A DNA stretch of 64,000 nt from positions 64,001-128,000 of the IMG/VR virus record IMGVR_UViG_3300020044_008989, one strand, 5' to 3'. A program made the translations under genes and the position numbers. The notes under the pieces are model-generated. The model was given only the letters and a program-made list of their open reading frames with translations, had not been told where the DNA came from and ran no database searches. This document shows, piece after piece, positions 1 through 64,000 of the stretch. Each line of letters begins with the position of its first letter. The first letter of the stretch is position 1. The stretch is from an uncultured virus (IMG/VR IMGVR_UViG_3300020044_008989). Taxonomy: Duplodnaviria > Heunggongvirae > Uroviricota > Caudoviricetes.

Positions 1-474
1 ACTACCATCGAACCAGACCCATTTGACGACATTCCAGCCTCCCCCGTGGAAATTAACCCCGACAAACAAAAAGAAATCGCCGCCTTGAGCGGTTACGAAT
101 TAGCGCAAATTATTAAAGCCGCCGCTGATTATGTTGAGAAAAACAAGTGGGGGTTTTATTCAGATATTGAAGAAACCGTCAAATACTCCCTTGGTTACTT
201 ACTCAAGACCGTGGAAGTTGCTCATGAGGCTCATAAAAAAGCCATGGAGGATCATTACGAACGTCTTTATGCAACATTCAACGAGTGCGATAAAAAACAC
301 CATGACTTGACCACGAAAGTTAAAAGTTTGCCGCCAATTAAATTTCCCGAAGTTCCTTATGTGAATATCGAAGGGCTCCAACGACTGTTTGACATGGCCG
401 AAAAGCTCTCTACCTTATCGGATAACAAATGGGGCCGACTGTTGCAATTGGCCGAAGCTTTAAAGGAAAAATAA
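1..474 (+). CDS. hypothetical protein (probably 5'-truncated by the window edge)
   Basis: Frame is open from position 1; ORF track gives 46..474. Confidence 0.6.
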   Translation, partial: TTIEPDPFDDIPASPVEINPDKQKEIAALSGYELAQIIKAAADYVEKNKWGFYSDIEETVKYSLGYLLKTVEVAHEAHKKAMEDHYERLYATFNECDKKHHDLTTKVKSLPPIKFPEVPYVNIEGLQRLFDMAEKLSTLSDNKWGRLLQLAEALKEK

Positions 475-475
475 C

Positions 476-904
476 ATGGGCACCAACTACTACCTCCAAC
501 ACGGCGTTTGCGAATGCTGCAAAAAACCAGACTCCACTCGCCATATTGGCAAATCCAGCGGCGGCTGGTGTTTCTCTCTTCATGTTTACCCAGAAGAGGG
601 GATTAACACGTTAGACGATTGGAAGGTTTTATTCCGCGACCCTCAATCTCGGATTGTTGACGAGTATGGACAGCCTGAAATTATGCCTTCCATGTTAACA
701 ATCATTGAAAACAGATATTGGAAACCACGAGGCGATAAACCGCCGTACGCGATGGGAATTGGAGAAAATACTTGGGGAGATTTCCACCGAAAAAATCACT
801 CTTTTGACGGCCCAAATAATTTATTGCGCCACCAAATTTTAGAGGGTCATTGTATTGGCCACGGGGAAGGAACGTGGGATTACATTATTGGAGATTTTTC
901 TTGA
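476..904 (+). CDS. hypothetical phage protein (MGTNYY...HIGKSSGGW type)
   Basis: Starts 1 nt after the upstream stop; CxxC and HIGKSS motif seen in phage proteins. Confidence 0.7.
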   Translation: MGTNYYLQHGVCECCKKPDSTRHIGKSSGGWCFSLHVYPEEGINTLDDWKVLFRDPQSRIVDEYGQPEIMPSMLTIIENRYWKPRGDKPPYAMGIGENTWGDFHRKNHSFDGPNNLLRHQILEGHCIGHGEGTWDYIIGDFS

Positions 905-907
905 TAT

Positions 908-1099
908 ATGACGCGCCTAGAAGAACTAGAACAAAAACTCAGATTCATGCAAAAAGAAATCGAGTTTCTTAAGGGAAAAGAAAAACCAATACTCCAATAC
1001 AGCGACCTATCAAACTGCTGTTGCGACTATACGAATCACTGTCCCGTCCACGGCAGCACGCCAATATATGGCTACGATAGCTATATTGCTCAACCGTAA
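908..1099 (+). CDS. hypothetical protein
   Basis: Tightly packed ORF. Confidence 0.55.
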   Translation: MTRLEELEQKLRFMQKEIEFLKGKEKPILQYSDLSNCCCDYTNHCPVHGSTPIYGYDSYIAQP

Positions 1100-1103
1100 A
1101 TAT

Positions 1104-1916
1104 ATGATTAACAATCTCCAATCCATCCTAACACAGGATCATTTATGCACATCCGATCCTCTGTTTGTCGTCTATAGTAAGAAACCCATTGTTGTAAATG
1201 AAGCTTACGACTACGACGAAGTAGTTTATATGCGCGAGGATTACGAACTCGATTCAAAGGAGTTCGAGAAACTAGAAGAACAATATAACCTCGCATCTGA
1301 GGAGTTGTATAACCGCACAAGCGATTATAGCAATGATCCACTAATTAATAAGTTTCCCAGCGACCCATTTGATGAGGGCGAAACATTCGATCCTAATGAT
1401 TGGGATAGACTGTGCATAAAAATGATTGACTGTTTTGAACAGGCGTTCTTTATTCGGGAAAATGCCGAGAACTATATTCGCAATAACAGCCACAACTTGT
1501 CTGCCCCTTACATTTTTGCAGAGAGCGCTTACCGCAATCCAGAATGGCAACAAATTAGAGAACTATTAATTGCCGCCGCTAAAAAAGAAGAAAATATTTT
1601 CGGCAAATTGAAATTTGGTTTGAAATACGAGGATATTGTTGACGGAATGTGGGTGGTTTATTCAGAACTGCCAATCAGCAACTACGCTAATTCCTTAAAG
1701 CAAGTATGGAAAACAGAAAAAGGATGGCGCGAAAAAACTTTTGCCGTTCATTGGGAGGAAAAATACGATAGCGAAGACAATAATTGGTCTTGTGATTTTC
1801 AGCATATTTGGGATGAAAAATGTTACGCCCCAGTTGATTATGACGGGAAAAGTTCGCCCGTTGATTTCATGAATCAAGTTTTACCTCTAACAATTAAAGG
1901 GGAACAAGACGCTTGA
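1104..1916 (+). CDS. Ead/Ea22-like phage protein
   Basis: Motifs QDHLCTSDPLFVV and AENYIRNNSHNL..PYIFAESAYRNPEWQ; start moved to ATG 1104. Confidence 0.55.
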   Translation: MINNLQSILTQDHLCTSDPLFVVYSKKPIVVNEAYDYDEVVYMREDYELDSKEFEKLEEQYNLASEELYNRTSDYSNDPLINKFPSDPFDEGETFDPNDWDRLCIKMIDCFEQAFFIRENAENYIRNNSHNLSAPYIFAESAYRNPEWQQIRELLIAAAKKEENIFGKLKFGLKYEDIVDGMWVVYSELPISNYANSLKQVWKTEKGWREKTFAVHWEEKYDSEDNNWSCDFQHIWDEKCYAPVDYDGKSSPVDFMNQVLPLTIKGEQDA

Positions 1917-2213
1917 CAGTCTCCCAATTAACGATTAATCTTTAAAAGCCATTTGGCGCTTGAGAATATGATTCATCCAACTGATCCGTTTGTTACCTTG
2001 GACATTAAAATTCGCCCCACACAAAAAAGTTCGGGCGAATATCAATACTCCTTGGGTAATCCACCCCTCCCAGAGAGGAAATTCATTGAGGCCGTCTATT
2101 ACCAAGGCATTGACATTACAGAATTTATCAACTACCACTGCGACGAACTGTTTGAAAAATGGGAAGAACAAATCAACGATTGACAACCACAAATTCAACA
2201 TTACACTACCAAC

Positions 2214-2558
2214 ATGCAAACCCGCCCACCCGCCAACAAACCCGCTCTCGATAACCTCAAGTCCCAAGGATGGACTGTAAACGTCTCGCATTGGCGTCGT
2301 CCAAATAAGGGGATGTTTAAGGCGAAACTTGTCCGAGATAAAGACTATCGTGATAGCCTAGGTAATCTTGCTAATCCATCTTTTTATTGGAACAACGAAA
2401 TTTCCCATTTTGGAGGCGCTACCGAATTAAAACTAATTCGCGGCGAAGAAAAAATTGTTGTGCGCGCCGATTGTTACGCGAAAGATCGTTTCTGCCGCCG
2501 AACAGGAATTAAGTTTGCCCTTGATAAACTTGAAAAATTGTGTGGTATTAAAGCGTGA
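2214..2558 (+). CDS. hypothetical phage protein
   Basis: Leaderless start behind TTGACA(2180)..TACACT; C-terminal C..D.F.RR.G...AL motif. Confidence 0.65.
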   Translation: MQTRPPANKPALDNLKSQGWTVNVSHWRRPNKGMFKAKLVRDKDYRDSLGNLANPSFYWNNEISHFGGATELKLIRGEEKIVVRADCYAKDRFCRRTGIKFALDKLEKLCGIKA

Positions 2559-2682
2559 AAAAACTCTACCATCAACTAATGGCTAACTATCATTCGTTCA
2601 TGCTCGCTGGTAGTTATTCGCTAAATGACTTGCTTTATCACGGAGAGCGTGAAAATCACCATATAACCAAGGCTTACTTCTC

Positions 2683-3018
2683 ATGACTCAAGACCCCAAA
2701 ACCTCCAAAGGCAAATACATGTATATAGGCAAGGAACCCGCTAATCTCAAAGGCATGTTCTTTTTTAAACTCTCCGACCCATATAGGGAAGGCGACGAAT
2801 GGAAGTCAGGAGACACTGAAAAGCAGGTCTATATGATGGCTATGGACCGCCACTTGCAGCACGATAATCATCACAAGTACTTATCCACTACCAATTTCGG
2901 CGATCTTTCGGATTTGAATGATGTGACGATCTCAGAGAACGAGGGAGAAGCGGGCGGATTTTTATGGATGGGAAGCGTTCAAAAGTTTAAAGAAGATTTT
3001 AAGAAAGTAGGCAAATAA
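2683..3018 (+). CDS. hypothetical protein
   Basis: 111-aa ORF in the co-oriented block. Confidence 0.6.
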   Translation: MTQDPKTSKGKYMYIGKEPANLKGMFFFKLSDPYREGDEWKSGDTEKQVYMMAMDRHLQHDNHHKYLSTTNFGDLSDLNDVTISENEGEAGGFLWMGSVQKFKEDFKKVGK

Positions 3019-3386
3019 TGAACCCACCAACGGACCCACTAGAACTTCTAAAAGAAGCGTATCTCTTTATTGGTATGAGACACAAGGCTCTAAAACCATG
3101 GAGAAATGCCCTAGACCACTGGCAAAAAAGAGTGGAAACCGCTACAAACTGGAATCATTACGAAGAGGCAAAAAATTGGGGGAAAAAACAATGATTAAAT
3201 CCCAAACATTCTGTGATTTTTGCGGCGGAGAATTTCTGAGTACTTATTGGGATCATACGCCGTGCTCGGTTTCTTTAAAATTCGGTGGACCAGCACAAAG
3301 CTGGGAGTCCAAAGAAGCCGCTCATGTCTGCAAAGGTTGTCGAACAAAATTGCAAGAAATGTGGAAGGCGCTGATTAAAAAATAAC

Positions 3387-3656
3387 ATGATTAAACGCGG
3401 TGACTATTACGAAGATTGCGGGTATCATCCCCGCATCTGTATCTATGCTAGCAACACAGATATTCAGGGAGTTTCTCTGGTGGATGGAACGATTAGTGAT
3501 TGTTCGATTAGATATTGCCTCCCAAGAAAAATAACCCAAGAAGCCGCCATCAGAATCCGCACTTTCGGCCCTTATGGCAAAAAGAAAGACTATCTCAAAC
3601 AATTCTACGCTGGAGAATGGGGCGCTGGAAGAAAAATTTGGTGGCCCGAAAAATAA
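3387..3656 (+). CDS. hypothetical protein
   Basis: TAAC-ATG coupling to neighbours. Confidence 0.6.
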   Translation: MIKRGDYYEDCGYHPRICIYASNTDIQGVSLVDGTISDCSIRYCLPRKITQEAAIRIRTFGPYGKKKDYLKQFYAGEWGAGRKIWWPEK

Positions 3657-3657
3657 C

Positions 3658-3876
3658 ATGCAAGACTACGGCCTAACCCAATTTCTCACCAAAACCTCTT
3701 ATCGCGGCGAAAAAAATTTCCATAAAACGACAACAAACGCCATAACCCTGCCTAAATTAATTGAATCTTTCGAGAATCACTTAAGGGGTGCGGGGTTTGT
3801 TTTTGAGGGGCATCTTGATTTTGTAGATGATGATGGAGAGTTGGTGAGAAAAGGTGTTGACGACAATAAACTTTGA
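3658..3876 (+). CDS. hypothetical protein
   Basis: TAAC-ATG coupling; LRGAGFVFEGHLD motif. Confidence 0.6.
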   Translation: MQDYGLTQFLTKTSYRGEKNFHKTTTNAITLPKLIESFENHLRGAGFVFEGHLDFVDDDGELVRKGVDDNKL

Positions 3877-3891
3877 CATTAAATTAAAAAC

Positions 3892-4410
3892 ATGACTCCC
3901 GACAACCTAATCATTGAAGACTTCGATTTTTGCCAATATCCCATAACGAGAATCTACCCCTTGGGAGGTAAAACAGTAATCCAAATTGGTGAACCCTCTA
4001 CCGAATCGTCAAGAAAAGCTCTTGAGGATAAGCTTTTTGATTTGCAATGCGACTATGATTCTATGGAAAAGGAGCGCGATGAATTGTCGAATGAGCTTGA
4101 GTCTATCGGTGATTCTTCCAGCGTCAAAGCGGACAGAGAAGAGTTGCAACGGCTAGAGGATGCGTTTGACCAAATAGAGCAATCCATTAGTGATTTCGCT
4201 ACAGACGCCGACATTCGCCCTACTACAAACGAGGCAGATAACATTGACATGCTCCATGAAAAATACACAGAGCTAAAGAAAGAACTAGACGAGGCTGATG
4301 AAACTATTGGTGGAATGAGGATTGATAATAATGCACTGGCCTATACGATTTTCCGTCAAGAACAAACCATCGCCAAACTTGAAGAACTTTTGGCCGCGAA
4401 AGAAAAATAA
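3892..4410 (+). CDS. acidic coiled-coil protein
   Basis: Heptad-rich E/D/L sequence; own promoter TTGACG(3856)..TAAATT. Confidence 0.7.
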   Translation: MTPDNLIIEDFDFCQYPITRIYPLGGKTVIQIGEPSTESSRKALEDKLFDLQCDYDSMEKERDELSNELESIGDSSSVKADREELQRLEDAFDQIEQSISDFATDADIRPTTNEADNIDMLHEKYTELKKELDEADETIGGMRIDNNALAYTIFRQEQTIAKLEELLAAKEK

Positions 4411-4412
4411 TC

Positions 4413-4814
4413 ATGAGAGACTTATATACCGTAATCACTCAACTCCTTGAGGTAATCCCCACGGGAGAATCCGAACTAATCCGCAAGCTCCAAGGAGTTC
4501 AAACAAAGATTTTATATGCCGCCCCTGAAACTCACGGGTATCATTTCAGACTCACGGCCTCAATTTTAGAGCGTCATTCACTTGACAAAGACGAACATTG
4601 GTTAAAGTCACACAGTCAATCTTTAACGACGATCCCGCACTACTCTACGTCACTCTTCCTGCGTAAACTGTCCTGCCGACTCAATTATTGGATCAACAAA
4701 ATCATTTCGGCCTTTGGTTTGTGCCCGAAGTGTTTTAAGGGTTTGTCGGCCAACAAACATCAGCTTTTTTGCACGAATCCAGATTGCAAATTTAGAACGT
4801 CAAAGATTTTTTAA
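4413..4814 (+). CDS. hypothetical protein with C-terminal Zn ribbon
   Basis: CPKC...CTNPDC. Confidence 0.55.
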   Translation: MRDLYTVITQLLEVIPTGESELIRKLQGVQTKILYAAPETHGYHFRLTASILERHSLDKDEHWLKSHSQSLTTIPHYSTSLFLRKLSCRLNYWINKIISAFGLCPKCFKGLSANKHQLFCTNPDCKFRTSKIF

Positions 4815-4815
4815 T

Positions 4816-5001
4816 ATGGAAAAGTTTAAGTTTTTTATCGTTGGTTGGATAATTGGGGGTTTACTTGGCATTTTGCTTGGCCTTCTTTTTGTGGAAGGGG
4901 CTATGAGACACCAAGCCATCGCCAACAATGCCGCCGAATATCGGGTAAACAAAACCACGGGCGAAGTTAAATTCGTCTGGCTAACCGCTCCACCAAAATG
5001 A
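4816..5001 (+). CDS. small membrane protein
   Basis: Hydrophobic stretch FFIVGWIIGGLLGILLGLLFV. Confidence 0.6.
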   Translation: MEKFKFFIVGWIIGGLLGILLGLLFVEGAMRHQAIANNAAEYRVNKTTGEVKFVWLTAPPK

Positions 5002-5140
5002 CCGACTTTCTAACTCAACTAGACTCCCTTTGGCCCGCAACACATCAAGCTTTTGTGCTTGGGTTGTTGACGGGGTTATCAGTGGGAACATTAGTAATCG
5101 CCGCTCTTTTCTTGGGTGGGAAAATTAGATTTAATTAGTT

Positions 5141-5380
5141 ATGGCCAAACTCTCAGATAGACTCCGCCCTAATTCAGAAGCCGCGCCATGGGTTATCGAG
5201 GAGGTTAAGCGCATGGAGAATCTTTTGGATAGAGTTATTAAAGCGGGCGAACTAATTATAGAAACAATTAACTCTCATGAAATCGAGACGCTAGATTGTG
5301 ATAGACGCGGCGAAAAATATTGTAATTGTTTAGAACAAAGTCTTGCTTTGTGGGATAAGACCGTTAAATTCAGGAAATAA
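5141..5380 (+). CDS. hypothetical protein
   Basis: LRPNSEAAPWVIEEVKRME motif; packed ORF. Confidence 0.6.
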   Translation: MAKLSDRLRPNSEAAPWVIEEVKRMENLLDRVIKAGELIIETINSHEIETLDCDRRGEKYCNCLEQSLALWDKTVKFRK

Positions 5381-5381
5381 T

Positions 5382-5819
5382 ATGACAACGCGCATCTTTA
5401 GTAAGGTCAACAACCTATACACTAACTCCCCACTTTGGCCCTCTAATCAGCGGTCATTCTCGGATTGGGCAATTGCTTCATGCGGAAAAGTGGTAGAATT
5501 AATTTATTTCGGTGCTAGAAACGACGCGGTTGTTCAGATTCATGAGTCTAAAGACTTTATTGCGGAGCCTTGGACTGGTTATTTCGACGCAAGAGGCAAA
5601 AAAATCTATCGCGGCGACATTTTGGGGGCATTTAAGGGCATCCATGATGAAATTGACCCATCCTACGAAACAGAGGTTGTCTGGCATGAGGGAGGATTTT
5701 ATTGCAAGGATGAGCAAATGGTTCCCGACTCTTGGATGCCATTGGAAATGGAAAACAAGGTATGGAAGCGTCACTTCATTAAAACAACCATTCACGGTGT
5801 AGAATATTTCGATGTTTAG
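5382..5819 (+). CDS. YopX-family protein
   Basis: WTGYFDARGKKIYRGDIL and EVVWHEGGF match the YopX signature. Confidence 0.7.
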   Translation: MTTRIFSKVNNLYTNSPLWPSNQRSFSDWAIASCGKVVELIYFGARNDAVVQIHESKDFIAEPWTGYFDARGKKIYRGDILGAFKGIHDEIDPSYETEVVWHEGGFYCKDEQMVPDSWMPLEMENKVWKRHFIKTTIHGVEYFDV

Positions 5820-5967
5820 AATGATCTTTGGACTAATTGGGTGGGCGATTTTAAAAATTGTTGGGGAAATCTTATGGTTTTTATATGGCCGCGAGAAAAA
5901 AGTTGCTCTCCAGAATAGAGTGAGAAGGTCGGCGCGGAGACTTTGGAACAAGACTTGGTGTTTTTGA

Positions 5968-5993
5968 TTCTCAAACGCCGAAGGGCTTGTGAG
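5968..5993. repeat. dispersed hairpin repeat copy 1 (TTCTCARACGCCGAAGGGCTTSTGAG)
   Basis: Near-identical copies at 9366 and 58622; reversed variant at 9210. Confidence 0.8.
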
Positions 5994-6023
5994 TGTAAAA
6001 GATAGTAGCCCCCCTAAACTACT

Positions 6024-6209
6024 ATGGAAATCGTAAACTACATCCTCACAAACTCTGACACCCTTATCACCGCCGCTCTCGCAGTGGTAGGTGCCGCAAG
6101 TGCCGTTGCTGCTGTATTCGGCAAAAGCGATAACAAATACATCGAATATGCGCGGAAAATCGTCAATTTTTGCGCCCTGAATATTGCCAAGGCGAAAAAC
6201 AAGGAATAA
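6024..6209 (+). CDS. small holin-like membrane protein
   Basis: One TM segment, basic tail ending ALNIAKAKNKE, GTGTAA late motif at 5993, downstream terminator. Confidence 0.5.
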   Translation: MEIVNYILTNSDTLITAALAVVGAASAVAAVFGKSDNKYIEYARKIVNFCALNIAKAKNKE

Positions 6210-6225
6210 TTAATTCCCAATAATT

Positions 6226-6258
6226 AACCCGCGCTCCAAAAAGTGCGGGTTTTTTGTT
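6226..6258 (+). terminator. intrinsic terminator
   Basis: AACCCGCGCT-CCAAAA-AGTGCGGGTT followed by a T run. Confidence 0.75.
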
Positions 6259-6333
6259 GACAAATGTTTCGGGTAGTGTATTTTAACCCATGAAAGAAAC
6301 AGACGCCCAAGATAAATTAGCTAATATACAAAC

Positions 6334-6492
6334 ATGAGCCTAGAAAAAGCCATCCTTCATAAAAAAGAACGCCGCAAACAACATTTCGGCGCGAAGAGAT
6401 TTGATTATTCTTGTAAGAATCACGGATCATGTGCTTATTGCCGAGACAATCGCTTGTTCTCCTCAAAACGGAGAGAACCTTTGGAAGACTAG
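6334..6492 (+). CDS. small basic Cys/His protein (52 aa, not in ORF track)
   Basis: MSLEKAILHKKERRK...SCKNHGSCAYCRDNR. Confidence 0.55.
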   Translation: MSLEKAILHKKERRKQHFGAKRFDYSCKNHGSCAYCRDNRLFSSKRREPLED

Positions 6493-7118
6493 AGGTATCT
6501 ATTCATTGCCGCAATTAAATTGTCGGGTATATCAGCGAACGACCTAAACAGCTTAGGCGGGCAGTGGGCCATTAGTTTTCTGTTATAAGGGGACTTCCTG
6601 AACCAGCGTCTATTTTGCGAAATCCAATAGTGTCCAGCCAAATAGCAATTTGCTCTTAGGGCATATTTTTCTGGGTCAATCAAGTGAGAGTATTTCTTGC
6701 GTATTTCTGCTAAAGCTCGTCTCTCGCAATCACGCTCCAAACACATCGCGGCTTGAGCCAAGATTCGCGGTTCGCGGAAGTTTTTGCCCGCTAACCATTG
6801 GAAAAATTTTGCGTGGTTGTCTGAGATTTTAGTGTGCCAAACGCTGCGGTTATCCATTCTTTGGGCATGGTGGGATGCCTCATGGATTGCAATAGAGAAT
6901 GCGTGTTCCCAGCCTCTTCCCAAGGCAACGGCCAATTCCCCGCCGAAAGAGTCATAGTAGCCAGAACAGCGGCCACATTCGTTATTAACAGCCATCCCAG
7001 CAGATAGTCGGAGGGTTATGTTTTGTTTTTTTAGCCGCTTATCTAACTTATAAAAATATTCTTGAACCTCAGAAGGAAATTCGCGGAGTTGTTTTAGGGC
7101 GAGGGAGGACGCTTTCAC
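6489..7118 (-). CDS. putative zinc metallopeptidase (HExxH)
   Basis: IAIHEASHH plus downstream LERDCE; CTGTAA late-type motif 8 nt upstream. Confidence 0.6.
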   Translation of the reverse strand: MKASSLALKQLREFPSEVQEYFYKLDKRLKKQNITLRLSAGMAVNNECGRCSGYYDSFGGELAVALGRGWEHAFSIAIHEASHHAQRMDNRSVWHTKISDNHAKFFQWLAGKNFREPRILAQAAMCLERDCERRALAEIRKKYSHLIDPEKYALRANCYLAGHYWISQNRRWFRKSPYNRKLMAHCPPKLFRSFADIPDNLIAAMNRYL

Positions 7119-7196
7119 GTTAGTATTTACAGTTGAGAAACAAAAAATCTAGCGGTTTTTGTTGACAAGTTATTGTTTTTAGGGTAGAATGTCTGC

Positions 7197-7475
7197 ATGA
7201 CAATACTCCAAGGAACAAACTCCAATATCTTTTTTGCAGAAAATTTAGAACCAGTTGCAGAACTTGTTTTACTTTTATCCGACCCAGAGTATTATTTTGG
7301 GGAAACTGACGACAAAAAATCAGCTTTATTCAAAGCCAATAAAATCACCCAATCAAGGTTTGTTGCGACTCGCTCTCAATTAGAGGCGGTGAGGGAAGAT
7401 TTGTTGAAGCTAATTACCGAACTGGATAAGCTGGAAGAAAAGGTGAAAAATACAAAAACCGACAAAACAATTTGA
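7197..7475 (+). CDS. hypothetical protein
   Basis: Leaderless start after TTGACA(7162)..TAGAAT. Confidence 0.7.
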   Translation: MTILQGTNSNIFFAENLEPVAELVLLLSDPEYYFGETDDKKSALFKANKITQSRFVATRSQLEAVREDLLKLITELDKLEEKVKNTKTDKTI

Positions 7476-7505
7476 CAATTATTGCGCGGCGATTAAAGTA
7501 ACAAT

Positions 7506-7733
7506 ATGAGACTCTCCAAAGACGCCCAACGAATCATCGTTGCCTTATATTTGAGAAAAAGACGGGCAAGGCAATGGCTAAAAGAGATTAACAGCCCCTC
7601 TTTCCGTTACTCTGGACTTAAAAACGACCCCGTTGCTTGGGAAAGATATTGTAGTCATTGCTGTGGAGAAGAAAATTCTGCCCACAACTCCCTAGAAATC
7701 GCCAAACGCGCCGCTTACGAAATTTATGATTGA
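7506..7733 (+). CDS. hypothetical protein
   Basis: Own promoter TTGACA(7472). Confidence 0.6.
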   Translation: MRLSKDAQRIIVALYLRKRRARQWLKEINSPSFRYSGLKNDPVAWERYCSHCCGEENSAHNSLEIAKRAAYEIYD

Positions 7734-8048
7734 CACCCTATATCCAAACACCCCCGAACAAATTAGGCTCGCCCTGTTCTCATGTATCAACAAGAACTTC
7801 AAAACCAAGGCAGACAAGGAACTAAACGACTTCTTGCTTGACATTCTCAATGAATGCGAGAAAACTTTTAGCAACTACGAACTAGAAAAACTAAAAGCGG
7901 CCAACTAAAATGATCAAAATACTACAACCTTGTTTTGTGCGAATCTTTAGCGACGAAAGAAATCAATGGGTTGACTATTCTGCTGGCGAAGGAGAAATCT
8001 TCGCAGAAGGCGAAGGTGATTTTTCAGACTTATTCGAAGGGGAAGATT

Positions 8049-8273
8049 ATGAACATATTTAAACTTTTTCTGAAATTAATTAGCGGGTTGCTCGGGTTTG
8101 TCATTATTTGGGTAATTTGTTTGGCCCTTTCTCCAGTATTTATCATGGTTATTGGGGCTAAGTATGCCCAAGAATTTCTCGCCGCGAAAAAAGTTAAAAA
8201 AGAACTTGCGCCGCAAAAAACAATCTGGTATATTCCAGCAACAACAGACAACAACACTCACTCCGCCAATTAA
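8049..8273 (+). CDS. membrane protein
   Basis: Long hydrophobic segment; start moved to ATG 8049. Confidence 0.55.
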   Translation: MNIFKLFLKLISGLLGFVIIWVICLALSPVFIMVIGAKYAQEFLAAKKVKKELAPQKTIWYIPATTDNNTHSAN

Positions 8274-8387
8274 ATGAGCCTAACACTAATACGCATCCTA
8301 ATCATCCTAGCGGCGAGTGCCTTTATTTTGTTGCCATTTTTTTGCTTTTAATAGTTGACAAGTTTCGAACCTGACCTATAATAATAC

Positions 8388-8651
8388 ATGAAAATAATCG
8401 AAAACACCACCCCATCACGAAAAGACCTTCTTAATAAAACCTACTCATGCGAATTGAGTGGGTGGGAGATTGCCGCCGTTACTGTTCTGTGTAGCAAATT
8501 TGCGGCAGGTAGCCCAACAGGTAGCATGAGGGGGGATTGTGATACCGTAAGGTATGAGGGCGAAAAATTATTCCCGTTTCTGAAATTAGATGCTCTTTTC
8601 GACGGAGCACATTTCTCAAGTGATTCGAGAGAAAAAATTCTTGAAATTTAA
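8388..8651 (+). CDS. hypothetical protein
   Basis: TTGACA(8355)..TATAAT promoter, leaderless. Confidence 0.7.
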   Translation: MKIIENTTPSRKDLLNKTYSCELSGWEIAAVTVLCSKFAAGSPTGSMRGDCDTVRYEGEKLFPFLKLDALFDGAHFSSDSREKILEI

Positions 8652-8687
8652 TCTTGACAACGGCCAATTAAGAACTAACCTACTAAC

Positions 8688-8927
8688 ATGGAAAAACAAA
8701 AACGCGGCCCAAAAAGCCAAACACTAATCATGGTTCCCCTGTCAGAGCTTGTGGCCAAGCTCCCAGCGGGTTCAAACGTCAAAATCAGCCGAGTCTGGTT
8801 TCAGGAACTTCAAGAGACGCTTGGGTTGTCGCCGTTCTCGGAAAACGTAACAGCAGTTTCCGCCGCTTCAGAAGCGCCCGAACAAATTTCAGTAACAACC
8901 CTTGACTTGTCAGACGATCAGGAGTAA
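8688..8927 (+). CDS. hypothetical protein
   Basis: Own promoter at 8654. Confidence 0.65.
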   Translation: MEKQKRGPKSQTLIMVPLSELVAKLPAGSNVKISRVWFQELQETLGLSPFSENVTAVSAASEAPEQISVTTLDLSDDQE

Positions 8928-8951
8928 AGTAAACAACGAAAACAAACAAAC

Positions 8952-9206
8952 ATGCAAACACCAACAATCGAAGAACTAATCGCAAAAGCCAAAGCTCGTC
9001 AGTCTTTGGATAAAAGATGCTCAAATCGCGGAAGACCCCGATCTGGAATGAATCTTGCGGAGGCAAGCGTAGTTTCCACTATGCGCCAAAAAGGAGTTAA
9101 GTCTTTGATGACCATTCATTCTCTCCTGAAGGAACACTCCATGACCAAGTATGCTAACTACGGGACATTCCTTGCGGCATACAAGGAGCACAAGCTCCAC
9201 AGCTAA
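8952..9206 (+). CDS. small basic protein with AT-hook-like RGRPR
   Basis: NRGRPRS; basic composition. Confidence 0.6.
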   Translation: MQTPTIEELIAKAKARQSLDKRCSNRGRPRSGMNLAEASVVSTMRQKGVKSLMTIHSLLKEHSMTKYANYGTFLAAYKEHKLHS

Positions 9207-9627
9207 TCTTTCAGAAGGCATTCGCCGTCTGAGAAGCGCCCGTGCCTATTCGCGATAGGCAATCTCAAACCCAGAAATGGGTGGGTTGATTTGACTCTCG
9301 GTTAGATGGTTGCCCGCTTTCATGTGAAAGATTGGGACTTACAACCAAGAATCTAACGGCGCAAATTCTCAAACGCCGAAGGGCTTCTGAGATAGATAAT
9401 TTGTTGGAGATTCTAGGGTGCCAACCTAGATCACGGAAGGCCCGCCATTATAACAGGGCTGATAGCTTAAGCGGCGTGAAAAGCGCCAACATTACTTTCG
9501 GCTAGAAAATAAACGTTTCCCCTCCGCCGAATCGGGGAGCACAGCAAAACGTTTGACCCGCCAGCAAGATTCCTCCCGAATCTAAAGTCCTTGTAGCAGG
9601 GATTTTAATGCTGGCGGGTTTTTTCTT
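9207..9627 (+). ncRNA. candidate structured ncRNA(s), about 420 nt, ending in a terminator
   Basis: No ORF; many hairpins (TGCCTAT/ATAGGCA, ACCCA-GAAA-TGGGT, CCCGCCAGCA/TGCTGGCGGG plus T run). Confidence 0.6.
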
Positions 9628-9659
9628 GACAAATTATTGGCGGCGAGTATATTGGTTAT

Positions 9660-9863
9660 ATGATTCCATACCTTGAACCACGAAAATACAGAATAATCCA
9701 CAACTTCAACGAGTTTGTTTATTTTATTGAATATGTGAACTTTTATGGAGAATATGGATGGTATCTAACACTCGGGACACAAGATTTCCCGTTTTGGGAC
9801 AAAGGATTTGTTTCTGCGAATGATTGTCTCGAAGCGTTTAATCATCACTATTCCAACAAATGA
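9660..9863 (+). CDS. hypothetical protein
   Basis: Own promoter at 9626. Confidence 0.55.
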   Translation: MIPYLEPRKYRIIHNFNEFVYFIEYVNFYGEYGWYLTLGTQDFPFWDKGFVSANDCLEAFNHHYSNK

Positions 9864-9980
9864 ACCTTATCATCCACCTATTCGGTGCCCAGAAAAAGAT
9901 TTCGCGGGCATGGTTTTAAAGAATCCAGACTATTTTAACAAAAACGATTGACTGCGGCCCGAATTAATTTATATTAACTT

Positions 9981-10919
9981 ATGAACGAACCATTTAAAAA
10001 TTTGACTGGCCAACAGAGGACCAAGACCAAACTAACCTTTCATCTTGACGCTTTCAAGAAAGGTATCCCTCTCCCACACTACCTATTTACGGCTGGTAAA
10101 GGGGCGGGTAAAAGCATGTTCGCAAAAGAACTCGCCCGAGAAATTAAGCGCCACAACAATGAATTTGAGGCCCACTTAATTAATTGCGCGACCATTAAAA
10201 ACGTCAATTCTTTCTACGAGCAAATTTACGATACGAAAATCAGGGGCAAGCGTTCCATACTTTTAATGGATGAGTCACATAATCTTCCAGATGTTATTCA
10301 GCAGCTTCTTCTTACAACTATTGAGGTTGACGACAAGATTGAGCGCGTCATTCCTACTGACAGCGGCGACATGCAAATCAATACGCTAGACCATATCTTT
10401 ATGTTTATGTCTAGCGAACCTGACAGAATTTTCCCGCCCCTGCGCGACAGAATGGAAGTTGTGTCGCTTTGCGCCTATAAACCCGTGGAACTAGGGGAGA
10501 TTCTCATTAATCATTGCAAAGGAATAACCTTCGCGCCCGAAACAGTTTCTCATATTTGCGACTCTTTGCGCGGTAATCCGCGAGACGCAATCAAGGCAGC
10601 AAACGGCGTTATTAAATACTGCAAGATTAACAACCAATCTTCAATTTCAATTAACGATTGGCAAAAATATTGTGTTTTGAATGATGTTAAGCCTTTCGGC
10701 CTGAACTCAGGAGAGATTCAAGTGTTGAAAGTGTTGGTTAATAATGGAGCGTGTTCTTTAAACGATCTTCGCGGCGCAACAAATATTTCCCGAACAGCTA
10801 TCATGAACGACCTAGAGCCATATCTTTTGAGTAAACACTTTATTAAGATTGATGGGAAACGCCATGCAACGCCAAAAGGCAAGGAAGCTTGGAAGATTCT
10901 CGAAAAATTCGTTGATTAA
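9981..10919 (+). CDS. ruvB: RuvB-like Holliday junction branch-migration AAA+ ATPase
   Basis: Walker A AGKGAGKS, Walker B LLMDESH, PLRDR, RGNPRDA, EPYLL; 312 aa with a C-terminal winged-helix-like part. Confidence 0.8.
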   Translation: MNEPFKNLTGQQRTKTKLTFHLDAFKKGIPLPHYLFTAGKGAGKSMFAKELAREIKRHNNEFEAHLINCATIKNVNSFYEQIYDTKIRGKRSILLMDESHNLPDVIQQLLLTTIEVDDKIERVIPTDSGDMQINTLDHIFMFMSSEPDRIFPPLRDRMEVVSLCAYKPVELGEILINHCKGITFAPETVSHICDSLRGNPRDAIKAANGVIKYCKINNQSSISINDWQKYCVLNDVKPFGLNSGEIQVLKVLVNNGACSLNDLRGATNISRTAIMNDLEPYLLSKHFIKIDGKRHATPKGKEAWKILEKFVD

Positions 10920-10954
10920 ACTTGACGCGGCGAAATAATTATTTATATTCTTCC

Positions 10955-11158
10955 ATGGAAACCACTCACTACGACCTCTACAGGCTCGACATAAAAGGCA
11001 ACAAGCGCCGCCTCTATGAAAATCTTGACCTTGTAACCGCAAAAGCTAAGCTATCGCTTGAACTCATGGAACCAACCCAAAAAGGCCGCTGGTCAGTCAC
11101 GCAAGTAAACACAACAGTTGAAACGGCAGAACTTAGTTTAATCTCATTTTGCCGATAA
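10955..11158 (+). CDS. hypothetical protein
   Basis: Track start 10922 is the -35 TTG; leaderless ATG at 10955. Confidence 0.6.
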   Translation: METTHYDLYRLDIKGNKRRLYENLDLVTAKAKLSLELMEPTQKGRWSVTQVNTTVETAELSLISFCR

Positions 11159-11159
11159 T

Positions 11160-11381
11160 ATGAACCTGCTCCTATCCATCTATAGTCTCGGGTTTGTCAA
11201 GGGCTTCAAATACTGGCGTTTAAACCGTTACTACTCCAAACACCCTGACCAACTCCAAGAGTTTATCAACACCATGCGCCAAAAGGCCATTCTCGACCCG
11301 CATAACCCATGGGGCGACTTCGCCAATCAATGTCAAAAGTCATTAGATGCGTGGAAAAAGAAAAACCACTTGCGGCGCTAA
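11160..11381 (+). CDS. hypothetical protein
   Basis: Coupled to the upstream ORF. Confidence 0.55.
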   Translation: MNLLLSIYSLGFVKGFKYWRLNRYYSKHPDQLQEFINTMRQKAILDPHNPWGDFANQCQKSLDAWKKKNHLRR

Positions 11382-11402
11382 AAATACCCGTTATATTCTC
11401 TC

Positions 11403-11687
11403 ATGATTAAAACCCACAAACGCAAAATCCTAATCCCTAAAGTCACAGAGACAAATCTTGACAACACTTTCGTCACGCGAACTCAGGCTGATAACGCGAT
11501 GCATTATCTCTCATGGCGCGGCGCAAATCTATCGGAGCCTCTTGTATGTTTATCTAATTCAGTGCTGGCGAAACACGTCTTGGCGCGAATTAAAATGCCC
11601 GCCTTGCCACCTCATTTACAGGGAGAAGAGAGGCCAAAACAAAAAAGCCGCTTGACAAAAGTTCTCGAAATGCTAAAATTTAAATAA
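11403..11687 (+). CDS. hypothetical protein
   Basis: Promoter TTGCGG(11370)..TATATT. Confidence 0.65.
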   Translation: MIKTHKRKILIPKVTETNLDNTFVTRTQADNAMHYLSWRGANLSEPLVCLSNSVLAKHVLARIKMPALPPHLQGEERPKQKSRLTKVLEMLKFK

Positions 11688-11862
11688 CTTGAAAACTTTC
11701 TACGCCCAAACAAAAATTTCCTGCGGCCAAAATGTTTTCCAGACTCACAAAGACATAATCTTCGCGCCGTCAAAAAATAAAGCGCGGGAAAAGCTGGTTT
11801 CTTTTTTAAAATCCTCCTTGCCAGAGTGGAAAGTTGTTGGCAAGATGCAACTACACGAACAA

Positions 11863-12280
11863 GTTTAAATTCGCAGAATTTCAACAACCATGGAAACCCT
11901 AGAACAAATCATCGCCGCAATCTTGCGAGATTATGCCATCGACGGCATTGTTAAAAACAAAGGAGAAGATTGGGCTGTCATTAACGATGACGAGTTGACT
12001 TTTCGAGTCAATTATTGTTTGACTACTCTCAAACATTGCATTAGTGTTGACAATAGAAAGTGCTTTAACAAAAACTCTCAGTGTCCAATTCACTTCGTGC
12101 TTGGCTTGTCGAATCGTAAAAATAATCGCTTACACCAAGCATTAAAGTTTTTACGCACAAAAGAAGGAGAAAAAGCTAGCGCCACATTCAATTGGACAGG
12201 CTGGGACGAATTTGATTATCACGTTAGAGATGAGTTTTACGCATACTAAGGTTTAAATTCACAGAATTTTAACAACTATG
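11863..12280 (+). repeat. duplicated 30-nt leader (11863-11892 and 12251-12280)
   Basis: 27/30 identity; each copy ends in the ATG of a gene. Confidence 0.8.
11890..12249 (+). CDS. hypothetical protein
   Basis: 119-aa ORF with the duplicated leader. Confidence 0.65.
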   Translation: METLEQIIAAILRDYAIDGIVKNKGEDWAVINDDELTFRVNYCLTTLKHCISVDNRKCFNKNSQCPIHFVLGLSNRKNNRLHQALKFLRTKEGEKASATFNWTGWDEFDYHVRDEFYAY

Positions 12281-12511
12281 AAGTACCCAACATCCAAGAA
12301 ATCCGCTAAACTCTACGCCATCTCAGCAATCCGCCCAAATAACCAAATGGTTTTTCTTAAACCAAACGGCCAAATGACCGAACATTTACCCTTAGCCCAA
12401 GATTTTGGAAGTGAAGAGCGGCCAAAACGCCGCGCCAATAAAAAGATTGAGCAATTGCGTCAATCCTATAAAGGACTGAAAAACTGGAACGTGCAATATT
12501 TCACGGTTTGA
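12278..12511 (+). CDS. hypothetical protein
   Basis: ORF with the duplicated leader. Confidence 0.6.
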   Translation: MKYPTSKKSAKLYAISAIRPNNQMVFLKPNGQMTEHLPLAQDFGSEERPKRRANKKIEQLRQSYKGLKNWNVQYFTV

Positions 12512-12816
12512 TTATTCTTATCTTGCTAATCATTGGGGCAATAATTTTGCGATAAGCTCGCCGCTGGGCATCCCTTTAGGATAAAAACAATTTGACGCGG
12601 CACAATAACCTGATATATTCTTCCTATGATACTCACACAAGAAGAAATAAACCGCTTAGGCGATGAATGGGGTTTCGGAACTCTTTTCGGTAGCGAAGAT
12701 GATTATTCCAAAGAAATGATTTGGTATGATGGCAACCCAACGAATTTAATTCGCGCCGTTGAAAAATTAATTCTGGAAAAACTTGACAACGGCCAAAAAT
12801 AAATTAAACTAATCCC

Positions 12817-13437
12817 ATGACCACAAAAACAGTAAACCTCTTCACTTTTGATGAACTGTCCGACTCCGCCAAGGAAAAAGCTCGCGATTGGTATCGGACG
12901 GCATCTTGCGACGATTCGTTTTCGAGCGAATACATTCTTGATGAGGCAAAAGAACAAGCTCAAAAGATGGGACTGGACATCGACAAGATTTATTATTCAG
13001 GCTTCTCGAATCAAGGAGACGGATGCTGCTATATTGGTGACTGGCACGCTTCTAGGGTTACAAGCGAGGTAGCTGATGGATGGGGCGAAAGTCCCGCTAC
13101 GAGTGAAATTAAGCGCATTGCGGGCGAATTTAAGGCGTTTGCGGATAAATATCCAGAATCATCCTTTCGCGTGAAGCATAGCGGACACTATTATCACAAA
13201 TATTGCACCGACTTTACCGTTTCCCTTGGGGAAGAAAATGACGATTCTGAGAATCTTTCTCAAGAAGAATGGAGCGCGGCGGAAAACTCCCTAATTGAAA
13301 CCGCAAGGGATTACATGGAGTGGATTTATCGGCAGCTTGAAAAGGAATACGAGTATCAGAATTCGGATGAGTGTGTTGATGAGAGTATTTTGGCAAATCA
13401 GTACACCTTTCTTGAAGATGGAGAGCGCGAAGATTAA
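12817..13437 (+). CDS. conserved phage early protein (FDELSD.AKEKA type)
   Basis: Motifs LFTFDELSDSAKEKARDWY, YYSGFSNQGDG, WIYRQLEKEYEY, NQYTFLEDG. Confidence 0.75.
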   Translation: MTTKTVNLFTFDELSDSAKEKARDWYRTASCDDSFSSEYILDEAKEQAQKMGLDIDKIYYSGFSNQGDGCCYIGDWHASRVTSEVADGWGESPATSEIKRIAGEFKAFADKYPESSFRVKHSGHYYHKYCTDFTVSLGEENDDSENLSQEEWSAAENSLIETARDYMEWIYRQLEKEYEYQNSDECVDESILANQYTFLEDGERED

Positions 13438-13443
13438 TAAACC

Positions 13444-13608
13444 TTTATTCAGCTAGGCGTGCAAATGCCGAAAATCCCGCCAAAACAACCAGACAAAGAA
13501 AGCCGTGCGAGTTGATAACTCGCTAGTCTGGAAGGATGAAAGCCTCTAATCAAGGTAAAAAATGACCAACTTGGGGATGGAAACCAAGGGGCGGGGGTGC
13601 TGAATACA
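13444..13608 (+). ncRNA. candidate multibranch ncRNA, about 160 nt
   Basis: Nested helices TATTCAGC/GCTGAATA, CCCGCC/GGCGGG, CCAGAC/GTCTGG, GCGAGT/ACTCGC; GNRA loop GGCGT-GCAA-ATGCC. Confidence 0.6.
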
Positions 13609-13652
13609 CACAAAAAACTTGACGGGTGGAATTTATTGGTTTATTCTCCAAT

Positions 13653-13907
13653 ATGAAATCAAAATTCAAAACAGGAACCTACAAAGCGGGAGACTTTGTG
13701 AAGTTTTACGCTGGCTACGGGACAATTAAAGAATTTGCAAAAAAGCAATGCGGTCTTCCTTGGGTTAAAGTATGGGAAGAAATGCACCCAGTAGTGATTC
13801 TTGAATTTGACAGAATGGGCCGAAAAACAAAACAAAAAACCTTTCACATTGGAGACTCCTGTTTGAAGCTAGCAGACAGAGAACAAATTGAGAAATTTAA
13901 TCCTTGA
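13653..13907 (+). CDS. hypothetical protein
   Basis: Promoter at 13619, leaderless ATG. Confidence 0.6.
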   Translation: MKSKFKTGTYKAGDFVKFYAGYGTIKEFAKKQCGLPWVKVWEEMHPVVILEFDRMGRKTKQKTFHIGDSCLKLADREQIEKFNP

Positions 13908-14309
13908 CGGCGCGAAATAATCAATCTATAGTGTCCTATGACCTACAAAAACACAACCATTGAAAAAATCTTCCCTAGTGGCCTATACTCTGCCTTCATT
14001 GAGGGACATGGGTTTCTCAAAGCTGATACCTTAGCGGGAATCAAACAATTAATCACGGCGGCGAAAAAATAATATGAAACCCATTGTGGATATGACCGAC
14101 AGCGAAAAGGACTTCGCAATTTATTCGGCCCGCTATATTCTGGAAGACTTTTTTGAGATAGGGAAGTCTGGCGTGAACATTCTTTCCGAAAAGATCGACG
14201 TAATTCCTGGGGTTGTCCATTCGGCGCTAGAGAATATTTTTTGCGCGAAGATACACTGAGTTCGCACAATAAACTTGCTTTGTGTATCATCCGACGTTAG
14301 TGTATCGTC

Positions 14310-14546
14310 ATGAATAAAATCGAAATAATCACCTTAGACAAAGACGACAACCAAACAGACTGCCGCGACTTTGACACGATGAAAGAAGCTCGCGCATGGG
14401 TTAATGAGTGCGCTCTAAATAAAGACTACTGGAACCGCAGGGGCGAAACAAACGACTTTGCGGCGTGTTACGTTTATACTGTCCAACTTCATAAGAATGG
14501 CGAATGTTTGCAAGATTGGTTTCCAATGTTTAAATTCCATGACTAA
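14310..14546 (+). CDS. hypothetical protein
   Basis: Promoter-associated ORF. Confidence 0.6.
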   Translation: MNKIEIITLDKDDNQTDCRDFDTMKEARAWVNECALNKDYWNRRGETNDFAACYVYTVQLHKNGECLQDWFPMFKFHD

Positions 14547-14781
14547 AATTGACCCATACTTTAACCTCGTTTCAAATAATTCACTTGGATTATTCAATGG
14601 AAATGTCGAATGGGAATCCTCCAATGCCAGAATCATTCAGGAACACGGGGGAAACGAGAGGAGCGGGTATGCTGGCAAATACAGGATTTTCCACAAGGGG
14701 AAGATGATTAAGGAAATTCCTTTCTCCTATACTGGCGACCTGAAAAGCGAATTAGAGAAGATTGATCTTGACGCAATCTAA
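14539..14781 (+). CDS. hypothetical protein
   Basis: Overlaps the upstream stop; start moved to 14539. Confidence 0.55.
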   Translation: MTKIDPYFNLVSNNSLGLFNGNVEWESSNARIIQEHGGNERSGYAGKYRIFHKGKMIKEIPFSYTGDLKSELEKIDLDAI

Positions 14782-14801
14782 TATTTGGTATATGTTCTCG
14801 C

Positions 14802-15083
14802 ATGAGTCCAAGAGAACAAACACAACAGCAATTAATCACCCGTCTTTCCGAGAATCAGTATTTCTCTGCTCCCTATGGAGTGATAGAAGGGATGGAAAAC
14901 CTTCCAAAAGGCGGCAAAGTTAGAACCGTAACCTTTGGGGTTGCGCGTGGATTAGATGCTACGGCACACGTTTGGAGTCCGAAGAAAATCACCTTTCGCG
15001 GGCAAGGCGGATTAGCGTACAAACTGCCAAGCGAAGTTTCATCCGTAGATGAATTCTTTGAAAAGTTTTTCGCCGCCAATTAA
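14802..15083 (+). CDS. hypothetical protein
   Basis: Promoter at 14768, leaderless. Confidence 0.7.
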   Translation: MSPREQTQQQLITRLSENQYFSAPYGVIEGMENLPKGGKVRTVTFGVARGLDATAHVWSPKKITFRGQGGLAYKLPSEVSSVDEFFEKFFAAN

Positions 15084-15121
15084 TTGTTGACAGGGCGGAA
15101 TTAATAAGATATAATCACCCC

Positions 15122-15727
15122 ATGAAAAACCAATACCAATTCACCGACAATTTCAATCGCGGCGACCTTACTCATCGCGGAGCGGGAGATTTCTATGAAG
15201 CCAAGGAAAAAGAATTGCTCGCCGCCATTTCTTCGCGCAAACCATTCGACACTGGATGGGGTGGATGCAAGCATGAAATCTTATCTTCGCAAATCGTTTG
15301 TGATGGCGAGGGAGGGTTTTCTTGCTCGGTTTCTGTCTCTGATGATTTTGATACAGAGGGGATGGGAACGGTTGATCTTTCCTGCGATGGAGAGAGTGCC
15401 GAGAAAACGCTTGAGGCTATCCAGCAAGCACTATATGAGGCGCATAACCTAGCGAGCGAAGATCAGGGCGAGAACGCCACTTATCGGGGATTCAGCATTC
15501 ATAACGAAAAAGGTTCATGGGTTGAGACATACATTCAACCTTGGAACGGTAGCGAATTTATGAATAAACCATCTGGCGATAATTACCATAAATGGGGCTT
15601 CCAAGAAGAGTGTGAAATTCCAGCAAATATTGCCGAAAAATTAGAGGACTTCGCATGTTCTTATCGCGAAGGAGAGCAAGATAGTTTGACGGTTGAAGGG
15701 TGGACGATTAAACCGTGGAAAGATTGA
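15122..15727 (+). CDS. hypothetical acidic protein
   Basis: TTGACA(15087)..TATAAT, leaderless; 201 aa. Confidence 0.75.
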   Translation: MKNQYQFTDNFNRGDLTHRGAGDFYEAKEKELLAAISSRKPFDTGWGGCKHEILSSQIVCDGEGGFSCSVSVSDDFDTEGMGTVDLSCDGESAEKTLEAIQQALYEAHNLASEDQGENATYRGFSIHNEKGSWVETYIQPWNGSEFMNKPSGDNYHKWGFQEECEIPANIAEKLEDFACSYREGEQDSLTVEGWTIKPWKD

Positions 15728-15971
15728 CCTTGACAAGGTGGAATAACCTGATATATTTCGGCATGAAAACACAAATCCAACACTTTTATTCAAGCCACAA
15801 CACCCTTTCTGCCAAGATGTACTTTCTGGATTGGCTTAGCAAACAAGAAAACAAGCCAACACCCGAAGAACTCTCAATCTTGAGAATCAAGAATCCTACT
15901 TTGTGGAGCGGATACACAGAAATAAACCATGTTTGTATTTGACAAACGCAAAAATTAACCGATAATACCTT

Positions 15972-16154
15972 ATGTACTACGAAATCAACATCTCCCTCAA
16001 TGGCGACCACTTGTTCGCCACGCATGAACGTTCCATTAAGGACGACGGCGATCTAAAAATGGTTAGACCAATTCTCGAAAAGAAATTCCCAGAATCAGAG
16101 GGGTATCATATCAGCATTACCCGCTACGAATTACGCGGACAAAAAATAGTTTGA
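15972..16154 (+). CDS. hypothetical phage protein (YEINISLNG.HLFAT type)
   Basis: Promoter at 15939; motif KKFPESEGYHISIT. Confidence 0.65.
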   Translation: MYYEINISLNGDHLFATHERSIKDDGDLKMVRPILEKKFPESEGYHISITRYELRGQKIV

Positions 16155-16184
16155 CAAGATAATAATTCAAGGTTATATTCCCCC

Positions 16185-16424
16185 ATGAACAAATACAAAC
16201 TCGTCCCCCGCCGATTCTGGAAACGCAAAGAAGGTTTCACTGGATGCCCTGAAACGGTTTCAATCTATGGCGCAATGCCTCAACCTCGCGAAGCTTACGA
16301 AATCGCGGAGAAGGGTTTCTCAATCTACGATTCTAGGAACAACACCTATTCTAACTACTTCTTTGGTAAGATTGGCATTGACACAAGAGAAGAGGGCGAA
16401 AACATTATTGCTCGCTTGAAATAA
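16185..16424 (+). CDS. hypothetical protein
   Basis: Promoter at 16151, leaderless. Confidence 0.65.
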   Translation: MNKYKLVPRRFWKRKEGFTGCPETVSIYGAMPQPREAYEIAEKGFSIYDSRNNTYSNYFFGKIGIDTREEGENIIARLK

Positions 16425-16436
16425 TCGAATAATTAC

Positions 16437-16480
16437 TTGCGCCGCGAATAAATCTCTGTTGCGCCGCGAATAAATCTCTG
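16437..16480 (+). repeat. perfect 22-bp tandem duplication of a promoter -35/spacer
   Basis: TTGCGCCGCGAATAAATCTCTG x2. Confidence 0.9.
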
Positions 16481-16492
16481 TATTTTGCCAAT

Positions 16493-16711
16493 ATGAATCC
16501 TCCAAAACTTTCAGAAATAATCGCCGCCCTTTCCAAAATTAAAGAAGAAAAAGGAGACTTGGAAATTTTAATTGGCCGCTATTGCTCTAGTGTCGATGGA
16601 GAATACATTGCGCGAGAATTTAAAGTTGAGGACAGGGGGGACTCTTTTTATGCTGGCTATTTTGGCGCAAAAGGGGATGAAATAGTATCTCCAATCTGGG
16701 ATTTCGCTTGA
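16493..16711 (+). CDS. hypothetical protein
   Basis: Promoter-associated ORF. Confidence 0.6.
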   Translation: MNPPKLSEIIAALSKIKEEKGDLEILIGRYCSSVDGEYIAREFKVEDRGDSFYAGYFGAKGDEIVSPIWDFA

Positions 16712-16939
16712 CCCCAAAGAATAACCTGCTAATTTACCAATATGAGCATAACAACGTATCTTTATGAGGTTAATTACTTAAACCCTGATGGAGAGCGCGG
16801 ACATACCCAAAGAAGAGCTAGTGACTCAGAGAACGCGAGAGAAGTATTTTTGGCCGCGTTTCCTGATTATTCTTTTATTTCCTGCTCAAAAATTGGAAAT
16901 TAATATTGACAATAGCAAAACCTAGCCTATCTTCTACTC

Positions 16940-17347
16940 ATGAACCAATACGACCAACAAGCCCTTGACTTCCTCGCCAAACACGGCATCACATTCTCCT
17001 TTAAGCTGGCGAACACTAAGGTACCAAGCTGGGACAAAAACCGCCAGTGCAATCATTTCGTTGCGACCTTTAAGAAGGGCAAAAGTAAATTGTCGTTTGA
17101 CTTCTTTGATTCCATACATAACTTCCAGAAGGGAGTAGTTGAGCTTGACGCATATACGGCCTTGACAGTTTGTTCGGCAGAAATTCACTGTGCGGACACA
17201 TTTGAGGATTTTTGTAGTGAGTATGGATACGATGAAGATTCCAGAAGCGCCGAAAAAACCTTCCGCGCCCTCTCTAAAATGTCCAAAAAGTTGAAAAAAT
17301 TCTTTGACACTGAGGAAATGCGGGAAGATTTAGGAGAAATTCAGTAA
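16940..17347 (+). CDS. conserved phage early protein (TFEDFCSEYGYDEDSR type)
   Basis: Recognisable motif; promoter at 16906. Confidence 0.75.
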   Translation: MNQYDQQALDFLAKHGITFSFKLANTKVPSWDKNRQCNHFVATFKKGKSKLSFDFFDSIHNFQKGVVELDAYTALTVCSAEIHCADTFEDFCSEYGYDEDSRSAEKTFRALSKMSKKLKKFFDTEEMREDLGEIQ

Positions 17348-17601
17348 TAAAACTTGCGCCGCAAGAAATAATGTGGTAATATCAAATATGAAAAAGAAAA
17401 CCAATCACTCCGACATTGGATGCCGCGCCGCTTGGAAAGTTGTTGGCGCTCTATGCGCTGTCTATAACATAGACAATGACTACAGAAACGAGGAAAGTTT
17501 TTATAATGCCCTTGTCAAAAAGTGCTTCGATGAGGCGAAAAAAGAAGTGGAAAGCGAGAATTAAAACTTGCGCGGCCTAAAATAATCAGTATATTCCTAC
17601 C

Positions 17602-17784
17602 ATGAACCGAACCACTGCAAACACCTTCGTCAAATTTTATGATGACTATTACGAAAAAGACGGCACCAAACTTGTGTCCATTGACTCCATCATGGTTGAC
17701 GGATACCCTATTGACGCCGAAACTGGCGAGGATTTAGAACCTTGCGGGAGTGAGCTTTACGATTGTAATGGTGATCCTGTTTAA
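17602..17784 (+). CDS. hypothetical acidic protein
   Basis: Promoter at 17568; GYPIDAETGEDL. Confidence 0.6.
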   Translation: MNRTTANTFVKFYDDYYEKDGTKLVSIDSIMVDGYPIDAETGEDLEPCGSELYDCNGDPV

Positions 17785-17832
17785 TTTTAAATAATTGTTG
17801 ACCTGCGAAACTTTCCGCCCTATATTATTCCC

Positions 17833-18270
17833 ATGAACGCCAAACTACTCTCACAAATCCACAACAATCTTTCACCCCTTGATACTGAGGACATGTACCG
17901 CTCCATGCTGGAAGAATGCTATGGGGAAATCGAAGTTGCGGGATTGACTTTTAGCGCCGCTCGCATTGTTGAAGAGCTTGATCCTACGGCTTTTAGGTGC
18001 GGGTTGGTGGATTACATTTATTCGCTCTCTCTGGTGGAAATTCACGGGGATTACTACGAGCAGGATGCCGTAGAAGCGGAGCGTGATAGTCTTGTGACTG
18101 ACTTGGAAAACGAGCTTTCAGACCTTGAGGACGAACTTCTCGAAAATGAGAAAGATATTAAAAATGAGACAATTTCAGAAGAGGCGGGCAATGCTGAAAG
18201 TGAGGAATTGCAAGATAAAATTGCAAAATTGACGGCAGAGATTGAGGAAATTAAAGAATATTGTTTTTAA
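17833..18270 (+). CDS. acidic phage protein (ELDPTAFRCG type)
   Basis: Recognisable motif, very acidic tail; promoter at 17798. Confidence 0.7.
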   Translation: MNAKLLSQIHNNLSPLDTEDMYRSMLEECYGEIEVAGLTFSAARIVEELDPTAFRCGLVDYIYSLSLVEIHGDYYEQDAVEAERDSLVTDLENELSDLEDELLENEKDIKNETISEEAGNAESEELQDKIAKLTAEIEEIKEYCF

Positions 18271-18448
18271 TTGTTGATTCTTGGTTGTTTATAGGGTAAT
18301 GTAATACATGACTCTCTTCTCAATCAAGCTCCCGCCGAAAAAAGCTCGCCGCCATCTCCCTCCCCCGTCTTTCAGAATGAAGTCTAAGATGGACTATCGC
18401 AGAAACAAAAAGGTTGACGTGGAATAATAACCCTGATATACTACCAAC

Positions 18449-18691
18449 ATGAAAACACTCTCCGACCTCCGCGCCGCTTGCAAAATTCACGGCATTAAAG
18501 TAAAGAAACAAACTCTGTCATGGGGGCCGCATCTTTCTTTTGAAATTGACGGTTGCCCTGCATCCTCCGCCACGGTGACAACAAAAGAGTTTCTTGAGCC
18601 TCGTAAAGAGCGTTTTGAGGCTTTACAGGCTATCAGGGAAGAATTTGCTGGCATGACCATTGACGGGCAAAAAGTTTACGGGTTGAAATAA
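18449..18691 (+). CDS. hypothetical protein
   Basis: Promoter at 18414. Confidence 0.65.
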   Translation: MKTLSDLRAACKIHGIKVKKQTLSWGPHLSFEIDGCPASSATVTTKEFLEPRKERFEALQAIREEFAGMTIDGQKVYGLK

Positions 18692-19070
18692 TGAAAATGA
18701 GCCTTTCCAAACTCGCCACCGCTGCCGATTCTGGCGTTTATCAAAATACTGGAAAAATTGATCGCGATTACGGTTTCCGCCCTAAGCGTGCCAGCAACGT
18801 CAAAAAAAGGTTGATGGGCGAAAATAAAACCAAACAAAAGAGGCTACTTGACAAATTGTTTAGTGAAGAGTAAGGTAATCCATGAACAGAATCAAACAAC
18901 TCCCCATAAGCTTTCCCACCTTTGAAAAAGAAGTCTGGCTATTGGATAACGGCTCAAAAGAAGTCGTTCTAGTGGATGAATCAGAAGAAACGTGGCAAAA
19001 TTATTGCTCATTAGTTGCCAAAAGTAACAAATAAAGCTTGCGGCGTTCATTATTCAGGTTATACTCCAAT

Positions 19071-19349
19071 ATGAAAATCAAACCAGACCACTTCCAAGCA
19101 ATCAAGGACAAAATTGACGCATTCATCGCCAAGCATGGCAGCGAATATCTTGTCTCCATGTATGAAAGCGGTAATTTCCCGCGCTCCGAAAAGGTAAAAG
19201 ACTTGCAAACGAGGTTTAATTTTGATATTTTCCATCATGCGGGCGGACTTTCCGCTGCTTGCGCGGCGAATGTTTACGATTATGCGAATGATGAACATAT
19301 CGCTACTGCGCTAAAGAAAATTTGCCCGAAAGTGCAAAGAAAATACTGA
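19071..19349 (+). CDS. hypothetical phage protein
   Basis: Track start 19038 is the -35 TTG; ATG at 19071; YDYANDEHIATALK motif. Confidence 0.7.
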   Translation: MKIKPDHFQAIKDKIDAFIAKHGSEYLVSMYESGNFPRSEKVKDLQTRFNFDIFHHAGGLSAACAANVYDYANDEHIATALKKICPKVQRKY

Positions 19350-19523
19350 AATAATTTGACTTAATTTTTGGCGAGACTATATTAGAACCATGAGAACATA
19401 CTCCTTCCAATACCATACCGCCAAGAAATCGTGTCTTTACTTTCAGTGCATGGCAGAAAGCTATAGCTCGGCAATTTCCCTGCTTAAAAAGCATGATCGT
19501 AAAGCAGAAAATTGGAGGTTGGT

Positions 19524-19784
19524 ATGAATAAAGCAGAAACCGCCCTCCTTGAAATCTTCCGCGCCGAGACTCAGGAGGTTAAGGAAAACGAGCGAGAATG
19601 CGCGTTAAATGCCGTTTCTGGCATTCTTTGCTGGCTTACCATAGAGCCGCCTATGAGTCGCGAGAAATTGATTGAATCATGCCTTGCTGAGTTTGAACGT
19701 GCAAACAAGTATAAGGGCAAGCAAATAGACCAAACAATCAACTATTACAGAAAAGTCTCGAAAAAACTTGACGGGCAAAAATAA
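19524..19784 (+). CDS. hypothetical protein
   Basis: GGAGG upstream of ATG 19524. Confidence 0.55.
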   Translation: MNKAETALLEIFRAETQEVKENERECALNAVSGILCWLTIEPPMSREKLIESCLAEFERANKYKGKQIDQTINYYRKVSKKLDGQK

Positions 19785-19801
19785 ATCAGCTATATTAGAG
19801 C

Positions 19802-20059
19802 ATGAAATCACTCGGCACTATTTTACCAACGGCCAAAAGTTTAGCTATAAATGACGCTCATTTTGAAAAGGAGCAACGTCTGAATTTTACCTATGCCGAC
19901 AACCATCCACTACTAGGAATTTCACCTAGGGTTTGGGAAAAGGGCGAACATAGGTGGATTATTGCTCCTACTATTTATGCCGTAGTGGGAAATCAAACGG
20001 CAAAATTCTTTGAACGGCGGCATGATGGAGATTATGCAATCAAGTATTCCCCGAAATAA
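19802..20059 (+). CDS. hypothetical protein
   Basis: Promoter at 19768. Confidence 0.6.
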   Translation: MKSLGTILPTAKSLAINDAHFEKEQRLNFTYADNHPLLGISPRVWEKGEHRWIIAPTIYAVVGNQTAKFFERRHDGDYAIKYSPK

Positions 20060-20107
20060 ATACAATTATTTACTTGCGCCGCTTCTAATCTCGGTTTATA
20101 TTCAGAC

Positions 20108-20371
20108 ATGAATCCATTCAGCCTTGCAGAAAAGAAACGCCACAATCTCAGTGATTTGACGAATGAAGAATTCGAGAAAATCGTATTCGCTGGCGCTACC
20201 ATGACAGAGCATCGCGGCCCAAGTGATGCTTTCACGGCTAAGGAAATGCAAACGATTATCAATAGCGACTCGTTTTATTATTTTCCTCAGTATTCTAAAG
20301 ATTTTCTTTGGGCTGCATACGCTAATGAAGCGGACAAAATTCTGGAAAAAGTGCGCGAAAATAACAATTAA
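20108..20371 (+). CDS. hypothetical protein
   Basis: Promoter at 20074. Confidence 0.65.
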   Translation: MNPFSLAEKKRHNLSDLTNEEFEKIVFAGATMTEHRGPSDAFTAKEMQTIINSDSFYYFPQYSKDFLWAAYANEADKILEKVRENNN

Positions 20372-20408
20372 TTCTTGACTGCTGGTTTAATCGTGATATT
20401 GTAACGGT

Positions 20409-20687
20409 ATGAATCAAATCACCCATAACAGAGTTTTCGATTTTGTTGCCAGTGTCGCGCCATATAGTACTATTGTCGGCACGATTTATGGACACGTCAT
20501 TCGCCTAGAGGAAAGAGTCGGCGGACACCTAGGGAAAACCCTTAACGTCCATCCTGGGAAAGATTCATTTCAAAACTGTATGCTTGATTGCAGGGCAATC
20601 GCTACGGATTACGGGCGGAAATTCTCTATTGAATCAGGCGGGAAGGCTATATTTTCCGTTGAAACGGTGGAAATTAAAAAGAAATAA
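20409..20687 (+). CDS. hypothetical protein, paralog of 26080..26310
   Basis: Shared YG.VIRLEER..G.HLGKT.NVH.G.DS...C.LDC.AIA.D.GRK. Confidence 0.75.
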   Translation: MNQITHNRVFDFVASVAPYSTIVGTIYGHVIRLEERVGGHLGKTLNVHPGKDSFQNCMLDCRAIATDYGRKFSIESGGKAIFSVETVEIKKK

Positions 20688-20724
20688 TTGTTGCGCCGCT
20701 TCTTAACTCGCTATATACTAAAGT

Positions 20725-20970
20725 ATGATTAACACAGAAGATGCCACCGCAATTAAAACCGCGCTCTCCCATCTTATCGCCTTAAAAGATGCTCCTGAAA
20801 ATGGGGAATACTTAAATGGCGCGATTAGCCTAGCAGAAAGCTTTCACGCTATGCTCTCTAACCGTGGAGACTCAAAAGCTTATGAGTCTGCATACAATAC
20901 TATAAAAAGCATGGGCAGAAACATGAAAAGTCTGAAAATAGACCGCGAAAATAATTCCAAAAATCATTAA
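20725..20970 (+). CDS. hypothetical protein
   Basis: Promoter at 20691. Confidence 0.6.
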   Translation: MINTEDATAIKTALSHLIALKDAPENGEYLNGAISLAESFHAMLSNRGDSKAYESAYNTIKSMGRNMKSLKIDRENNSKNH

Positions 20971-21010
20971 TTAATTCTTGACGCGCTCTTATAACCCGCT
21001 ATATTAAACC

Positions 21011-21649
21011 ATGAAGAAAAACCCATCCCCTAAACTCGGCCTCCGCATCTCAAGTGAAACGTCAAACGGTTACAAGCATCTGTCTTTTCAGCTTTTGAAG
21101 CGCAAAGAGTATAGCGAGACTGACATGGAAGAAATGTTCGTTATTCGCTTTCAAAGCGATAGCGAGAATAAAGGATGGTACGCTATGCGGACTACCGTAG
21201 AAACGTCTGGAAACGCCGTTAATCACCTCTCTGAAGCTCTGAAGCTCATTAAAAAGCTCACGCCAGAAAATACGTACGACGAAACGCCAGACACGATTCT
21301 GGCGAAATGCGCTGAGTTGAAAATTGCACGGGTTGAATATGATTCGCGCTTGTCTCAATTCATTACAGAAAAGGACTGCCCTGATGTGTCTTTGACTAGG
21401 TGGATGGATGGGTACTTGCATTACAATCGTAGTTATGGATGTAGCGTTGCTACCCTTGCCCGTGATGAAATTGATGCGCGAAATAAAATCGCTAAGGAGT
21501 TTGCCGAGAATGTTGCCCAAGGATATTCCCTAGAGACTTTCGAGAAATGGATCGCGGCAGGGAAACCCGTAGAAGAAAACCGTGGTTCAATTTATGATGC
21601 TGCTCGTTTCGCTCCGATTGAATCAGTGATGGAGCCGCTAAATAAATGA
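21011..21649 (+). CDS. hypothetical protein
   Basis: 212 aa; promoter at 20978. Confidence 0.7.
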   Translation: MKKNPSPKLGLRISSETSNGYKHLSFQLLKRKEYSETDMEEMFVIRFQSDSENKGWYAMRTTVETSGNAVNHLSEALKLIKKLTPENTYDETPDTILAKCAELKIARVEYDSRLSQFITEKDCPDVSLTRWMDGYLHYNRSYGCSVATLARDEIDARNKIAKEFAENVAQGYSLETFEKWIAAGKPVEENRGSIYDAARFAPIESVMEPLNK

Positions 21650-21691
21650 AAATAATTGTTGCGCCCCTTTGTTTCTGGCTTATAGTCTCTC

Positions 21692-22063
21692 ATGCAACTA
21701 AAGAATCAAACGACAAGGGGCGCAAAGATGCTTGAAATGAACGGCGATACTTACGCCCTTCGCAAGAATGTGATGGATGTGATCTATCGGGCAAAGAAAC
21801 TTGTTGACATTCCTCGCATCGAAGTGCGGATTGTCGAAACCCGTCCCTGCAATATGGGATACGCCTACTTAGGGAAAAACATTATCCACATAGGCGCAAA
21901 GTATGCCAGCAATCAGGGAAGTATGCTGGATTCCCTAGTCCTGCATGAAATTGTCCATGCCGTGAAATCGGCAAAGCATGATGAGAGTTGCCCACTGATG
22001 GGGACTTCCTATAAGGAATTTTCTGATGCGATTGTTTGGGACGCATTCAAGAAATATTTCTGA
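21692..22063 (+). CDS. small zinc metalloprotease-like protein
   Basis: VLHEIVHAVKSAKHDESCPLM (HExxH...H plus Met-turn-like LM). Confidence 0.65.
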   Translation: MQLKNQTTRGAKMLEMNGDTYALRKNVMDVIYRAKKLVDIPRIEVRIVETRPCNMGYAYLGKNIIHIGAKYASNQGSMLDSLVLHEIVHAVKSAKHDESCPLMGTSYKEFSDAIVWDAFKKYF

Positions 22064-22104
22064 TTAATTACTTGCGCGGCAATTAATTTGTGTTATAGTG
22101 ATTT

Positions 22105-22419
22105 ATGAACAAACAAGACGCTCTCAACAAGTGGCAAAAAGCTGTCAAACTTCGCTTCCATGATTCGCTCGAAAAATGGAAAAACGCCTTTCCGACAACT
22201 GAAAGTTTCGCGCAGTTTTACGAGGATACAAAAAACCTTTCTTGGCCTGAAAACTATGGGCAGTCTCCTATGGATGACGCTTTTGACATTGCTTATTATC
22301 TTAGGAATGGAATCTCAGAAACGTCTAAGAAATTTTACGCCGAAAACTTAGATTCTTTCTGGATCAAACAGAAAGGCGAAAAAATGGATTACTACGGTAT
22401 AAAGTGGAGAATAATTTAA
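22105..22419 (+). CDS. hypothetical protein
   Basis: Promoter at 22072. Confidence 0.65.
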   Translation: MNKQDALNKWQKAVKLRFHDSLEKWKNAFPTTESFAQFYEDTKNLSWPENYGQSPMDDAFDIAYYLRNGISETSKKFYAENLDSFWIKQKGEKMDYYGIKWRII

Positions 22420-22472
22420 ATTAATTTGATTCGCCGCTTGACTTGTCTCTTAATCTTTGGTATCGTAACAGT

Positions 22473-22670
22473 ATGAAAGAATCCTTCTCAACAATCAATG
22501 ATTGGAACTCATTTTATGATCGTCTCGCCCTTATGGGAAGTGCGGCAACAAATTGGAAAGTTGAGCTTGACAAAAGTTCTCGCTTGACAACCAAAAAGTT
22601 CCTTTATATAATAGCAAACGGTGAAAGCTGGAAGTTTGACCGAAAAAACAAATCCTTTTCTAGTAATTAA
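22473..22670 (+). CDS. hypothetical protein
   Basis: Start moved to ATG 22473. Confidence 0.5.
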   Translation: MKESFSTINDWNSFYDRLALMGSAATNWKVELDKSSRLTTKKFLYIIANGESWKFDRKNKSFSSN

Positions 22671-22716
22671 TTTAAATTATTACTTGCGCCGTCTCTGAAA
22701 TCTGATATATTGAAAC

Positions 22717-22965
22717 ATGAAAGCAATCGCCCCCAGATCGTATGACTTTTTATTTTCCATTGAAACTGATTGCGATGGATGGTATGGGGAAATCTGCCGA
22801 AATAATCCAGTTGATTCTGATTGTTTTAGCGAGCTAGCAGAAATGAAAGGCTATCCTAGGAACAACGAGTGGAAACCTCTTGACATGAAAACTTTCTGGT
22901 TGTTTTGGGATGGCAAAATAACGCCAACGCACGAAAGAATTAAAAACAAATACTTGCGGCGCTAA
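22717..22965 (+). CDS. hypothetical protein
   Basis: Promoter at 22684. Confidence 0.6.
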   Translation: MKAIAPRSYDFLFSIETDCDGWYGEICRNNPVDSDCFSELAEMKGYPRNNEWKPLDMKTFWLFWDGKITPTHERIKNKYLRR

Positions 22966-23863
22966 TGAATGGTAATTCAGGAATAGAAAAGCTTTCGCCG
23001 CTCTTTCTGTAATTAAATAATCACATTCATCCTTGACAAGTTGACAGAAAACCATTAGATTAATCCCATGAACAAACAAGATTACGCTGATAAATGGTCA
23101 TCGAATGAGTGGCAAAAACTTTGCAAGAGTGACGATTTCGTGTCAGCATTTTGGTGGAATGATTTTGAACATGCGGATAAAATTGCCAACGAACTTTTGA
23201 GGATGTAATACCTTGACGATCAACGCATTAGAGCGGCAGCTGATGGGCGTTGTTTTTGTCTTTTTCTGCAAATAAGCAGGGAGAGATATAGGAATAGACT
23301 ATAGGAGTAATAGAGAGAATAAACAAAGCAAACTTGCCTAGTCGATTCACTTACGCCTAAACGTTATAACATCCTTGTCTTTTATCTCTGATTAATAATC
23401 ACTTGCAAAATGCAACTAACTTTTTTAATCGCGCCTAAGAATGTTAGTCCAGCCTAAGTTTGTGCGAAAAACAATCAAACAAATCTTGACGGCTCGAAAT
23501 AACCTGATATAGTATCAATCACAAACCGTTAATAACCAACAAACTACAATGATTACCCTCGAAGCAATGCACCACGGCAAAAAAGTCGATTCCATGTCCT
23601 TTACCGAAAGAAGCTCGAAAGAGGGGCGTGATTTAACTGGTAAAGAAATGACCGAATGGAAAGAAAAAATCAAAAACCAGTTTGACAATGTGGAGTTTGA
23701 CCTATACTTTGACTAATCACAAAAGTATCACGTTCCACAAAAAAGTGTTATTTTTACTAGGGTTTTATAAAGGTTTTTAGGCATTTTCCCGTGGAACAAA
23801 TGTTATTGTGATAAATAAGCAAGTTTTAGTTGACGGCGTGAAATAATCTGATATATTCCCTAT

Positions 23864-24064
23864 ATGAAAATAATCATGACAGTCCACCACGGCGAAACAA
23901 ATCACGAAATTGTTCGCGGCGAAACTTTTGAAGAATGCCTCTCGTATCTTTCTCACACTAATCTCTATAAAGGATACGGCCCCTCCCTAGAAGCAATGAA
24001 AGAATTAAAGGAGCATAAACAATTTTCCTACGGATGGGCGGACTATTCCATCATTGAAGAATAA
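23864..24064 (+). CDS. hypothetical protein
   Basis: Promoter at 23830. Confidence 0.6.
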   Translation: MKIIMTVHHGETNHEIVRGETFEECLSYLSHTNLYKGYGPSLEAMKELKEHKQFSYGWADYSIIEE

Positions 24065-24111
24065 TTTCAGAAAATACTTGCGCCGCTCAAATAATTAGCT
24101 TATATTCTCCC

Positions 24112-24306
24112 ATGAACGCACAAGCTCACCTCTCTAATCTTGAAACTCAGCTAAATTTTATCCTTGAACATATCAGGGATTCAAAATGCCCTTTTTCGGG
24201 AAATTTTGTAGAACGCCGCGAAGAAATTGAAAAACACGCACGCGCCGCGAAAAAATCGTTTGACTGGTTAGACAATTGTGCCGTCATAAAAGATGCGCAA
24301 AATTAA
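24112..24306 (+). CDS. hypothetical protein
   Basis: Promoter at 24078. Confidence 0.6.
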   Translation: MNAQAHLSNLETQLNFILEHIRDSKCPFSGNFVERREEIEKHARAAKKSFDWLDNCAVIKDAQN

Positions 24307-24349
24307 AAAACAACTTGCGCCCCACAAAATAACCTGCTATATTAAAAAC

Positions 24350-24622
24350 ATGAACAAAGAACCATCCTCCCCTAAGTCCATGACCTGCAAAATTTGGTCC
24401 TGCGACAATACCAAAGCTAAGAAAAACAACTGGCATTTCGCGCCGAAAAAACTGCGCGGGCAAGTGTCGGAAATCGCCCCTAAGATCAAATCCCTAGGCG
24501 TGGGAAGTAAGACCTATAAGCTCGGTCCTTACGAGGGAAGTCTGGAAGAACTTAAGGAATTCGCCCGTATGAAGGGCATGTCTTCCCTAAGTCTCGGATG
24601 CGTAAAGATTAAGGTGGCATAG
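24350..24622 (+). CDS. hypothetical basic protein
   Basis: Promoter at 24314; ATG 24350. Confidence 0.6.
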   Translation: MNKEPSSPKSMTCKIWSCDNTKAKKNNWHFAPKKLRGQVSEIAPKIKSLGVGSKTYKLGPYEGSLEELKEFARMKGMSSLSLGCVKIKVA

Positions 24623-24637
24623 GAAAAACCCCTAAGA

Positions 24638-24733
24638 GAGCACCTAGGTTAGCAACCTAGGTGTTCTTTGCACTCCGCAAACTTTTAAACGAGGGGTCCA
24701 TGTACACTATAGAGATAAAATCACTGAACGCAA
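24638..24733 (-). other. micro-transcript unit 1: promoter + MDPSFKSLRSAKNT* + CCTAGG hairpin
   Basis: -35 TTGCGT 24733-28, -10 TATAGT 24711-06, ATG 24701, stop 24657, hairpin 24641-24663. Confidence 0.65.
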
Positions 24734-25029
24734 GTAAAAAATAAAAATAAATTCGCGGCGAGAAAAGAGTAATTATTGCTTGATTAGTGTCTGGGCTCTG
24801 GTATATTAAACCTATGAATCCCCCATCACATCCCGTCTCTGATTTGATCATCAAAATTTTGAGCACCAATAACGGCTATTTGTTCGCGCCCTCAGAAAAA
24901 GAAATTGACATCGCCAAATCCCACCCGACAGTGTTTCTTCACGTTTACAACCAGAATCAGGAATTTTTCCCGCATAAAATTTCTCTAAAATAAACTTGCG
25001 CGGCAAATAAATCTGTGGTATAGTATCTT

Positions 25030-25239
25030 ATGAAACAACTAATCGCCCTCGCTAACGACAACCTTGTAATGGAACCCTTGGATGCACTCGCTACAGCTTG
25101 CGCCATCCTAGGCGGGAACATTGAAGCTCCTAGTATTTATCAGGATGACAGCGATGAACTCTATAGGGAAGTCTCCTATGATGGTAAGAAATTTCCCGTG
25201 TCCTATAGCGGCGAGCAGTGGGAAAGCGGCTGGATTTAA
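25030..25239 (+). CDS. hypothetical protein
   Basis: Promoter at 24995. Confidence 0.6.
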   Translation: MKQLIALANDNLVMEPLDALATACAILGGNIEAPSIYQDDSDELYREVSYDGKKFPVSYSGEQWESGWI

Positions 25240-25250
25240 AATAAAACCAC

Positions 25251-25467
25251 TTGACAGCGCGGAAGTCCCGCGCTATATTGTCCCAGCGAACAACTTCAGC
25301 TAGGGCGGCAAAAAAGGCCCGCGAATACCCTAGGTAGAATTTGCAGACGCTTAATTTTAAGGGATGGCAACTTGACGTTTAGACTAGTACGTGTTCCCTT
25401 AGACTTATCTGTCTAGGACTCTCGCCCCTCAGTACATACAAGATAGAGAGAAAATGAGGCCGCGCAA
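25251..25467. ncRNA. ORF-less segment between convergent promoters; candidate sense/antisense sRNA
   Basis: + TTGACA(25251)..TATATT(25274); - TTGCGC(25467)..TATCTT(25445); internal helices. Confidence 0.55.
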
Positions 25468-25548
25468 CTATTAATTGATATTATTTTTACGCGGCGAAAA
25501 AAAGAGATTGGCCGTTGACAGAGAGATTATTCTGTGATATTGTAAACC

Positions 25549-25782
25549 ATGAAACGCTACACACACAAAGCACTCGAATCAGACGTTGAAGCTCTTAACG
25601 CTAAGCTGGCGGAGAAAGGCCATTCTATGCGCTTCATGGTGGGCGCTCGTTATGGGTACTCGGCTATTGACCTCGCTACGGTTGAACAATTGGCGCGGCA
25701 TTGCTGCCAGCGTAATCTTGACAGCGGTACGCCTCGTGAATGTCTCGCCGCTTGCCATTCTTACATGGCCAATAATTTGTGA
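25549..25782 (+). CDS. hypothetical protein
   Basis: Promoter at 25516. Confidence 0.65.
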   Translation: MKRYTHKALESDVEALNAKLAEKGHSMRFMVGARYGYSAIDLATVEQLARHCCQRNLDSGTPRECLAACHSYMANNL

Positions 25783-25823
25783 AAACAGCTTGCGCATCTC
25801 TTAACCCTCGCCTATATTATTCC

Positions 25824-25982
25824 ATGCTTACAAGAAAAACATTCATCGCCGTCGCCGCCACCGTTTTAGCCATCGCCGATAAAAACGAGCGCGAAAAACA
25901 GGCAAATTTCCAAGCTCAAATTTTCGCCGCCAGCAATCCCCGATTTGACAAGGCTCGTTTCCTTTCCGCTTGTGGACTCTAA
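25824..25982 (+). CDS. small phage protein (NPRFD.ARFL.AC type)
   Basis: MLTRKTFIAVA...SNPRFDKARFLSACGL. Confidence 0.7.
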   Translation: MLTRKTFIAVAATVLAIADKNEREKQANFQAQIFAASNPRFDKARFLSACGL

Positions 25983-26079
25983 GAAAAACCCATGATTATT
26001 CTACTGATTATAATCGGCGCTCTCGTTTTAAAGTGAAGAAAAAACTTGCGGGCGAAAATATTCTGTGATATAATAAGCC

Positions 26080-26310
26080 ATGACACAAATCGCTTACAAT
26101 CAAGTCACCGACTTTCTTCAATCTCTGCGAGAAAATAGCTCAGTTTGCATTGAAAAATACGGTTACGTCATTCGCCTAGAAGAGCGGCTCGACGGAGGCT
26201 CTCACCTAGGGAAAACTATTAACGTACATCTTGGCAATGATTCGTTGAACAATTGTCTTTTGGATTGCGAGGCTATCGCGAAAGATAGTGGAAGAAAATT
26301 GACAAAATAA
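26080..26310 (+). CDS. hypothetical protein, paralog of 20409..20687
   Basis: See paralog; promoter at 26046. Confidence 0.75.
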   Translation: MTQIAYNQVTDFLQSLRENSSVCIEKYGYVIRLEERLDGGSHLGKTINVHLGNDSLNNCLLDCEAIAKDSGRKLTK

Positions 26311-26345
26311 CTTGCGGCCCATTAATTTCTCTGCTACATTCTCCC

Positions 26346-26534
26346 ATGACAACTCAAAAACAAATCCGAGATTCTTTCTGGGAAATCAATGAACAATGGG
26401 CCGACGCCAGACGTTCGCGTAAAACCCATAATGACTACAATTCAACAATCCGATGCGCGTTTGTCGATTATGTGGATTCCCTAGCCAAAAGCGGGAAAAT
26501 CTCTGAAAAGCTTGCAGATAGAGTGACGCTTTAA
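26346..26534 (+). CDS. small phage protein (TTQKQIR...R.AFVDYVDSL type)
   Basis: Recognisable motif; promoter at 26312. Confidence 0.7.
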   Translation: MTTQKQIRDSFWEINEQWADARRSRKTHNDYNSTIRCAFVDYVDSLAKSGKISEKLADRVTL

Positions 26535-26542
26535 TAACTTTC

Positions 26543-26624
26543 CCTAGTATGGCGTAATTGGTAGCCGCCACCCGCTTAAGACGGGTGATCGAAAGGTGTC
26601 TCGGTTCGAGTCCGAGTACTAGGA
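26543..26624 (+). tRNA. tRNA-Leu(UAA)
   Basis: Acceptor CCTAGTA/TACTAGG, anticodon arm ACCCG-CTTAAGA-CGGGT, long variable arm, T arm CTCGG-TTCGAGT-CCGAG; CCA not encoded. Confidence 0.9.
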
Positions 26625-26635
26625 CTTTCCCTTAT

Positions 26636-26712
26636 GTTCCTGTAGCTCAATTGTATAGAGCGCCGTCCTTCTAAGACGGGGGTTATAGGTTAGAATCCTA
26701 TCAGGAACGCCA
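26636..26712 (+). tRNA. tRNA-Arg(UCU)
   Basis: Acceptor GTTCCTG/CAGGAAC, anticodon arm CCGTC-CTTCTAA-GACGG, T arm ATAGG-TTAGAAT-CCTAT, encoded CCA. Confidence 0.9.
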
Positions 26713-26768
26713 GTTTAAAAACTGAAAAAATCAGTTGCGCCCCATAATTTTCTGGTTTATTGTTCCCC

Positions 26769-27014
26769 ATGAAAATTCCCCACTACGACAAGCGAGACGG
26801 CCAAAAAGATTCGGCCCTTGGATTTAAAACGATTCGTGAAATCATGGGCTTGCCATGGAATCGCGGCCTTTCGCGCTGCATTGAAGGATGTTCGCTGGAT
26901 CACAAAAAAGAACTCTCCCGCCTAAAAAGAGAAGCAAAAAAGAACGGCGAAACAATTCTCGCAACTATTTTTCACAACTACGCGGCGGAAATTTTGGTGG
27001 AAAATACAAATTGA
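26769..27014 (+). CDS. hypothetical protein
   Basis: Promoter at 26735; ATG 26769. Confidence 0.6.
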   Translation: MKIPHYDKRDGQKDSALGFKTIREIMGLPWNRGLSRCIEGCSLDHKKELSRLKREAKKNGETILATIFHNYAAEILVENTN

Positions 27015-27051
27015 TACTTGCGTGGCGAAAAATAATCCGCTATATTGTTAC

Positions 27052-27237
27052 ATGAAAAAACAATACGGGACATTTACAAAAGAGGCCGATGGGCGCTTGT
27101 CTGGTCATGTCATTATTATTAATTCAGTGAGGAAAGATGGAAAGTACGCAGTAACGCACGCTTTCGCTACTAGCGGGAAAAGAATCAACAAAGTGTACAC
27201 AAAAGAGCAACTAGAGGAACAAATCAGCAAAATCTAG
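27052..27237 (+). CDS. hypothetical protein
   Basis: Promoter near 27018; ATG 27052. Confidence 0.55.
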   Translation: MKKQYGTFTKEADGRLSGHVIIINSVRKDGKYAVTHAFATSGKRINKVYTKEQLEEQISKI

Positions 27238-27439
27238 TTGCGCGCCCTTCTAATCTCTGCTATATTTTCCCATGCAAACAACTCCCCTCTTCAAAGTCGT
27301 TAAAGTCATGCGAGTCTCAGGCCGCCGTCAAATCTTAGAGAAAAATCTCACTGAGTCGGAAGCCCAAAGGTGCGTGGGGAGATTCCCTAATTCGTCGCGG
27401 TCAATGGTCGTGTATTTCCGACAGTAATACCTAGTCCAA

Positions 27440-27543
27440 CCACCTAGTCAGAGCCTAAGAACTTTGACTAGGAAATTTTGCGCCCGAATATTTTTTAAAC
27501 GAAGGGTCCATGCTAACATATCACAGAATAATTCCAGAATCAA
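27440..27543 (-). other. micro-transcript unit 2: promoter + MDPSFKKYSGAKFPSQSS* + CCTAG hairpin
   Basis: -35 TTGATT 27543-38, -10 TATGTT 27520-15, ATG 27511, stop 27455. Confidence 0.65.
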
Positions 27544-27622
27544 GAAAAAAGAAAATTAATTTTTCGGTGCGAAAAATAGATTCGCCGCTTGACAGTCTAA
27601 ACTTTATCTTGTATATTCTCCC

Positions 27623-27856
27623 ATGAACATTCCAGAAACGTTTGCTAACAAAGGATGTATTTTAAATCCAGAAAACATTGCATCATGGGTTAAAGAGGAA
27701 ATTGACGCTTTCGGCATTAAAAAAGCAAAACAAATTTTCTCTGAAAGGGCTGACAGGGTTAAAGCCTTGATTCCTGATTGGGTTAAATACGTTTCGGCTA
27801 GTTTTGAGCCTTTCTATTGGCAAGCTGAAAAAATGTGGAGAGACGCAGCAAAATAA
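27623..27856 (+). CDS. hypothetical protein
   Basis: Promoter at 27589. Confidence 0.65.
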   Translation: MNIPETFANKGCILNPENIASWVKEEIDAFGIKKAKQIFSERADRVKALIPDWVKYVSASFEPFYWQAEKMWRDAAK

Positions 27857-27892
27857 TTTGCATTCATTTAATCCCTCGCCTATAGTACCAGC

Positions 27893-28102
27893 ATGAACAA
27901 AATCATCACCTCTTATTTTCGCCCGAATAATCTTGTTGCTACTGAAATTGAAAATATTTCTCCGCGTGTTTTTGCTCTTATGAAAAACATTTCAGAAAAT
28001 TTCTATGATTTTAATAACGGCGAAAGGCGGAGATTCGAACATCGTGACCTAGGCACTAAGGAAAATATGGAAAAATTGTTTTCTGACCTAGAAGCGGCCT
28101 AA
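27893..28102 (+). CDS. hypothetical protein
   Basis: Promoter at 27858. Confidence 0.6.
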   Translation: MNKIITSYFRPNNLVATEIENISPRVFALMKNISENFYDFNNGERRRFEHRDLGTKENMEKLFSDLEAA

Positions 28103-28289
28103 ATAACTTTCTTATGAGTGACTTCGACAAATATATGATTTCCCTAGGTTATCGCCTACATGAAAATGGGCAAACTTGGATTTCATGGTAAACTTTCTTA
28201 AACACCAAATACTATAGCGTCCTAAGAACCAATGGCGCGTGAATAGGTTATTCTCCTAGGGTCAAAAGCTCTAGGGGATTTTTGCTCGC

Positions 28290-28380
28290 CGCAGGGCATC
28301 CCTACGGGATAATCTTAGGGGTGTTTCTTAACACAATGAAGCGTCCATGTACAATATACAGAATAATTTGCCGCTGTCAA
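28290..28380 (-). other. micro-transcript unit 3: promoter + MDASLC*
   Basis: -35 TTGACA 28380-75, -10 TATATT, ATG 28348, stop 28328. Confidence 0.55.
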
Positions 28381-28458
28381 ATTAAAAACAAAAAAATATT
28401 TCGGAGCAAAAAACCAACAATTAACTTGTTTATATTCTGGGATATGGTAGATTGATTC

Positions 28459-28713
28459 ATGCAAACAAAACAAATCTTCCCGTGGAATGTCAAAATCGGT
28501 GACGTACTTGTGATGGGCGGGCCTTATGGCGGCGAGTCAAATTCTGAGATTATTGCGATCCAGAAAGGGCGCGCTCATTTTTTCCGCGCCACTAAATGGA
28601 CGTTTTTTGTAAAGGAGCCGCTTTACATGACCAAGCAATTTTCCTACTATGGCAAATTCATGGCGCAAGGTTTACAGCATGAAGCTGAAAAAGTTAAAAT
28701 TTTGAAGAAATAA
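28459..28713 (+). CDS. hypothetical protein
   Basis: Promoter-associated ORF. Confidence 0.6.
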   Translation: MQTKQIFPWNVKIGDVLVMGGPYGGESNSEIIAIQKGRAHFFRATKWTFFVKEPLYMTKQFSYYGKFMAQGLQHEAEKVKILKK

Positions 28714-28748
28714 TTTGCGCGCCCCTCTTTTCTCGCCATATTAACAAT

Positions 28749-28991
28749 ATGAATCACGACACACTCTGGCAAGCCATGAATCAAGTGGAGAAAGAACTCT
28801 CAGAATCCCGCGCCATCCCTGCGGAAGATTGGGCTGAGAAATTCTCCTACGGGGGAATTCCCTACGGCACTAGGAAAGAGGCGCATTTCCCCCTGCTCTC
28901 CTACAAGGGCAAGCCTACGAAAAAATACGGGCACGTCGTAATCGAAAGGCTTGATCGTGGCACCTATGAGGTGGTGGTGTATTGCCTGTAG
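28749..28991 (+). CDS. hypothetical phage protein
   Basis: C-terminal IERLDRGTYEVVVY motif; promoter at 28715. Confidence 0.65.
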   Translation: MNHDTLWQAMNQVEKELSESRAIPAEDWAEKFSYGGIPYGTRKEAHFPLLSYKGKPTKKYGHVVIERLDRGTYEVVVYCL

Positions 28992-29002
28992 TAGTAAGAT
29001 TA

Positions 29003-29095
29003 ATCCCTAGGGTAGTGCCTAGGGAATTTTTTCACGCAAAAAGCTTTTAAACTTGGGGTCCATGTACAATATACTGACAAAACATTCGGGCGCAA
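29003..29095 (-). other. micro-transcript unit 4: promoter + MDPKFKSFLREKIP* + CCCTAGG hairpin
   Basis: -35 TTGCGC 29095-90, -10 TATATT, ATG 29063, stop 29019. Confidence 0.65.
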
Positions 29096-29175
29096 GTATT
29101 AATTTCATATAATTTCCAGAATTAAACTTTGTAGAATAAGCTTGATTAATGTTTAGACCCTGATACTGTACCAGC

Positions 29176-29388
29176 ATGAACGAAATCATTGCAGACACAC
29201 CCGACAAAATCGCCTTTTTCAAGCTCTGCTCCCTGCGTGGGGCGCTCCGATTGGAAGCGGCAGGAATGAAATCACGCGGGAAATCCGCCACTAGCATAGC
29301 CAAATCCCTAGGCTACAAAGGAAAAACCGCTGCTGATTTGTATTATGCTGTCAACGCCAAAATCCGAGAGCTTAACCCTATCGACTAA
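29176..29388 (+). CDS. small phage protein (LRGALRLEAAGMKSRG type)
   Basis: Recognisable motif; own promoter. Confidence 0.65.
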   Translation: MNEIIADTPDKIAFFKLCSLRGALRLEAAGMKSRGKSATSIAKSLGYKGKTAADLYYAVNAKIRELNPID

Positions 29389-29445
29389 TCCATCGCCCTA
29401 GTGGGGAAAGTCTCCTCACTAGGGAATTTTCGGGCGATATTTTTG

Positions 29446-29585
29446 TTGACTTATTCTCTAGGACGTGGTAACTTGTTATGGTCCCCAAGTCTAAAAACCA
29501 TAAAAGTCCAGATTCCCTTAGAATTCTCGGTCTGGCGTCTCGTGCTTCCGTGCATATAACATAGAGAGGGCTGAACAATAGTCAA
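29446..29585. other. micro-transcript unit 5 (+ strand, ATGGTCCCCAAGTCTAAAA) facing a - strand promoter
   Basis: + TTGACT(29446)..TAACTT, ATG 29478; - TTGACT(29585)..TATGTT. Confidence 0.55.
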
Positions 29586-29673
29586 ACTATTTCTATTATT
29601 AATTTTGAGAAAAAACTTTTGGCGCGGCAATAAATAATTGTTGATTATAGGGGCGCATGGGTTAGAGTGATAC

Positions 29674-29886
29674 ATGAAAGAAAAATTCACTTTTGAAGTC
29701 ACGGACACGTTCGGCGGTGATGCGAACTACCGCTGGGTACGCAGGCATGAGATTGAAGCTAAATCCCTGCATGGCGCGCTTTGCATTCTTTCGCGCATCG
29801 AAGGGCTGAATTTTCGCTCCGTTGGGTGTGATCGCTATGATGCGCGGGGCGCTTGCATTTGCGCTTTCTTGATAGAGGAATATTAA
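29674..29886 (+). CDS. small phage protein (EVTDTFGG.ANY.WVRR type)
   Basis: Recognisable motif. Confidence 0.7.
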   Translation: MKEKFTFEVTDTFGGDANYRWVRRHEIEAKSLHGALCILSRIEGLNFRSVGCDRYDARGACICAFLIEEY

Positions 29887-29928
29887 AATAAAACTTGCGT
29901 GCCAATAAATTCTCTGGTATAGTCTCCT

Positions 29929-30285
29929 ATGAACAAAATCACCCTCGCCTATCTCGTTTGCGCTCTTTGGTCATCCACACAAGATGATGGTTCGCCTTTC
30001 GATGATGATTATGGAGTTGACGATTTTCACCCTGATTCTGTAGAAAAAGCAGCGGGCGAAATAAGTGATTTTCTTAGTCTGTTGGAGGCCGAAAATATCC
30101 TATGGGAGGAAGAAATGTCTGAGGAAAGTTTCGGTCATGATTTTTGGCTTACTAGGAATCGTCATGGCGCGGGATTCTGGGACAGAGGCTTGGGAGACCT
30201 AGGGAAAAAGCTTACCGATTGGGCACACTCCTATGGTTCGTCGGATGTTTACTTAGGCGATGATGGGAAAGTGCATTTGTCCTAG
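29929..30285 (+). CDS. phage protein (GHDFWLTRN.HGAGFWDR type)
   Basis: Recognisable motif; promoter at 29894. Confidence 0.75.
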   Translation: MNKITLAYLVCALWSSTQDDGSPFDDDYGVDDFHPDSVEKAAGEISDFLSLLEAENILWEEEMSEESFGHDFWLTRNRHGAGFWDRGLGDLGKKLTDWAHSYGSSDVYLGDDGKVHLS

Positions 30286-30349
30286 CGGAAAGTAAATAAT
30301 TGCAATTAAAAGTTGCGCGCCAGTTTTCTCTGTGCTATCTTGTCAGGCC

Positions 30350-30595
30350 ATGAACGAAAAAATCTTTTCCATCCTCTCCAATATGTTTCCAGGTTTGCCA
30401 GTCGAAAAAGCAATCGGAGAAAATGCCAAGCAAGTACGTTTTCTTACTGATACGCATGAATGCAGCATTACCGTTTTCGAGCCTAGGAATAATACTGAAG
30501 ACAAAGACTTAGCCACTCAGAAGAATTATTCTAGGAATGATAATGATATTGTCTGGCTTGGCAACGTAAGATTTTCCGCCACCAATCGCATTTAA
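30350..30595 (+). CDS. hypothetical protein
   Basis: Promoter near 30314; ATG 30350. Confidence 0.6.
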   Translation: MNEKIFSILSNMFPGLPVEKAIGENAKQVRFLTDTHECSITVFEPRNNTEDKDLATQKNYSRNDNDIVWLGNVRFSATNRI

Positions 30596-30612
30596 CCCGT
30601 CAAATACCCTAT

Positions 30613-30879
30613 ATGAAATCCCTATCCCTCCGCTATCGTGTTTTCTCTGTCTCCTACGTCCCCGCGACAAATACTCGCCCATGTAGGGTAAAAATTAAAG
30701 ACTGCCGCCGAAATGTCTCTAGGATTATCAACTATGGCGCAAATAATAATCCAGGGGAGGATTTGGAAATAACAGCGCGCAAATACTTGCTTTCCCTAGG
30801 CATCGAGTGTCAGGCGCTAGGGATGTGTGAGAGGGATTTTTTCCTGCTGTCTGAGGATTTCATGACCCCCCTCTCCTAA
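30613..30879 (+). CDS. hypothetical phage protein
   Basis: YVPATNTRPCRVKIKD motif. Confidence 0.65.
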   Translation: MKSLSLRYRVFSVSYVPATNTRPCRVKIKDCRRNVSRIINYGANNNPGEDLEITARKYLLSLGIECQALGMCERDFFLLSEDFMTPLS

Positions 30880-31007
30880 CGAGTGACTAGGTGGCTCCCC
30901 TATAGAGGTTCTTAGGGGCGGGCTCTCGTTTGTGAGAATAATTATTTTTTATTCTTCGCCAAAAGATGTTTTTTCGTTTGAAGGGTGAAAATTTATCTGG
31001 TATATTG

Positions 31008-31185
31008 AGAGCGGAAAGAGACGCGAGCGGGATAACAAGTACCCGCAAGATCGGCAAGCCTCTTGTCCCTGCCCACATATGGCCTTGATCTCGCGTAGCG
31101 AGTTAGCCAGACCGCTAGCAAGATCACGCCTTTTTAAAGGCGTTGCAATCCGCGCCCATCACTAACGAGGGGCGCGGATAAACAA
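31008..31185 (+). ncRNA. structured RNA or long leader behind a sigma70 promoter
   Basis: TTGAAG..TATATT not followed by ATG; helices ACGCGAG/CTCGCGT, GCGGG/CCCGC, ACGCCTT/AAGGCGT, ATCCGCGCCC/GGGCGCGGAT. Confidence 0.55.
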
Positions 31186-31200
31186 CGTAATTTTAAGATC

Positions 31201-31407
31201 ATGACAAAAAAAGAAATCAGACAAACGGTTCAAGATGAGATTGCACTCGAAAAAGCTGAATTCCAAGCAGCACGCGCAGAGTTCTATCATGAGTTTTCCA
31301 TGCATGGCGGGGATGGACCTTGGAACAACTATGGCGAAGATGAACCGCAAGAAAAGTACGTCCCCCGTCCCGCAGTTTACGCCAGCCCATCAAATTCGCC
31401 CTTTTAG
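31201..31407 (+). CDS. hypothetical protein
   Basis: ORF followed by a hairpin at 31417-31445. Confidence 0.6.
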   Translation: MTKKEIRQTVQDEIALEKAEFQAARAEFYHEFSMHGGDGPWNNYGEDEPQEKYVPRPAVYASPSNSPF

Positions 31408-31486
31408 CTTTCCCGCCCTGCCTAGCGCTTCATGCGTTAGGCAGTGGGGAGCGCTAATGCTCCATTAACAACTAAAAACAAAAGAC

Positions 31487-31846
31487 ATGAACCTAACCCA
31501 ATCCGATAAGCTAGCCATCCAAACAATCCTTTCCGCAGGCCATGAGGAAAGCGCGGAATCGTTCGAGCCGCTCGAAAGCAGCCCGCGTTTCGATTATTCT
31601 GCTATTCGTGATCGAATAAACGGTTACGCGCCCCCTGCCCCCCGTAACTATGCGCCAGCATACGAAGCGGAAGAATCCCCAGACATTGGAGAGGATGAAG
31701 GGGATGAAGAGCTTGAAAGCCTCCTGCGCTCCTTTGCTCGCGACAAGCAAGGGCGCGAAGTCTCGCCCGATTTCCTCCCTTCCATGCGTAACCGTGGCGC
31801 TATTCGTGCCGAGCTTTCCAGCATGGGTGTGTCGTGGGGCGAGTAA
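31487..31846 (+). CDS. hypothetical acidic protein
   Basis: 119-aa ORF with an A-rich leader. Confidence 0.6.
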   Translation: MNLTQSDKLAIQTILSAGHEESAESFEPLESSPRFDYSAIRDRINGYAPPAPRNYAPAYEAEESPDIGEDEGDEELESLLRSFARDKQGREVSPDFLPSMRNRGAIRAELSSMGVSWGE

Positions 31847-32468
31847 GTATTCCACCTATGATCACACTACTCTTTATCCTTATTATCTTAGGGGCCATTA
31901 TCCTATGATTAACGAGTTCCTTTCTATCCTCTCTAATGCCTCCCCCTATGAGTTAACCCTCATAGGGGGGGCAGTCCTTTCCCTAGTTACCCTCCAGTTC
32001 ACCTAGTATGCCATCAATCTTTTCCCTACTGCATAGGGATTCATGGGGTTTCCGCCTATGCGATACCGTAGGCGAGGCCCATTACCTCCTGAGTCGAATG
32101 ACTAGGGAGGGCTGGTCAGAGGATAGGTACTCTGACTACTATACGCACGAAAGACACGAGTGGTTGCGCGCTCGCATCTAAGGACCATCACATGCCCGCT
32201 AGGCGATTCCCCTAGCCTAGCGGGTCAACGTTAGGGGATTTTACCTATGGAATACCTACTCGCCTCACTGATCGCTTCCCTACTTCATGAGGGCGCGCCC
32301 TTGCCAGTGGCTACGGCCACCGCTTATTACGAGCTAGGGTTTGACATGGCGATTGCCTAGTCACTGCCTCGCCTATGGGGCGCGCATCGCCTCTGATGCG
32401 CGCCCTCCCTTCCATCGTTTGCCTAGTGCCTCACCTGCATGAAGTAGGGGCGGCACTATCACCAGACT

Positions 32469-32684
32469 ATGAAACCATCTTGTCCCTACGGGACGTACCA
32501 ACGTGCCATTAGTGGCCTTCACTTAAGCCAGATCACCCCGCGCTTACTAGTTAGGCGTATTCACGCTAGGCTAAACGGCCCTGCGCGCAAGCTTCACAAG
32601 TTCAGGGAAGCGAGGCATTCCCTTATCAGGGGGGCATTCGAACACCTAGAGGAGGACAAGCAAACGTTTAGGATGTGCTCCTAA
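32469..32684 (+). CDS. small basic protein
   Basis: 71-aa Arg-rich ORF. Confidence 0.5.
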   Translation: MKPSCPYGTYQRAISGLHLSQITPRLLVRRIHARLNGPARKLHKFREARHSLIRGAFEHLEEDKQTFRMCS

Positions 32685-33195
32685 CCCATCATCATATTAC
32701 CTATGAACGACCTATACCAAGACGACTTCGCTTCTAGTGATCTCCCCTCATGCTGGTACGATTACTACCTAGACATGAGGACTAAGCAGTACTGTACCCA
32801 CTCAGAGGCTTACCTAGCCACTAAGCAGGAGATGGAGTACGCCCACTTGCTTAGCTCTATGGGCATCCCCTAGGGGATGCGACCCCTCTATAGGATAGAT
32901 ACCTATCAGGGGATTAGGGCTGGACTAGGTAGGATGACTAAGAGGGTGGCCATTTCCTTAAAAGATTGACCTAGGTAAAACGCCTATGGCGGCGGGGGGT
33001 AGTCTTTATACTTCTCCCGAATTATTTTCGTAGAATGGCTGTGTCGATCTTTATGTTGCCCTACAGTCTATCTACTCTCTTATACCCCCCCCCCAATAAC
33101 AAAAACAATTAGAAAAGTCTGAAATAAAAACCACAAGCGTTTCTAAAAAAATACGCGGCGGTTATTTTCCAGGATGACTTTCTCAAATCTGAGAA

Positions 33196-33650
33196 TTACA
33201 AATCCACAACTCTGCCCAACGGCCCAAAACATTCATGGAATCCTTCCTTATTAACTCCCCAATAAACAACACAACAAGCCATCGGCGCTCCTTTCGGGTC
33301 TTCCTTTCCGTCAATCCAGAATTTGAGCCGCGAATCTTTTAAGAAACAAATGGCGGCGGCAGTTTCCCATATCTTGTAAAAGTGTCTGGTGTTCGTGGCT
33401 ACGGGGATTAACAGTAAAATTTCGTTATTGCGGCGCGAAAAAGTTTCGACGGCTTTGTTCACCCAATTAAGGAGAGAAGTCCTGTCTTCTGGGTTTCTAC
33501 CATAGGGCGGATTACAAAAGATTTTCCCAAACCAGTCTTAAGTTAATCCATGAGGAGGGCCAAAAGAAACATGTGCCCCAACCATCGAATGTCCATTAGA
33601 ACAAGGGTCTAAATCAATACGCCCAAACAATTTATTTGCGGCGGCAATAA
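33196..33650 (-). pseudogene. phage Dam-type DNA N6-adenine methyltransferase, disrupted
   Basis: Frame reads IDLDPCSN...GLT*DWFGKIFCNPPYGR...LLIPVATNTRHF; in-frame TAA at 33540-33538; no N-terminal start. Confidence 0.8.
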
Positions 33651-33652
33651 TT

Positions 33653-34105
33653 TTAAAACTCAAACCTCTTATATTCCCCAGTTAAAACCCAGTGCTCCAT
33701 ATCAAAGCACGCAACACGATTATTATATCTTTGGTAAAAACCCTTATTAACGTTGTCGCCAATCCAAACCGCAAGCGGGCGAAGTTGCCCTTCGTCATTT
33801 AGCGCCGCCTCTAACAATTTAGACGCAACGCCCTTCCTTCTTTCTTGTGGATCGACAAAAATTCCGAAATCTGCATAAACATCATATCTATAGAGCAAAT
33901 CTTGAACCATGGCCCACCCCAAAATTTTTCCGCCGCTCTGCTCTATATATATATCACAAAGAAAATCATTCTTCTTGTATTTATTTGCCGCAAGCCAACA
34001 AACCTCAAGATACATTGCCAAGTAGCCACGGGTTGGTTCGTGGCATAATTTTTTAAGGCGCGAAAAAGTTTTGCGGTCCAGGTTGTAAATTGATACTTTT
34101 TTCAT
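33653..34105 (-). CDS. GNAT-family acetyltransferase
   Basis: IFVDPQERRKGVASKLL (motif A) and NKGFYQ. Confidence 0.75.
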   Translation of the reverse strand: MKKVSIYNLDRKTFSRLKKLCHEPTRGYLAMYLEVCWLAANKYKKNDFLCDIYIEQSGGKILGWAMVQDLLYRYDVYADFGIFVDPQERRKGVASKLLEAALNDEGQLRPLAVWIGDNVNKGFYQRYNNRVACFDMEHWVLTGEYKRFEF

Positions 34106-34116
34106 AATCGTTCAAC

Positions 34117-34341
34117 CTACAAAATAATTGTTTGCGCCGCGAGTTTTTGTTTTAGTTCTTGTATTTCTTTTTCCATCTTCCACATATCGCAATACGAAGC
34201 GTGCCCATGAGGAATTTCGCCGCCGTACAATTTACATTCGCCCGTTAAATCGGCTAACCAACTGCCGTCTTGTTTAAAAATAGCCTTCATGAAAGAAAGC
34301 CGTTCTTTAAGGTTATCTTTGATTGGTGGTTGTTTGGTCAT
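34117..34341 (-). CDS. hypothetical protein
   Basis: Start moved to MTKQPP. Confidence 0.5.
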   Translation of the reverse strand: MTKQPPIKDNLKERLSFMKAIFKQDGSWLADLTGECKLYGGEIPHGHASYCDMWKMEKEIQELKQKLAAQTIIL

Positions 34342-34519
34342 GTTTTTTCTTTTGGCGGGCGATATATTTGTCGTTTGGATAATAAAACGTGCAACCACAT
34401 TGTCCAGCGTTTTTATGGGACGAATCGTGGCACCATCCCGCATTTTGATAGTGGTCCTTGGGATAATGGCCGCAATTACATTTTACGCGGGCAAATTTTT
34501 TATTGGCGGCGAATTTCAT
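34313..34519 (-). CDS. small Cys/His-rich protein
   Basis: CNCGHYPKDH...WC...CGCTFY. Confidence 0.55.
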   Translation of the reverse strand: MKFAANKKFARVKCNCGHYPKDHYQNAGWCHDSSHKNAGQCGCTFYYPNDKYIARQKKKHDQTTTNQR

Positions 34520-34673
34520 TTTTCCTCACAAGAGATTACATATTCAGGCCACTCGTCCAATTCAAACGAGTCTAGAATCTTGCCGTTTCGTTGTCTCGCG
34601 TCTTCCTCAGACGCGGCTTCAATTTCATATAGGGCGATTGAGCTTCTTTTTTCTTTTACGATGTAGATCATAA

Positions 34674-34880
34674 TTATTCTTCGGGGTTAAAGTCTTTCCA
34701 GCCAGTGCCGTCATCTATTTGAAACTCCACAGAAAGTTCTTCTTCGCCGCCTCCGCCGCCATAAAGAAATTCCCCTGTTTCATCTGAGACAAAAAGATAA
34801 TGGCTTTTAATGTCATCCATTAGATCGTTCTCGTGATGAGTATATTCCCTAATTACTGTGTAGATTTCTCGAATTTTCAT
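34674..34880 (-). CDS. hypothetical protein
   Basis: Coupled ORF, start MKIRE. Confidence 0.55.
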   Translation of the reverse strand: MKIREIYTVIREYTHHENDLMDDIKSHYLFVSDETGEFLYGGGGGEEELSVEFQIDDGTGWKDFNPEE

Positions 34881-34881
34881 T

Positions 34882-35379
34882 TTAGGCTTTTGGGAAAAAT
34901 GTTCGCCCGTCTCTTTGCCACAAGATGTTTGCCTGATAAAGCTCTGGGGAGTTTTCTCCATGTCTTTCTGCTATTTCCTTGAACCAGCCAAGCATATAGT
35001 CAAACTTCTTGATCTTCAACTTAACCCTACCCGCATCGTCAGTTTTAATCAACCCTTCTTTATCGCGCACAACAACTAATCTGTAGAGTTCCCTGTCCAA
35101 CAGCGCCTCCCGTTGAAGTTCATTCATAGCGTTAAACGCATCGCGGTCAATAACAATCTCAGCATCAAGCGCCCCTTTTACGCGGCTTCTTAAATTGGAG
35201 ATTTTAATGTTGGCGGCAGAAGGGTAGCCGTTTGTTTTGACGGGAAATCCGCCCTTGTCGTCAAAGGCGAAGATTGTGTCAACGGTAGCGTCTGCTTCTA
35301 CAAGTTCGGGGTGATTGGCGGTGATTAGTTTCGTGATTGTTTCGGAGATTGATGATGGGGTGATGTCGAATGAGGGCAT
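34882..35379 (-). CDS. putative phage metallopeptidase-family protein with degenerate HExxH
   Basis: DAEIVIDRDAF..MNELQREALLDRELYRL...GRVKLK...EIAERHG. Confidence 0.6.
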   Translation of the reverse strand: MPSFDITPSSISETITKLITANHPELVEADATVDTIFAFDDKGGFPVKTNGYPSAANIKISNLRSRVKGALDAEIVIDRDAFNAMNELQREALLDRELYRLVVVRDKEGLIKTDDAGRVKLKIKKFDYMLGWFKEIAERHGENSPELYQANILWQRDGRTFFPKA

Positions 35380-35678
35380 GGTGTATTTGGGGGTTTGGGG
35401 ATTAACTTGCGAGTTTAGTTTGTTAAGAGTTAACTGGAGAAAGTTTTGCGCCCCAATTGAAATCGTCATAAAATTTATTTGTCACTGGAACTACTGACAT
35501 ATCTACTCCCATTTGAGATAAAAAATATCCAGCCAAAAACGGCCCAATCTCTGGGGTGAGTCCGTTAAATTCGTATTGTTCTGCGTGCGCTACCGAATAT
35601 GCGTTAATAGCGAAGTCTAGTGTTGTCATGTATTTATATGTTGCTGTTTAGTGGGTTATTTATCAAAGGTTGTTCGGA

Positions 35679-36122
35679 TTAATGGGTGTAAGCTCCCGAC
35701 ACCCCTTGTTCATTAAAAACTATTACCATTGCTCCGTTAACCTCGTATGGTAGGGTTGTCAAGTTTTTGCACATGAATTTTTTGTCTTTGTATGGGTCGT
35801 AAGTTATTTTAGCGGGGAGGCCGCGTTTATCTGCCGCCGTTGTTCCCATCCCTCCTCTTGGGGAGACAATACCAACGATGTAGGCGTGGACGTTTTTGCG
35901 TTTATCTTTCAAAACTTTTTCGCGGCCAGAATTTCTTACCACACACTCGCAATCGTGAAGCATAATCTGGTTCGTATAACCCACGACCAATCCGCCTTGG
36001 CCGATTGAGTATTTTTTGTCTTTGCCGCCATGTAGGTTTCTGTAAACTTTTACTGGCTTGTCGAGATTTATTTCGCGGCCAAGGCGGGGGATGAAGTTAT
36101 TGTCGAGTCCTATGTTTGTCAT
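35679..36122 (-). CDS. conserved phage protein (VYRNLH...RKNVHA type)
   Basis: VKVYRNLH, GREKVLKDKRKNVHAYIVG, ITYDPYK. Confidence 0.75.
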   Translation of the reverse strand: MTNIGLDNNFIPRLGREINLDKPVKVYRNLHGGKDKKYSIGQGGLVVGYTNQIMLHDCECVVRNSGREKVLKDKRKNVHAYIVGIVSPRGGMGTTAADKRGLPAKITYDPYKDKKFMCKNLTTLPYEVNGAMVIVFNEQGVSGAYTH

Positions 36123-36349
36123 TTATTAAATTCTTCAATGTTCAAAAGCAAGAATGCTTGTTTACAGCACTTCTCCGTGATTCCTAGTTTGGAAAAGAAA
36201 GTGGCCAAATGCATTTCCCCTCCAGAAATTCCAACGCATCCATCATACCAGCCGCCGATTTTTAGCCAGTTGGCGGATTTGACGTAGGTGATGTCGATGC
36301 CAGAACGGTCTGCGTCCTCTGGTAGGTAGAGTGTTTTGGGTTTTGCCAT
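36119..36349 (-). CDS. hypothetical protein
   Basis: 4-bp overlap with the next gene. Confidence 0.6.
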   Translation of the reverse strand: MAKPKTLYLPEDADRSGIDITYVKSANWLKIGGWYDGCVGISGGEMHLATFFSKLGITEKCCKQAFLLLNIEEFNK

Positions 36350-36365
36350 GAGTTAGTTTATCTCT

Positions 36366-37142
36366 TTAATGAAGATTGTCAAGGTGTTTCCAGCTTTGTC
36401 TTAATTTTATTTTACAGGCCGTTGATTTTGTTATCCCATATTTTTGCGAAATCTCCCTTAGAGATAGTTTTGAGTTTATTATTTCGATAACTTGGTTGCT
36501 TGTTAATTTTGCCGTAAAATTTTTCTCGCCACATAAAATAGTCCCATGCTTAAATTTATCTAATTCATTTGATATATGGGTGTCCCATCTTAAATTATTC
36601 AGGTTATTATTTAAAGAATTACCATCGTTGTGACACGCTTCCATGCCATCTGGACATTGACCCAGATATGCCAATAAAACCAATCTATGCACATAAAATC
36701 TCTTTGGGCCATTTTTATTTCTTAACTTAACTATTTGCCTATTATCAGCAACACAAGTTGGAAGTCTTTTCCACTTTTCTCTGAGATAGCTCTTTTTTAA
36801 AGAAAAAACATCTCCCCTTGTTGAAACAAAGTACCCTCTGTACTCTGGAACATTTTCAATGAAATCCTCATCGTAAACGAGCCATTTTAGATTATTTATT
36901 TTATAATTTCTATTATCACCATCAATAAATTCTATGCCATAGCAGTTTTTCGGTTTAAGCGAAAATGCAAGTAGGAAAACCTCCGCCAATTCAAATATAA
37001 TTGATTTTGATACCCTTAAACATTCTAAGCCATCGGCCCTAATATAAGAAAACGGTCTTTCTTTTGTTGTGGTTGAAATGATATTACCCATATCACTTAC
37101 CATGAATTTACCGACATTACTTTTGATCCAATTTTCGCTCAT
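36366..37142 (-). CDS. HNH homing endonuclease
   Basis: VHRLVLLAYLG..ACHNDGNSLNNNLNNLRW...N; C-terminal HTH (AKLTSNQV...ISQKYGI). Confidence 0.85.
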   Translation of the reverse strand: MSENWIKSNVGKFMVSDMGNIISTTTKERPFSYIRADGLECLRVSKSIIFELAEVFLLAFSLKPKNCYGIEFIDGDNRNYKINNLKWLVYDEDFIENVPEYRGYFVSTRGDVFSLKKSYLREKWKRLPTCVADNRQIVKLRNKNGPKRFYVHRLVLLAYLGQCPDGMEACHNDGNSLNNNLNNLRWDTHISNELDKFKHGTILCGEKNFTAKLTSNQVIEIINSKLSLREISQKYGITKSTACKIKLRQSWKHLDNLH

Positions 37143-37636
37143 TTTTTTAAAACTAATTCAATAAATTCCTCTGAGAAATATACATTACTCGGGATTTCTG
37201 GCTGATTATAGCAGGACCACATCTCAAATAGAGAATATCCATTTAGATTGCGTTCAATACCTTGTGCCACAAAGAATTTTAAATGTGGGCGACTTTTTGC
37301 GAAACTGTAGAATGCTTGGATTGAATCCTTTATTGTTTCTAGGGGAATCGAACGTTTAGCGCCCGCCCGCGTGACCGTGGGAATAGCGTAGGATTTTCCT
37401 TCTGTTCCAACTTGAGGGCCAACAGATGCGCCTTTGACGTTCCATTTACCTTTCCAGCCGTTAGGTTTTTTATCATACTCGTATTTGCGCCAAACATTTC
37501 CGAACTCACCAAAAGAGGCGTATCCAGCGCTACCAGCGCCATGAAACCCATTTTCGCTATTCGATCCAAATACGAACACCTCATCTTCTGCTAGGGTAAG
37601 TTTGGGGGATTTGTATGTTTTAATACTTTGGCTCAT
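37139..37636 (-). CDS. macro-like/A1-type phage protein (FVFGSN..G.HGAG.A family)
   Basis: EVFVFGSNSENGFHGAGSA, GKSYAIPTV, FYSFAKSRPHLKFFV. Confidence 0.7.
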   Translation of the reverse strand: MSQSIKTYKSPKLTLAEDEVFVFGSNSENGFHGAGSAGYASFGEFGNVWRKYEYDKKPNGWKGKWNVKGASVGPQVGTEGKSYAIPTVTRAGAKRSIPLETIKDSIQAFYSFAKSRPHLKFFVAQGIERNLNGYSLFEMWSCYNQPEIPSNVYFSEEFIELVLKK

Positions 37637-37865
37637 TCAGTTTTAGAAGTTCGGCGGCGATTCTTTTTCTTTCGTCATATGCCCCACATTTTCGCTCATA
37701 TTCACCATAATCTTGTAAGGCGACCCACCAAGCCTTTTTCCAATCGTCTAGCGATACTGTATCAGCGCCAGACCAATTACAGACCGCTCCTGCGTCTGCA
37801 CCGATTTGGTCAATTAATTGAGCGTAGATTTCTTTTACTTCTAGTTCAGTGTATGTTTTAGTCAT
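37620..37865 (-). CDS. hypothetical protein
   Basis: Packed ORF. Confidence 0.55.
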   Translation of the reverse strand: MTKTYTELEVKEIYAQLIDQIGADAGAVCNWSGADTVSLDDWKKAWWVALQDYGEYERKCGAYDERKRIAAELLKLNEPKY

Positions 37866-38003
37866 TTTTTAATCGCCGCGTTTAAAATTTTCTCGAATCT
37901 TTTTACTTCTTTAAGATACTTTTCTTCGGTCCATTCTTCGTTAAAAACCTTGATTGAGGCATTAACAGCAATGTTCCAGAGTTTTTGGGACAGCGTTGGG
38001 GTT

Positions 38004-38189
38004 TTAGTCATTCGCTAACTCCTTCATTCGGGGTAAAATTTTGTTCAACTCTTCTCCCAAGAAGGTTCGACAACAACTAATCTTGACGGGCGAAAATTCC
38101 CGACCGCTGTTGCTTTCCTCTTTCGTGTCCATGATTTCAAAGAATCGTTTGGTGAGGAGTTTTAGTTCATAGTTATGGGTTTTAGTCAT
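38004..38189 (-). CDS. hypothetical protein
   Basis: EESNSGREFSPVKISCCR motif. Confidence 0.55.
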   Translation of the reverse strand: MTKTHNYELKLLTKRFFEIMDTKEESNSGREFSPVKISCCRTFLGEELNKILPRMKELAND

Positions 38190-38529
38190 AAGATTAACAA
38201 ATAAAAACCCTCCAAAATGGACCACTATTATTTCTTGAAATATCGAACATCATCACTTCGGAAGCTAACTCATGTCTGCCGCTTTCGTTATAGCATTCAA
38301 CTAGAACATCGCCTACCTGTTCTTGTTTTTCTTGGAGTTTGGTTATTAGTTCTGAGATTTTCATGTTAGTCTTTCCATCCTATTTCTGTTAAGCCCCATT
38401 CGATCATTGATAGGGCCACTTTTTTATTCTTAGTTTGAGAACGTTCGCAGCCGACAATAACTTGCAAGGATGTGGTATTTGGGGAAATTTGGTATGTTGT
38501 CGATCATCGTGTAAATCAAGTTACGGTAC

Positions 38530-39423
38530 ATGGCTCAAACTTCTTTCATTTCATACAAGGATTCCCCGCTTTTTGTCTCTCCCAATGACGGAGCGCCAGA
38601 AACGGGCCTATCTCTGAGTCATTTAATTGCGGCAAGTTCTTGTGATTTGACATTTGACGCTTCTTTAGACCCTGCTAAGTATATTGGGAAGTCGGCAATC
38701 TCTGATGATTTTCATGTTAATGCAGCGAAGGCTACTAAGTTGGCGTTTTCGTATATTCCCCTTGTGGGCGGAGTAAAGAGCGGGATTTCCGCCGCGTCAA
38801 CAGGTATTTTCAATCTTACGGGCGATTCTTCTTGCTCTATTAGATTGGGCAACTTTCTTTTTCAACAGTGTTACTTGGATTCTCTGACCATTAGCATTAA
38901 TCCAAACCAACCAATCAGAGCCAATGCAAACTTCTCGTGCTACAATGAAAGCGGTGTTGAAGGTTTATCTTATTCTGGGCTTGGCGGCAGCTTTGGTTTT
39001 ACTACTGATACATCTAGTGGCACGGCTTTTTCCGCTCTCCATGCTTTGGCCTCCTCTGTGAGCGGGCAGTCAGTTTCTTTGCCAGAGAGTAAGACGGAGA
39101 TTTCTATTCAGACGACATGTTCGAGAACTCCTGTTTATGAAGTGGGGTCAACCTACCCAAGAACTGTTCTGCTGAATAGCGTAACGAGACAAACTTCGGT
39201 GAATGGAGAAAATGTGGGCGAAGTTATTTCGTATTCGGGGGGCAGCGCCGTTTTGAATTTAAAGTTGGCCGAGTTTGGTAAATTGATGGACCCGACATTT
39301 AATGCGGCGGTTGATTATCGTCTTCAAATGTCAATTACTGGCAGAGTAACGTCCCAGAATTTATCGGCACAAGTGGGTAGGACGGTTGATTCGGTAGTGC
39401 AAATTTCAGAAAACATCTTTTAG
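38530..39423 (+). CDS. tail-tube-like structural protein
   Basis: S/G/T-rich beta-type sequence; SRTPVYEVGSTYP resembles SRSPIQQIGSRFP of 57428..58582; GTGTAA at 38509. Confidence 0.55.
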   Translation: MAQTSFISYKDSPLFVSPNDGAPETGLSLSHLIAASSCDLTFDASLDPAKYIGKSAISDDFHVNAAKATKLAFSYIPLVGGVKSGISAASTGIFNLTGDSSCSIRLGNFLFQQCYLDSLTISINPNQPIRANANFSCYNESGVEGLSYSGLGGSFGFTTDTSSGTAFSALHALASSVSGQSVSLPESKTEISIQTTCSRTPVYEVGSTYPRTVLLNSVTRQTSVNGENVGEVISYSGGSAVLNLKLAEFGKLMDPTFNAAVDYRLQMSITGRVTSQNLSAQVGRTVDSVVQISENIF

Positions 39424-39448
39424 ATTTTCAGGTTATTATATAACACAC

Positions 39449-40204
39449 ATGGCTAAATCCCCTCCGTCCAAAAAGAAGGCTGCTGATAAATCCCCCAAGG
39501 TATTTCAACGAGATAAAATCTCCTACGACCTACATATCAGGGAACGAGACGATTTAACAAGCAAACAAGTTGATATTCTAAAAGCCGCTCTCGATAAGGA
39601 TACAAGGGCCGTTGCTGTGGACGGTTTATTTGGAAGCGGTAAGACTTATATCGCGGTTCTTGCTGCTCTTAAACTTCTTCAACAAAAGAAAGTCGATCAA
39701 ATCATTTATGTCCGCAACCCAATCGAAAGCACCAAGAGTGGTAAGGTGGGGTTTTTAAAGGGAGAACTTTCTGAGAAACTCGCGCCATATACTTGTATTG
39801 TTTACGACAAATTGGAAGAACTTCTTCCTCCGTCAGAAATCGAATTACTGAAAGAAGAAAACAGAGTGGATTCAACAAGCGTCGGGTTTGTTCAAGGCAA
39901 AAATTGGGCGTGCAAAGCCGTTATCGTAGATGAAAGTAGCAACCTCGCGTGGGAGGACTGTATTATGCTGCTTACGCGATGCGGTGAATTCACGAGAATC
40001 TTCTTCGTTGGCGACTCGGTAAATCAAAATTACTTAGCCAAAGATCAGTCTGGCTTCCGCAAAATGTTCGATAAGTTCAATGATCAAGAGTCTCGCGATA
40101 ACGGGTTCCACTGTTTCGAACTAAAGGAAGCGGCGGATATTGTTCGAAGTGGATTTGTTAGATTTGTGCTTGAAAAACTGGAGATTATTAAGAAACCTCT
40201 ATAA
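39449..40204 (+). CDS. phoH: PhoH-family ATPase
   Basis: GLFGSGKT, VGFLKGELSEKLAPY, IVDESSN, GDSVNQ, DIVRSGFV. Confidence 0.9.
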   Translation: MAKSPPSKKKAADKSPKVFQRDKISYDLHIRERDDLTSKQVDILKAALDKDTRAVAVDGLFGSGKTYIAVLAALKLLQQKKVDQIIYVRNPIESTKSGKVGFLKGELSEKLAPYTCIVYDKLEELLPPSEIELLKEENRVDSTSVGFVQGKNWACKAVIVDESSNLAWEDCIMLLTRCGEFTRIFFVGDSVNQNYLAKDQSGFRKMFDKFNDQESRDNGFHCFELKEAADIVRSGFVRFVLEKLEIIKKPL

Positions 40205-40265
40205 TTTCTTAGGAATTTTCCCTAATTAGTTACTTTTCACCACTCTCTGGTTGTAACATAAGAAT

Positions 40266-40934
40266 ATGGATCAACAGGTTGTGGCGGAATATTTTTTTCA
40301 GATACTCTCTGGAGCGGGGACGGTATTTCTTTTGCTTTTTAAATATCGAGAGACGATAGACTTTGCTTTTAGGGTGGCGAAACTTTTATGGAAGCCGTTT
40401 CATTGGATGGCGATGTTGATTAAGATGCCCTTTCGTTTAAACGAAGAAGCTATTGCGGCTAGGCATAGAATGGACCAAGTAGAGAAAACCTTGAACGAGT
40501 TAAGCAAGTTCGTTAAGAAAGAATTAACTTATAACGGCGGCTCTTCCACTCTTGACGCTATTCGCAGAATAGAAAATAGAATAATTGAACAAGAATATGC
40601 GCAAAATACTTTACTCTTAGATTCTGAAAGTGGATTTTTTAGAAGCGATTTGTCGGGGCGAAATAAATGGGTCAATAGAACCTTCGCTCGCTATTTGGGT
40701 TGCGGGACAAGTGAGATTCTTGGATTTGGTTGGAAGCGTTTTATCAAAACAGAAGAATTGCGCCGCTATAATGATGTTTGGCAGAATGCATTCAAGGACG
40801 GCTGTGAGTTCGAAGATGTGATCGAATTTACTGATGTAAATCATCATGCTGTAAGATTAAAGGTTTCGGCTTGTCCCATTATTGACGACAAGGGGCAAAT
40901 TCTCTCTTATGTTGGGACGGTGGTGGCTCTGTAG
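40266..40934 (+). CDS. membrane-anchored PAS-domain protein (possibly holin-like)
   Basis: N-terminal TM and coiled coil; C-terminal PAS pattern D..G...WVN.TF..YLG....EILG.GW..FI...PI.D..G....YVG. Confidence 0.75.
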   Translation: MDQQVVAEYFFQILSGAGTVFLLLFKYRETIDFAFRVAKLLWKPFHWMAMLIKMPFRLNEEAIAARHRMDQVEKTLNELSKFVKKELTYNGGSSTLDAIRRIENRIIEQEYAQNTLLLDSESGFFRSDLSGRNKWVNRTFARYLGCGTSEILGFGWKRFIKTEELRRYNDVWQNAFKDGCEFEDVIEFTDVNHHAVRLKVSACPIIDDKGQILSYVGTVVAL

Positions 40935-41018
40935 GTGTAAAGCGCGGCAAAGATTCGCTTATTTTATAGAAAAGGTAGAAAGTCTTTGGCTTTTCGTGTA
41001 ATATGATGTAGAAGAACG

Positions 41019-41222
41019 ATGAAACTTTCAGAATACGCTAAAAAACAAGGATGTACAAAACGGACTGCGTGGGCGCATTTCAAGAAAGGCTTGATCGAAG
41101 GAGCTTATCAGACGCCGAGTGGAAGGATAGTGGTCCCCGATTCGCCCGAAGTTAAGAATAAAAACGCCGTCGTCATACTTTTTTCTGGTAATATTGACGA
41201 ACTGATCGCAAAATTACAATGA
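41019..41222 (+). CDS. tnpA: IS607 TnpA remnant (HTH only)
   Basis: MKLSEYAKKQG...TAW..FKKG.I..AYQTPSGRIVV; serine-recombinase domain absent. Confidence 0.7.
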   Translation: MKLSEYAKKQGCTKRTAWAHFKKGLIEGAYQTPSGRIVVPDSPEVKNKNAVVILFSGNIDELIAKLQ

Positions 41223-42388
41223 TTCGCTCTGCGCCAACGTCTCTTAAATTTGCGAATACTGGCAAACGCCAGCAGGTCGCGAAGTTTTTGATTGAATATC
41301 GGCGTGTGCTAAAATTTTTCGTTGGCAAATTTTGGAACGAGGAAAAATTGCAAAAATTTGGAGACTCAAAATGCGAAAGCTGGCTTTCTGCTCGCGCCAA
41401 ACAATGTGCGGCAAAACAAGCAGTTGGAATCGTTCGCTCTGTTAAGAAAAAGCATTCGTCTCGCGCTTTTGTGATCAAGCGAATGAGGGGCGAAGGCGAC
41501 CATCTTAATGCGGATCGGTTGCAGGCGATTCAAGATGCTAGCGTTTTAACAATGCCAGAAATTACTAATGCCAATGCTGAACTTGACTCTCGCTTTTGTA
41601 AAATTAACGTAGAAACATCTGGGCATTTTGATATTTGGCTAAACCTTTCGTCTCTTGGTGAAAAGGCCAAAATTAACCTTCCTCTTCGTAAGACAAAGAC
41701 GTTCAACAAGTGGTCTAGCACTGGCGAAATTCGCTCAAGCATTCGCCTAAACGAAGGAGAAGTGACGTTTTTCTTTGAATATGAGACAGAAAAACGCTCT
41801 GGTTCAACGCTTGGCGTTGACATCGGCCTTAAGAAAACGTTTTCAACATCATCTGGTGCTCAAACTCAAATTGATGCCCATGGGCATTCTTTGCAAACAA
41901 TTTGCGAGAAGTTGACGCGCAAAAAGAAAGGTTCGAAAGCTTTTCGACGGGCACAGGAGCATCGTAAAAATTATATTCGCTGGTCCGTGAACCAGTTAAA
42001 CCTCTCTGGTGTGAGCGAAGTTCGCCTAGAGGATATTAAAAATTTACGCAAGGGTAAGGCGACCTCCGCTTTACTTTCGCGTTGGAACTACGCAGACATC
42101 TTTGGGGCGCTATCCCTGAAATGCGAGGAGCTTGGCGTCCAAGTAACTCGTGTTCAGAACGCCTATACAAGCCGAAGATGCAATGCGTGCGGTTGGACAG
42201 AGAAACGCAATAGAAAAGGCGAAACGTTTAAATGTCGAGAATGCGGGCATTCCGCAAACGCAGACATAAACGCCGCTAAGAACATTGCGCTAAACCTTTC
42301 TATTGAAAGGTGTCCAAACCTTGATCAGTTTTACTGGTCAAAACAGGAGTTTATAGTCCCTGTCGCAAGAAAAGCTGACGTAGAATAA
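41219..42388 (+). CDS. tnpB: TnpB RNA-guided nuclease
   Basis: RuvC-I LGVDIG, RuvC-II LEDIKNL, YTSRRCNACG/CRECG Zn finger, RuvC-III NADINAAKNI. Confidence 0.9.
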   Translation: MIRSAPTSLKFANTGKRQQVAKFLIEYRRVLKFFVGKFWNEEKLQKFGDSKCESWLSARAKQCAAKQAVGIVRSVKKKHSSRAFVIKRMRGEGDHLNADRLQAIQDASVLTMPEITNANAELDSRFCKINVETSGHFDIWLNLSSLGEKAKINLPLRKTKTFNKWSSTGEIRSSIRLNEGEVTFFFEYETEKRSGSTLGVDIGLKKTFSTSSGAQTQIDAHGHSLQTICEKLTRKKKGSKAFRRAQEHRKNYIRWSVNQLNLSGVSEVRLEDIKNLRKGKATSALLSRWNYADIFGALSLKCEELGVQVTRVQNAYTSRRCNACGWTEKRNRKGETFKCRECGHSANADINAAKNIALNLSIERCPNLDQFYWSKQEFIVPVARKADVE

Positions 42389-42448
42389 ATCTCTACACTT
42401 CTAGCAACTGTAATTAGGCGTTTTACAATTAATGCCTATTATATTTAT

Positions 42449-42745
42449 ATGACACAAAAATTTTGTTTCGAGTGCGGCGTAAAAGCCCCGTCTATTGCCG
42501 CTAAGTTTTGCACCTCCTGTGGTACATCGTTAGATGTTTTGGGCGCTAAAAAATCTTCGCCCGCAAAGAAAATTGTTGCCCGAGACATTGATGATGACGA
42601 CGAAGATGGGTCAGATACTTTCGAGATTCCCAGCTTATCAGCCTTGAAGGTAAAAATTGAAGGCGATGATGAGGTTGGATTTAACTCCTTTACTTTTGGG
42701 GCAGATGGTTTTCAGCCAGCAAAGTTCACTTCTACTCGCCGATAA
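42449..42745 (+). CDS. zinc-ribbon protein
   Basis: FCFECG...AKFCTSCG; acidic middle. Confidence 0.75.
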   Translation: MTQKFCFECGVKAPSIAAKFCTSCGTSLDVLGAKKSSPAKKIVARDIDDDDEDGSDTFEIPSLSALKVKIEGDDEVGFNSFTFGADGFQPAKFTSTRR

Positions 42746-43425
42746 TGCCTTCCACCTTCGAAGAAAATTACCAAGAAATTCTGGATGTGGTGAAAAAATA
42801 CCACACAAAATGGCGACTAGATATTCTCCATTGGATGGATTACGACGATGTTTCTTCTGAAGTGATAGCTCATATCTGGAAAAAGTGGCATCTCTACGAT
42901 CAGTCTCGCCCTCTAGGCGGATGGGTTGCCCAGGTTTGCCACAACCAAATCAGAAACAAACTCCGCAACCATTATACTAATTATGCTCGCCCGTGCATTA
43001 AGTGTCCCAGTAATTTAGAGGGCAACCACTGCGCCATTACCAGTAACCACGAACAATGTTCTGAGTGTCCATTATACGCACGCTGGATGGAGAGTAAGAA
43101 AAATGGCTACGACATTAAAATGCCCCTAGAGTTGGAAAACCATGTGGCCGAAGTAAATAACATGCCCTCAGACGAGGTAGATTATGACTTCGCTATTGAG
43201 AAGTTGACCGTTGAGCTAAACAAATACTTAGACGCTAAAACTTTGCGCGCATATTTTATGCTTAATTTCGAGCATAAGGACGAAAAAGAAGTGGCCGCTT
43301 ACCTCGGTTTTAAACCGCGCCTACAAAACAGTGTGGCAAAACAAATGTTAGAGTTCAAAAATAATTTATTGATTAAAGTCAGAACCGTGATTCGCGAGTC
43401 TGATATTCCTGAGATGTGGAGATAA
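42745..43425 (+). CDS. phage RNA polymerase sigma-like factor
   Basis: Region-2-like DDVSSEVIAHIWKKWHLYD..RPLGGWVAQVCHNQIRN; region-4-like EKEVAAYLGF; Cys-rich insert. Confidence 0.75.
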   Translation: MPSTFEENYQEILDVVKKYHTKWRLDILHWMDYDDVSSEVIAHIWKKWHLYDQSRPLGGWVAQVCHNQIRNKLRNHYTNYARPCIKCPSNLEGNHCAITSNHEQCSECPLYARWMESKKNGYDIKMPLELENHVAEVNNMPSDEVDYDFAIEKLTVELNKYLDAKTLRAYFMLNFEHKDEKEVAAYLGFKPRLQNSVAKQMLEFKNNLLIKVRTVIRESDIPEMWR

Positions 43426-43426
43426 C

Positions 43427-44482
43427 ATGAAACAACTTTCTACCGCTCAAAAAACCCTGATCCTCTCTTTGTTCAAGGATCACCCGAACATTGAGTATTT
43501 AACGCAGACTGTTTTCGAAGACAAAAAATTAGATGGCCGCTCATGGCAAGGAAAATTAGTTGCCGCGTTCCTCGTTGAACAAAAATTAAATTATAAAACC
43601 ACAAAGTTCCAAAAACGAGAACCAGTGCGCGAATTAACCGATGACGACAAGCAGTATATTATTTCTGCAATTCAGAACGGCGAAACAATTGTTAATGTGG
43701 CGCGGATTATTTTCAAAGATGACTCCGTTAAGCGTTTGTCGGCGGAATGGCGGCGCGTTCAGACTTATTGCGAGGTTGCTGGGTTAAGTTCGTTAAATGA
43801 TGAGGACGAGGTTGCATTAGGCGTCTATCAAGCTCCCAGAGACTTAATCAAGCTAGTCAACGTTGTTAACGGCGCACTTGGAACAAAAATTGAGGCTGAA
43901 AAAGTTTCTGGAAAGTATAAGGCGTATTTCGACAAGCTAAAAATCAACCTCGACAACTCCAAACTCAAGCGCATCCTCAATGCTTACGAGAGTAAGAAAG
44001 ACAGGGAGTTGTTTGTAGATGAGTTCGTTCGTCTTACGTTTGAAAAACCCGACTTGACGCCAGACGAGTTGAACCTTTACATGCAGATTGTGCGCGACGG
44101 GATTTCACTGGAGGTCTTGGAGAGCAAAATCAATAAAATGAACCAAATGTTCATGGACATTGAAGAAGCGAGCGAATTAAATCAGAGGTTTTCTGAGAAC
44201 TTAAAAGCTTGTGTTGATGAGAAGAATCAGGTGACTAAACGCATCGCCGATACCACGAAGAAGTTACAGGGTGATCGTGGGGAGAGGTTGAAGAATCAAG
44301 GTAGGGATGAGGTTTCATTCTTAAATATCGTTCAACTCGCGCAAGAAGAACTTGAGAGAAAGAACATGCTTAGACTTGCAGAACTCCAGAGAGCGGCGAT
44401 TTCCGAAGAAGCTGATAGGTTAGAGAATCTTGATGATTTTGTTTGTAGAATTATGGGCGTGTCAAAAGAGGAGGTAATTTAA
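43427..44482 (+). CDS. hypothetical protein (possible terminase small subunit)
   Basis: HTH-like and coiled-coil segments; lies upstream of terL. Confidence 0.45.
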   Translation: MKQLSTAQKTLILSLFKDHPNIEYLTQTVFEDKKLDGRSWQGKLVAAFLVEQKLNYKTTKFQKREPVRELTDDDKQYIISAIQNGETIVNVARIIFKDDSVKRLSAEWRRVQTYCEVAGLSSLNDEDEVALGVYQAPRDLIKLVNVVNGALGTKIEAEKVSGKYKAYFDKLKINLDNSKLKRILNAYESKKDRELFVDEFVRLTFEKPDLTPDELNLYMQIVRDGISLEVLESKINKMNQMFMDIEEASELNQRFSENLKACVDEKNQVTKRIADTTKKLQGDRGERLKNQGRDEVSFLNIVQLAQEELERKNMLRLAELQRAAISEEADRLENLDDFVCRIMGVSKEEVI

Positions 44483-45405
44483 TGCTTGTTTGTAAAGAAT
44501 GCGGAGAAAGTTTCTCTTCCGAACGAAGTTTGCACGCTCATTTCAAAGCCCATAAGTTAAGTGTTCCAGAGTATTACTGCAAATACTTTCCAAGAAAGGA
44601 TTTGCTCACTGGTGCTCCGTTAGAGTTTAAGCAGAAGGATGAATATTTTTCAACTTATTTTTCGGCGCGGGAAAATTTAATTAAGTGGTTGGACAAAACA
44701 CCTGTAGAGAAGAAAGCCTCTGTCATTCTTGATATGCTGGAAAAGAGAGTTAAAACAAAATCACTCTCTTTGGCCCCAAATGAGGTAGAATTGTATTTTG
44801 CGGGGTTGCCGCCTATTTCTGAGTATAAAAAATGTTTTGGCTCTTACTCTTCTGCTGCTAAATCTTGTGGAGTAGAGCCGATGTTTACGGGTAAGCTTCC
44901 TGACGAATGGAGCAATGATTTTTCGCGCAAAAAGATATATTGGGATTCTAGAGAGCAAAACCCACTGCGATTCGCGAATAGCGAATGTTTAAAACTTGAC
45001 ACGGGAGATTATTCCGTTGGCGGCGAAGATTTCTGCAATACTTTTGTTGATAGGAAATCCTTGGATGATTGGGCGGCGACCTTGGTTGGCGATAACTTCG
45101 AAAGATTTCGCCGAGAGATTGAGAGATGTAAGAAACAGGAGTGCTTCTTATGGGTGGTCATAGAGGCTCCCCTGGATGGGATAGAAAACGCCGCTGGACG
45201 CTCTTATCACAAGCATAATCTTTCCTATGTTTCTCATCAAATGAGAATTTTACAACACTCTTGTCCTACGAATCTACAATTTGTCTTCTCGGGTGGGCGC
45301 GAACAGAGTCAATTGATTATCCCCAAACTACTATGCTTGGGCAAGCAATGCTGGAATGTCGATATAAATTTCTGGCTCAAACAACAAACCAACACAAATT
45401 TTTAA
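44482..45405 (+). CDS. C2H2 Zn-finger + ERCC4-type nuclease
   Basis: CKEC...HFKAH; DSREQ, LDTGDYS, DRKSLDD, RFRREIER. Confidence 0.8.
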   Translation: MLVCKECGESFSSERSLHAHFKAHKLSVPEYYCKYFPRKDLLTGAPLEFKQKDEYFSTYFSARENLIKWLDKTPVEKKASVILDMLEKRVKTKSLSLAPNEVELYFAGLPPISEYKKCFGSYSSAAKSCGVEPMFTGKLPDEWSNDFSRKKIYWDSREQNPLRFANSECLKLDTGDYSVGGEDFCNTFVDRKSLDDWAATLVGDNFERFRREIERCKKQECFLWVVIEAPLDGIENAAGRSYHKHNLSYVSHQMRILQHSCPTNLQFVFSGGREQSQLIIPKLLCLGKQCWNVDINFWLKQQTNTNF

Positions 45406-45406
45406 A

Positions 45407-48400
45407 ATGGGATGGGCACAAGGCTTGCAGCCAGAGAAGCGCAGCGGACACGTTAATAAAGAACTTGCCGAAGTAAAGGGCTTTCTTGAGGAGAAGGACG
45501 CCAAACTTTGGTTGGAAAAATTCTTTAGAGAAAACCTTGGACTGCTCTCCAAAATTCTTACGGGCGTGGAATTGTTAGAGTTCCAAAGCATGATGATCAA
45601 GGCGATGTTCAATGTTGACTATTTCCTTGCTATATGTAGTCGTGGCAGCGGAAAGAGCTTTATTTGTGCCATCTTTCTTATCTTGTACGCATCTTTAAAT
45701 CAGGGAATTAAGATTGGGATCATCGCAAATTCATTTCGCCAAGCTCGGCTCTTAATGCAAAAGATCATTGACTTAAGGCAAGACCCAAAGGCCAAATTCT
45801 TAGCTCAAATGATTACAGACAAGGATATTTCCTTGAAGAACGATGAGTGGGTGATTCGGATTGGCCGTAGTCAATTAATATGTTTACCCACAGGAGATGG
45901 CTGCCTAACTCTTTCATCCAGAACGACTTACGGCGATTCTGGCATAACTAGATTTGCCGACGTTTTCCCGAAAGATATTGATTTGATTGTTGACCATCAA
46001 GAATTTTCTTCCGATAAGAAGATTTGGTCAAATGGCAAATTCCGCACCAGCGATCAGCAGTTTTACAACGGAATTAGAGACACTAAAAGACTAACCACTA
46101 AAAGAGGTTTTCAAATCGAATCCACGCTAAATCACAAATTTAAGTGTGTCGAGAATGGTAATATTGCTTGGAAAGAAGCGCAGAATTATGTTATTGGTGA
46201 CAATATTATGATTGATAAAAGTGTTCGCTGGCATAGTTCCGACACAGAGTTGACCGAGAATGAGTGTTATGCGTTCGGGGCTTTAATTGGAGATGGGTGT
46301 TTTGGTAAGGCGAGTGCCGTTGGTTTTGCGACCCATGATGAAGGAATTATGGACAGGGTGAAATTGGGCACTCCGTTTAAATGGACTCAATGCTCCGACA
46401 AAGTTCATTGGCATGGTGGAGGTGGAGATGAATTGAAATTTAAATACTTAGAAAAATTTAATTTCAAGGATGAGTCTTCATGGAAAACCAAAGACAAACA
46501 TATTCCCATCCCAGTTCTTCGCTCTTCCAAAAGTAAAATGTCCGCTTTTATTCGCGGGCTTATGGACACAGATGGCAGCGTCCAGACGCGATCTGACAAT
46601 GGCAAGGGTTCTCACACACAGGTATCGTTCTTTAACACATCAGAGCGTCTAATCGACGATCTTCAATACGTTTTACTTCATTATGGAATTGTGTCGAATA
46701 AAATATCTCGCCAACGCACTCATGATAAAAGAGTTGGAGATGTGAATTGGAGTAAATCTTATGAGCTTTATATTAGCGGAGAAAACGTCCTAACGTATGC
46801 TAATGAGATTGGTTTTGGACTTAAAAGAAAACAAGATACCCTAAATCGTGGTATAGCCAATAAAACTCGATGGATGTCTATTTCTTATGATTCTGTTCCA
46901 GTAAACATTAATCTTTTGGAGGACATTGCTGAAAAATCTGCCCTCCCAAACAAGAGGATGGCTTTCGCTGGCATGGCGAATTTAAGAAGGAAAAAGATTA
47001 TTACAAAATCTCAACTTAGACTCTTTATTGAGAAGTATGAGTTATCTGGAGACGTTAGGATTGAAGGATTGAAACAGCTTGTTTCTGATGGCGTATTTTT
47101 TGACTCAATTTCCAGCATCGAAGATTCCAAAGCCCCAACTGCTGATCTTCACGTCCCAGATGGACACGAATACTGCGCCAATGGATTTTTCTCTCACAAC
47201 TCCAAGCTTCGCGGTTATCGCTTTAAGGTAATGGTTATTGATGAGCTTCTTCTTCTTAGTTCTAAACTCATTAATGAAGTTATTCGCCCGTTCCTATCCA
47301 CCAACACCGATGTCACGGAGAGAAAAAAGGTGCGCGAGGCCGAAGATATTCTTGTGTCCCAAGGTAAACTGGAAGATAAAGACAGAATCCAATGGGGCAA
47401 TAATAAATTAATTGGGTTATCTTCGGCGTCCTATTCTTTTGAATATCTCAAGACGATGTATGACGAATACGAGAAGGCAATTTTTGAGAAGAGAGCGGAT
47501 AATGCAAAATATAGCATCTTCCACATATCCTACGATTGTTTGCCAGCGGAACTTTATGACCAAGCTCTTATTGCGAGCGCCAAAGCTCAAATGAGTGAAG
47601 CTCAATTTGGGAGGGAGTTCATGAGTCAATTTACAGATGATAGTTCTGGTTATTTTAAAATGTCCAAGATGATTGCCTGTACATATTCGGACGGAGAAGG
47701 ACAGCCTGTGGAAGCCATGGGAGAAAAGGGCGCTACTTATATTATTTCTGGAGATATTAGTTGGTCGGAGTCAGACGGTTCGGATGATTTTGTTTTTCAT
47801 GTAATCAAATATTTCAGAGAAACGGATATTGGCGTGGTAGTTCATTCTTATGCGCTCCCAGGAACCGCCATGAAAGAGCATATCAAGTATTTCCACTTTC
47901 TCTATAAAGCGTTCAGTCCAGAGTTGATTATTTTCGACTTTATGGGCGGCGTTCAGTTTTTATCGGCGGCAAATGAAAGTGAATTATTTAAGACTGATGG
48001 AATCGAAATTAAAACTATTGACGTTGAAGTAGAAGACCCCACTAAATATCAAGAGGACTTAAAATCTATTCGCAATATCCATAATCTATCTGATAATAGA
48101 ATTTGCATACAAAGAAAACCATCTGGTAACTTTATTCGTCAGGCGAATGAAATTCTTCAGGCAGCGTTTGATCATAAAAGGCTGATGTTTGCCTCTATGG
48201 CGATAGATGATGATTTCGTAAAACAAACGTCTATGCCCGTGCCAGTGAATGATTTAAAGTTCTTGCGGGAAACTATGACTATTAAACAGAATTCCGTAGA
48301 TTTTGTGGAAAACCTCAAAGACAACATTAATATGATAAGAACTCAATGCGCTCTTATCGAGGTTGCCAGCACCCCACAAGGGAATCAAACATTTGATTTG

Positions 48401-48556
48401 CCGCTCAATTTAAAAAGACAGAGAGGTTCTGGGAAAGCGAGAAAGGATAGTTACTCGGCATTAGTCTTAGGAAACTGGGGCTTACAAATCTATCGGGATA
48501 TGATGGCAACCCCTAAAGAAGACGACTACGGAACATTTGAGCCATTTATTTGTTAA
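45407..48556 (+). CDS. terL: terminase large subunit containing an intein
   Basis: SRGSGKS Walker A, LRGYRF..MVIDE Walker B, LSSAS, FGREFMSQF, nuclease D...SD, RKDSYSAL. Confidence 0.9.
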   Translation: MGWAQGLQPEKRSGHVNKELAEVKGFLEEKDAKLWLEKFFRENLGLLSKILTGVELLEFQSMMIKAMFNVDYFLAICSRGSGKSFICAIFLILYASLNQGIKIGIIANSFRQARLLMQKIIDLRQDPKAKFLAQMITDKDISLKNDEWVIRIGRSQLICLPTGDGCLTLSSRTTYGDSGITRFADVFPKDIDLIVDHQEFSSDKKIWSNGKFRTSDQQFYNGIRDTKRLTTKRGFQIESTLNHKFKCVENGNIAWKEAQNYVIGDNIMIDKSVRWHSSDTELTENECYAFGALIGDGCFGKASAVGFATHDEGIMDRVKLGTPFKWTQCSDKVHWHGGGGDELKFKYLEKFNFKDESSWKTKDKHIPIPVLRSSKSKMSAFIRGLMDTDGSVQTRSDNGKGSHTQVSFFNTSERLIDDLQYVLLHYGIVSNKISRQRTHDKRVGDVNWSKSYELYISGENVLTYANEIGFGLKRKQDTLNRGIANKTRWMSISYDSVPVNINLLEDIAEKSALPNKRMAFAGMANLRRKKIITKSQLRLFIEKYELSGDVRIEGLKQLVSDGVFFDSISSIEDSKAPTADLHVPDGHEYCANGFFSHNSKLRGYRFKVMVIDELLLLSSKLINEVIRPFLSTNTDVTERKKVREAEDILVSQGKLEDKDRIQWGNNKLIGLSSASYSFEYLKTMYDEYEKAIFEKRADNAKYSIFHISYDCLPAELYDQALIASAKAQMSEAQFGREFMSQFTDDSSGYFKMSKMIACTYSDGEGQPVEAMGEKGATYIISGDISWSESDGSDDFVFHVIKYFRETDIGVVVHSYALPGTAMKEHIKYFHFLYKAFSPELIIFDFMGGVQFLSAANESELFKTDGIEIKTIDVEVEDPTKYQEDLKSIRNIHNLSDNRICIQRKPSGNFIRQANEILQAAFDHKRLMFASMAIDDDFVKQTSMPVPVNDLKFLRETMTIKQNSVDFVENLKDNINMIRTQCALIEVASTPQGNQTFDLPLNLKRQRGSGKARKDSYSALVLGNWGLQIYRDMMATPKEDDYGTFEPFIC
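45902..47200 (+). mobile_element. intein with LAGLIDADG endonuclease (433 aa)
   Basis: G|CLTLSS start, TLNHKF block B, GALIGDG and RGLMDTDG, ends FSHN|S. Confidence 0.9.
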
Positions 48557-48722
48557 TATGAGCGACGAATCGTACTTGGGCCACTTAAAAGAAGAATAGG
48601 ATTATCTCAAAGAAGTCCTGTGTCGTTGCTTCTTTGGGCGATTATTATTGGCGGGGCAATATATTGTTGGTTTGAAAGTTGACAATAAGTTACTTTTTGT
48701 TGACTTTGTGTAATATGTTTAT

Positions 48723-50699
48723 ATGTCAAAAAGAAGTTATACGAAGAAAAGCGACTACTGGGAAACAAGATTTTCTTCGAAGCCAGAAACCCAAGAAATT
48801 TCTACGGCGGCAACTTTTGAGCCCGAATCTTTCGGTGATCCATTTGTAGCTTTCGGGTCTGAAATGGCTCGCGCATCGACAAGATCAACGTCGGAAACTT
48901 CTGGTGGGCGAATTAATCGCTCTACAATTACCCCCACGATAGACAAATTCTCTCAGATTCGGCAAATGACTATGCCGTATTCTTACGCTAATGGTTGCGT
49001 CAATATGAGAGATGCGGTGGAACTTACTCAGAAGGCGTATGCTAACGTAGCCACCTACAAGAACGCTGTGGATTTGATGAGCGAGTTCTCGAACACAGAA
49101 GTCTATTTAAAATACGGCAGCAAGGCTTCTAGGGACTTTTTCGCCCGCTGGTTCCGCAAAATTAACCTTTGGAACCTCAAGAAGAATTACTTTCTAGAGT
49201 ATTTTCGCTCTAGTAATATCTTTTTGTATCGCGTGGATGGTAAATTCTCCGTCGAAGACTTTCTTAAGCTATCCACGGTTTACGCGGCAGAAGACGGCCT
49301 TTCCAATGACGAGATTCCATTAAAGTATATCTTGCTTAACCCTTATGACATGGTGGCGAACAACACTGCCGCCTTTACGGGGGAATGTTACGAAAAAGTA
49401 CTTTCAAAGTCAGAATTGAAGCGCCTCAAGAACCCTATCACGGACGACGACAAGGAATTACTAAATGGTTTGCCTCAAGACGCCAAGGATTTAATTAAAA
49501 AGGGCGCATATTTTTCTGACGGCATTCGAATCAAGTTGGACCCCCAGAAGATTCACATGTCCTTTGCCAAGAAGCAGGACTACGAGCCTTTCGCTATTCC
49601 TTTCGGGTGGCCAGTGTTGGAAGACATTAACGCCAAGCTGGAAATGAAACGCGCCGACCAAGCAATTATGCGGACGGTGGAAAACGTCATTCTCTTGATT
49701 AAAACAGGGGAAAAGAAAGACCAATACGGCGGCGGCATCAATCAAAATAACATTGAAGCCCTAAGAAAGTTGTTCATGAACGGCACTACGGGTCGAACTC
49801 TTGTTGCCGATTATACTACGAGTGCGGATTTCGTTTTGCCCGACCTAAAAAAAGTTCTCGGCCCCGAAAAATATACGATTCTTAATCAAGACATTCGGGA
49901 AGGCTTGCAAAATATCATTGTGGGCGAAGAAAAATACGGAAACACCCAAGCTAAGATTAATGTTTTCCTAGATAAGTTGCGCGAGGCGCGAAATTCTTTC
50001 TTGGAGTTTTTGCAGTCTGAAATTAAGCGCGTGTCTAAGATTATGGGTTTCAGACAGACTCCCGTTGCCACATTTACGGACATTTCCTTACAGGATAACA
50101 CGGAGCTTATGCGGGTGGCTAACAGATTGGCCGAGTTGGGCATTCTGACGCCCCAAGAACTCATGCGCGTATTTAAACGTGGCGAGTTCCCAGACGACGA
50201 TGAAATTGGGTTGGAGCAGGAGCAGTATATTAAGGATCGTAAGGACAATAAATGGATGCCCCTTTCTCCAGTTCCAATCACGCAGGCACCTCCGCCCGCT
50301 CTTGATCCCAACAAAGCTCTTGCGGGACCGTCTTCTACGAAAAAAACCAAGACGATGACCCCCGCTGGAAGGCCAAGTGGTTCCAAAGCGTCAGTTTCTC
50401 TTGAAGCAATTAAAGAAATTACCTTGGCCGCGAATAATTTAGAATCTTCTATTTTGGATATGGTGAAAGCCAAGACTGGGACCGAATTAACCGCCGAACA
50501 AAAGACTCTCGCCCGCGAACTAACTGAGAAGGTCGTGGCGTCGTCAGAACCTTCCTCGTGGAACAGTCGGGCGCTAGAATGTGTTGAAACGCCATCTAAG
50601 ATTATTGATTTGGTTCCGTCTGAGGAAATTCAGATTCTTGCGGCGGAGTCTGGGTTGGACGATTATGCGGCGGCTCTGTATGTTTGGGCGGCGCAATAA
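48723..50699 (+). CDS. portal protein
   Basis: 658 aa immediately after terL and before the protease; helical core with low-complexity tail; GTGTAA at 48708. Confidence 0.7.
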   Translation: MSKRSYTKKSDYWETRFSSKPETQEISTAATFEPESFGDPFVAFGSEMARASTRSTSETSGGRINRSTITPTIDKFSQIRQMTMPYSYANGCVNMRDAVELTQKAYANVATYKNAVDLMSEFSNTEVYLKYGSKASRDFFARWFRKINLWNLKKNYFLEYFRSSNIFLYRVDGKFSVEDFLKLSTVYAAEDGLSNDEIPLKYILLNPYDMVANNTAAFTGECYEKVLSKSELKRLKNPITDDDKELLNGLPQDAKDLIKKGAYFSDGIRIKLDPQKIHMSFAKKQDYEPFAIPFGWPVLEDINAKLEMKRADQAIMRTVENVILLIKTGEKKDQYGGGINQNNIEALRKLFMNGTTGRTLVADYTTSADFVLPDLKKVLGPEKYTILNQDIREGLQNIIVGEEKYGNTQAKINVFLDKLREARNSFLEFLQSEIKRVSKIMGFRQTPVATFTDISLQDNTELMRVANRLAELGILTPQELMRVFKRGEFPDDDEIGLEQEQYIKDRKDNKWMPLSPVPITQAPPPALDPNKALAGPSSTKKTKTMTPAGRPSGSKASVSLEAIKEITLAANNLESSILDMVKAKTGTELTAEQKTLARELTEKVVASSEPSSWNSRALECVETPSKIIDLVPSEEIQILAAESGLDDYAAALYVWAAQ

Positions 50700-50738
50700 T
50701 TATTTCTCCCAAGGGTTGAGTTGCCTTTTAAGCTCATG

Positions 50739-50999
50739 CTACTTCCATTCTTCGTTGTTAAAATAACTCGCGCCCAAAGTTTTTAATTCTTGAAGGCGGC
50801 TAATAAAATCATCTAGGTCACAAATATGAATGCAATCATCGTCGCCATCAAAGATTCTGGTTAAATCTACGCATCCATCCCAAGAGACTTTTGCTTCATA
50901 CGCCCCTTCGTAATCAAGGCTTTCTGCCTGAAAAGAGTGTTTAAAGTTGTCGGGGATTATTTTCCAGTGTTTGTTCATTGCCGAGTAAACGTAATCCAA
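50739..50999 (-). CDS. hypothetical protein inserted antisense in the head module
   Basis: IHICDLDDFISRLQEL motif; true start may be MNKHW. Confidence 0.6.
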   Translation of the reverse strand: MDYVYSAMNKHWKIIPDNFKHSFQAESLDYEGAYEAKVSWDGCVDLTRIFDGDDDCIHICDLDDFISRLQELKTLGASYFNNEEWK

Positions 51000-51031
51000 G
51001 GGCCAAATCTTTCAATGGTGTAAATTATTGG

Positions 51032-52567
51032 ATGGTCCCCCTCTTTCGGACAACTTTTGAGTCAGAAATTATTTCCGCGTCTTCATGGAAAGATTCTGAA
51101 ATTTCTCGTGCTTCCCTTGAGGGGTTGCGCGGTTTAATCCCCGCAGAGGTAGATTTACAGAAGAACCCCGACCTTATTAGTATCGCCTTTAATGGGTCAG
51201 TCGCAAATCTTTGCAACAAGAATGATGATTGCGTTGGAACGGCGGAATCAATTATCCTCGCAAATACAGCTTTCCACAAGAGCCTCAACCTCGAACACAA
51301 GAGCGAAAAGATTGTCGGGCACTTGATTACTGCTGGATATTCTTCTTTTGGCGACAATAAAATTCTCACAGAAGATGAGGTTCGCGAAATGGTTGAGCCG
51401 TTCAACGTGTCTTTTGGGGCAGTAGTTTATCGTAAGATTTATCCCGAACTTGGGAATTTGATCATGTCTTCCACTGATCCCAAGAATAAATTCTACAAGA
51501 AAATCTCGTCTAGTTTTGAAGTGGCGTTTAGTGATTATCACTTAGCCGTTGGCAGTAAGAATTTAAAAGAGGCCGAAATAATTTCCGATCCCAAAAAGAT
51601 CGCCGAACTCCGAAAATACCTAAAGAAATACGGTGGAAGCGGCGAAACTCCTCAAGGAGAAAAGATATACAGAAAAATAATCGGCGCGAATATTTTAACA
51701 GTTGGACATGGCCTAGTCGCCCGACCCGCTGGGGAAGTATGTGGGCTAATCGCAGACGACGGCAAAAAACAAAAATCTACCGCCACAATCTCCCTCTTTG
51801 CGCCCAAGGAAAAAAAATGTGTAATAATTGACAAGACCCCGAATCATAACATGGACATCGAAGAAACTATCCAAGAAATGGCGGCGAGCGTTAAACAGCT
51901 TGTGGCCGAAAATAAAAGCGAGGAAGCCGTTGCTTCCGTCCGCAAAACCATCGAATCCGCTATCAAGGAGGCAAACAAGGAGTTTATCACCGAGCGCGAT
52001 AAAGCTCGCACTGATCGCGAAGCTTCCGAGGCTAAGCTTACTGAACTCTACGCTCAAGTCGAAAAGATGAGCGACAAGATGATGAAGGCTGAACGCAAAA
52101 TGTACGAAATGGAGGAACAGAGTCGCGCCGCCAAAACTATGATTCGCTATAATGAGCGCATGGCCGCTATGCAGGACGAATACGAAATGGATGAAGAAGA
52201 TTGTGCTGTCGTCGCTTCCAAACTCAAGACTCTTGAAGTCAAGGACGAAGATGAAGCCGACGAAGTGTTCGCCGCTTTCAAGGGTGAAATGAGCAAGTTG
52301 TGGAAACACAAAAACAAAACCGCCAAAGCTGCCTACCAAAAAGAACTGGACGAAAAAATCCAATCCGAAGTTACCAAGAAACTCGCCGAACTCTCCACCG
52401 CTTCAACAGTGAAGGCTGGCGAAGAAGGTAAGGCTGTTGATGATGCTCTTGATAAGGCCAAAGCATCTGAAGAAAAAAGTGTAAGCAATAATAACGAAAA
52501 CACTGGTGCCGAAAAAACCCTCGCAGAACGTTTCGGCTCCGCACTCAAAGTCAACATCTCCCAGTAA
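51032..52567 (+). CDS. prohead protease-scaffold fusion
   Basis: NKNDD, NLEH..IVGH, SSSFEV, GLVARPA in the N-terminal half; coiled-coil C-terminal half; ATG 51032 lies 8 nt after GTGTAA. Confidence 0.75.
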   Translation: MVPLFRTTFESEIISASSWKDSEISRASLEGLRGLIPAEVDLQKNPDLISIAFNGSVANLCNKNDDCVGTAESIILANTAFHKSLNLEHKSEKIVGHLITAGYSSFGDNKILTEDEVREMVEPFNVSFGAVVYRKIYPELGNLIMSSTDPKNKFYKKISSSFEVAFSDYHLAVGSKNLKEAEIISDPKKIAELRKYLKKYGGSGETPQGEKIYRKIIGANILTVGHGLVARPAGEVCGLIADDGKKQKSTATISLFAPKEKKCVIIDKTPNHNMDIEETIQEMAASVKQLVAENKSEEAVASVRKTIESAIKEANKEFITERDKARTDREASEAKLTELYAQVEKMSDKMMKAERKMYEMEEQSRAAKTMIRYNERMAAMQDEYEMDEEDCAVVASKLKTLEVKDEDEADEVFAAFKGEMSKLWKHKNKTAKAAYQKELDEKIQSEVTKKLAELSTASTVKAGEEGKAVDDALDKAKASEEKSVSNNNENTGAEKTLAERFGSALKVNISQ

Positions 52568-52590
52568 CCCACTCTCACTAAAAAACACAT

Positions 52591-53208
52591 ATGGCACGCC
52601 GTATCCTACCCTACAACATCACGAATCCTTGGGACGTACTTAATCACTACGCTCTTGACGATTTGTACATTAATAACTCGTCCACTGGAACAGGTTTCGG
52701 CGATGCTGGCGTCTTTGTGACTGTCGGCTCTGGCAACCTTGACTTGGATGCTATCACCTATACCGCTGATACTTTCCTTGGTAAAAAGGATTATCCGTTC
52801 ATGGGTTATAACAACTACCCGAAAGTCAGCCTTAAGGTTCGTCCTGCTGCTTCTGGCGATATTCCTCTTGGCATCACTCTCCGTCAGACCGCTGACTACG
52901 ATGAAAATGGCCAGAAGTTCATTTATAACAAACAGGACAAGGCTGAAACCATGCAAATCACAATGCGTGGCGATGCGGTTCCTGTTGCGACAAAGGGCGT
53001 TTTCACCTTCTTCCAGACTGCAATCGACGGTACTCTTACTCTTGGCGCTGGCGTGAAACTCTCTACCACGAGCGGTAAGCTCACTGGTTGTACGGCAACT
53101 GATGCTGCTCGCTGCGGTCAGGTTCTCGGTTCTGGTTCCCGTGGCTCCAATGGCGCTACTAGCCCCGACCTCTATAGTGGTAGCTTCTACCAGATCAAGA
53201 TCGGCTAA
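52591..53208 (+). CDS. capsid decoration/cement protein
   Basis: Between scaffold and MCP; G/T-rich, GDAVPVATKG; high-expression codon bias. Confidence 0.6.
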   Translation: MARRILPYNITNPWDVLNHYALDDLYINNSSTGTGFGDAGVFVTVGSGNLDLDAITYTADTFLGKKDYPFMGYNNYPKVSLKVRPAASGDIPLGITLRQTADYDENGQKFIYNKQDKAETMQITMRGDAVPVATKGVFTFFQTAIDGTLTLGAGVKLSTTSGKLTGCTATDAARCGQVLGSGSRGSNGATSPDLYSGSFYQIKIG

Positions 53209-53245
53209 TTTCATAAGCTCAACAAATACTACCTCTACTCACTAA

Positions 53246-54394
53246 ATGAAAATTACCTTCGAAAAAAACAACGAGCAGATTGAGCTTCTGAAAGCTATGG
53301 CAAGCCGTGACAAAACGGTTGCTGCCGAAGCCCAGCAAATCTTCGCCGCTTACATGGGTCCAGTCCTTTCGGCTGCTGCTGAACAGGCTCCTATCCTTGG
53401 CAACCTTTATACGTCTGTCTCTTATGACAGCAATGAAGCTCCAAGTCTTCGCACTGATTTGTTCTACGACATTAGCGATGAAAATTTCATAAACGTCTTC
53501 AGCTCTACTGCCGCTGGTGGTCTTGGAACTAATGAAGTCGTGCCAGTCGTTTCTGAAATGTTCGTTCGCACTTACGAACTTAATACCGCGCTCTCCTTTG
53601 ACCGTCGTATGCTCGCAAAATCGCCTAACCTCGATATTGTTGGCCGCACGATGAGCAAGGCTCTCCAGTCCATCCTGTTCCAGATTGAGAACAAATCGGT
53701 TGGGCCGCTTATGTCCGCCCTTGCTAGCGCCTCCACCAACAGTAAGAACCATGTGTTCCGTGCTGCTGTCGCTGGTCGTCTCCTTCCTGATGACTTTAAC
53801 GCTCTGATCACTCTCAGCAAGCGCATCTATACTTCCTACATGGGCGGCACTCCTGTTGGTGCTCGTGGTCGCACTACCGACCTCTTCCTCTCCCCCGAGA
53901 AGATGGCTCTCCTGCGCGAAATGGCCTATCAGCCAATCAACACCAAGACGGCTCCACAGGGTTCCGCCGTCAAAGATGGCCTTGCTGCTCCCGATAAGGT
54001 ACGCGAGGCTCTCTGGGGCGCTGCTGACGTGACGACCTTCTATGGTCAGGCGATTCATGAGTTTAACGAATTCGGTATCGGCCAACGTTTCAACACCGTC
54101 TTCGATGTTGCCGCTGGTTCCACCAACTATTCGCAGGCTGACGGCTCCACTGGTTCCGCCGCTTTCGATGGTGCCGCTACTGAGCTTATCCTTGGTATCG
54201 ACCGCTCCCGCGCTTCCAACTCCCTTATCCGCCTTGCGGAAGTGGACGCTGAAGTTGGTTCGGAATTCGTCTTTGAAGTGGACAATCAGTTCGAAACCGC
54301 TTCTAGTCGCACCAAAAAGATCGGCTACTTTGGAGGTCTTTCTGAAGGGCGCGTGATTTTGGATCGGCGCGTTTTGACAGGTCTTATCGTGTAA
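53246..54394 (+). CDS. major capsid protein
   Basis: 382 aa, synteny, strong codon bias, strong terminator downstream. Confidence 0.75.
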   Translation: MKITFEKNNEQIELLKAMASRDKTVAAEAQQIFAAYMGPVLSAAAEQAPILGNLYTSVSYDSNEAPSLRTDLFYDISDENFINVFSSTAAGGLGTNEVVPVVSEMFVRTYELNTALSFDRRMLAKSPNLDIVGRTMSKALQSILFQIENKSVGPLMSALASASTNSKNHVFRAAVAGRLLPDDFNALITLSKRIYTSYMGGTPVGARGRTTDLFLSPEKMALLREMAYQPINTKTAPQGSAVKDGLAAPDKVREALWGAADVTTFYGQAIHEFNEFGIGQRFNTVFDVAAGSTNYSQADGSTGSAAFDGAATELILGIDRSRASNSLIRLAEVDAEVGSEFVFEVDNQFETASSRTKKIGYFGGLSEGRVILDRRVLTGLIV

Positions 54395-54408
54395 TTTCTC
54401 TCAACGAG

Positions 54409-54441
54409 AAAGTCCGAGGCTTAATCGCCTCGGACTTTTTT
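54409..54441 (+). terminator. intrinsic terminator
   Basis: AAAGTCCGAGGC-TTAATC-GCCTCGGACTTT followed by Ts. Confidence 0.85.
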
Positions 54442-54477
54442 GTGTCTATTTATCGCGATTTGTCTATTATTAATTGT

Positions 54478-54852
54478 ATGAACACTGATCCCCTTGATAA
54501 TATGGAATCCGCCAACGGCAAACTTGAAGATTTAAACGACCTTCGTTCTCTGGAGGCTATTTTCGCCACAAAAAGCACGAATATTTACGGCACTACCGAT
54601 ATTCGCATCTTCAAAGAAAATATTGAGGGAATGGGAATTGTCGATCTACAGAGTATGGCAGAAAAAATTGGCGTAAACAAGTATCTTTCTGTACCAGAGA
54701 TTAAAGCGGCGCTCATTCGCTCCTTTGAGCGTAACGCAGGAACTCACCAACATTCGCTAAATATCCCTAAACGCATTCCGACCCCACAATTTGATAAGAA
54801 TAATCCAGAGCATCTCTCCCTAATGAAGTCTCTTGGTATGAAAACTTACTGA
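54478..54852 (+). CDS. hypothetical protein
   Basis: ORF after the MCP terminator; start moved to MNTDP. Confidence 0.6.
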   Translation: MNTDPLDNMESANGKLEDLNDLRSLEAIFATKSTNIYGTTDIRIFKENIEGMGIVDLQSMAEKIGVNKYLSVPEIKAALIRSFERNAGTHQHSLNIPKRIPTPQFDKNNPEHLSLMKSLGMKTY

Positions 54853-54883
54853 TAGATCATGGGTGGGACTTGCGTTTACTTGA

Positions 54884-55903
54884 TTGATGCCAGCATTATC
54901 AATCAGTCAAGACCAGATATTAAAAATTAAATCCTTGGGTGAAAAGGGGTTAAGGATTATTGATATTTCTAAGGAAATGGGGCTAAGTCACAGCCTTACA
55001 AGCGCGCATTTTCATAAGTTTTTTCCCAGCAAAAAGAAAAATCCAGACTGGAGTGAGGAAGAAATTGAGCATTTGGAGTCTCTCCTTAAAGAGGGACTTT
55101 CTCATTCGGCGATACAAAAGATAATAGGAAGAACTCCTTCTGCTATTAGAATTAAGGCCCATCAAATGGGTTTCAAAAGTCAACTTGACCGCGCCATTTA
55201 TTCTTACGATAAAGACTTCTGGAACGAACCGAATCCAATTAATTGCGCGCTTGCTGGATTTGTTGCAGCAGATGGTTGTATATCCGTAACTAGCTCTTCT
55301 AAGATATTTTTAATTAATTTGGCAGAAATTGATGCTGGGTATTTGAAAATGTTCGCCCATTTTGTCGGTTCTGACGCCCCATTAAGATACTACGTTGCGC
55401 CACATGGCGGCAGAATGGTGTCTATGCGTTTTACTGCCAACGCTTGGGTTGAACCTCTTGCTGATATTTACAACATCATTCCCGCAAAGACACACAAATT
55501 GAAGTTGCCAAACATCCCCTCTCATTTGATGGATCATTACTTCAAGGGTTTTACTGACGGCGATGGATATTGGGGAGTAGGTAGCAAAGAAAGGTATCTG
55601 AATTACTCTGTTGTTGGGGCTGTCCCAGACGTTATTGAGGCGATTTGCGCTAGGCTCAACGATTTCCCTCAAACGCACGGACCAGTTAAAGTTGGCCGTG
55701 ATCAAACTGGGTTATATAGAGTAACAAAAGGCGGACTCGGCGCTGTTGAATTTGCAAAAACACTATACAGTCTCCCATCTCCCTCTCTGTGGCGCAAGCA
55801 TAAATTAGTTTACGATTTTATCGAAAAGAATCCGCGTTACGGCCCGAATATTTTATCGCCGCAAGATCATTACGCATCTCTAGGTTACGAATATGAGCCA
55901 TAA
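54884..55903 (+). CDS. free-standing LAGLIDADG homing endonuclease with N-terminal HTH repeats
   Basis: LAGFVAADGCI and YFKGFTDGDG; WSEEEIEHL...IGRTPSAI. Confidence 0.85.
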   Translation: MMPALSISQDQILKIKSLGEKGLRIIDISKEMGLSHSLTSAHFHKFFPSKKKNPDWSEEEIEHLESLLKEGLSHSAIQKIIGRTPSAIRIKAHQMGFKSQLDRAIYSYDKDFWNEPNPINCALAGFVAADGCISVTSSSKIFLINLAEIDAGYLKMFAHFVGSDAPLRYYVAPHGGRMVSMRFTANAWVEPLADIYNIIPAKTHKLKLPNIPSHLMDHYFKGFTDGDGYWGVGSKERYLNYSVVGAVPDVIEAICARLNDFPQTHGPVKVGRDQTGLYRVTKGGLGAVEFAKTLYSLPSPSLWRKHKLVYDFIEKNPRYGPNILSPQDHYASLGYEYEP

Positions 55904-55918
55904 CGTGTAAATCTTTAC

Positions 55919-56404
55919 ATGCCCTATAACACTTTCTCAGGACTCGCCAGAGATACCTTCGCTAATGAGTTTGAATCCAACACAGGGATTACAACGTTCT
56001 CTCAAATTAGTGGTTGGTACGCGGCCAATGTGGGTAGTTTAAATAATCTGCTCCACACAAGCTTCTCTGGAGTTGACCCAGAAATTGACGTAGAAGCGGG
56101 CGCGATTTTCGGCATGATGTATCTCAGTTCTTACTACGATAGGCAAGCTAGGAACGCTGCACGCGGGGTTATTTCCAGCGCTAATGGAGAGAATATCCTG
56201 TCTGTATCAGACGGCGATAACAAAATTCAATTCTCCAACAGAAATGAAATCGCCAAAACATTTAGGGGTTTGTCGGCGGACACTACAGCGGCGATTGAAA
56301 AGGCGGCGGACAAATATTGTCTATTTTTGAGTGCTCCAAAGAGTATTAATGGGCTGGACATGGAAATCACGGGTTATGCGTTGGGAAGTTATTATTCGTT
56401 GTGA
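55919..56404 (+). CDS. putative head-tail adaptor
   Basis: Size, synteny, ILSVSDGDNKIQF; GTGTAA at 55905. Confidence 0.5.
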   Translation: MPYNTFSGLARDTFANEFESNTGITTFSQISGWYAANVGSLNNLLHTSFSGVDPEIDVEAGAIFGMMYLSSYYDRQARNAARGVISSANGENILSVSDGDNKIQFSNRNEIAKTFRGLSADTTAAIEKAADKYCLFLSAPKSINGLDMEITGYALGSYYSL

Positions 56405-56419
56405 TACCCGACAACTAGC

Positions 56420-56455
56420 GGCCCGCCTCAGTTAAGAGGCGGGCCTATTTTTTTC
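56420..56455 (+). terminator. intrinsic terminator
   Basis: GGCCCGCCTC-AGTTAA-GAGGCGGGCC followed by a T run. Confidence 0.8.
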
Positions 56456-56547
56456 TTTTATGGCGCGACAGTTCAAAGAAAGTCATGCACCCTTGTAATG
56501 GTATTTACACTTGAGGGTCGAAAGATTTTGGCTGATTTGAGCGTAAG

Positions 56548-57399
56548 ATGGTGTATATGGCCTTAACAAAACCACCTCAAACAAAAGTCGGGCGCAAGTT
56601 TGGAATGCTCTCCCCGCACACGGGATTCCACGCGAAAAATAGTCGCGGCAAAACAAAATTGTACTACAAATGTGACTGCGATTGCGGAGCGAAGGATCAT
56701 GTAGTTTTATCTAGTAATCTAAGAAGCTCTTCTGGCAGTAATTCTTGTGGATGTAATCAACATACTGGAAACAGGGCTCAAGACCTCACTGGTCAAAAAT
56801 TCGGAATGTTAACAGCTTTAAAACCGACCAATAAAAGATACAGGAAAAGCATAGTCTGGTTATTCAAATGTGACTGTGGAACGGAAAAAGAAATGTCTGC
56901 TGGAGAGGTTGTCAACTTTAAAACGGCGTCTTGTGGTTGTAAGAGAAAATACCTAAATCGTGAAGAGGCTGTTTGGGTAAGGACGAAGGCAACTGCGTTG
57001 CGTCACTCAGAAGAGTATGGCAATGTTTCTGATTTAACCTTAGATGAATACGTTGAGGAAACCACTAAAGACTGCTTTTATTGCGGGGCAAAACCAAAAA
57101 TTCCAGTAATAGACAGAGCCTCCGATCTTAGATTAGTTAGAAACACGTTGGACAGAATCAATCCACAACTTGGGTATTTAAAAACTAACGTAGTGCCATG
57201 TTGCACTAGATGTAATCAGGCTAAATCTGATATGAGCTATATGCAATGGGTTAATTTTCTCATTGAAGTCCACAAACATTTTATTGAAAGCCAAAAATAC
57301 CTTCAATTTGCCTTTGGAGAAAGGGTCGCCGCTAATTCTGAGAAGTTCTTTTTATTTAAAGATTCTCTAGTCCTCAAAACAAAGAAACCCGCCAAGTAG
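56548..57399 (+). CDS. HNH homing endonuclease with CxCDCG repeats
   Basis: Two G.KFGML...CDCG...SCGC repeats; CFYCG...LDRINPQLGY...NVVPCCTRCNQAK. Confidence 0.85.
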   Translation: MVYMALTKPPQTKVGRKFGMLSPHTGFHAKNSRGKTKLYYKCDCDCGAKDHVVLSSNLRSSSGSNSCGCNQHTGNRAQDLTGQKFGMLTALKPTNKRYRKSIVWLFKCDCGTEKEMSAGEVVNFKTASCGCKRKYLNREEAVWVRTKATALRHSEEYGNVSDLTLDEYVEETTKDCFYCGAKPKIPVIDRASDLRLVRNTLDRINPQLGYLKTNVVPCCTRCNQAKSDMSYMQWVNFLIEVHKHFIESQKYLQFAFGERVAANSEKFFLFKDSLVLKTKKPAK

Positions 57400-57410
57400 G
57401 CGGGTTTCGG
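57383..57410. terminator. bidirectional terminator between convergent genes
   Basis: GAAACCCGCC-AAGTA-GGCGGGTTTC. Confidence 0.7.
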
Positions 57411-57427
57411 TAGTTATTTTTTATCTA

Positions 57428-58582
57428 TTACGCGAACACAGCACTGACGTTTGAGCCCGAAACGAAGACCCCCCGCGTAAGATCATTTGTGCCGCCGATT
57501 TCAGCTTCAAAAGTCAAATCAATTGACTGATTATCTCCCACCCCAAGACTAGACTGCTCACTTACAAACTGAGCGCCTTTAAGGGTGTAGCTCATATTGG
57601 CAGAACCATTTGGTTTGTTAATGGTGAGAGTAATGTCGTGAACGCTTTCATCATCAAGCATCGAAGCAAGAGAGCGTGTAACAGCTTCATTCGCAAGGGC
57701 ATTAACGGTGAGAGTCGATGTGATTGGGAAATCTACGGCACGGGCAAATGGGAAACGAGAACCAATCTGCTGAATTGGGGAGCGCGAAAGCGGGATCGAA
57801 AGAGAGGCACTTTGGACGCGAATACCATTTCCACCAGCAACGTCAAGACTCGCGAATGCCGAAGCAACGGTTGAGCCAAGGCCAGTCAGGGAACCGAACG
57901 ATAACGAAATATCGGCGGGTCTGCAAGCCGTTACAATCGAAGCTCCAGTGCCAGGAAGAGGCGCTGGAAGATTGACGCCAGTGGTAGCACTGATTGCGAC
58001 ACCATTTGCTGGGTTAACTGCTGGATTAATAGTTCCAGTGGTAGCTCCATTTACGGTGTATGTGTTTGAGGTAGTATTCGCAGCTTCAAGAGAAATCGAA
58101 ACCGTAGGAATATCGCCAACAGCAACGCTTAATTCATAATTGGTGATAAAGCAATTTCCAAACGCTCTAATTGGAAGACCCGAAAGGGCCGCATTTGCGC
58201 CACCAATAGAGTTAAGGTCCGTGCCTTCTGCGCAAGTAGGAATATAGAGATTAACACCGCTTGCCGAACTGATGGCACCAGAAACAAAGTTGGCTTGACC
58301 CGTTAATGTGGATGCGTCTTGGCAATAAAGACCTAAAAGACGTTCATTGTAGCCATCCGAAAGGTAGTAGGAAAAATCAGCGGAAACAGTAGGTGGTTCG
58401 GTTACGATTTTTTGAATCGCGGCCTGAGTGCCAAATTGCGTAATTGGCGTACGAGCAATTTCGAAACTAGAATTGAAAGACTGAACGCGGCGAAGTTGGG
58501 CGTGGGAGCCCGTGCCTGTTGCGGAGAGGGAGTTGGAGGCAAAGACTCCGAGAGAGGGGTACGTTACGCGGTTACGGGCCAT
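57428..58582 (-). CDS. major tail tube protein
   Basis: MARNRVTY, LRRVQSFNSSFEIARTPITQFG; internal duplication; S/T/G-rich; GTGTAA upstream. Confidence 0.65.
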   Translation of the reverse strand: MARNRVTYPSLGVFASNSLSATGTGSHAQLRRVQSFNSSFEIARTPITQFGTQAAIQKIVTEPPTVSADFSYYLSDGYNERLLGLYCQDASTLTGQANFVSGAISSASGVNLYIPTCAEGTDLNSIGGANAALSGLPIRAFGNCFITNYELSVAVGDIPTVSISLEAANTTSNTYTVNGATTGTINPAVNPANGVAISATTGVNLPAPLPGTGASIVTACRPADISLSFGSLTGLGSTVASAFASLDVAGGNGIRVQSASLSIPLSRSPIQQIGSRFPFARAVDFPITSTLTVNALANEAVTRSLASMLDDESVHDITLTINKPNGSANMSYTLKGAQFVSEQSSLGVGDNQSIDLTFEAEIGGTNDLTRGVFVSGSNVSAVFA

Positions 58583-58621
58583 GGTGTATTAAGAGGGGTT
58601 TCTCTTCTTTACACTTTTCTC

Positions 58622-58649
58622 TTCTCAGACGCCGAAGGGCTTCTGAGAA
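58622..58649. repeat. dispersed hairpin repeat copy 4
   Basis: TTCTCAGA-C-GCC-GAAG-GGC-T-TCTGAGAA. Confidence 0.8.
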
Positions 58650-58657
58650 AAGGGCAA

Positions 58658-58996
58658 TCAACCCACCAACTCTGAATCCTCAAAAATATTCCCAATTACC
58701 TTTAACGAAGGCTTGTGCCAATTAGTTGACGAGATATTAAATGCTCCATTATTGAATGCTACTGCCGCATTTAAAGTTTTTGCGTGACGATACTCTTCAT
58801 CGTAGAATGAACCAGAGATAATGTCTCCCTCATAAATTTCCCGCCCATTCTTATCAAGTAAACCAGTGAATTGTTGGACGAAGTAACCCTCATCTTCAAA
58901 GTCCAATCCATCAGTCAAATCCACCTCTGGGATAAATGAGCGGCAGAATCTTTTTTCGTTTACATTCCAAACGCGGAATTTAATTTGGCGGCTCAT
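58658..58996 (-). CDS. YopX-family protein
   Basis: IKFRVW, QQFTGLLDKNGREIYEGDI, VIGNIFE. Confidence 0.85.
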   Translation of the reverse strand: MSRQIKFRVWNVNEKRFCRSFIPEVDLTDGLDFEDEGYFVQQFTGLLDKNGREIYEGDIISGSFYDEEYRHAKTLNAAVAFNNGAFNISSTNWHKPSLKVIGNIFEDSELVG

Positions 58997-58997
58997 A

Positions 58998-59150
58998 TTA
59001 TTTTTCAACGACAAGTTTGAAGACTACTTTATTTTTGGCCGCGTCTAAAAACCATTCAAAATCAATGAATTTAGTGTTATAATCCTTGACAAAATAGCTC
59101 ATTACGAGGTCAAGGTCTTCTTCTTGGTAGATTATTTGCGGGTCTTTCAT
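58998..59150 (-). CDS. hypothetical protein
   Basis: Packed small ORF, start MKDPQ. Confidence 0.5.
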   Translation of the reverse strand: MKDPQIIYQEEDLDLVMSYFVKDYNTKFIDFEWFLDAAKNKVVFKLVVEK

Positions 59151-59169
59151 ATTGCTTGCGGCCAATAAA

Positions 59170-59451
59170 CTATCTCCACTCTTCCTTGTCAAGTTTTTCT
59201 TTTACGCTGTCTGCGATAAATTTTCGTCCGACCCCAAATAGGAAATATCGTTCGGTTTCAAGTTTGAGAGCTTCTTGGGTGTATTTGTTTGCGGCCTCAG
59301 TTAAAATGGCCTGAACTTTTTCTGGTTGGCAGGCATCATCAAGCGCCGCTTTAAAAAGTTCGTCCAGATTAAGCATTTGTTGGCTGAAGGCGTGGACCAT
59401 GGATTGTTTCATGGTTTCTACTTCGATTTTAATTAGGGGCATTTCGTTCAT
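59170..59451 (-). CDS. hypothetical protein
   Basis: Own sigma70 promoter (TTGACA near 59489, - strand) and AGGAG. Confidence 0.65.
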   Translation of the reverse strand: MNEMPLIKIEVETMKQSMVHAFSQQMLNLDELFKAALDDACQPEKVQAILTEAANKYTQEALKLETERYFLFGVGRKFIADSVKEKLDKEEWR

Positions 59452-59508
59452 ACTCCTATATTACTACCACAAAAGCTCAAACCTGTCAACTATTATTTGC
59501 GGCCAAAA

Positions 59509-59913
59509 TTATTCTGGGATTCCAAGGCTAGCGTTTCTTGCTTCGCAAATTTGTGAAAATAAATCTGCCACAATATCTGGCATCATTTTCCTTTTCAGGG
59601 TTTCTAGCTCTTCGCCATCCAGAGATACAAAACTCTCCTCGTTAAGTGACAGCCATTGAAAATAATGATGCGAAAAGCACACGCATTGATGAACAACTGA
59701 GTGATTATTCTTATTGAGCATATAGAAATCCCCTCTATATGGACTATTCCTATCTATATTAAAAGAGAAGAAAGCGTCTCCATGCGCATTATTTTCTCCT
59801 ATTAATTTAATAGCGGCAGCAAAATCTTCTTTTGTTGAAAAGAATTTAACTTCTGCGTAATGGGGAAAGAATTTTGGGGCTGGATAAACTTGATGAGTCA
59901 TGACAGTAACCAT
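59509..59913 (-). CDS. hypothetical protein
   Basis: ORF with a sigma70-like promoter; true start may be MTHQV. Confidence 0.55.
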   Translation of the reverse strand: MVTVMTHQVYPAPKFFPHYAEVKFFSTKEDFAAAIKLIGENNAHGDAFFSFNIDRNSPYRGDFYMLNKNNHSVVHQCVCFSHHYFQWLSLNEESFVSLDGEELETLKRKMMPDIVADLFSQICEARNASLGIPE

Positions 59914-59944
59914 ACTCGATCACCCGTTCTTGTCTATCAAAAAA

Positions 59945-60796
59945 TTAAGCCCGTGGATACCTTTGTTGACTCACCTTAAAATCAATGAGGCCAATAAACA
60001 TTTCATTCTGCACGGATTTTCGCAGTTGGTCAGTTATTTTGGCCGTCTTAACGCTTTCGATATACAGGGGCAAGCCGCTCGCCAACCACTGATTAGAGAG
60101 GCTATTGTAATTATAATACCCCGTCTTCAAGTCTCCAAACTCTGTAAACGGCACTTCCTCGAAAGGAATGTGGGCGATGGTTTTATTTTTTGTATCCGCA
60201 AACAATCCAAAGATGCCATCAATTTGATAAGAATTTTCGCAAAAGACTGTGGCTGTCAGTTTTACCTCTGTTGTGTCCATGCCACCAAAAGCAAAGGGCG
60301 AATTCTCCACATTTGCCGCCGAAATAAAAATCGCGGGCACAACTGGTTGATACGGAGGAATCCCAGATAAAGGAATGTTCGTTCCTACTTTGGGCGATGG
60401 CAGGTATTTTTTTTCAATAATTAAATCCTCTACTGAGTCGCTGGTAGAGTAAACGTTGAATTCTTTGTGTGAAAAAGAGCCTGTTGGTTGAGCGGATGTT
60501 GATAAGCCGCTAGCGAGAACTCGTCCGTTATCATAATCAAGAAAAAGATTATTTGCGCGGCCAGAAAAATTTGCCCCCACCCACACGCCCGAAGGAACAA
60601 TGGCTCCCGACACAGAAGAATCGGCCACCCACTGTTTATAGGGCGAAGAAAAACTCCTATATGTTGGAATGGAAGAATCGGCGGCGTAAAATAGTTTCCC
60701 TGTTTTGTTTGTGTAGGCTTTACCCTTGTCAAGAAGGTGGTGGTCAAACCAGAGGATGAATGACGTTTGAACTTCGTGGGAAAACTGGGGGACCAT
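59945..60796 (-). CDS. putative tail terminator/neck protein
   Basis: VPAIFIS....NSPFAFGG, IGLIDFKVSQ; GTGTAA 9 nt upstream. Confidence 0.55.
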   Translation of the reverse strand: MVPQFSHEVQTSFILWFDHHLLDKGKAYTNKTGKLFYAADSSIPTYRSFSSPYKQWVADSSVSGAIVPSGVWVGANFSGRANNLFLDYDNGRVLASGLSTSAQPTGSFSHKEFNVYSTSDSVEDLIIEKKYLPSPKVGTNIPLSGIPPYQPVVPAIFISAANVENSPFAFGGMDTTEVKLTATVFCENSYQIDGIFGLFADTKNKTIAHIPFEEVPFTEFGDLKTGYYNYNSLSNQWLASGLPLYIESVKTAKITDQLRKSVQNEMFIGLIDFKVSQQRYPRA

Positions 60797-60805
60797 ATCA
60801 GTGTT

Positions 60806-61264
60806 TTACACCCCACGCTCTCTGTTGGCTTCGTTACCAAACCCCGCCAAAAAACACATGCTCAGCGTAAACATGATCGCTTGACCAAGGCCGCGTTCCT
60901 CACAAGGTTCTACTAAAAAACATAGTAATATAAAAATTAAACAGGATATTAAAATACCTATAAATAGCCAATGTTTTGTCGTCGCAAGAGCAAAAAAAGT
61001 TTTGACCATACTTCTTGATTTTAGAAAATTTTGAGCCGCCCTAAATCCTGCTTCGTCAACTATGTTATTTTTAATTTCTTCAATTTTTTGAATTTCTTTT
61101 TCCTTGAGGATTTTTTTCTGATTAATTTCTTCAAGAGCCGCGTTTTCCCTGTTGAAAGAATCGTCAATGGCAACAATTGCTTCAATAATTGGAGCGTCAA
61201 GTTTATCCTCTTGAAGTTTTGCTGCTTTTTGTTTCGCTCTCTGGATTTGGATTTCTGTGATCAT
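60806..61264 (-). CDS. membrane protein (coiled coil + 2 TM)
   Basis: TTGACA..TATAAT promoter on the - strand near 61300. Confidence 0.65.
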   Translation of the reverse strand: MITEIQIQRAKQKAAKLQEDKLDAPIIEAIVAIDDSFNRENAALEEINQKKILKEKEIQKIEEIKNNIVDEAGFRAAQNFLKSRSMVKTFFALATTKHWLFIGILISCLIFILLCFLVEPCEERGLGQAIMFTLSMCFLAGFGNEANRERGV

Positions 61265-61311
61265 AAGTGTTTAATTATACCTTAATGAAACGCTCTGTCA
61301 ATAGAAATCTA

Positions 61312-61950
61312 TCAAACGTTCTTCACAACCGCAAACCCCATCTCCTCGAATCTTTTATGCCAGTCATTAATAAATGGTGTGATCCATTTTACGGGTTTGG
61401 TATTTAGTCTGGGGCCGCTTTCTTTTTGCAAACCAAAGTGCGACAATGATTGCGTGACGCCCATAGCGGCGAAAGGGGCATTGATATATTGACCCAACCC
61501 TGGGATTCCATCCTCCAACCCAGTGACCCAAGAATATCCATTCGCCCAAGGAAGTTGATCCTTCGTTGCCTCTTCAATCTTCTCCACAAAAGGAAAGTTG
61601 TCAACTTGCCACGTTAAAAAAACAGTTCGCCGCAAAGTCATTTTTCGCAGAACGGCAATTATGGCGTTTATGGGTTTTTGCCGTCTCTTAAAACCAAGGA
61701 AGGAGAATAAATCGCCCTTCCCGCCTCTTCCCAGCAAATCCGCGAAGTCATTGTCCCCAAACCCTGGCCCATATTCAATAGCCTCCACAACCTTTAATTG
61801 CCGAAACTCGCTAATCATTTCTGCTTTTAGCCTCGCGAACTCTTTTTTAGTGGGCGGATTTAAATAATTAACGAGGGTTTGGACAACTTTATTGTTTTTA
61901 AGTTGCTTTTTTAGTTGATCCCTTATGTTCCCGAGAGAGAATTTAGCCAT
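61312..61950 (-). CDS. putative neck/tail-completion protein
   Basis: Synteny; LFSFLGF, LPWANGYSWVTGLEDGIPGLGQY. Confidence 0.5.
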   Translation of the reverse strand: MAKFSLGNIRDQLKKQLKNNKVVQTLVNYLNPPTKKEFARLKAEMISEFRQLKVVEAIEYGPGFGDNDFADLLGRGGKGDLFSFLGFKRRQKPINAIIAVLRKMTLRRTVFLTWQVDNFPFVEKIEEATKDQLPWANGYSWVTGLEDGIPGLGQYINAPFAAMGVTQSLSHFGLQKESGPRLNTKPVKWITPFINDWHKRFEEMGFAVVKNV

Positions 61951-62420
61951 TATTGCTCGTCTGTTGGGGTCAAGAGATACTCATAATAGGGAGAATAGTC
62001 TGGACCAAACATAGCGATTTGTCGGGCATTTGAGACTACAGAGTAACGGTTCCCGTCAAGTTCTAATCTCTGCGCATCCTTGATAAATTCATATGCGGCT
62101 CTATCCACTTTAATCTTTACCGAACCAGCGGGCAAAACAATTTTATTCTGGACCCCGCCAGCCGTTCCATCGCTAAATTTAAAAACCTCTTCGTCGGCTT
62201 TGACATATTTAATTCGCGCCGTTGTTTCTAAAGATACTTCTGTAAATTCCGTGTTTGAGCTTTGGGTTTTATAGAAAGCGTTATACTGACTATTTGAAGA
62301 TAAAGACACTCGTTCTCCTGCTTTCCAGATCGTGATTGGACGCTGAAACGTTTCGTGGATTGAATCAAAAACGTTTGCGATGTTCCTTTTCTGCGTTGCG
62401 CTAAGATAACTGGTTGCCAT
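61950..62420 (-). CDS. putative head-closure (stopper) protein
   Basis: HETFQRPITIWK, ARIKY, GSVKIKV, LELDGNRY; GTGTAA upstream. Confidence 0.55.
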   Translation of the reverse strand: MATSYLSATQKRNIANVFDSIHETFQRPITIWKAGERVSLSSNSQYNAFYKTQSSNTEFTEVSLETTARIKYVKADEEVFKFSDGTAGGVQNKIVLPAGSVKIKVDRAAYEFIKDAQRLELDGNRYSVVSNARQIAMFGPDYSPYYEYLLTPTDEQ

Positions 62421-62423
62421 AAA

Positions 62424-62828
62424 TTAATTTACACCCCTAGCTTTTCTTGCGGCCTCATCTGCTTTTGAATTATTTTGGCGCGGCACCCATTTAAAAACAA
62501 CTTGGTTGTGATTATTTTTCGCGGCCAATAAATTTTCCCAAAGGTCTTTATTCTTCACTGGCTGGTTTTTATAGTTCTTCCAGCCATTCTTTAGCCACCC
62601 TTTAATATGATGATTTATCCCTTGAACGACGTATTGAGAGTCAGAAAGAATAACTATATCTTGCGGTTCTCCAAAATGCTTTAAAGCTTTAATCGCCGCC
62701 ATAAGTTCCATACGGTTGCTCGTAGTGTCCCATTCCCTACCAGAGTAAGATTTTCCTTCTGTTATGTAAGACCACCCACCCTCCTTTGAAGAGCAATCAC
62801 ACGATCCGTCTGTATTAATATAAACCAT
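62424..62828 (-). CDS. rnhA: ribonuclease HI
   Basis: TDGSC, TTSNRMELMAAIKAL, SDSQYVVQGI, WLKNGWK, VKNKDLW, ADEAA. Confidence 0.95.
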   Translation of the reverse strand: MVYINTDGSCDCSSKEGGWSYITEGKSYSGREWDTTSNRMELMAAIKALKHFGEPQDIVILSDSQYVVQGINHHIKGWLKNGWKNYKNQPVKNKDLWENLLAAKNNHNQVVFKWVPRQNNSKADEAARKARGVN

Positions 62829-62844
62829 CCTCTATAATAACTTA

Positions 62845-63290
62845 AAATCAGACTACTAATCTTATTCTCTCTCTTAACCTCTTACCTTTCGGGTAGTCGG
62901 GCAGTTTTTTGTCTGCTCTTAAGAGAAGATACTATTTCAGCCATTGAAGGTTTGGAACGCTTTGTCGGTATAGTTTGGCTTTCGCCAATTTGTATCCTTC
63001 GCCTTAATTCTATGCTAGGTTAACTCATAGAACACTTGGACGCTATTGAAACCGCTGGGTAAGCTGACGAATCGAATAGTCATTGCGCCTCAAGTTGGTT
63101 TCTCGCCCCTCGGATTTCTCCTCCATGCGATACATTGGAATCTTAACTGGGTTCTCCCCACGGCAAACACTTAATTCTGACTAGCCCATCATATTAAATG
63201 TCGGCAACTACTGAAACTGCCCTAAAACAGCGTTGCGGTTGCGTTCGTCCTTTTCAACTGGTCGTAAAAAAGCCTACGACTGGCCTTTGG
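62845..63290 (+). ncRNA. candidate large structured ncRNA, about 440 nt
   Basis: ORF-free; at least 8 helices, most with G-U pairs only in the + sense; TATAAT at 62833. Confidence 0.6.
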
Positions 63291-63355
63291 ATATGTCATA
63301 GTATATTACACATGGATCATCCTTTTGTGTAAAGAAAATTAAGGAACAAGGAAAA

Positions 63356-63646
63356 ATGAACGCCAAGGAAGAGCTATTGGAACGCCAAAGGTTGCACATT
63401 CGCAGTCTTTTTAAAACGCTGCTCTCAGAAATTGAGGATATTAAGGAGGATTTTGATGAGCGATATAGACTCTTACAGGATCAACTTTCGCCCGAACATT
63501 TGCCCATGCTTTACGCCGCAAACCCTCTCACGAATGACCGTTTCATGAGAATCCGCAAAAGAATCTTGGATGTGGGAAATGATGTTTCGCGGGCGATGGA
63601 TTCAGAAACAGAGAGGTATGATGTGACGTTCGTATTCAAACAATGA
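63356..63646 (+). CDS. hypothetical phage protein
   Basis: RKRILDVGND motif; GTGTAA at 63327. Confidence 0.7.
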   Translation: MNAKEELLERQRLHIRSLFKTLLSEIEDIKEDFDERYRLLQDQLSPEHLPMLYAANPLTNDRFMRIRKRILDVGNDVSRAMDSETERYDVTFVFKQ

Positions 63647-63667
63647 TTTTTTGCTATTATAAACACT

Positions 63668-64000
63668 ATGCCCGACGACAAAACCCTCTACTCCTTCACA
63701 GTCACCCACAAGATTGAAAAATCTGAAAAAGAAACCTCCACCGATGACTCTGGGGCCGAAATCACTAAGACAGTAAAAAAGACTGTTGACGAGCCAATCA
63801 CCGTCACAATCAAACGCCCAACTCGCCGCCAAGAAGATGAAGCGGAGGAAGAATACGCGGTTCAGTTTTCTAAGTTCATTAAGAAAGGTCTTATGACGAA
63901 AGCTATGCTTGCAAACAAGTATAGTGACAACGGCGGATTAATGAGTGACGCCGACACAAAAGAGTATGGCAAACTTCTTAAGGAACTCTCTGACGCCAAA
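63668..64000 (+). CDS. 3'-truncated protein, possibly tail assembly chaperone-like
   Basis: Open to the window end: MPDDKTLYSFTV...IKRPTRRQEDEAEEEY...KKGLMTKAMLANKYSDNGG. Confidence 0.55.
   Translation, partial: MPDDKTLYSFTVTHKIEKSEKETSTDDSGAEITKTVKKTVDEPITVTIKRPTRRQEDEAEEEYAVQFSKFIKKGLMTKAMLANKYSDNGGLMSDADTKEYGKLLKELSDAK

Follow-up and report, generated by a model that had tools for sequence, protein, structure and literature searches.

The window analysed here, a 64,000-nucleotide stretch of the genome of an uncultured phage, carries five short promoter-driven units that form part of a real family, mostly antisense to the early gene array, as the first-pass annotation had supposed. We tentatively read these units as cis-acting boundary or insulator cassettes of that array, within which the promoters firing against the genes act as non-coding counter-promoters. 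The five units are almost certainly untranslated, and among the four functions that had been guessed for them, 'antisense transcription used to insulate cassettes' matches their anatomy best.

A pattern search located the 19-nt motif of the units without mismatch at 24683-24701(-), 27493-27511(-), 29045-29063(-) and 29478-29496(+), that is, four exact matches against 0.15 expected, a number reached in none of 100 shuffles, while the remaining unit (28348, -) was recovered by nhmmer (E=0.008), so that all five lie where they had been annotated. The whole-genome scan that had been suggested, run by pattern and by profile over the 148,420 bp of the phage genome, returned no copies beyond these five. 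Each unit has a promoter of the form TTGnnn-16/17-TAnnnT, the -35 being at 24733, 27543, 28380 and 29095 in the minus-strand units, just as described before, and at 29446 in the plus-strand unit. Many -35 hexamers of the units are TTGCGC-like and fall below the threshold of a generic sigma70 scan; the strong early expression that had been supposed is a prediction from the promoter consensus. Moreover, the minus-strand units do run into CTAG-containing hairpins, as had been noticed, and each of these hairpins is the terminator of the upstream plus-strand gene. With the covariance models of Rfam 15, two tRNAs were the sole matches, both at the gathering score and at E<=1 over 24300-29800, and none of 10 tested genes neighbouring the units had a match in Pfam. 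The features are listed in Table 1.

Table 1. Predicted features around the five units, in coordinates of the window.
Feature	Position	Strand	Details
Unit 1, predicted counter-transcript	24622..24699	-	start G 24699 (GGACCCC...); through upstream terminator hairpin to U-run
Unit 1, terminator-like hairpin on minus strand	24648-24631	-	followed by T-run
Unit 1, counter-promoter	24706..24733	-	-10 TATAGT 24706-24711; -35 TTGCGT 24728-24733; spacer 16 nt; -10 to GG 6 nt
Terminator hairpin of upstream gene 24350-24622	24641..24663	+	followed by T-run; stem starts at ~+33 to +37 of unit 1
Forward promoter back-to-back with unit 1	24780..24807	+	drives leaderless gene 24814-24993
Unit 2, predicted counter-transcript	27443..27509	-	start G 27509; through hairpin 27443-27472, stem from +38; no U-run after it in the window, U-run in L195 ortholog
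Unit 2, counter-promoter	27515..27543	-	-10 TATGTT; -35 TTGATT
Forward promoter back-to-back with unit 2	27589..27617	+	gene 27623-27856; 11/12 consensus matches
Unit 3, predicted counter-transcript	28240..28346	-	start G 28346, box GGACGCT; spans ~100 nt of hairpin-rich non-coding DNA; ortholog L195 6798 has box GGACCCT, body unchanged
Unit 3, counter-promoter	28353..28380	-	-10 TATATT; -35 TTGACA; 11/12 consensus
Forward promoter back-to-back with unit 3	28426..28453	+	gene 28459-28713
Unit 4, predicted counter-transcript	28996..29061	-	start G 29061; through bidirectional hairpin 29004-29025, scored terminator-like on both strands
Unit 4, counter-promoter	29068..29095	-	-10 TATATT; -35 TTGCGC
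Forward promoter back-to-back with unit 4	29142..29169	+	gene 29176-29388
Unit 5, promoter and predicted transcript	29446..29553	+	-35 29446-29451; -10 29469-29474; start G 29480 (GGTCCCC); one half of a face-to-face promoter pair; homologous element at L204 +9263
Opposing promoter facing unit 5	29553..29585	-	TTGACT-16-TATGTT; without start box; predicted start ~70 nt from unit 5 start
Forward promoter back-to-back with 29585 promoter	29641..29668	+	gene 29674-29886

The conservation goes beyond recent local duplication, since 65 non-redundant units were collected on contigs of related uncultured phages. The collecting pattern required TTGnnn-15..19-TAnnnT, so the promoter is present in this set by selection; 14 units had first been found with a profile restricted to the box region, in contigs L193 and L195, and all 14 were recovered by the pattern. 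The 7-mer box occurs 82 times in these loci, and in 62 cases a promoter pattern ends 5-6 nt upstream of it, the background rate of this pattern being 0.7% of all positions. The 19-nt motif is real in the window, but its N4-GUYUAAAA part is not what the relatives keep; conserved among them is a start box, CAT-GGAC(C/G)C(Y)T (the hyphen marks the predicted start), plus R at +10 and W at +11. The counts (n=65) are G+1 65, G+2 65, A+3 64, C+4 65, S+5 65, C+6 59 and Y+7 65, and before the predicted start C-3 60, A-2 55 and T-1 64; these three conserved positions ahead of the start suggest a signal at the level of DNA or of initiation. Unit 3 is not the divergent member it had been taken for, its GGACGC being the second commonest form of the box (22/65), while the odd one is GGTC of unit 5 (1/65). 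What orthologous units share is just promoter, box and spacing (unit 1 compared with L195 2152; unit 4 with L195 7914 and L193 8685), and A/T-rich sequence lies upstream of the promoter in the window units and in the profile matches. The number of copies per genome is five here and up to about 20 in the relatives, and 51 of the 65 units are oriented against the gene array.

Promoter geometry bears on where transcription would begin. In the leaderless genes here (~66), the A of the ATG lies 5 nt (38 genes) or 6 nt (28 genes) after the TAnnnT -10, whereas in the units the ATG follows the -10 by 3-4 nt and the GG by 5-6 nt. Because the units thus place GG where leaderless genes place the A of their ATG, the RNA start is predicted at GGAC, and the unit ATG is probably upstream of the transcription start. 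The headline of the first-pass annotation, that the units are leaderless MDPxFK micro-ORFs, is hardly credible in this light, be the products MDP... micropeptides or the units three-codon ribosome-stalling minigenes. It is true that an ATG is found in 54 of 65 units and GTG or TTG in 8 more, that the C before this ATG mimics the C-ATG context of the leaderless genes, and that the host evidently translates leaderless mRNAs. However, judged from sequence geometry the start codon is predicted not to lie at the first base of the transcript, CTG (2) and ACG (1) also stand in place of ATG (non-ATG in total 11/65), the ORFs range from 3 to >30 codons, with 3 codons in 21/65 and <=8 in 44/65, and the peptide similarity ends at residue 3. 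The comparison of synonymous with nucleotide-level constraint that had been proposed was run on the relatives, and synonyms used freely in the phage genes (GAT 55%, CCA+CCG 47%) are absent from the units: the second codon, GAY, is GAC in 64/64 and never GAT, and the third codon, CCN in 38 units, is always CCY and never CCA or CCG. A conserved reading frame or peptide with synonymous variation was not found in the units.

The box could be an operator or recruitment site, presented by the DNA or, once the complex is open, by the non-template strand, through which a phage or host factor switches these promoters on and off as a temporal class, with the RNAs as by-products. The conserved block from -3 to +8 indeed spans the start, the usual place of repressor operators and open-complex elements, and the box marks a promoter class distinct from the ~66 gene promoters. 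Furthermore, the two boxes of the face-to-face modules described below form an inverted repeat, with a spacing of ~57 bp and TCTCAA/TTGAGA as its central dyad. However, one box by itself is no palindrome, a candidate factor did not emerge, and temporal regulation is not indicated by the sequence; we consider this explanation clearly unlikely.

The interpretation as boundary elements draws on the anatomy of the cassettes. Along the plus strand, a cassette consists of the terminator hairpin with its T-run, about 28-35 nt of variable sequence, the start box, the -10 and -35 of the counter-promoter, an A/T tract and then the forward promoter of the next gene. Among 37 terminator-facing units scored with a crude stem finder, the terminator stem starts at +33 to +40 in 33, with a mode of +38; the stems have 6-12 pairs and usually come after an A-run, which is the T-run of the plus-strand terminator, and between +9 and +33 the units share no conserved sequence. 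This constant spacing from start to stem could come partly from common descent. Of the first 31 units, 24 have a forward-promoter pattern back-to-back with them at a distance of 53-96 nt upstream from the start, and in relatives there is a second type of cassette, a face-to-face promoter pair 57 bp apart. Few convincing intrinsic terminators are seen in the first 20 kb of the window, and between 24 and 30 kb every clear terminator is paired with a counter-promoter or a face-to-face pair. Two hairpins in the window scored terminator-like. After the unit stems the U counts are mostly 1-4/8, with a clear U-tail in unit 1 and some relatives; in units 2-4 the own-strand U-run after the hairpin is weak or absent, so that the RNAs of these three units may continue as long antisense transcripts.

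If the cassettes are boundaries, host sigma70-type RNA polymerase would be expected to start at the first G after CAT in the box and to make an untranslated RNA of roughly 60-100 nt, running head-on into the upstream terminator hairpin. The binding and transcribing itself would outweigh the RNA product in importance: a polymerase at the counter-promoter would meet read-through polymerases, in this model those from the promoter-per-gene array, as they reach the U-tract of the terminator, and the encounter would enforce termination and isolate the next cassette, while the back-to-back layout would feed the forward promoter. Interference between convergent promoters is established (PMC6593788). 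Plain collision or a roadblock does not account for the most conserved feature, because such a model needs no invariant box, which possibly fixes the start site or slows promoter escape. Two groups also speak against the boundary model, the face-to-face pairs and the plus-oriented units, as neither meets an adjoining terminator head-on.

An architecture in which a single-stranded 5' end leads through an A/U-rich stretch into a hairpin would also suit a trans-acting small RNA. The units would then be multicopy small RNAs sharing a 5' seed, pppGGACSCYU..., whose role during takeover would be to act on a host RNA or to titrate an RNA-binding protein of host or phage, in the manner of a sponge or decoy. 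The 5' end, from +1 to +8, is the sole conserved part that is transcribed, and it is predicted to be single-stranded in the folds of four of the five window units; a U-run follows the own-strand hairpin in unit 1, L195 5804 and L202 1507; box-led transcripts exist in the plus orientation, too; and enterobacterial 5'-seed small RNAs, RybB and OmrA/B among them, are built alike, with the seed, then an A/U-rich stretch, then a terminal hairpin. We nevertheless regard this as rather unlikely, considering that the conserved C-3, A-2 and T-1 fall outside the predicted RNA, that the strict seed has just 7-8 nt and two forms (C or G at +5), which are unable to pair one target, and that the rest of the phage genome shows no enrichment of the complementary 6-mer. 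In addition, many units are without a proper own-strand terminator, the units have no Rfam match even at E<=1, and action in trans needs no fixed distance to the terminator of the upstream gene. It is conceivable, though not probable, that the 5-20 sibling RNAs of a genome are a purpose-built class with a functional invariant 5' end as a decoy or sponge, for which a host RNA is a candidate target, as is a host factor that binds RNA or senses 5' ends, or that a dwell induced by the box makes each unit a 'polymerase roadblock terminator'. If true, either reading would amount to a regulatory device so far undescribed in phages.

The gene content between units varies between the window and L193, L195 and L206/L207, and the units cluster in the most variable part of the array. 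After unit 4 the window has one gene, where L195, L206 and L207 have a series of small genes flanked by cassettes. The box-bearing promoter is portable, one promoter swap having been seen at a cassette: in L193 the box-bearing promoter drives a non-coding RNA body, which is conserved in the window behind a different, box-less promoter. As boundaries, the repeated cassettes could also act as recombination linkers shuffling small ORFan genes, a role proposed for the promoter-early stem-loops (PeSLs) of T4-type phages (Arbiol et al. 2010, PMC2839356; Comeau et al. 2014, PMC4122927), in which composite cassettes of promoter and stem-loop flanking ORFans are established (PMC2839356). Despite this precedent, it seems improbable that the cassettes persist mainly as such linkers or portable promoters moving ORFan genes, with functionless counter-transcripts, since homology alone leaves unexplained why 9-10 start-site bases hardly vary when the neighbouring promoter spacers drift, and likewise the fixed terminator spacing and the consistent counter-orientation.

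Several known systems share parts of this design. The OOP RNA of phage lambda, 77 nt long, is a countertranscript that originates at pO and converges on the 3' end of cII. Like the predicted RNAs of the units, it is a short, promoter-driven, untranslated RNA directed against early transcription and overlapping the 3' end of an upstream transcript; however, OOP is encoded in a single copy and acts by pairing with the cII mRNA, whereas the units have 5-20 copies per genome, a common start box and an overlap mostly with a terminator or 3' UTR. In coliphage 186, the promoters pR and pL stand face to face ~62 bp apart, a distance similar to the 57 bp of the face-to-face modules. Collision, occlusion and 'sitting duck' interference are established mechanisms for such convergent pairs (PMC6593788). 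The 186 pair is one developmental switch over long operons, while the modules here are repeated in tandem many times within an early array that looks lytic, both of their promoters start with the common box, and no repressor is known. The sibling small RNAs RybB, OmrA/OmrB and Qrr1-5 have a conserved 5' seed and resemble the units in the single-stranded 5' end, the variable or A/U-rich middle, the terminal hairpin and the multiple copies. In the units, by contrast, the conservation crosses the start into DNA predicted to be untranscribed, the copy number is far higher, the hairpin is the terminator of a gene on the opposite strand, and no target is known.

In PeSLs, as in the cassettes here, a repeated strong sigma70-like promoter is combined with an upstream A/T-rich tract and a terminator stem-loop, located between small ORFans in the hyperplastic part of a large lytic phage genome, and insulation and modular shuffling are proposed for both. 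The units have several features of PeSLs, namely the sigma70-like promoter (by pattern), the adjacent stem-loop and the association with variable ORFans in hyperplastic regions. Unlike the T4-type phages, this phage is of a lineage that stands apart from cultured phages, judged by its late-region protein of 658 aa (regarded as portal-like, though no family matched it), which had no match among GenBank phages. In a PeSL, one forward promoter precedes a Shine-Dalgarno sequence and ATG, whereas here the genes are leaderless and the defining promoter points backwards into the stem-loop, with an invariant start box and a fixed distance from start to hairpin; the word 'antisense' has 0 occurrences in the text of PMC2839356, while an antisense component is present here. 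We assume that the cassettes may be boundary elements comparable to PeSLs with an added counter-promoter, which recur >60 times in related uncultured phages.

The five units in the window that the first-pass annotation had read as micro-genes belong to a real and conserved element of an early gene array. The phage lineage is uncultured and known from metagenomes only, and the source record, of which the window covers bases 64001-128000, has 148,420 bp, about 42% GC and an estimated completeness of 91%. The early array begins about 8.5 kb ahead of the window, extends about 30.4 kb into it and comprises about 70 small + strand genes, each with one sigma70-like promoter of the form TTG(ACA/CGC)-16/17-TAnnnT. 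Since the A of the ATG lies 5 nt past the -10 element in 38 cases and 6 nt past it in 28, and no Shine-Dalgarno sequence is present at these cassette genes, they are leaderless by geometry, and the early programme, judged from its sequence, is organised as about 70 one-gene cassettes on leaderless mRNAs. The related phage contigs L193-L210 have the same leaderless cassette architecture. No DNA relatives were found among GenBank phages, the DNA search matching tRNA only, and the ten genes adjoining the units have no Pfam family. Inside the early array, the genes for tRNA-Leu(UAA) and tRNA-Arg(UCU) have no promoter of their own directly upstream; between two cassettes, 8 nt past the previous stop, there is a strongly hydrophobic ORF of 14 codons, MIILLIIIGALVLK, which likewise has no promoter of its own; a perfect 12/12 consensus promoter (TTGACA-17-TATAAT) within a gene has no ATG at the leaderless position; and about 330 nt after a 46-aa gene are free of leaderless genes and are followed by a promoter whose gene begins about 30 nt downstream, so that it is one of a small number of early genes that have a leader. 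In the late region, a 389-aa ORF gives hits to transposase families of PHROG at E=6e-27 and may be a TnpB/IS605-type protein. A 1049-aa ORF matches PHROG 'terminase large subunit' families, a label that is doubtful because its best matches in GenBank phages, at 24% identity, are Enterococcus and Bacillus phage helicases, so that helicase is the better reading.

The first-pass annotation had proposed five leaderless MDPxFK micro-ORFs sharing a 19-nt pattern. This pattern is exact in four units against an expectation of 0.15, at least four matches were reached in 0 of 100 shuffles, and a profile built from the five units matched these five only in the whole genome. A good promoter is present at the claimed -35 position of every unit, and the four minus-strand units indeed run into a CTAG-rich hairpin, which is the terminator of the upstream + strand gene. 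In units 1-4 the unit's promoter and the next gene's forward promoter stand back-to-back, with about 46 bp between their -35 hexamers, and unit 5, on the + strand, is opposed by a promoter and is thus half of a face-to-face pair. The conserved element had to be redefined, since the 'GUUUAAAA' half of the 19-mer is merely a local variant and it is a start box, CATGGAC(C/G)C(Y)T with +1 at the first G, that is conserved instead. Unit 3, taken for the divergent member, has GGACGC, the less frequent of the two common forms of the box, and the true outlier is unit 5 (GGTC).

Scanning IMG/VR and JGI metagenome contigs for the exact motif returned chance matches only, with no upstream promoter and unrelated GC content, and alone would have suggested an absence of conservation. 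Close relatives were found via 90%-identity protein clusters of the neighbouring genes and then the contigs encoding them in ENA, JGI and Logan metagenome assemblies. These contigs carry many more units (7 in L193, 12 in L195 and 18 each in L206 and L207), so the family is conserved beyond local duplication, with 65 non-redundant units after duplicate removal, a count that exceeds the number of independent observations because units on related contigs share phylogeny. The 118-aa gene downstream of the units is common in unrelated phages (39–71% GC) without the cassette architecture, and relatives found via a 658-aa late-region protein were fragments without early region, motif or DNA similarity. 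This protein has no match in GenBank phages and no PHROGs family, and we call it portal-like by assumption, without a family match.

That the units are micropeptide genes or minigenes is most improbable. Their ATG lies only 3-4 nt past the -10 element, and at 5-6 nt, where the genes have A, the units have GG, so the transcript is predicted to start at the G of the box and the AT would lie outside the RNA. The triplet at the "ATG" position in the 65 units is ATG in 54, GTG in 4, TTG in 4, CTG in 2 and ACG in 1, and the ORF from it has 3 codons in 21/65 and at most 8 in 44/65, with an upper range above 30; no peptide similarity was found past residue 3. Moreover, GAT makes up 55% of the Asp codons and CCA or CCG 47% of the Pro codons in the phage genes, whereas the units use only GAC for Asp and only CCC or CCT for Pro. 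The constraint is therefore on nucleotides and not on amino acids, the free synonyms being missing. Reading the complementary CATG as a + strand ORF or Shine-Dalgarno context fares no better, as these ORFs overlap the counter-promoter (the promoter aimed back at the upstream gene's terminator), differ in length and lack the ATG in the 11 non-ATG variants.

The conservation of the box crosses the predicted start. Among the 65 units, C-3 occurs in 60, A-2 in 55 and T-1 in 64, followed by G+1 (65), G+2 (65), A+3 (64), C+4 (65), C (43) or G (22) at +5, C+6 (59), a pyrimidine at +7 (65), T+8 (47), a purine at +10 (64) and A or T at +11 (65), past which the sequence drifts. In these loci, a promoter pattern ends 5-6 nt upstream of the 7-mer box in 62 of 82 cases, versus 0.7% of all positions. 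A restriction-site or word-avoidance origin was rejected, GGACCC and GGWCC being near Markov expectation genome-wide, neither enriched nor avoided; the consensus sequences of a -10-like pause element, a T7-primase site and a cyanobacterial LexA box, compared by eye, do not fit the conserved positions. The box could fix the start site (T-1/G+1/G+2), act as a slow-escape initial sequence, impose GTP-dependent initiation, as against the ATP start of all leaderless genes, or bind a factor; that the units are explained by the box as an operator for an unknown factor seems clearly unlikely.

The units fall into two types (see the table). In type A, a simple script (a crude stem finder) scored 37 units; in 33 of them the terminator stem starts between +33 and +40, with a mode of +38, and it is usually preceded by an A-run, the T-run of the terminator on the opposite strand. 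No conservation was found from +9 to +33 in type A units, and orthologous units keep the promoter, box and spacing, with an intervening sequence diverged beyond recognition. Type B pairs are centred on a TCTCAA-N13-15-TTGAGA dyad whose loop varies, and each is flanked on one side by a terminator and on the other by the promoter of a small, non-leaderless gene; the two starts would give complementary 57-nt RNA segments from both strands. A stem closing the 57 bp was rejected, because on inspection position 5 is often a C/C or G/G mismatch and the pairing of 5' box and 3' complement is not maintained.

Positions of the units, their relatives and neighbouring features
Feature	Sequence	Position	Description
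Units 1-4 (type A)	window	ATG at 24701, 27511, 28348, 29063 (-)	counter-promoter facing upstream gene's terminator
Unit 5	window	ATG at 29478 (+)	diverged relative of type B
Promoter opposing unit 5	window	29585-29558	
Ortholog of unit 1	L195	2152	
Ortholog of unit 4	L195	7914	
Ortholog of unit 4	L193	8685	
Homolog of unit 5	L204	+9263	
Type B	L195, L206-L209		two facing promoters, starts 57 bp apart, box at both
Type B tandem copies	L195	9080-10120	
Type B tandem copies	L206	9600-12450	
Type B tandem copies	L207	11250-12550	
Non-coding RNA body	window	25270-25440 (-)	
Non-coding stretch	window	25251-25470	
Its + promoter	window	25251-25279	11/12 consensus
Its opposing promoter	window	start near 25437	-10 TATCTT
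Consensus promoter	window	22584-22612	within gene 22473-22670
Stretch without leaderless gene	window	23209-23545	
Promoter of gene with leader	window	23486-23513	
Hydrophobic ORF	window	25993-26037	
tRNA genes	window	26543-26712	
118-aa gene	window	29929-30285	
389-aa ORF	window	41219-42388	
1049-aa ORF	window	45407-48556	

The main rival explanation, in our view unlikely, takes the units for a multicopy trans-acting RNA that carries a 5' seed. The conserved single-stranded 5' end and the hairpin would fit such an RNA, but conservation is found also upstream of the predicted start, the seed has two forms, an own terminator is often lacking and the distance to the neighbour gene's terminator is fixed. 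No shared fold of the units involves the 5' motif (z-scores -2.8 to +0.8), and no Rfam family matches them. The box-bearing promoter is portable. The non-coding RNA body that it drives in L193 has about 110 nt and is conserved in the window, where its promoter is a different one and lacks the box. In the window this minus-strand body belongs to about 150 nt of non-coding sequence between a near-consensus + promoter and an opposing promoter, probably a sense/antisense small-RNA pair.

The counter-orientation to the gene array (51 of the 65 units), the placement, the fixed terminator distance, the back-to-back promoter and the start-crossing conservation all point to a cis-acting element at the level of DNA or transcription, and we tentatively favour boundary or insulator cassettes. 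The first 30 kb of the array have few terminators and one promoter per gene, so read-through should accumulate; terminators do occur near its distal end, the part that varies most, where each is accompanied by either a counter-promoter or a face-to-face pair, and the cassettes look like punctuation of the array. That they are purely recombination linkers is very unlikely. The open-complex footprint of RNA polymerase reaches about +20. Assuming this footprint, polymerases reading through, which would build up along the promoter-per-gene array, would meet an open-complex polymerase, whose start lies about 37 nt from the hairpin, about at the U-tract, and the encounter may reinforce termination and isolate the next cassette. 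That convergent promoters interfere with one another is well established (PMC6593788).

If the cassettes do act in cis, tight terminators or insulated cassettes could be built from a promoter at a set distance behind a hairpin, which is directly testable and would be useful for synthetic biology; if they make a trans-acting RNA, it would be an unusually large phage small-RNA family sharing one 5' end. Either way, a tempting mis-annotation as micropeptide genes is corrected, and the sharp signature of 10 bases, preceded at 5-6 nt by a promoter, is a handle for finding such elements in further phages from metagenomes. Among described elements, the promoter-early stem-loop cassette (PeSL) of T4-type phages comes closest, a composite of early promoter and stem-loop that flanks ORFans, insulates and mediates shuffling (PMC2839356). 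Unlike PeSLs, the units have a backward promoter, a start box, fixed spacing and leaderless genes, and we read them as a new form of phage promoter/terminator boundary cassette, in which the start box is the most conserved feature.

Follow-up and report, generated by a model that had tools for sequence, protein, structure and literature searches.

The 148-kb genome of an uncultured phage contains a non-coding gap of 527 bp at positions 62829-63355 of the 64,000-nt stretch of DNA analysed here (the window). The gap is flanked on its low-coordinate side by rnhA (62424-62828, minus strand), which encodes an RNase HI of 134 amino acids, and on its high-coordinate side by a gene for a protein of 96 amino acids (63356-63646, plus strand). 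A first-pass annotation of the region had described about 520 bp free of long open reading frames, and this was borne out: no frame exceeds 44 amino acids. On comparing the homologous gaps, it was found that no ORF is conserved on either strand and that 1-nt indels separate even close copies; hence, a coding role was rejected, and recoded stop codons were dismissed for the same reasons. The ATG present at the start of the RNA described below is not conserved among the copies. The only tRNA gene of the window lies at 26636-26709, 36 kb from the RNA, and the gene calls at the loci of the other copies place none beside it.

The product of rnhA matches the Pfam family RNase_H (1.1e-32; 113.6 bits against a cut-off of 25.8) as well as PHROG 531, and is the sole RNase H of the phage genome. 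Residues D7, E41, D63 and D124 are invariant in 16 relatives; we take them to be the equivalents of D10, E48, D70 and D134 of the E. coli enzyme. Copies of the gap element were searched for with exact and gapped DNA patterns in IMG/VR, in JGI metagenomes and in one genome per prokaryote species. These pattern searches gave two further viral contigs and one metagenome duplicate, while cellular genomes gave none; eight other metagenome pattern matches were set aside as chance matches. No copies were returned by blastn from GenBank phage records. The element is known from 11-12 contigs of one phage clade; in every one of them it stands immediately ahead of, and on the same strand as, a close RNase HI gene, so the synteny with rnhA that had been proposed as a check is strict. 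Conversely, every close RNase HI (66-94% identical) has the element upstream. Relatives that have the same flanking genes and no rnhA lack the element too, the pattern searches never found it without rnhA, and at 80 phage loci with a more distant RNase HI no matching RNA was found, the median upstream gap there being 20 nt. The RNA and the rnhA gene behind it are one optional cassette. The slot that it occupies is intergenic and holds HNH and EndoVII-like homing nuclease genes in sister phages. Two copies of the motif GTGTAA, at 63311-63306 and at 62429-62434 (minus strand), bracket the cassette; the second is located within the 3' end of rnhA, 8 nt ahead of the ATG of a gene for a 156-aa protein. 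In the cassette-free relative L004, a lone GTGTAA is found 8 nt ahead of the ATG of the homologue of that gene.

Few complex covarying RNAs of more than 400 nt are known from bacteria and phages, namely rRNA, RNase P, tmRNA, group I and II introns, OLE, GOLLD, ROOL and HEARO. The element was compared with the 4227 models of Rfam 15, which include GOLLD, ROOL, HEARO, OLE, raiA, group I/II introns, RNase P, tmRNA and 6S. At the gathering cut-offs and at E<=10, no match was obtained for positions 62600-63500 of the window or for the most divergent copy, L028; the copy L007 gave four chance matches only, with 13-16 bits against gathering scores of 36-60. A group I intron was rejected, the element being intergenic, without an Intron_gpI match and with an unconserved start ATG, as was a HEARO or omega-type nuclease partner RNA, the adjacent gene encoding RNase HI and not IscB, TnpB or a RuvC/HNH nuclease. 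Searches of the literature gave no description of an RNase H-associated phage RNA. As judged by these comparisons, the element matches no described RNA family, and we regard it as a structured RNA, about 420 nt in length, that had not been reported before. The proposal of a large orphan RNA of a new class thus withstood the Rfam comparison. Of the further claim of a plus-sense RNA of about 440 nt beside the RNase H gene, the position and the approximate length stood, and the strand was reversed, as set out below.

The RNA core is 90.3-98.6% identical at the nucleotide level within the close group of copies, compared with 71.7-89.9% for rnhA; L028 is 64% identical. In the raw MAFFT alignment, 95.7% of the cells of the whole 90-pair model are paired and 21 pairs are changed on both sides, against 5.2±1.8 in shuffled alignments (0/500) and 1-5 when the partner strand is slid; all copies come from one narrow clade, and many of these "independent" changes rest on L028 and three to four further lineages. 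In the central domain, 99.3% of cells are paired and 12 of the 38 pairs are changed on both sides (2.4±1.2 in shuffles, 0-1 with the partner slid), and in the 5' domain 98.2% of cells are paired and 8 of the 24 pairs are so changed (1.8 in shuffles). The L028 pairs of P2, the pseudoknot, P10-P12 and P5/P6 were mapped by hand, and the support for the P2 stem and the pseudoknot comes from the raw alignment together with this hand mapping. Models built without L028 nonetheless detect it, with 39.9 bits and an E of 3.4e-6 for the central domain (model R1) and an E of 5.2e-7 for the 5' domain, and place its helices as in the hand alignment, except for P6 and P5; the central-domain model deletes P6 in L028 and aligns P5 with low posterior. 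With the 3' domain model (R3), L028 scores below significance (14.2 bits, E 0.089). Single-sequence folding energy, in contrast, is no better than that of dinucleotide shuffles on either strand, with plus-strand z-scores of -0.60 for the whole gap and -0.40 for the trimmed core, and minus-strand z-scores of -1.66 and -0.14, respectively. The structure is therefore far beyond chance by covariation, and not by folding energy.

The two checks suggested in the first-pass annotation hence gave opposite answers, with strong covariation and unexceptional folding energy. All 11 of the helices that it had listed are present at the coordinates given, and four of them show compensatory change (CTGGTCGTA/TACGACTGG, TTCTATG/CATAGAA, GCTATT/AATAGT and TTGGC/GCCAA); the other seven do not. 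Among the latter, CTCTTAA/TTAAGAG fails in 30 of 70 cells, and GAAGG/CCTTC and AGTTGG/TTAACT compete with covarying helices.

The strand of the RNA was read from the wobble pairs and the loops. In the minus sense, helices with compensatory change contain 71 G·U cells against one A·C, and internal G·U pairs exchange with Watson-Crick pairs at four positions. The loops GAAA, GCAA and GUAA fit the GNRA consensus in the minus sense only, and the consensus fold gives -89.2 kcal/mol with 10 covarying pairs in this sense compared with -83.1 kcal/mol and 6 pairs in the other. The onset of sequence conservation, 6 nt past a conserved TAATAT box, points to the minus sense as well. By this comparative evidence, the RNA is of minus sense and runs in the same direction as rnhA. 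It had been argued that the G-U pairs favour the plus strand, and the homologues reverse this. A plus-sense RNA that starts from the 62833 TATAAT and crosses the element from left to right would draw on the retention of TATAAT, TATAGT or TATATT at that site, on G·U pairing that is available only in the plus sense in the P1 extension, GGGCAG/CUGCUC and CUGAC/GUCGG (the extensions of P1 and P11 do fit that sense better) and on the small deficit, about 6 kcal/mol, of its consensus fold. Such an RNA is nevertheless very unlikely, since the 71 minus-sense G·U cells would become mismatches, the GNRA loops would be lost, its first 35 nt or so would be less conserved than any other part and it would end at the conserved -10 box of the other strand; furthermore, TGn stands ahead of the box at its supposed start on the minus strand only.

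It was also considered that no RNA is made at all, and that the gap is a recombination or packaging site, a single-strand DNA structure or a decayed gene. The GTGTAA copies that bracket the cassette and the use of the slot by mobile nuclease genes would suit an element acting as DNA, and Watson-Crick covariation alone would be expected of RNA and single-stranded DNA alike. However, the G·U signal, strong and asymmetric between the strands, is what RNA would give, as are the GNRA loops and the pseudoknot, and a decayed gene is at odds with the lack of any ORF remnant, with the 1-nt indels between close copies and with a nucleotide conservation above that of the neighbouring genes, which is the opposite of decay. 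We consider this explanation extremely improbable.

The structured core comprises about 415 nt (62883-63297, minus strand), beginning at G63297, the predicted first base, and ending with the P12 hairpin; RNA position p corresponds to window coordinate 63299-p, and all elements below are read on the minus strand. The 5' hairpin P1 (63261-63280; GUCGUA/UACGAC) is paired in 100% of cells, two of its six pairs being changed on both sides (in L023 and L028). It is followed by the 5' strands of P2a, P2b and P2c (CAGUU, AAGG and GAACGC; 63241-63260), which pair over a long range with GCGUUC, CCUU and GGCUG at 62938-62960, inside the invariant block UCAAUGGCUGAAA. The resulting three-part stem encloses the entire core. 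In P2c, a C-G pair is replaced by U-A in L007 and L023, and L028, by hand mapping, has AUAAUC/GAUUAU and ACUG/CGGU at the same spacing from an invariant P2a. P3 (63204-63236) is a hairpin with a 14-nt loop, in which a G·U becomes G-C in the close group and which is formed by AAUCAAAG/CUUUGAUU in L028. In P4 (63167-63201; ACAUUUAAU/AUUAAGUGU), pairing holds in 98.8% of cells and three pairs show changes on both sides; its internal U·G exchanges with U-A and C-G. The central domain (62999-63166), supported by its domain model and by covariation, consists of the closing helix P5, P6, P7, the long hairpin P8a-d and P9; P7 is variable, bears a GNRA hairpin and is missing in L026 and L028. P10 (62975-62988) carries a GNRA tetraloop, GAAA here and GCAA or GUAA in relatives, so that in the minus sense its loop varies only at the N position, while the plus-sense reading (UUUC, UUGC or UUAC) corresponds to no known motif.

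The P3 loop is predicted to form a pseudoknot, in which 63222-63214 (GGGCAGUUU) pairs with 62907-62899 through nine Watson-Crick pairs that are invariant in the close group. At matching places L028 has GUCGGG/CCCGAC, mapped by hand; the chance of this, for L028 alone, is roughly estimated at 0.02. The 3' region (62883-62916) consists of P11 (GCAG/CUGC) and then P12, a short G+C-rich hairpin. The 3' strand of P11 is shared with the pseudoknot, and since L028 as well as the close group allows either to form, the two are regarded as alternative pairings. This region is the least certain part of the model because the 3' domain model misses L028. Beyond it lies a purine-rich tail (62859-62890), 87% A+G over 30 nt, which contains the unit GGUAAGAG.

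A promoter for the RNA is predicted at 63303-63333 (minus strand). Its -10 box, TAATAT (63308-63303), lies within the conserved motif GTGTAATAT, and a TTTACA box (63333-63328) stands 18-19 nt further upstream; both boxes are kept in 9/9 copies that reach that far, L028 included, and the spacer between them is variable. As a simple sigma-70 consensus scan listed neither this promoter nor the rnhA box described below, the prediction is drawn from conservation alone. Sequence conservation of the RNA starts 6 nt downstream of TAATAT, and the transcription start is accordingly placed, as a prediction, at about G63297. The minus-strand GTGTAA at 63311-63306 had been proposed as an opposing promoter; the motif is there, and it overlaps the -10 box of what appears to be the RNA's own promoter. 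The TTTACA box is also the reverse complement of the plus-strand GTGTAA motif that precedes the 96-aa gene.

At the other edge of the element, a conserved TAnTAT box (62834-62839, minus strand) is found 5-7 nt ahead of the rnhA ATG. It is preceded by TGn in 7/10 copies, on the minus strand only, and it is probably, from its sequence and position, the -10 box of rnhA itself, giving a leaderless message. Read on the plus strand, the same box is the TATAAT (62833-62838) from which a plus-sense RNA had been derived; the sequence is present as described, and the RNA reads in the minus sense by its G·U pairs and GNRA loops. The rnhA ATG has no Shine-Dalgarno sequence, and together with the -10-like box this suggests a separate leaderless message and weakens the case for a cis-acting leader. 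The stretch between the RNA and rnhA has no conserved intrinsic terminator, weak terminator-like hairpins being found in only 3/10 copies. Likewise, an expression platform, in the form of a conserved terminator or a start-sequestering helix, was not seen among the copies, and a possible helix between AUAGUA and the TAnTAT box shows no covariation in the alignment.

On this evidence, it is very probable that a conserved, minus-sense structured RNA is linked to rnhA. The best overall explanation, to which a probability of roughly 55% is given, is that a new minus-sense RNA of about 420 nt resides in the rnhA cassette and acts with RNase HI. The transcript would start near G63297 and fold into a 5' hairpin, a long-range stem closing a multi-branched core, a loop-to-tail pseudoknot, two GNRA hairpins and a purine-rich 3' tail. 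Because no conserved terminator separates it from rnhA, the RNA would most likely be made together with rnhA, as the extended, structured 5' portion of one transcript, and could control the synthesis of RNase HI in cis; alternatively, a processed RNA could serve as a stable partner or substrate of the enzyme. The transcript ends and the functional coupling to RNase H are what we infer from the sequence, and the cis-leader or partner mechanism in particular is put forward only tentatively, the size of 420 nt with a pseudoknot being far above that of known cis-regulators.

If the RNA were instead independent and stable, in the manner of GOLLD and ROOL, rnhA would merely travel with it under a leaderless promoter of its own. 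The TAnTAT box, with its TGn, suggests such a separate promoter, the RNA is more constrained than rnhA, and the GGCC within the invariant 5' single strand and the CCUAG of the P9 loop are conserved even in L028. These palindromic single-stranded GGCC and CUAG segments might perhaps allow self-assembly, though oligomerisation is pure conjecture. The phage comes from environmental metagenomes, as do the sources of GOLLD. A free-standing RNA would not be expected to show a strict link to one RNase HI subclade in 11-12 contigs, where it never occurs alone, and neither the absence of a conserved terminator ahead of rnhA nor the lack of similarity to the GOLLD and ROOL models speaks for it; it is judged rather unlikely.

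To our knowledge, RNA II of ColE1 is the only large folded RNA functionally tied to RNase H, and the first-pass annotation had pointed to it. The element might similarly be a pre-primer, whose purine tail forms an R-loop on the template and is cut by RNase HI to give a 3'-OH primer, the cassette then being a portable, accessory origin of replication that fires in the direction of rnhA. In 7/11 copies the tail has 77-90% A+G, and in 7/11, L028 among them, it is the most purine-rich 30-nt stretch of the copy, its sequence itself being unconserved; the GGG-containing unit expands to four repeats in L002/L005, an A6 run lies before the tail, and the mutually exclusive pseudoknot and P11 both covary, reminiscent of the folding that gates the RNA II hybrid. 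On the other hand, the cassette is missing from otherwise syntenic relatives and therefore is not the main origin, and the cumulative GC and AT skews have no turning point near 127 kb of the genome, which is weak evidence because phage skew mostly follows transcription. A simple consensus scan revealed no plus-strand promoter in 63150-63300, and no antisense promoter or RNA I-like unit was found. The same promoter motif stands ahead of neighbouring genes of unknown function, and late timing would ill suit the firing of an origin. The RNA-DNA hybrid is itself conjecture, only the purine-rich tail fitting it, and both the pre-primer and the portable origin are considered unlikely. An equally doubtful reading is that RNA and RNase HI form a two-part system on a mobile cassette, in which the RNA would present or programme an RNA-DNA hybrid for cutting by RNase HI; the cut could prime DNA synthesis or target competitor or host nucleic acid. 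When the RNA was compared with the remainder of the phage genome for complementary stretches, one 16-nt identity (E 0.013) was obtained, and the other matches were 10-14-mers at chance level.

Each class of large covarying RNA from bacteria and phages has taught a new RNA function. The present one offers a clear genetic handle, as it always accompanies one RNase HI gene and as nature provides "empty" and "other-occupant" relatives for comparison, and its function is therefore directly testable. If RNase HI does work with a dedicated RNA, this would be a new kind of RNA-protein partnership, and a two-part system would make this the first stand-alone RNase HI with a described RNA partner; if there is no such partnership, a new large RNA class of environmental phages would still be at hand. 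The immediate impact is limited by the narrow distribution (11-12 contigs, one clade).

Among known systems, GOLLD and ROOL resemble the element in length, at several hundred nucleotides, and in combining many helices with a pseudoknot (PMC12286853); these two RNAs and OLE are homo-oligomers (PMC12286853). Like them, the element is phage-borne, comes from environmental metagenomes and is better kept than the neighbouring proteins. Unlike them, it has no match to their Rfam models, is smaller than GOLLD, is strictly tied to one protein gene and lies far from the nearest tRNA gene of the window, whereas GOLLD and ROOL are often beside tRNA genes. With the HEARO or omega RNA of IscB, the IS110 bridge RNA and the ncRNAs of retrons and DRT systems, it shares a position immediately upstream of, and co-oriented with, the gene for a nucleic-acid enzyme, and inheritance together with that gene as a single mobile unit. 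It differs from these in that the enzyme is a canonical cellular-type RNase HI and not a RuvC/HNH nuclease, a recombinase or a reverse transcriptase, and in that no guide-like variable segment and no HEARO or other Rfam match was identified. As in riboswitch, T-box and ribosomal-protein leaders, the element is on the same strand as the gene and directly upstream of it with no terminator between, and it has conserved single-stranded blocks that are candidates for ligand or protein binding, as long cis-leaders do; it is, however, two to four times larger than such leaders, has no recognisable expression platform and is followed at its 3' edge by what seems to be a promoter belonging to rnhA. With RNA II of ColE1, it has in common that it is a folded RNA (RNA II is about 450-550 nt, with a biology that depends on RNase H), a promoter several hundred nucleotides upstream of a putative processing region, alternative pairings and a purine- and A-rich 3' region. 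The differences are that the two have no similarity in sequence or model, that the antisense RNA I unit has no counterpart found here and that the element belongs to an optional cassette among genes of unknown function and not to a demonstrated origin; moreover, the element brings its own RNase H, whereas ColE1 relies on that of the host.

The gap between rnhA (62424-62828, minus strand; Pfam RNase_H, 1.1e-32) and its right neighbour, a 96-aa gene with no assigned function (63356-63646, plus strand), measures 527 bp (62829-63355). The first-pass annotation had put about 520 bp without a long ORF here, and this holds; the longest ORF is 44 aa at most and none is conserved among the homologues. 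As single-base indels also distinguish close copies of the element, a coding reading was ruled out. A public 69-aa gene call inside the RNA of one homologous locus (L024:2267-2476, opposite strand) is absent from the other copies and most likely spurious. All 11 helices listed by that annotation were found where it had placed them, and the orphan status it proposed stands, with no match in Rfam 15 even at E<=10. A folding energy no better than dinucleotide shuffles had been named as grounds against a structured RNA, and the single-sequence minimum free energy was indeed no better (z of -0.60 for plus and -1.66 for minus over the whole gap; -0.40 and -0.14, respectively, for the trimmed core).

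The IMG/VR record holding the window is 148,420 bp long and estimated to be 91% complete, and no RNase H gene other than this single one was found in the phage genome. Nothing similar to the element was detected among GenBank phages, and the pattern of its two most conserved blocks occurs in none of 185,579 prokaryotic species, searched at one genome per species. Through neighbouring proteins and DNA patterns, two IMG/VR contigs with the element (L005/L002 and L007/L009/L013) and one without it (L004) were located. In a large protein collection, five close relatives of the RNase HI (66-82% identity, the next dropping to <=50%) and 13 of the 96-aa protein were found, and the relatives' contigs added full copies (L019, L023, L024, L026) and partial ones (L020, L021, L022, L032). 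A strongly diverged copy, L028 (nhmmer E 1.5e-10; core 64.5% identical), is followed by an intact RNase HI gene. For every close RNase HI, the ~520-bp element lies directly upstream in the same orientation, so that synteny with rnhA, proposed as a check, was borne out. At 80 other IMG/VR RNase HI loci (37-46% identity), neither domain model described below matches and the median ORF-free gap upstream of rnhA is 20 nt, which rules out the element as a general companion of phage RNase HI genes. The gap reaches at least 300 nt in 3 of the 80; L075 and L077 (~1137-1479) and L090 (~1167-1500) carry a ~340-nt ORF-free stretch just upstream of RNase HI.

A structural model in minus sense was built from alignment A4, RNAalifold on both senses, an exhaustive helix scan and inspection; model position p is window coordinate 63299-p. 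Helix P1 (19-24/33-38) precedes a long-range stem closing the core, which is formed by P2a (39-43/357-361), P2b (47-50/349-352) and P2c (53-58/339-344). The stem encloses P3 (63-71/86-95), P4 (98-106/124-132), P5 (133-137/296-300), P6 (139-142/148-151), the variable GGA-GNRA-UCC hairpin P7 (within 157-190; lost in L026 and L028), P8a-d (204-265), P9 (266-273/285-292) and P10 with its GNRA loop (311-315/320-324). A pseudoknot joins the P3 loop to the 3' tail (77-85/392-400), and P11 (383-386/395-398), P12 (404-407/413-416) and a purine-rich tail (about 409-440) complete the model. The P8 3' strands (window 63036-63051) share a 16-nt exact same-strand identity with genome position 36151-36166, outside the window (blastn-short E 0.013), which is probably due to chance.

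Covariation among the homologues, proposed earlier as a check, was found. In the untouched MAFFT alignment, standard pairs occupy 95.7% of 817 pair cells, and 21 of 90 pairs are changed on both sides, compared with 5.2±1.8 in column shuffles (0/500 reach 21) and only 1-5 after the 3' partners are shifted by 1-3 columns. Copies of the close group by themselves show compensatory changes in P1, P2c, P4, P8b, P8c and P9. A covariance model of the central domain, built without L028, finds this copy at 39.9 bits (E 3.4e-6) and aligns its P8a-d and P9 identically to the hand mapping; 99.3% of cells are paired and 12 of 38 pairs are changed on both sides (2.4±1.2 in shuffles). The corresponding 5'-domain model also recovers it (38.7 bits, E 5.2e-7); pairing there reaches 98.2% of cells, and both sides have changed in 8 of 24 pairs (1.8±1.1 in shuffles). 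L028 is missed by the 3'-domain model (14.2 bits, E 0.089), and hence P10-P12 are uncertain there; P5 and P6 of this copy are also mapped by hand only, the central-domain model having deleted P6 and aligned P5 at low posterior. The P2 stem and the pseudoknot rest on the raw alignment plus hand mapping of L028, where the P2b and P2c strands lie at an unchanged distance from the invariant P2a strands and form pairs at 10/10 positions, 8 of them changed, and where the P3 loop and the segment following the A-run have GUCGGG/CCCGAC in place of GGGCAG/CUGCCC. By rough estimate, such agreement would arise by chance with a probability of about 5e-4 in P2 and about 0.02 in the pseudoknot. A competing local pairing of the pseudoknot 3' strand gives P11; since both pairings are possible in both subtypes, the two may constitute a folding switch.

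The first-pass annotation had proposed a plus-sense RNA from pairs that are G·U only on that strand. Such pairs exist, in the outer parts of P1 and P11, but none is backed by a compensatory change. In a 94-pair model with L028 mapped by hand, 44 pairs show at least two Watson-Crick types, and the non-Watson-Crick cells comprise 71 G·U, 1 A·C and 9 others among 866, a ratio that is biased because the model was picked on the minus sense. More informative are internal positions of P3 (68-89), P4 (101-129), P8b (211-259) and P12 (405-415), where G·U alternates with Watson-Crick pairs in the minus sense and the plus reading would give A·C mismatches; the reverse pattern occurs nowhere in these helices, outer pairs of the P11 extension excepted. 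The loops of P10 (GAAA, GCAA or GUAA) and P7 (GAAA or GCAA) are GNRA in the minus sense only, and the consensus fold is slightly better there (-89.2 vs -83.1 kcal/mol, with 10 vs 6 covarying pairs). GACAUA marks the onset of conservation; 6 nt ahead of it stands a TAATAT box, kept in 9/9 copies reaching that far, while the stretch before the box varies. On these grounds, the RNA is very probably minus sense, and the supposed opposing late promoter would rather be the RNA's own, on the same strand.

With the window as reference, nucleotide identities of the RNA core and rnhA are 98.6% and 89.9% in L002, 96.2% and 78.5% in L019, 95.5% and 79.3% in L024, 93.7% and 79.5% in L026, 90.3% and 75.4% in L007, and 90.4% and 71.7% in L023. 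Hence, the non-coding stretch is more constrained at the nucleotide level than the genes around it. The order is reversed in L028, where the core falls below rnhA (74.4%); this sets the copy apart as a second subtype, from which most of the covariation comes. Two palindromic motifs are kept even there, GGCC in the invariant 5' single strand CCAAAGGCCAG (window 63289-63280, minus sense) and CUAG in the P9 loop CCUAG (63019-63015, minus sense); they could serve in kissing contacts between molecules or in the binding of a protein.

The element is also missing from relatives that share the flanking genes but have no rnhA. In them, what separates the divergently oriented 156-aa and 96-aa genes (window 62420-63360) is variable: the slot is empty in L004 and L033 and is occupied by a 189-aa HNH endonuclease in L029/L030, by a 301-aa endonuclease VII-like protein on the other strand in L027, and in L025 by a 112-aa protein whose PD-(D/E)XK-type (HSDR_N) match is weak. 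Judging from these arrangements, the RNA and rnhA make up a single optional cassette, and its slot is one that mobile nuclease genes favour. GTGTAA flanks the cassette on both sides on the minus strand (63311-63306 and 62434-62429), the latter copy lying within the 3' end of rnhA, 8 nt before the next ATG, and one copy is present at the empty site of L004. Other copies lie at 60806-60811 (minus) and 63327-63332 (plus), and several minus-strand genes carry the motif 8-9 nt ahead of their ATG. The hexamer by itself shows no enrichment, the window having 20 occurrences against 20 expected; its role may be that of a -10-like element in messages that are leaderless or have a very short leader.

The minus-sense fold is thus conserved and covaries, and it is inherited strictly together with a single RNase HI subclade, the two making up an optional cassette. 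No conserved intrinsic terminator separates the RNA from rnhA (weak candidates in 3/10 copies), and therefore read-through into rnhA would be expected. A conserved TAnTAT box, preceded by TGn in 7/10 copies, lies 5-7 nt before the rnhA ATG, which has no usable Shine-Dalgarno; rnhA may thus also have its own promoter. We put at about 0.35 the probability that the RNA is transcribed as an extended, structured 5' portion of the rnhA message, where it would act in cis on RNase HI synthesis or, alternatively, would be processed to serve as partner or substrate of the enzyme. It is quite improbable that the RNA is a ColE1-like pre-primer, whose purine-rich tail would form an R-loop for the RNase HI of the cassette to cut. 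In 7/11 copies, A+G make up 77-90% of this tail, and in L002 its GGUAAGAG unit has expanded to four copies. This 8-nt unit (CTCTTACC; GGUAAGAG in RNA sense) occurs once in the window and in four tandem copies in the 99%-identical relative (L005:3500-3545, window ~62879-62890), the repeat number being the only length change between the two. No sign of an origin at the locus was seen in GC or AT skew. The probability left by these readings and by the independent RNA considered below is shared by a plus-sense RNA, a DNA element and explanations yet to be conceived.

No description of this RNA was found in the searchable literature. Among the closest known RNAs, ColE1 RNA II is alike in kind, being a folded RNA tied to RNase H, and HEARO, bridge RNA and retron/DRT RNAs are alike as upstream partner RNAs of mobile-element enzymes, but by testable membership criteria the element belongs with none of them. 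GOLLD and ROOL, also among the closest, are large ornate phage RNAs (PMC12286853), and an independent RNA of this sort with rnhA as a fellow traveller is an unlikely reading; the likeness is again one of kind, but by testable criteria the element falls outside both families.
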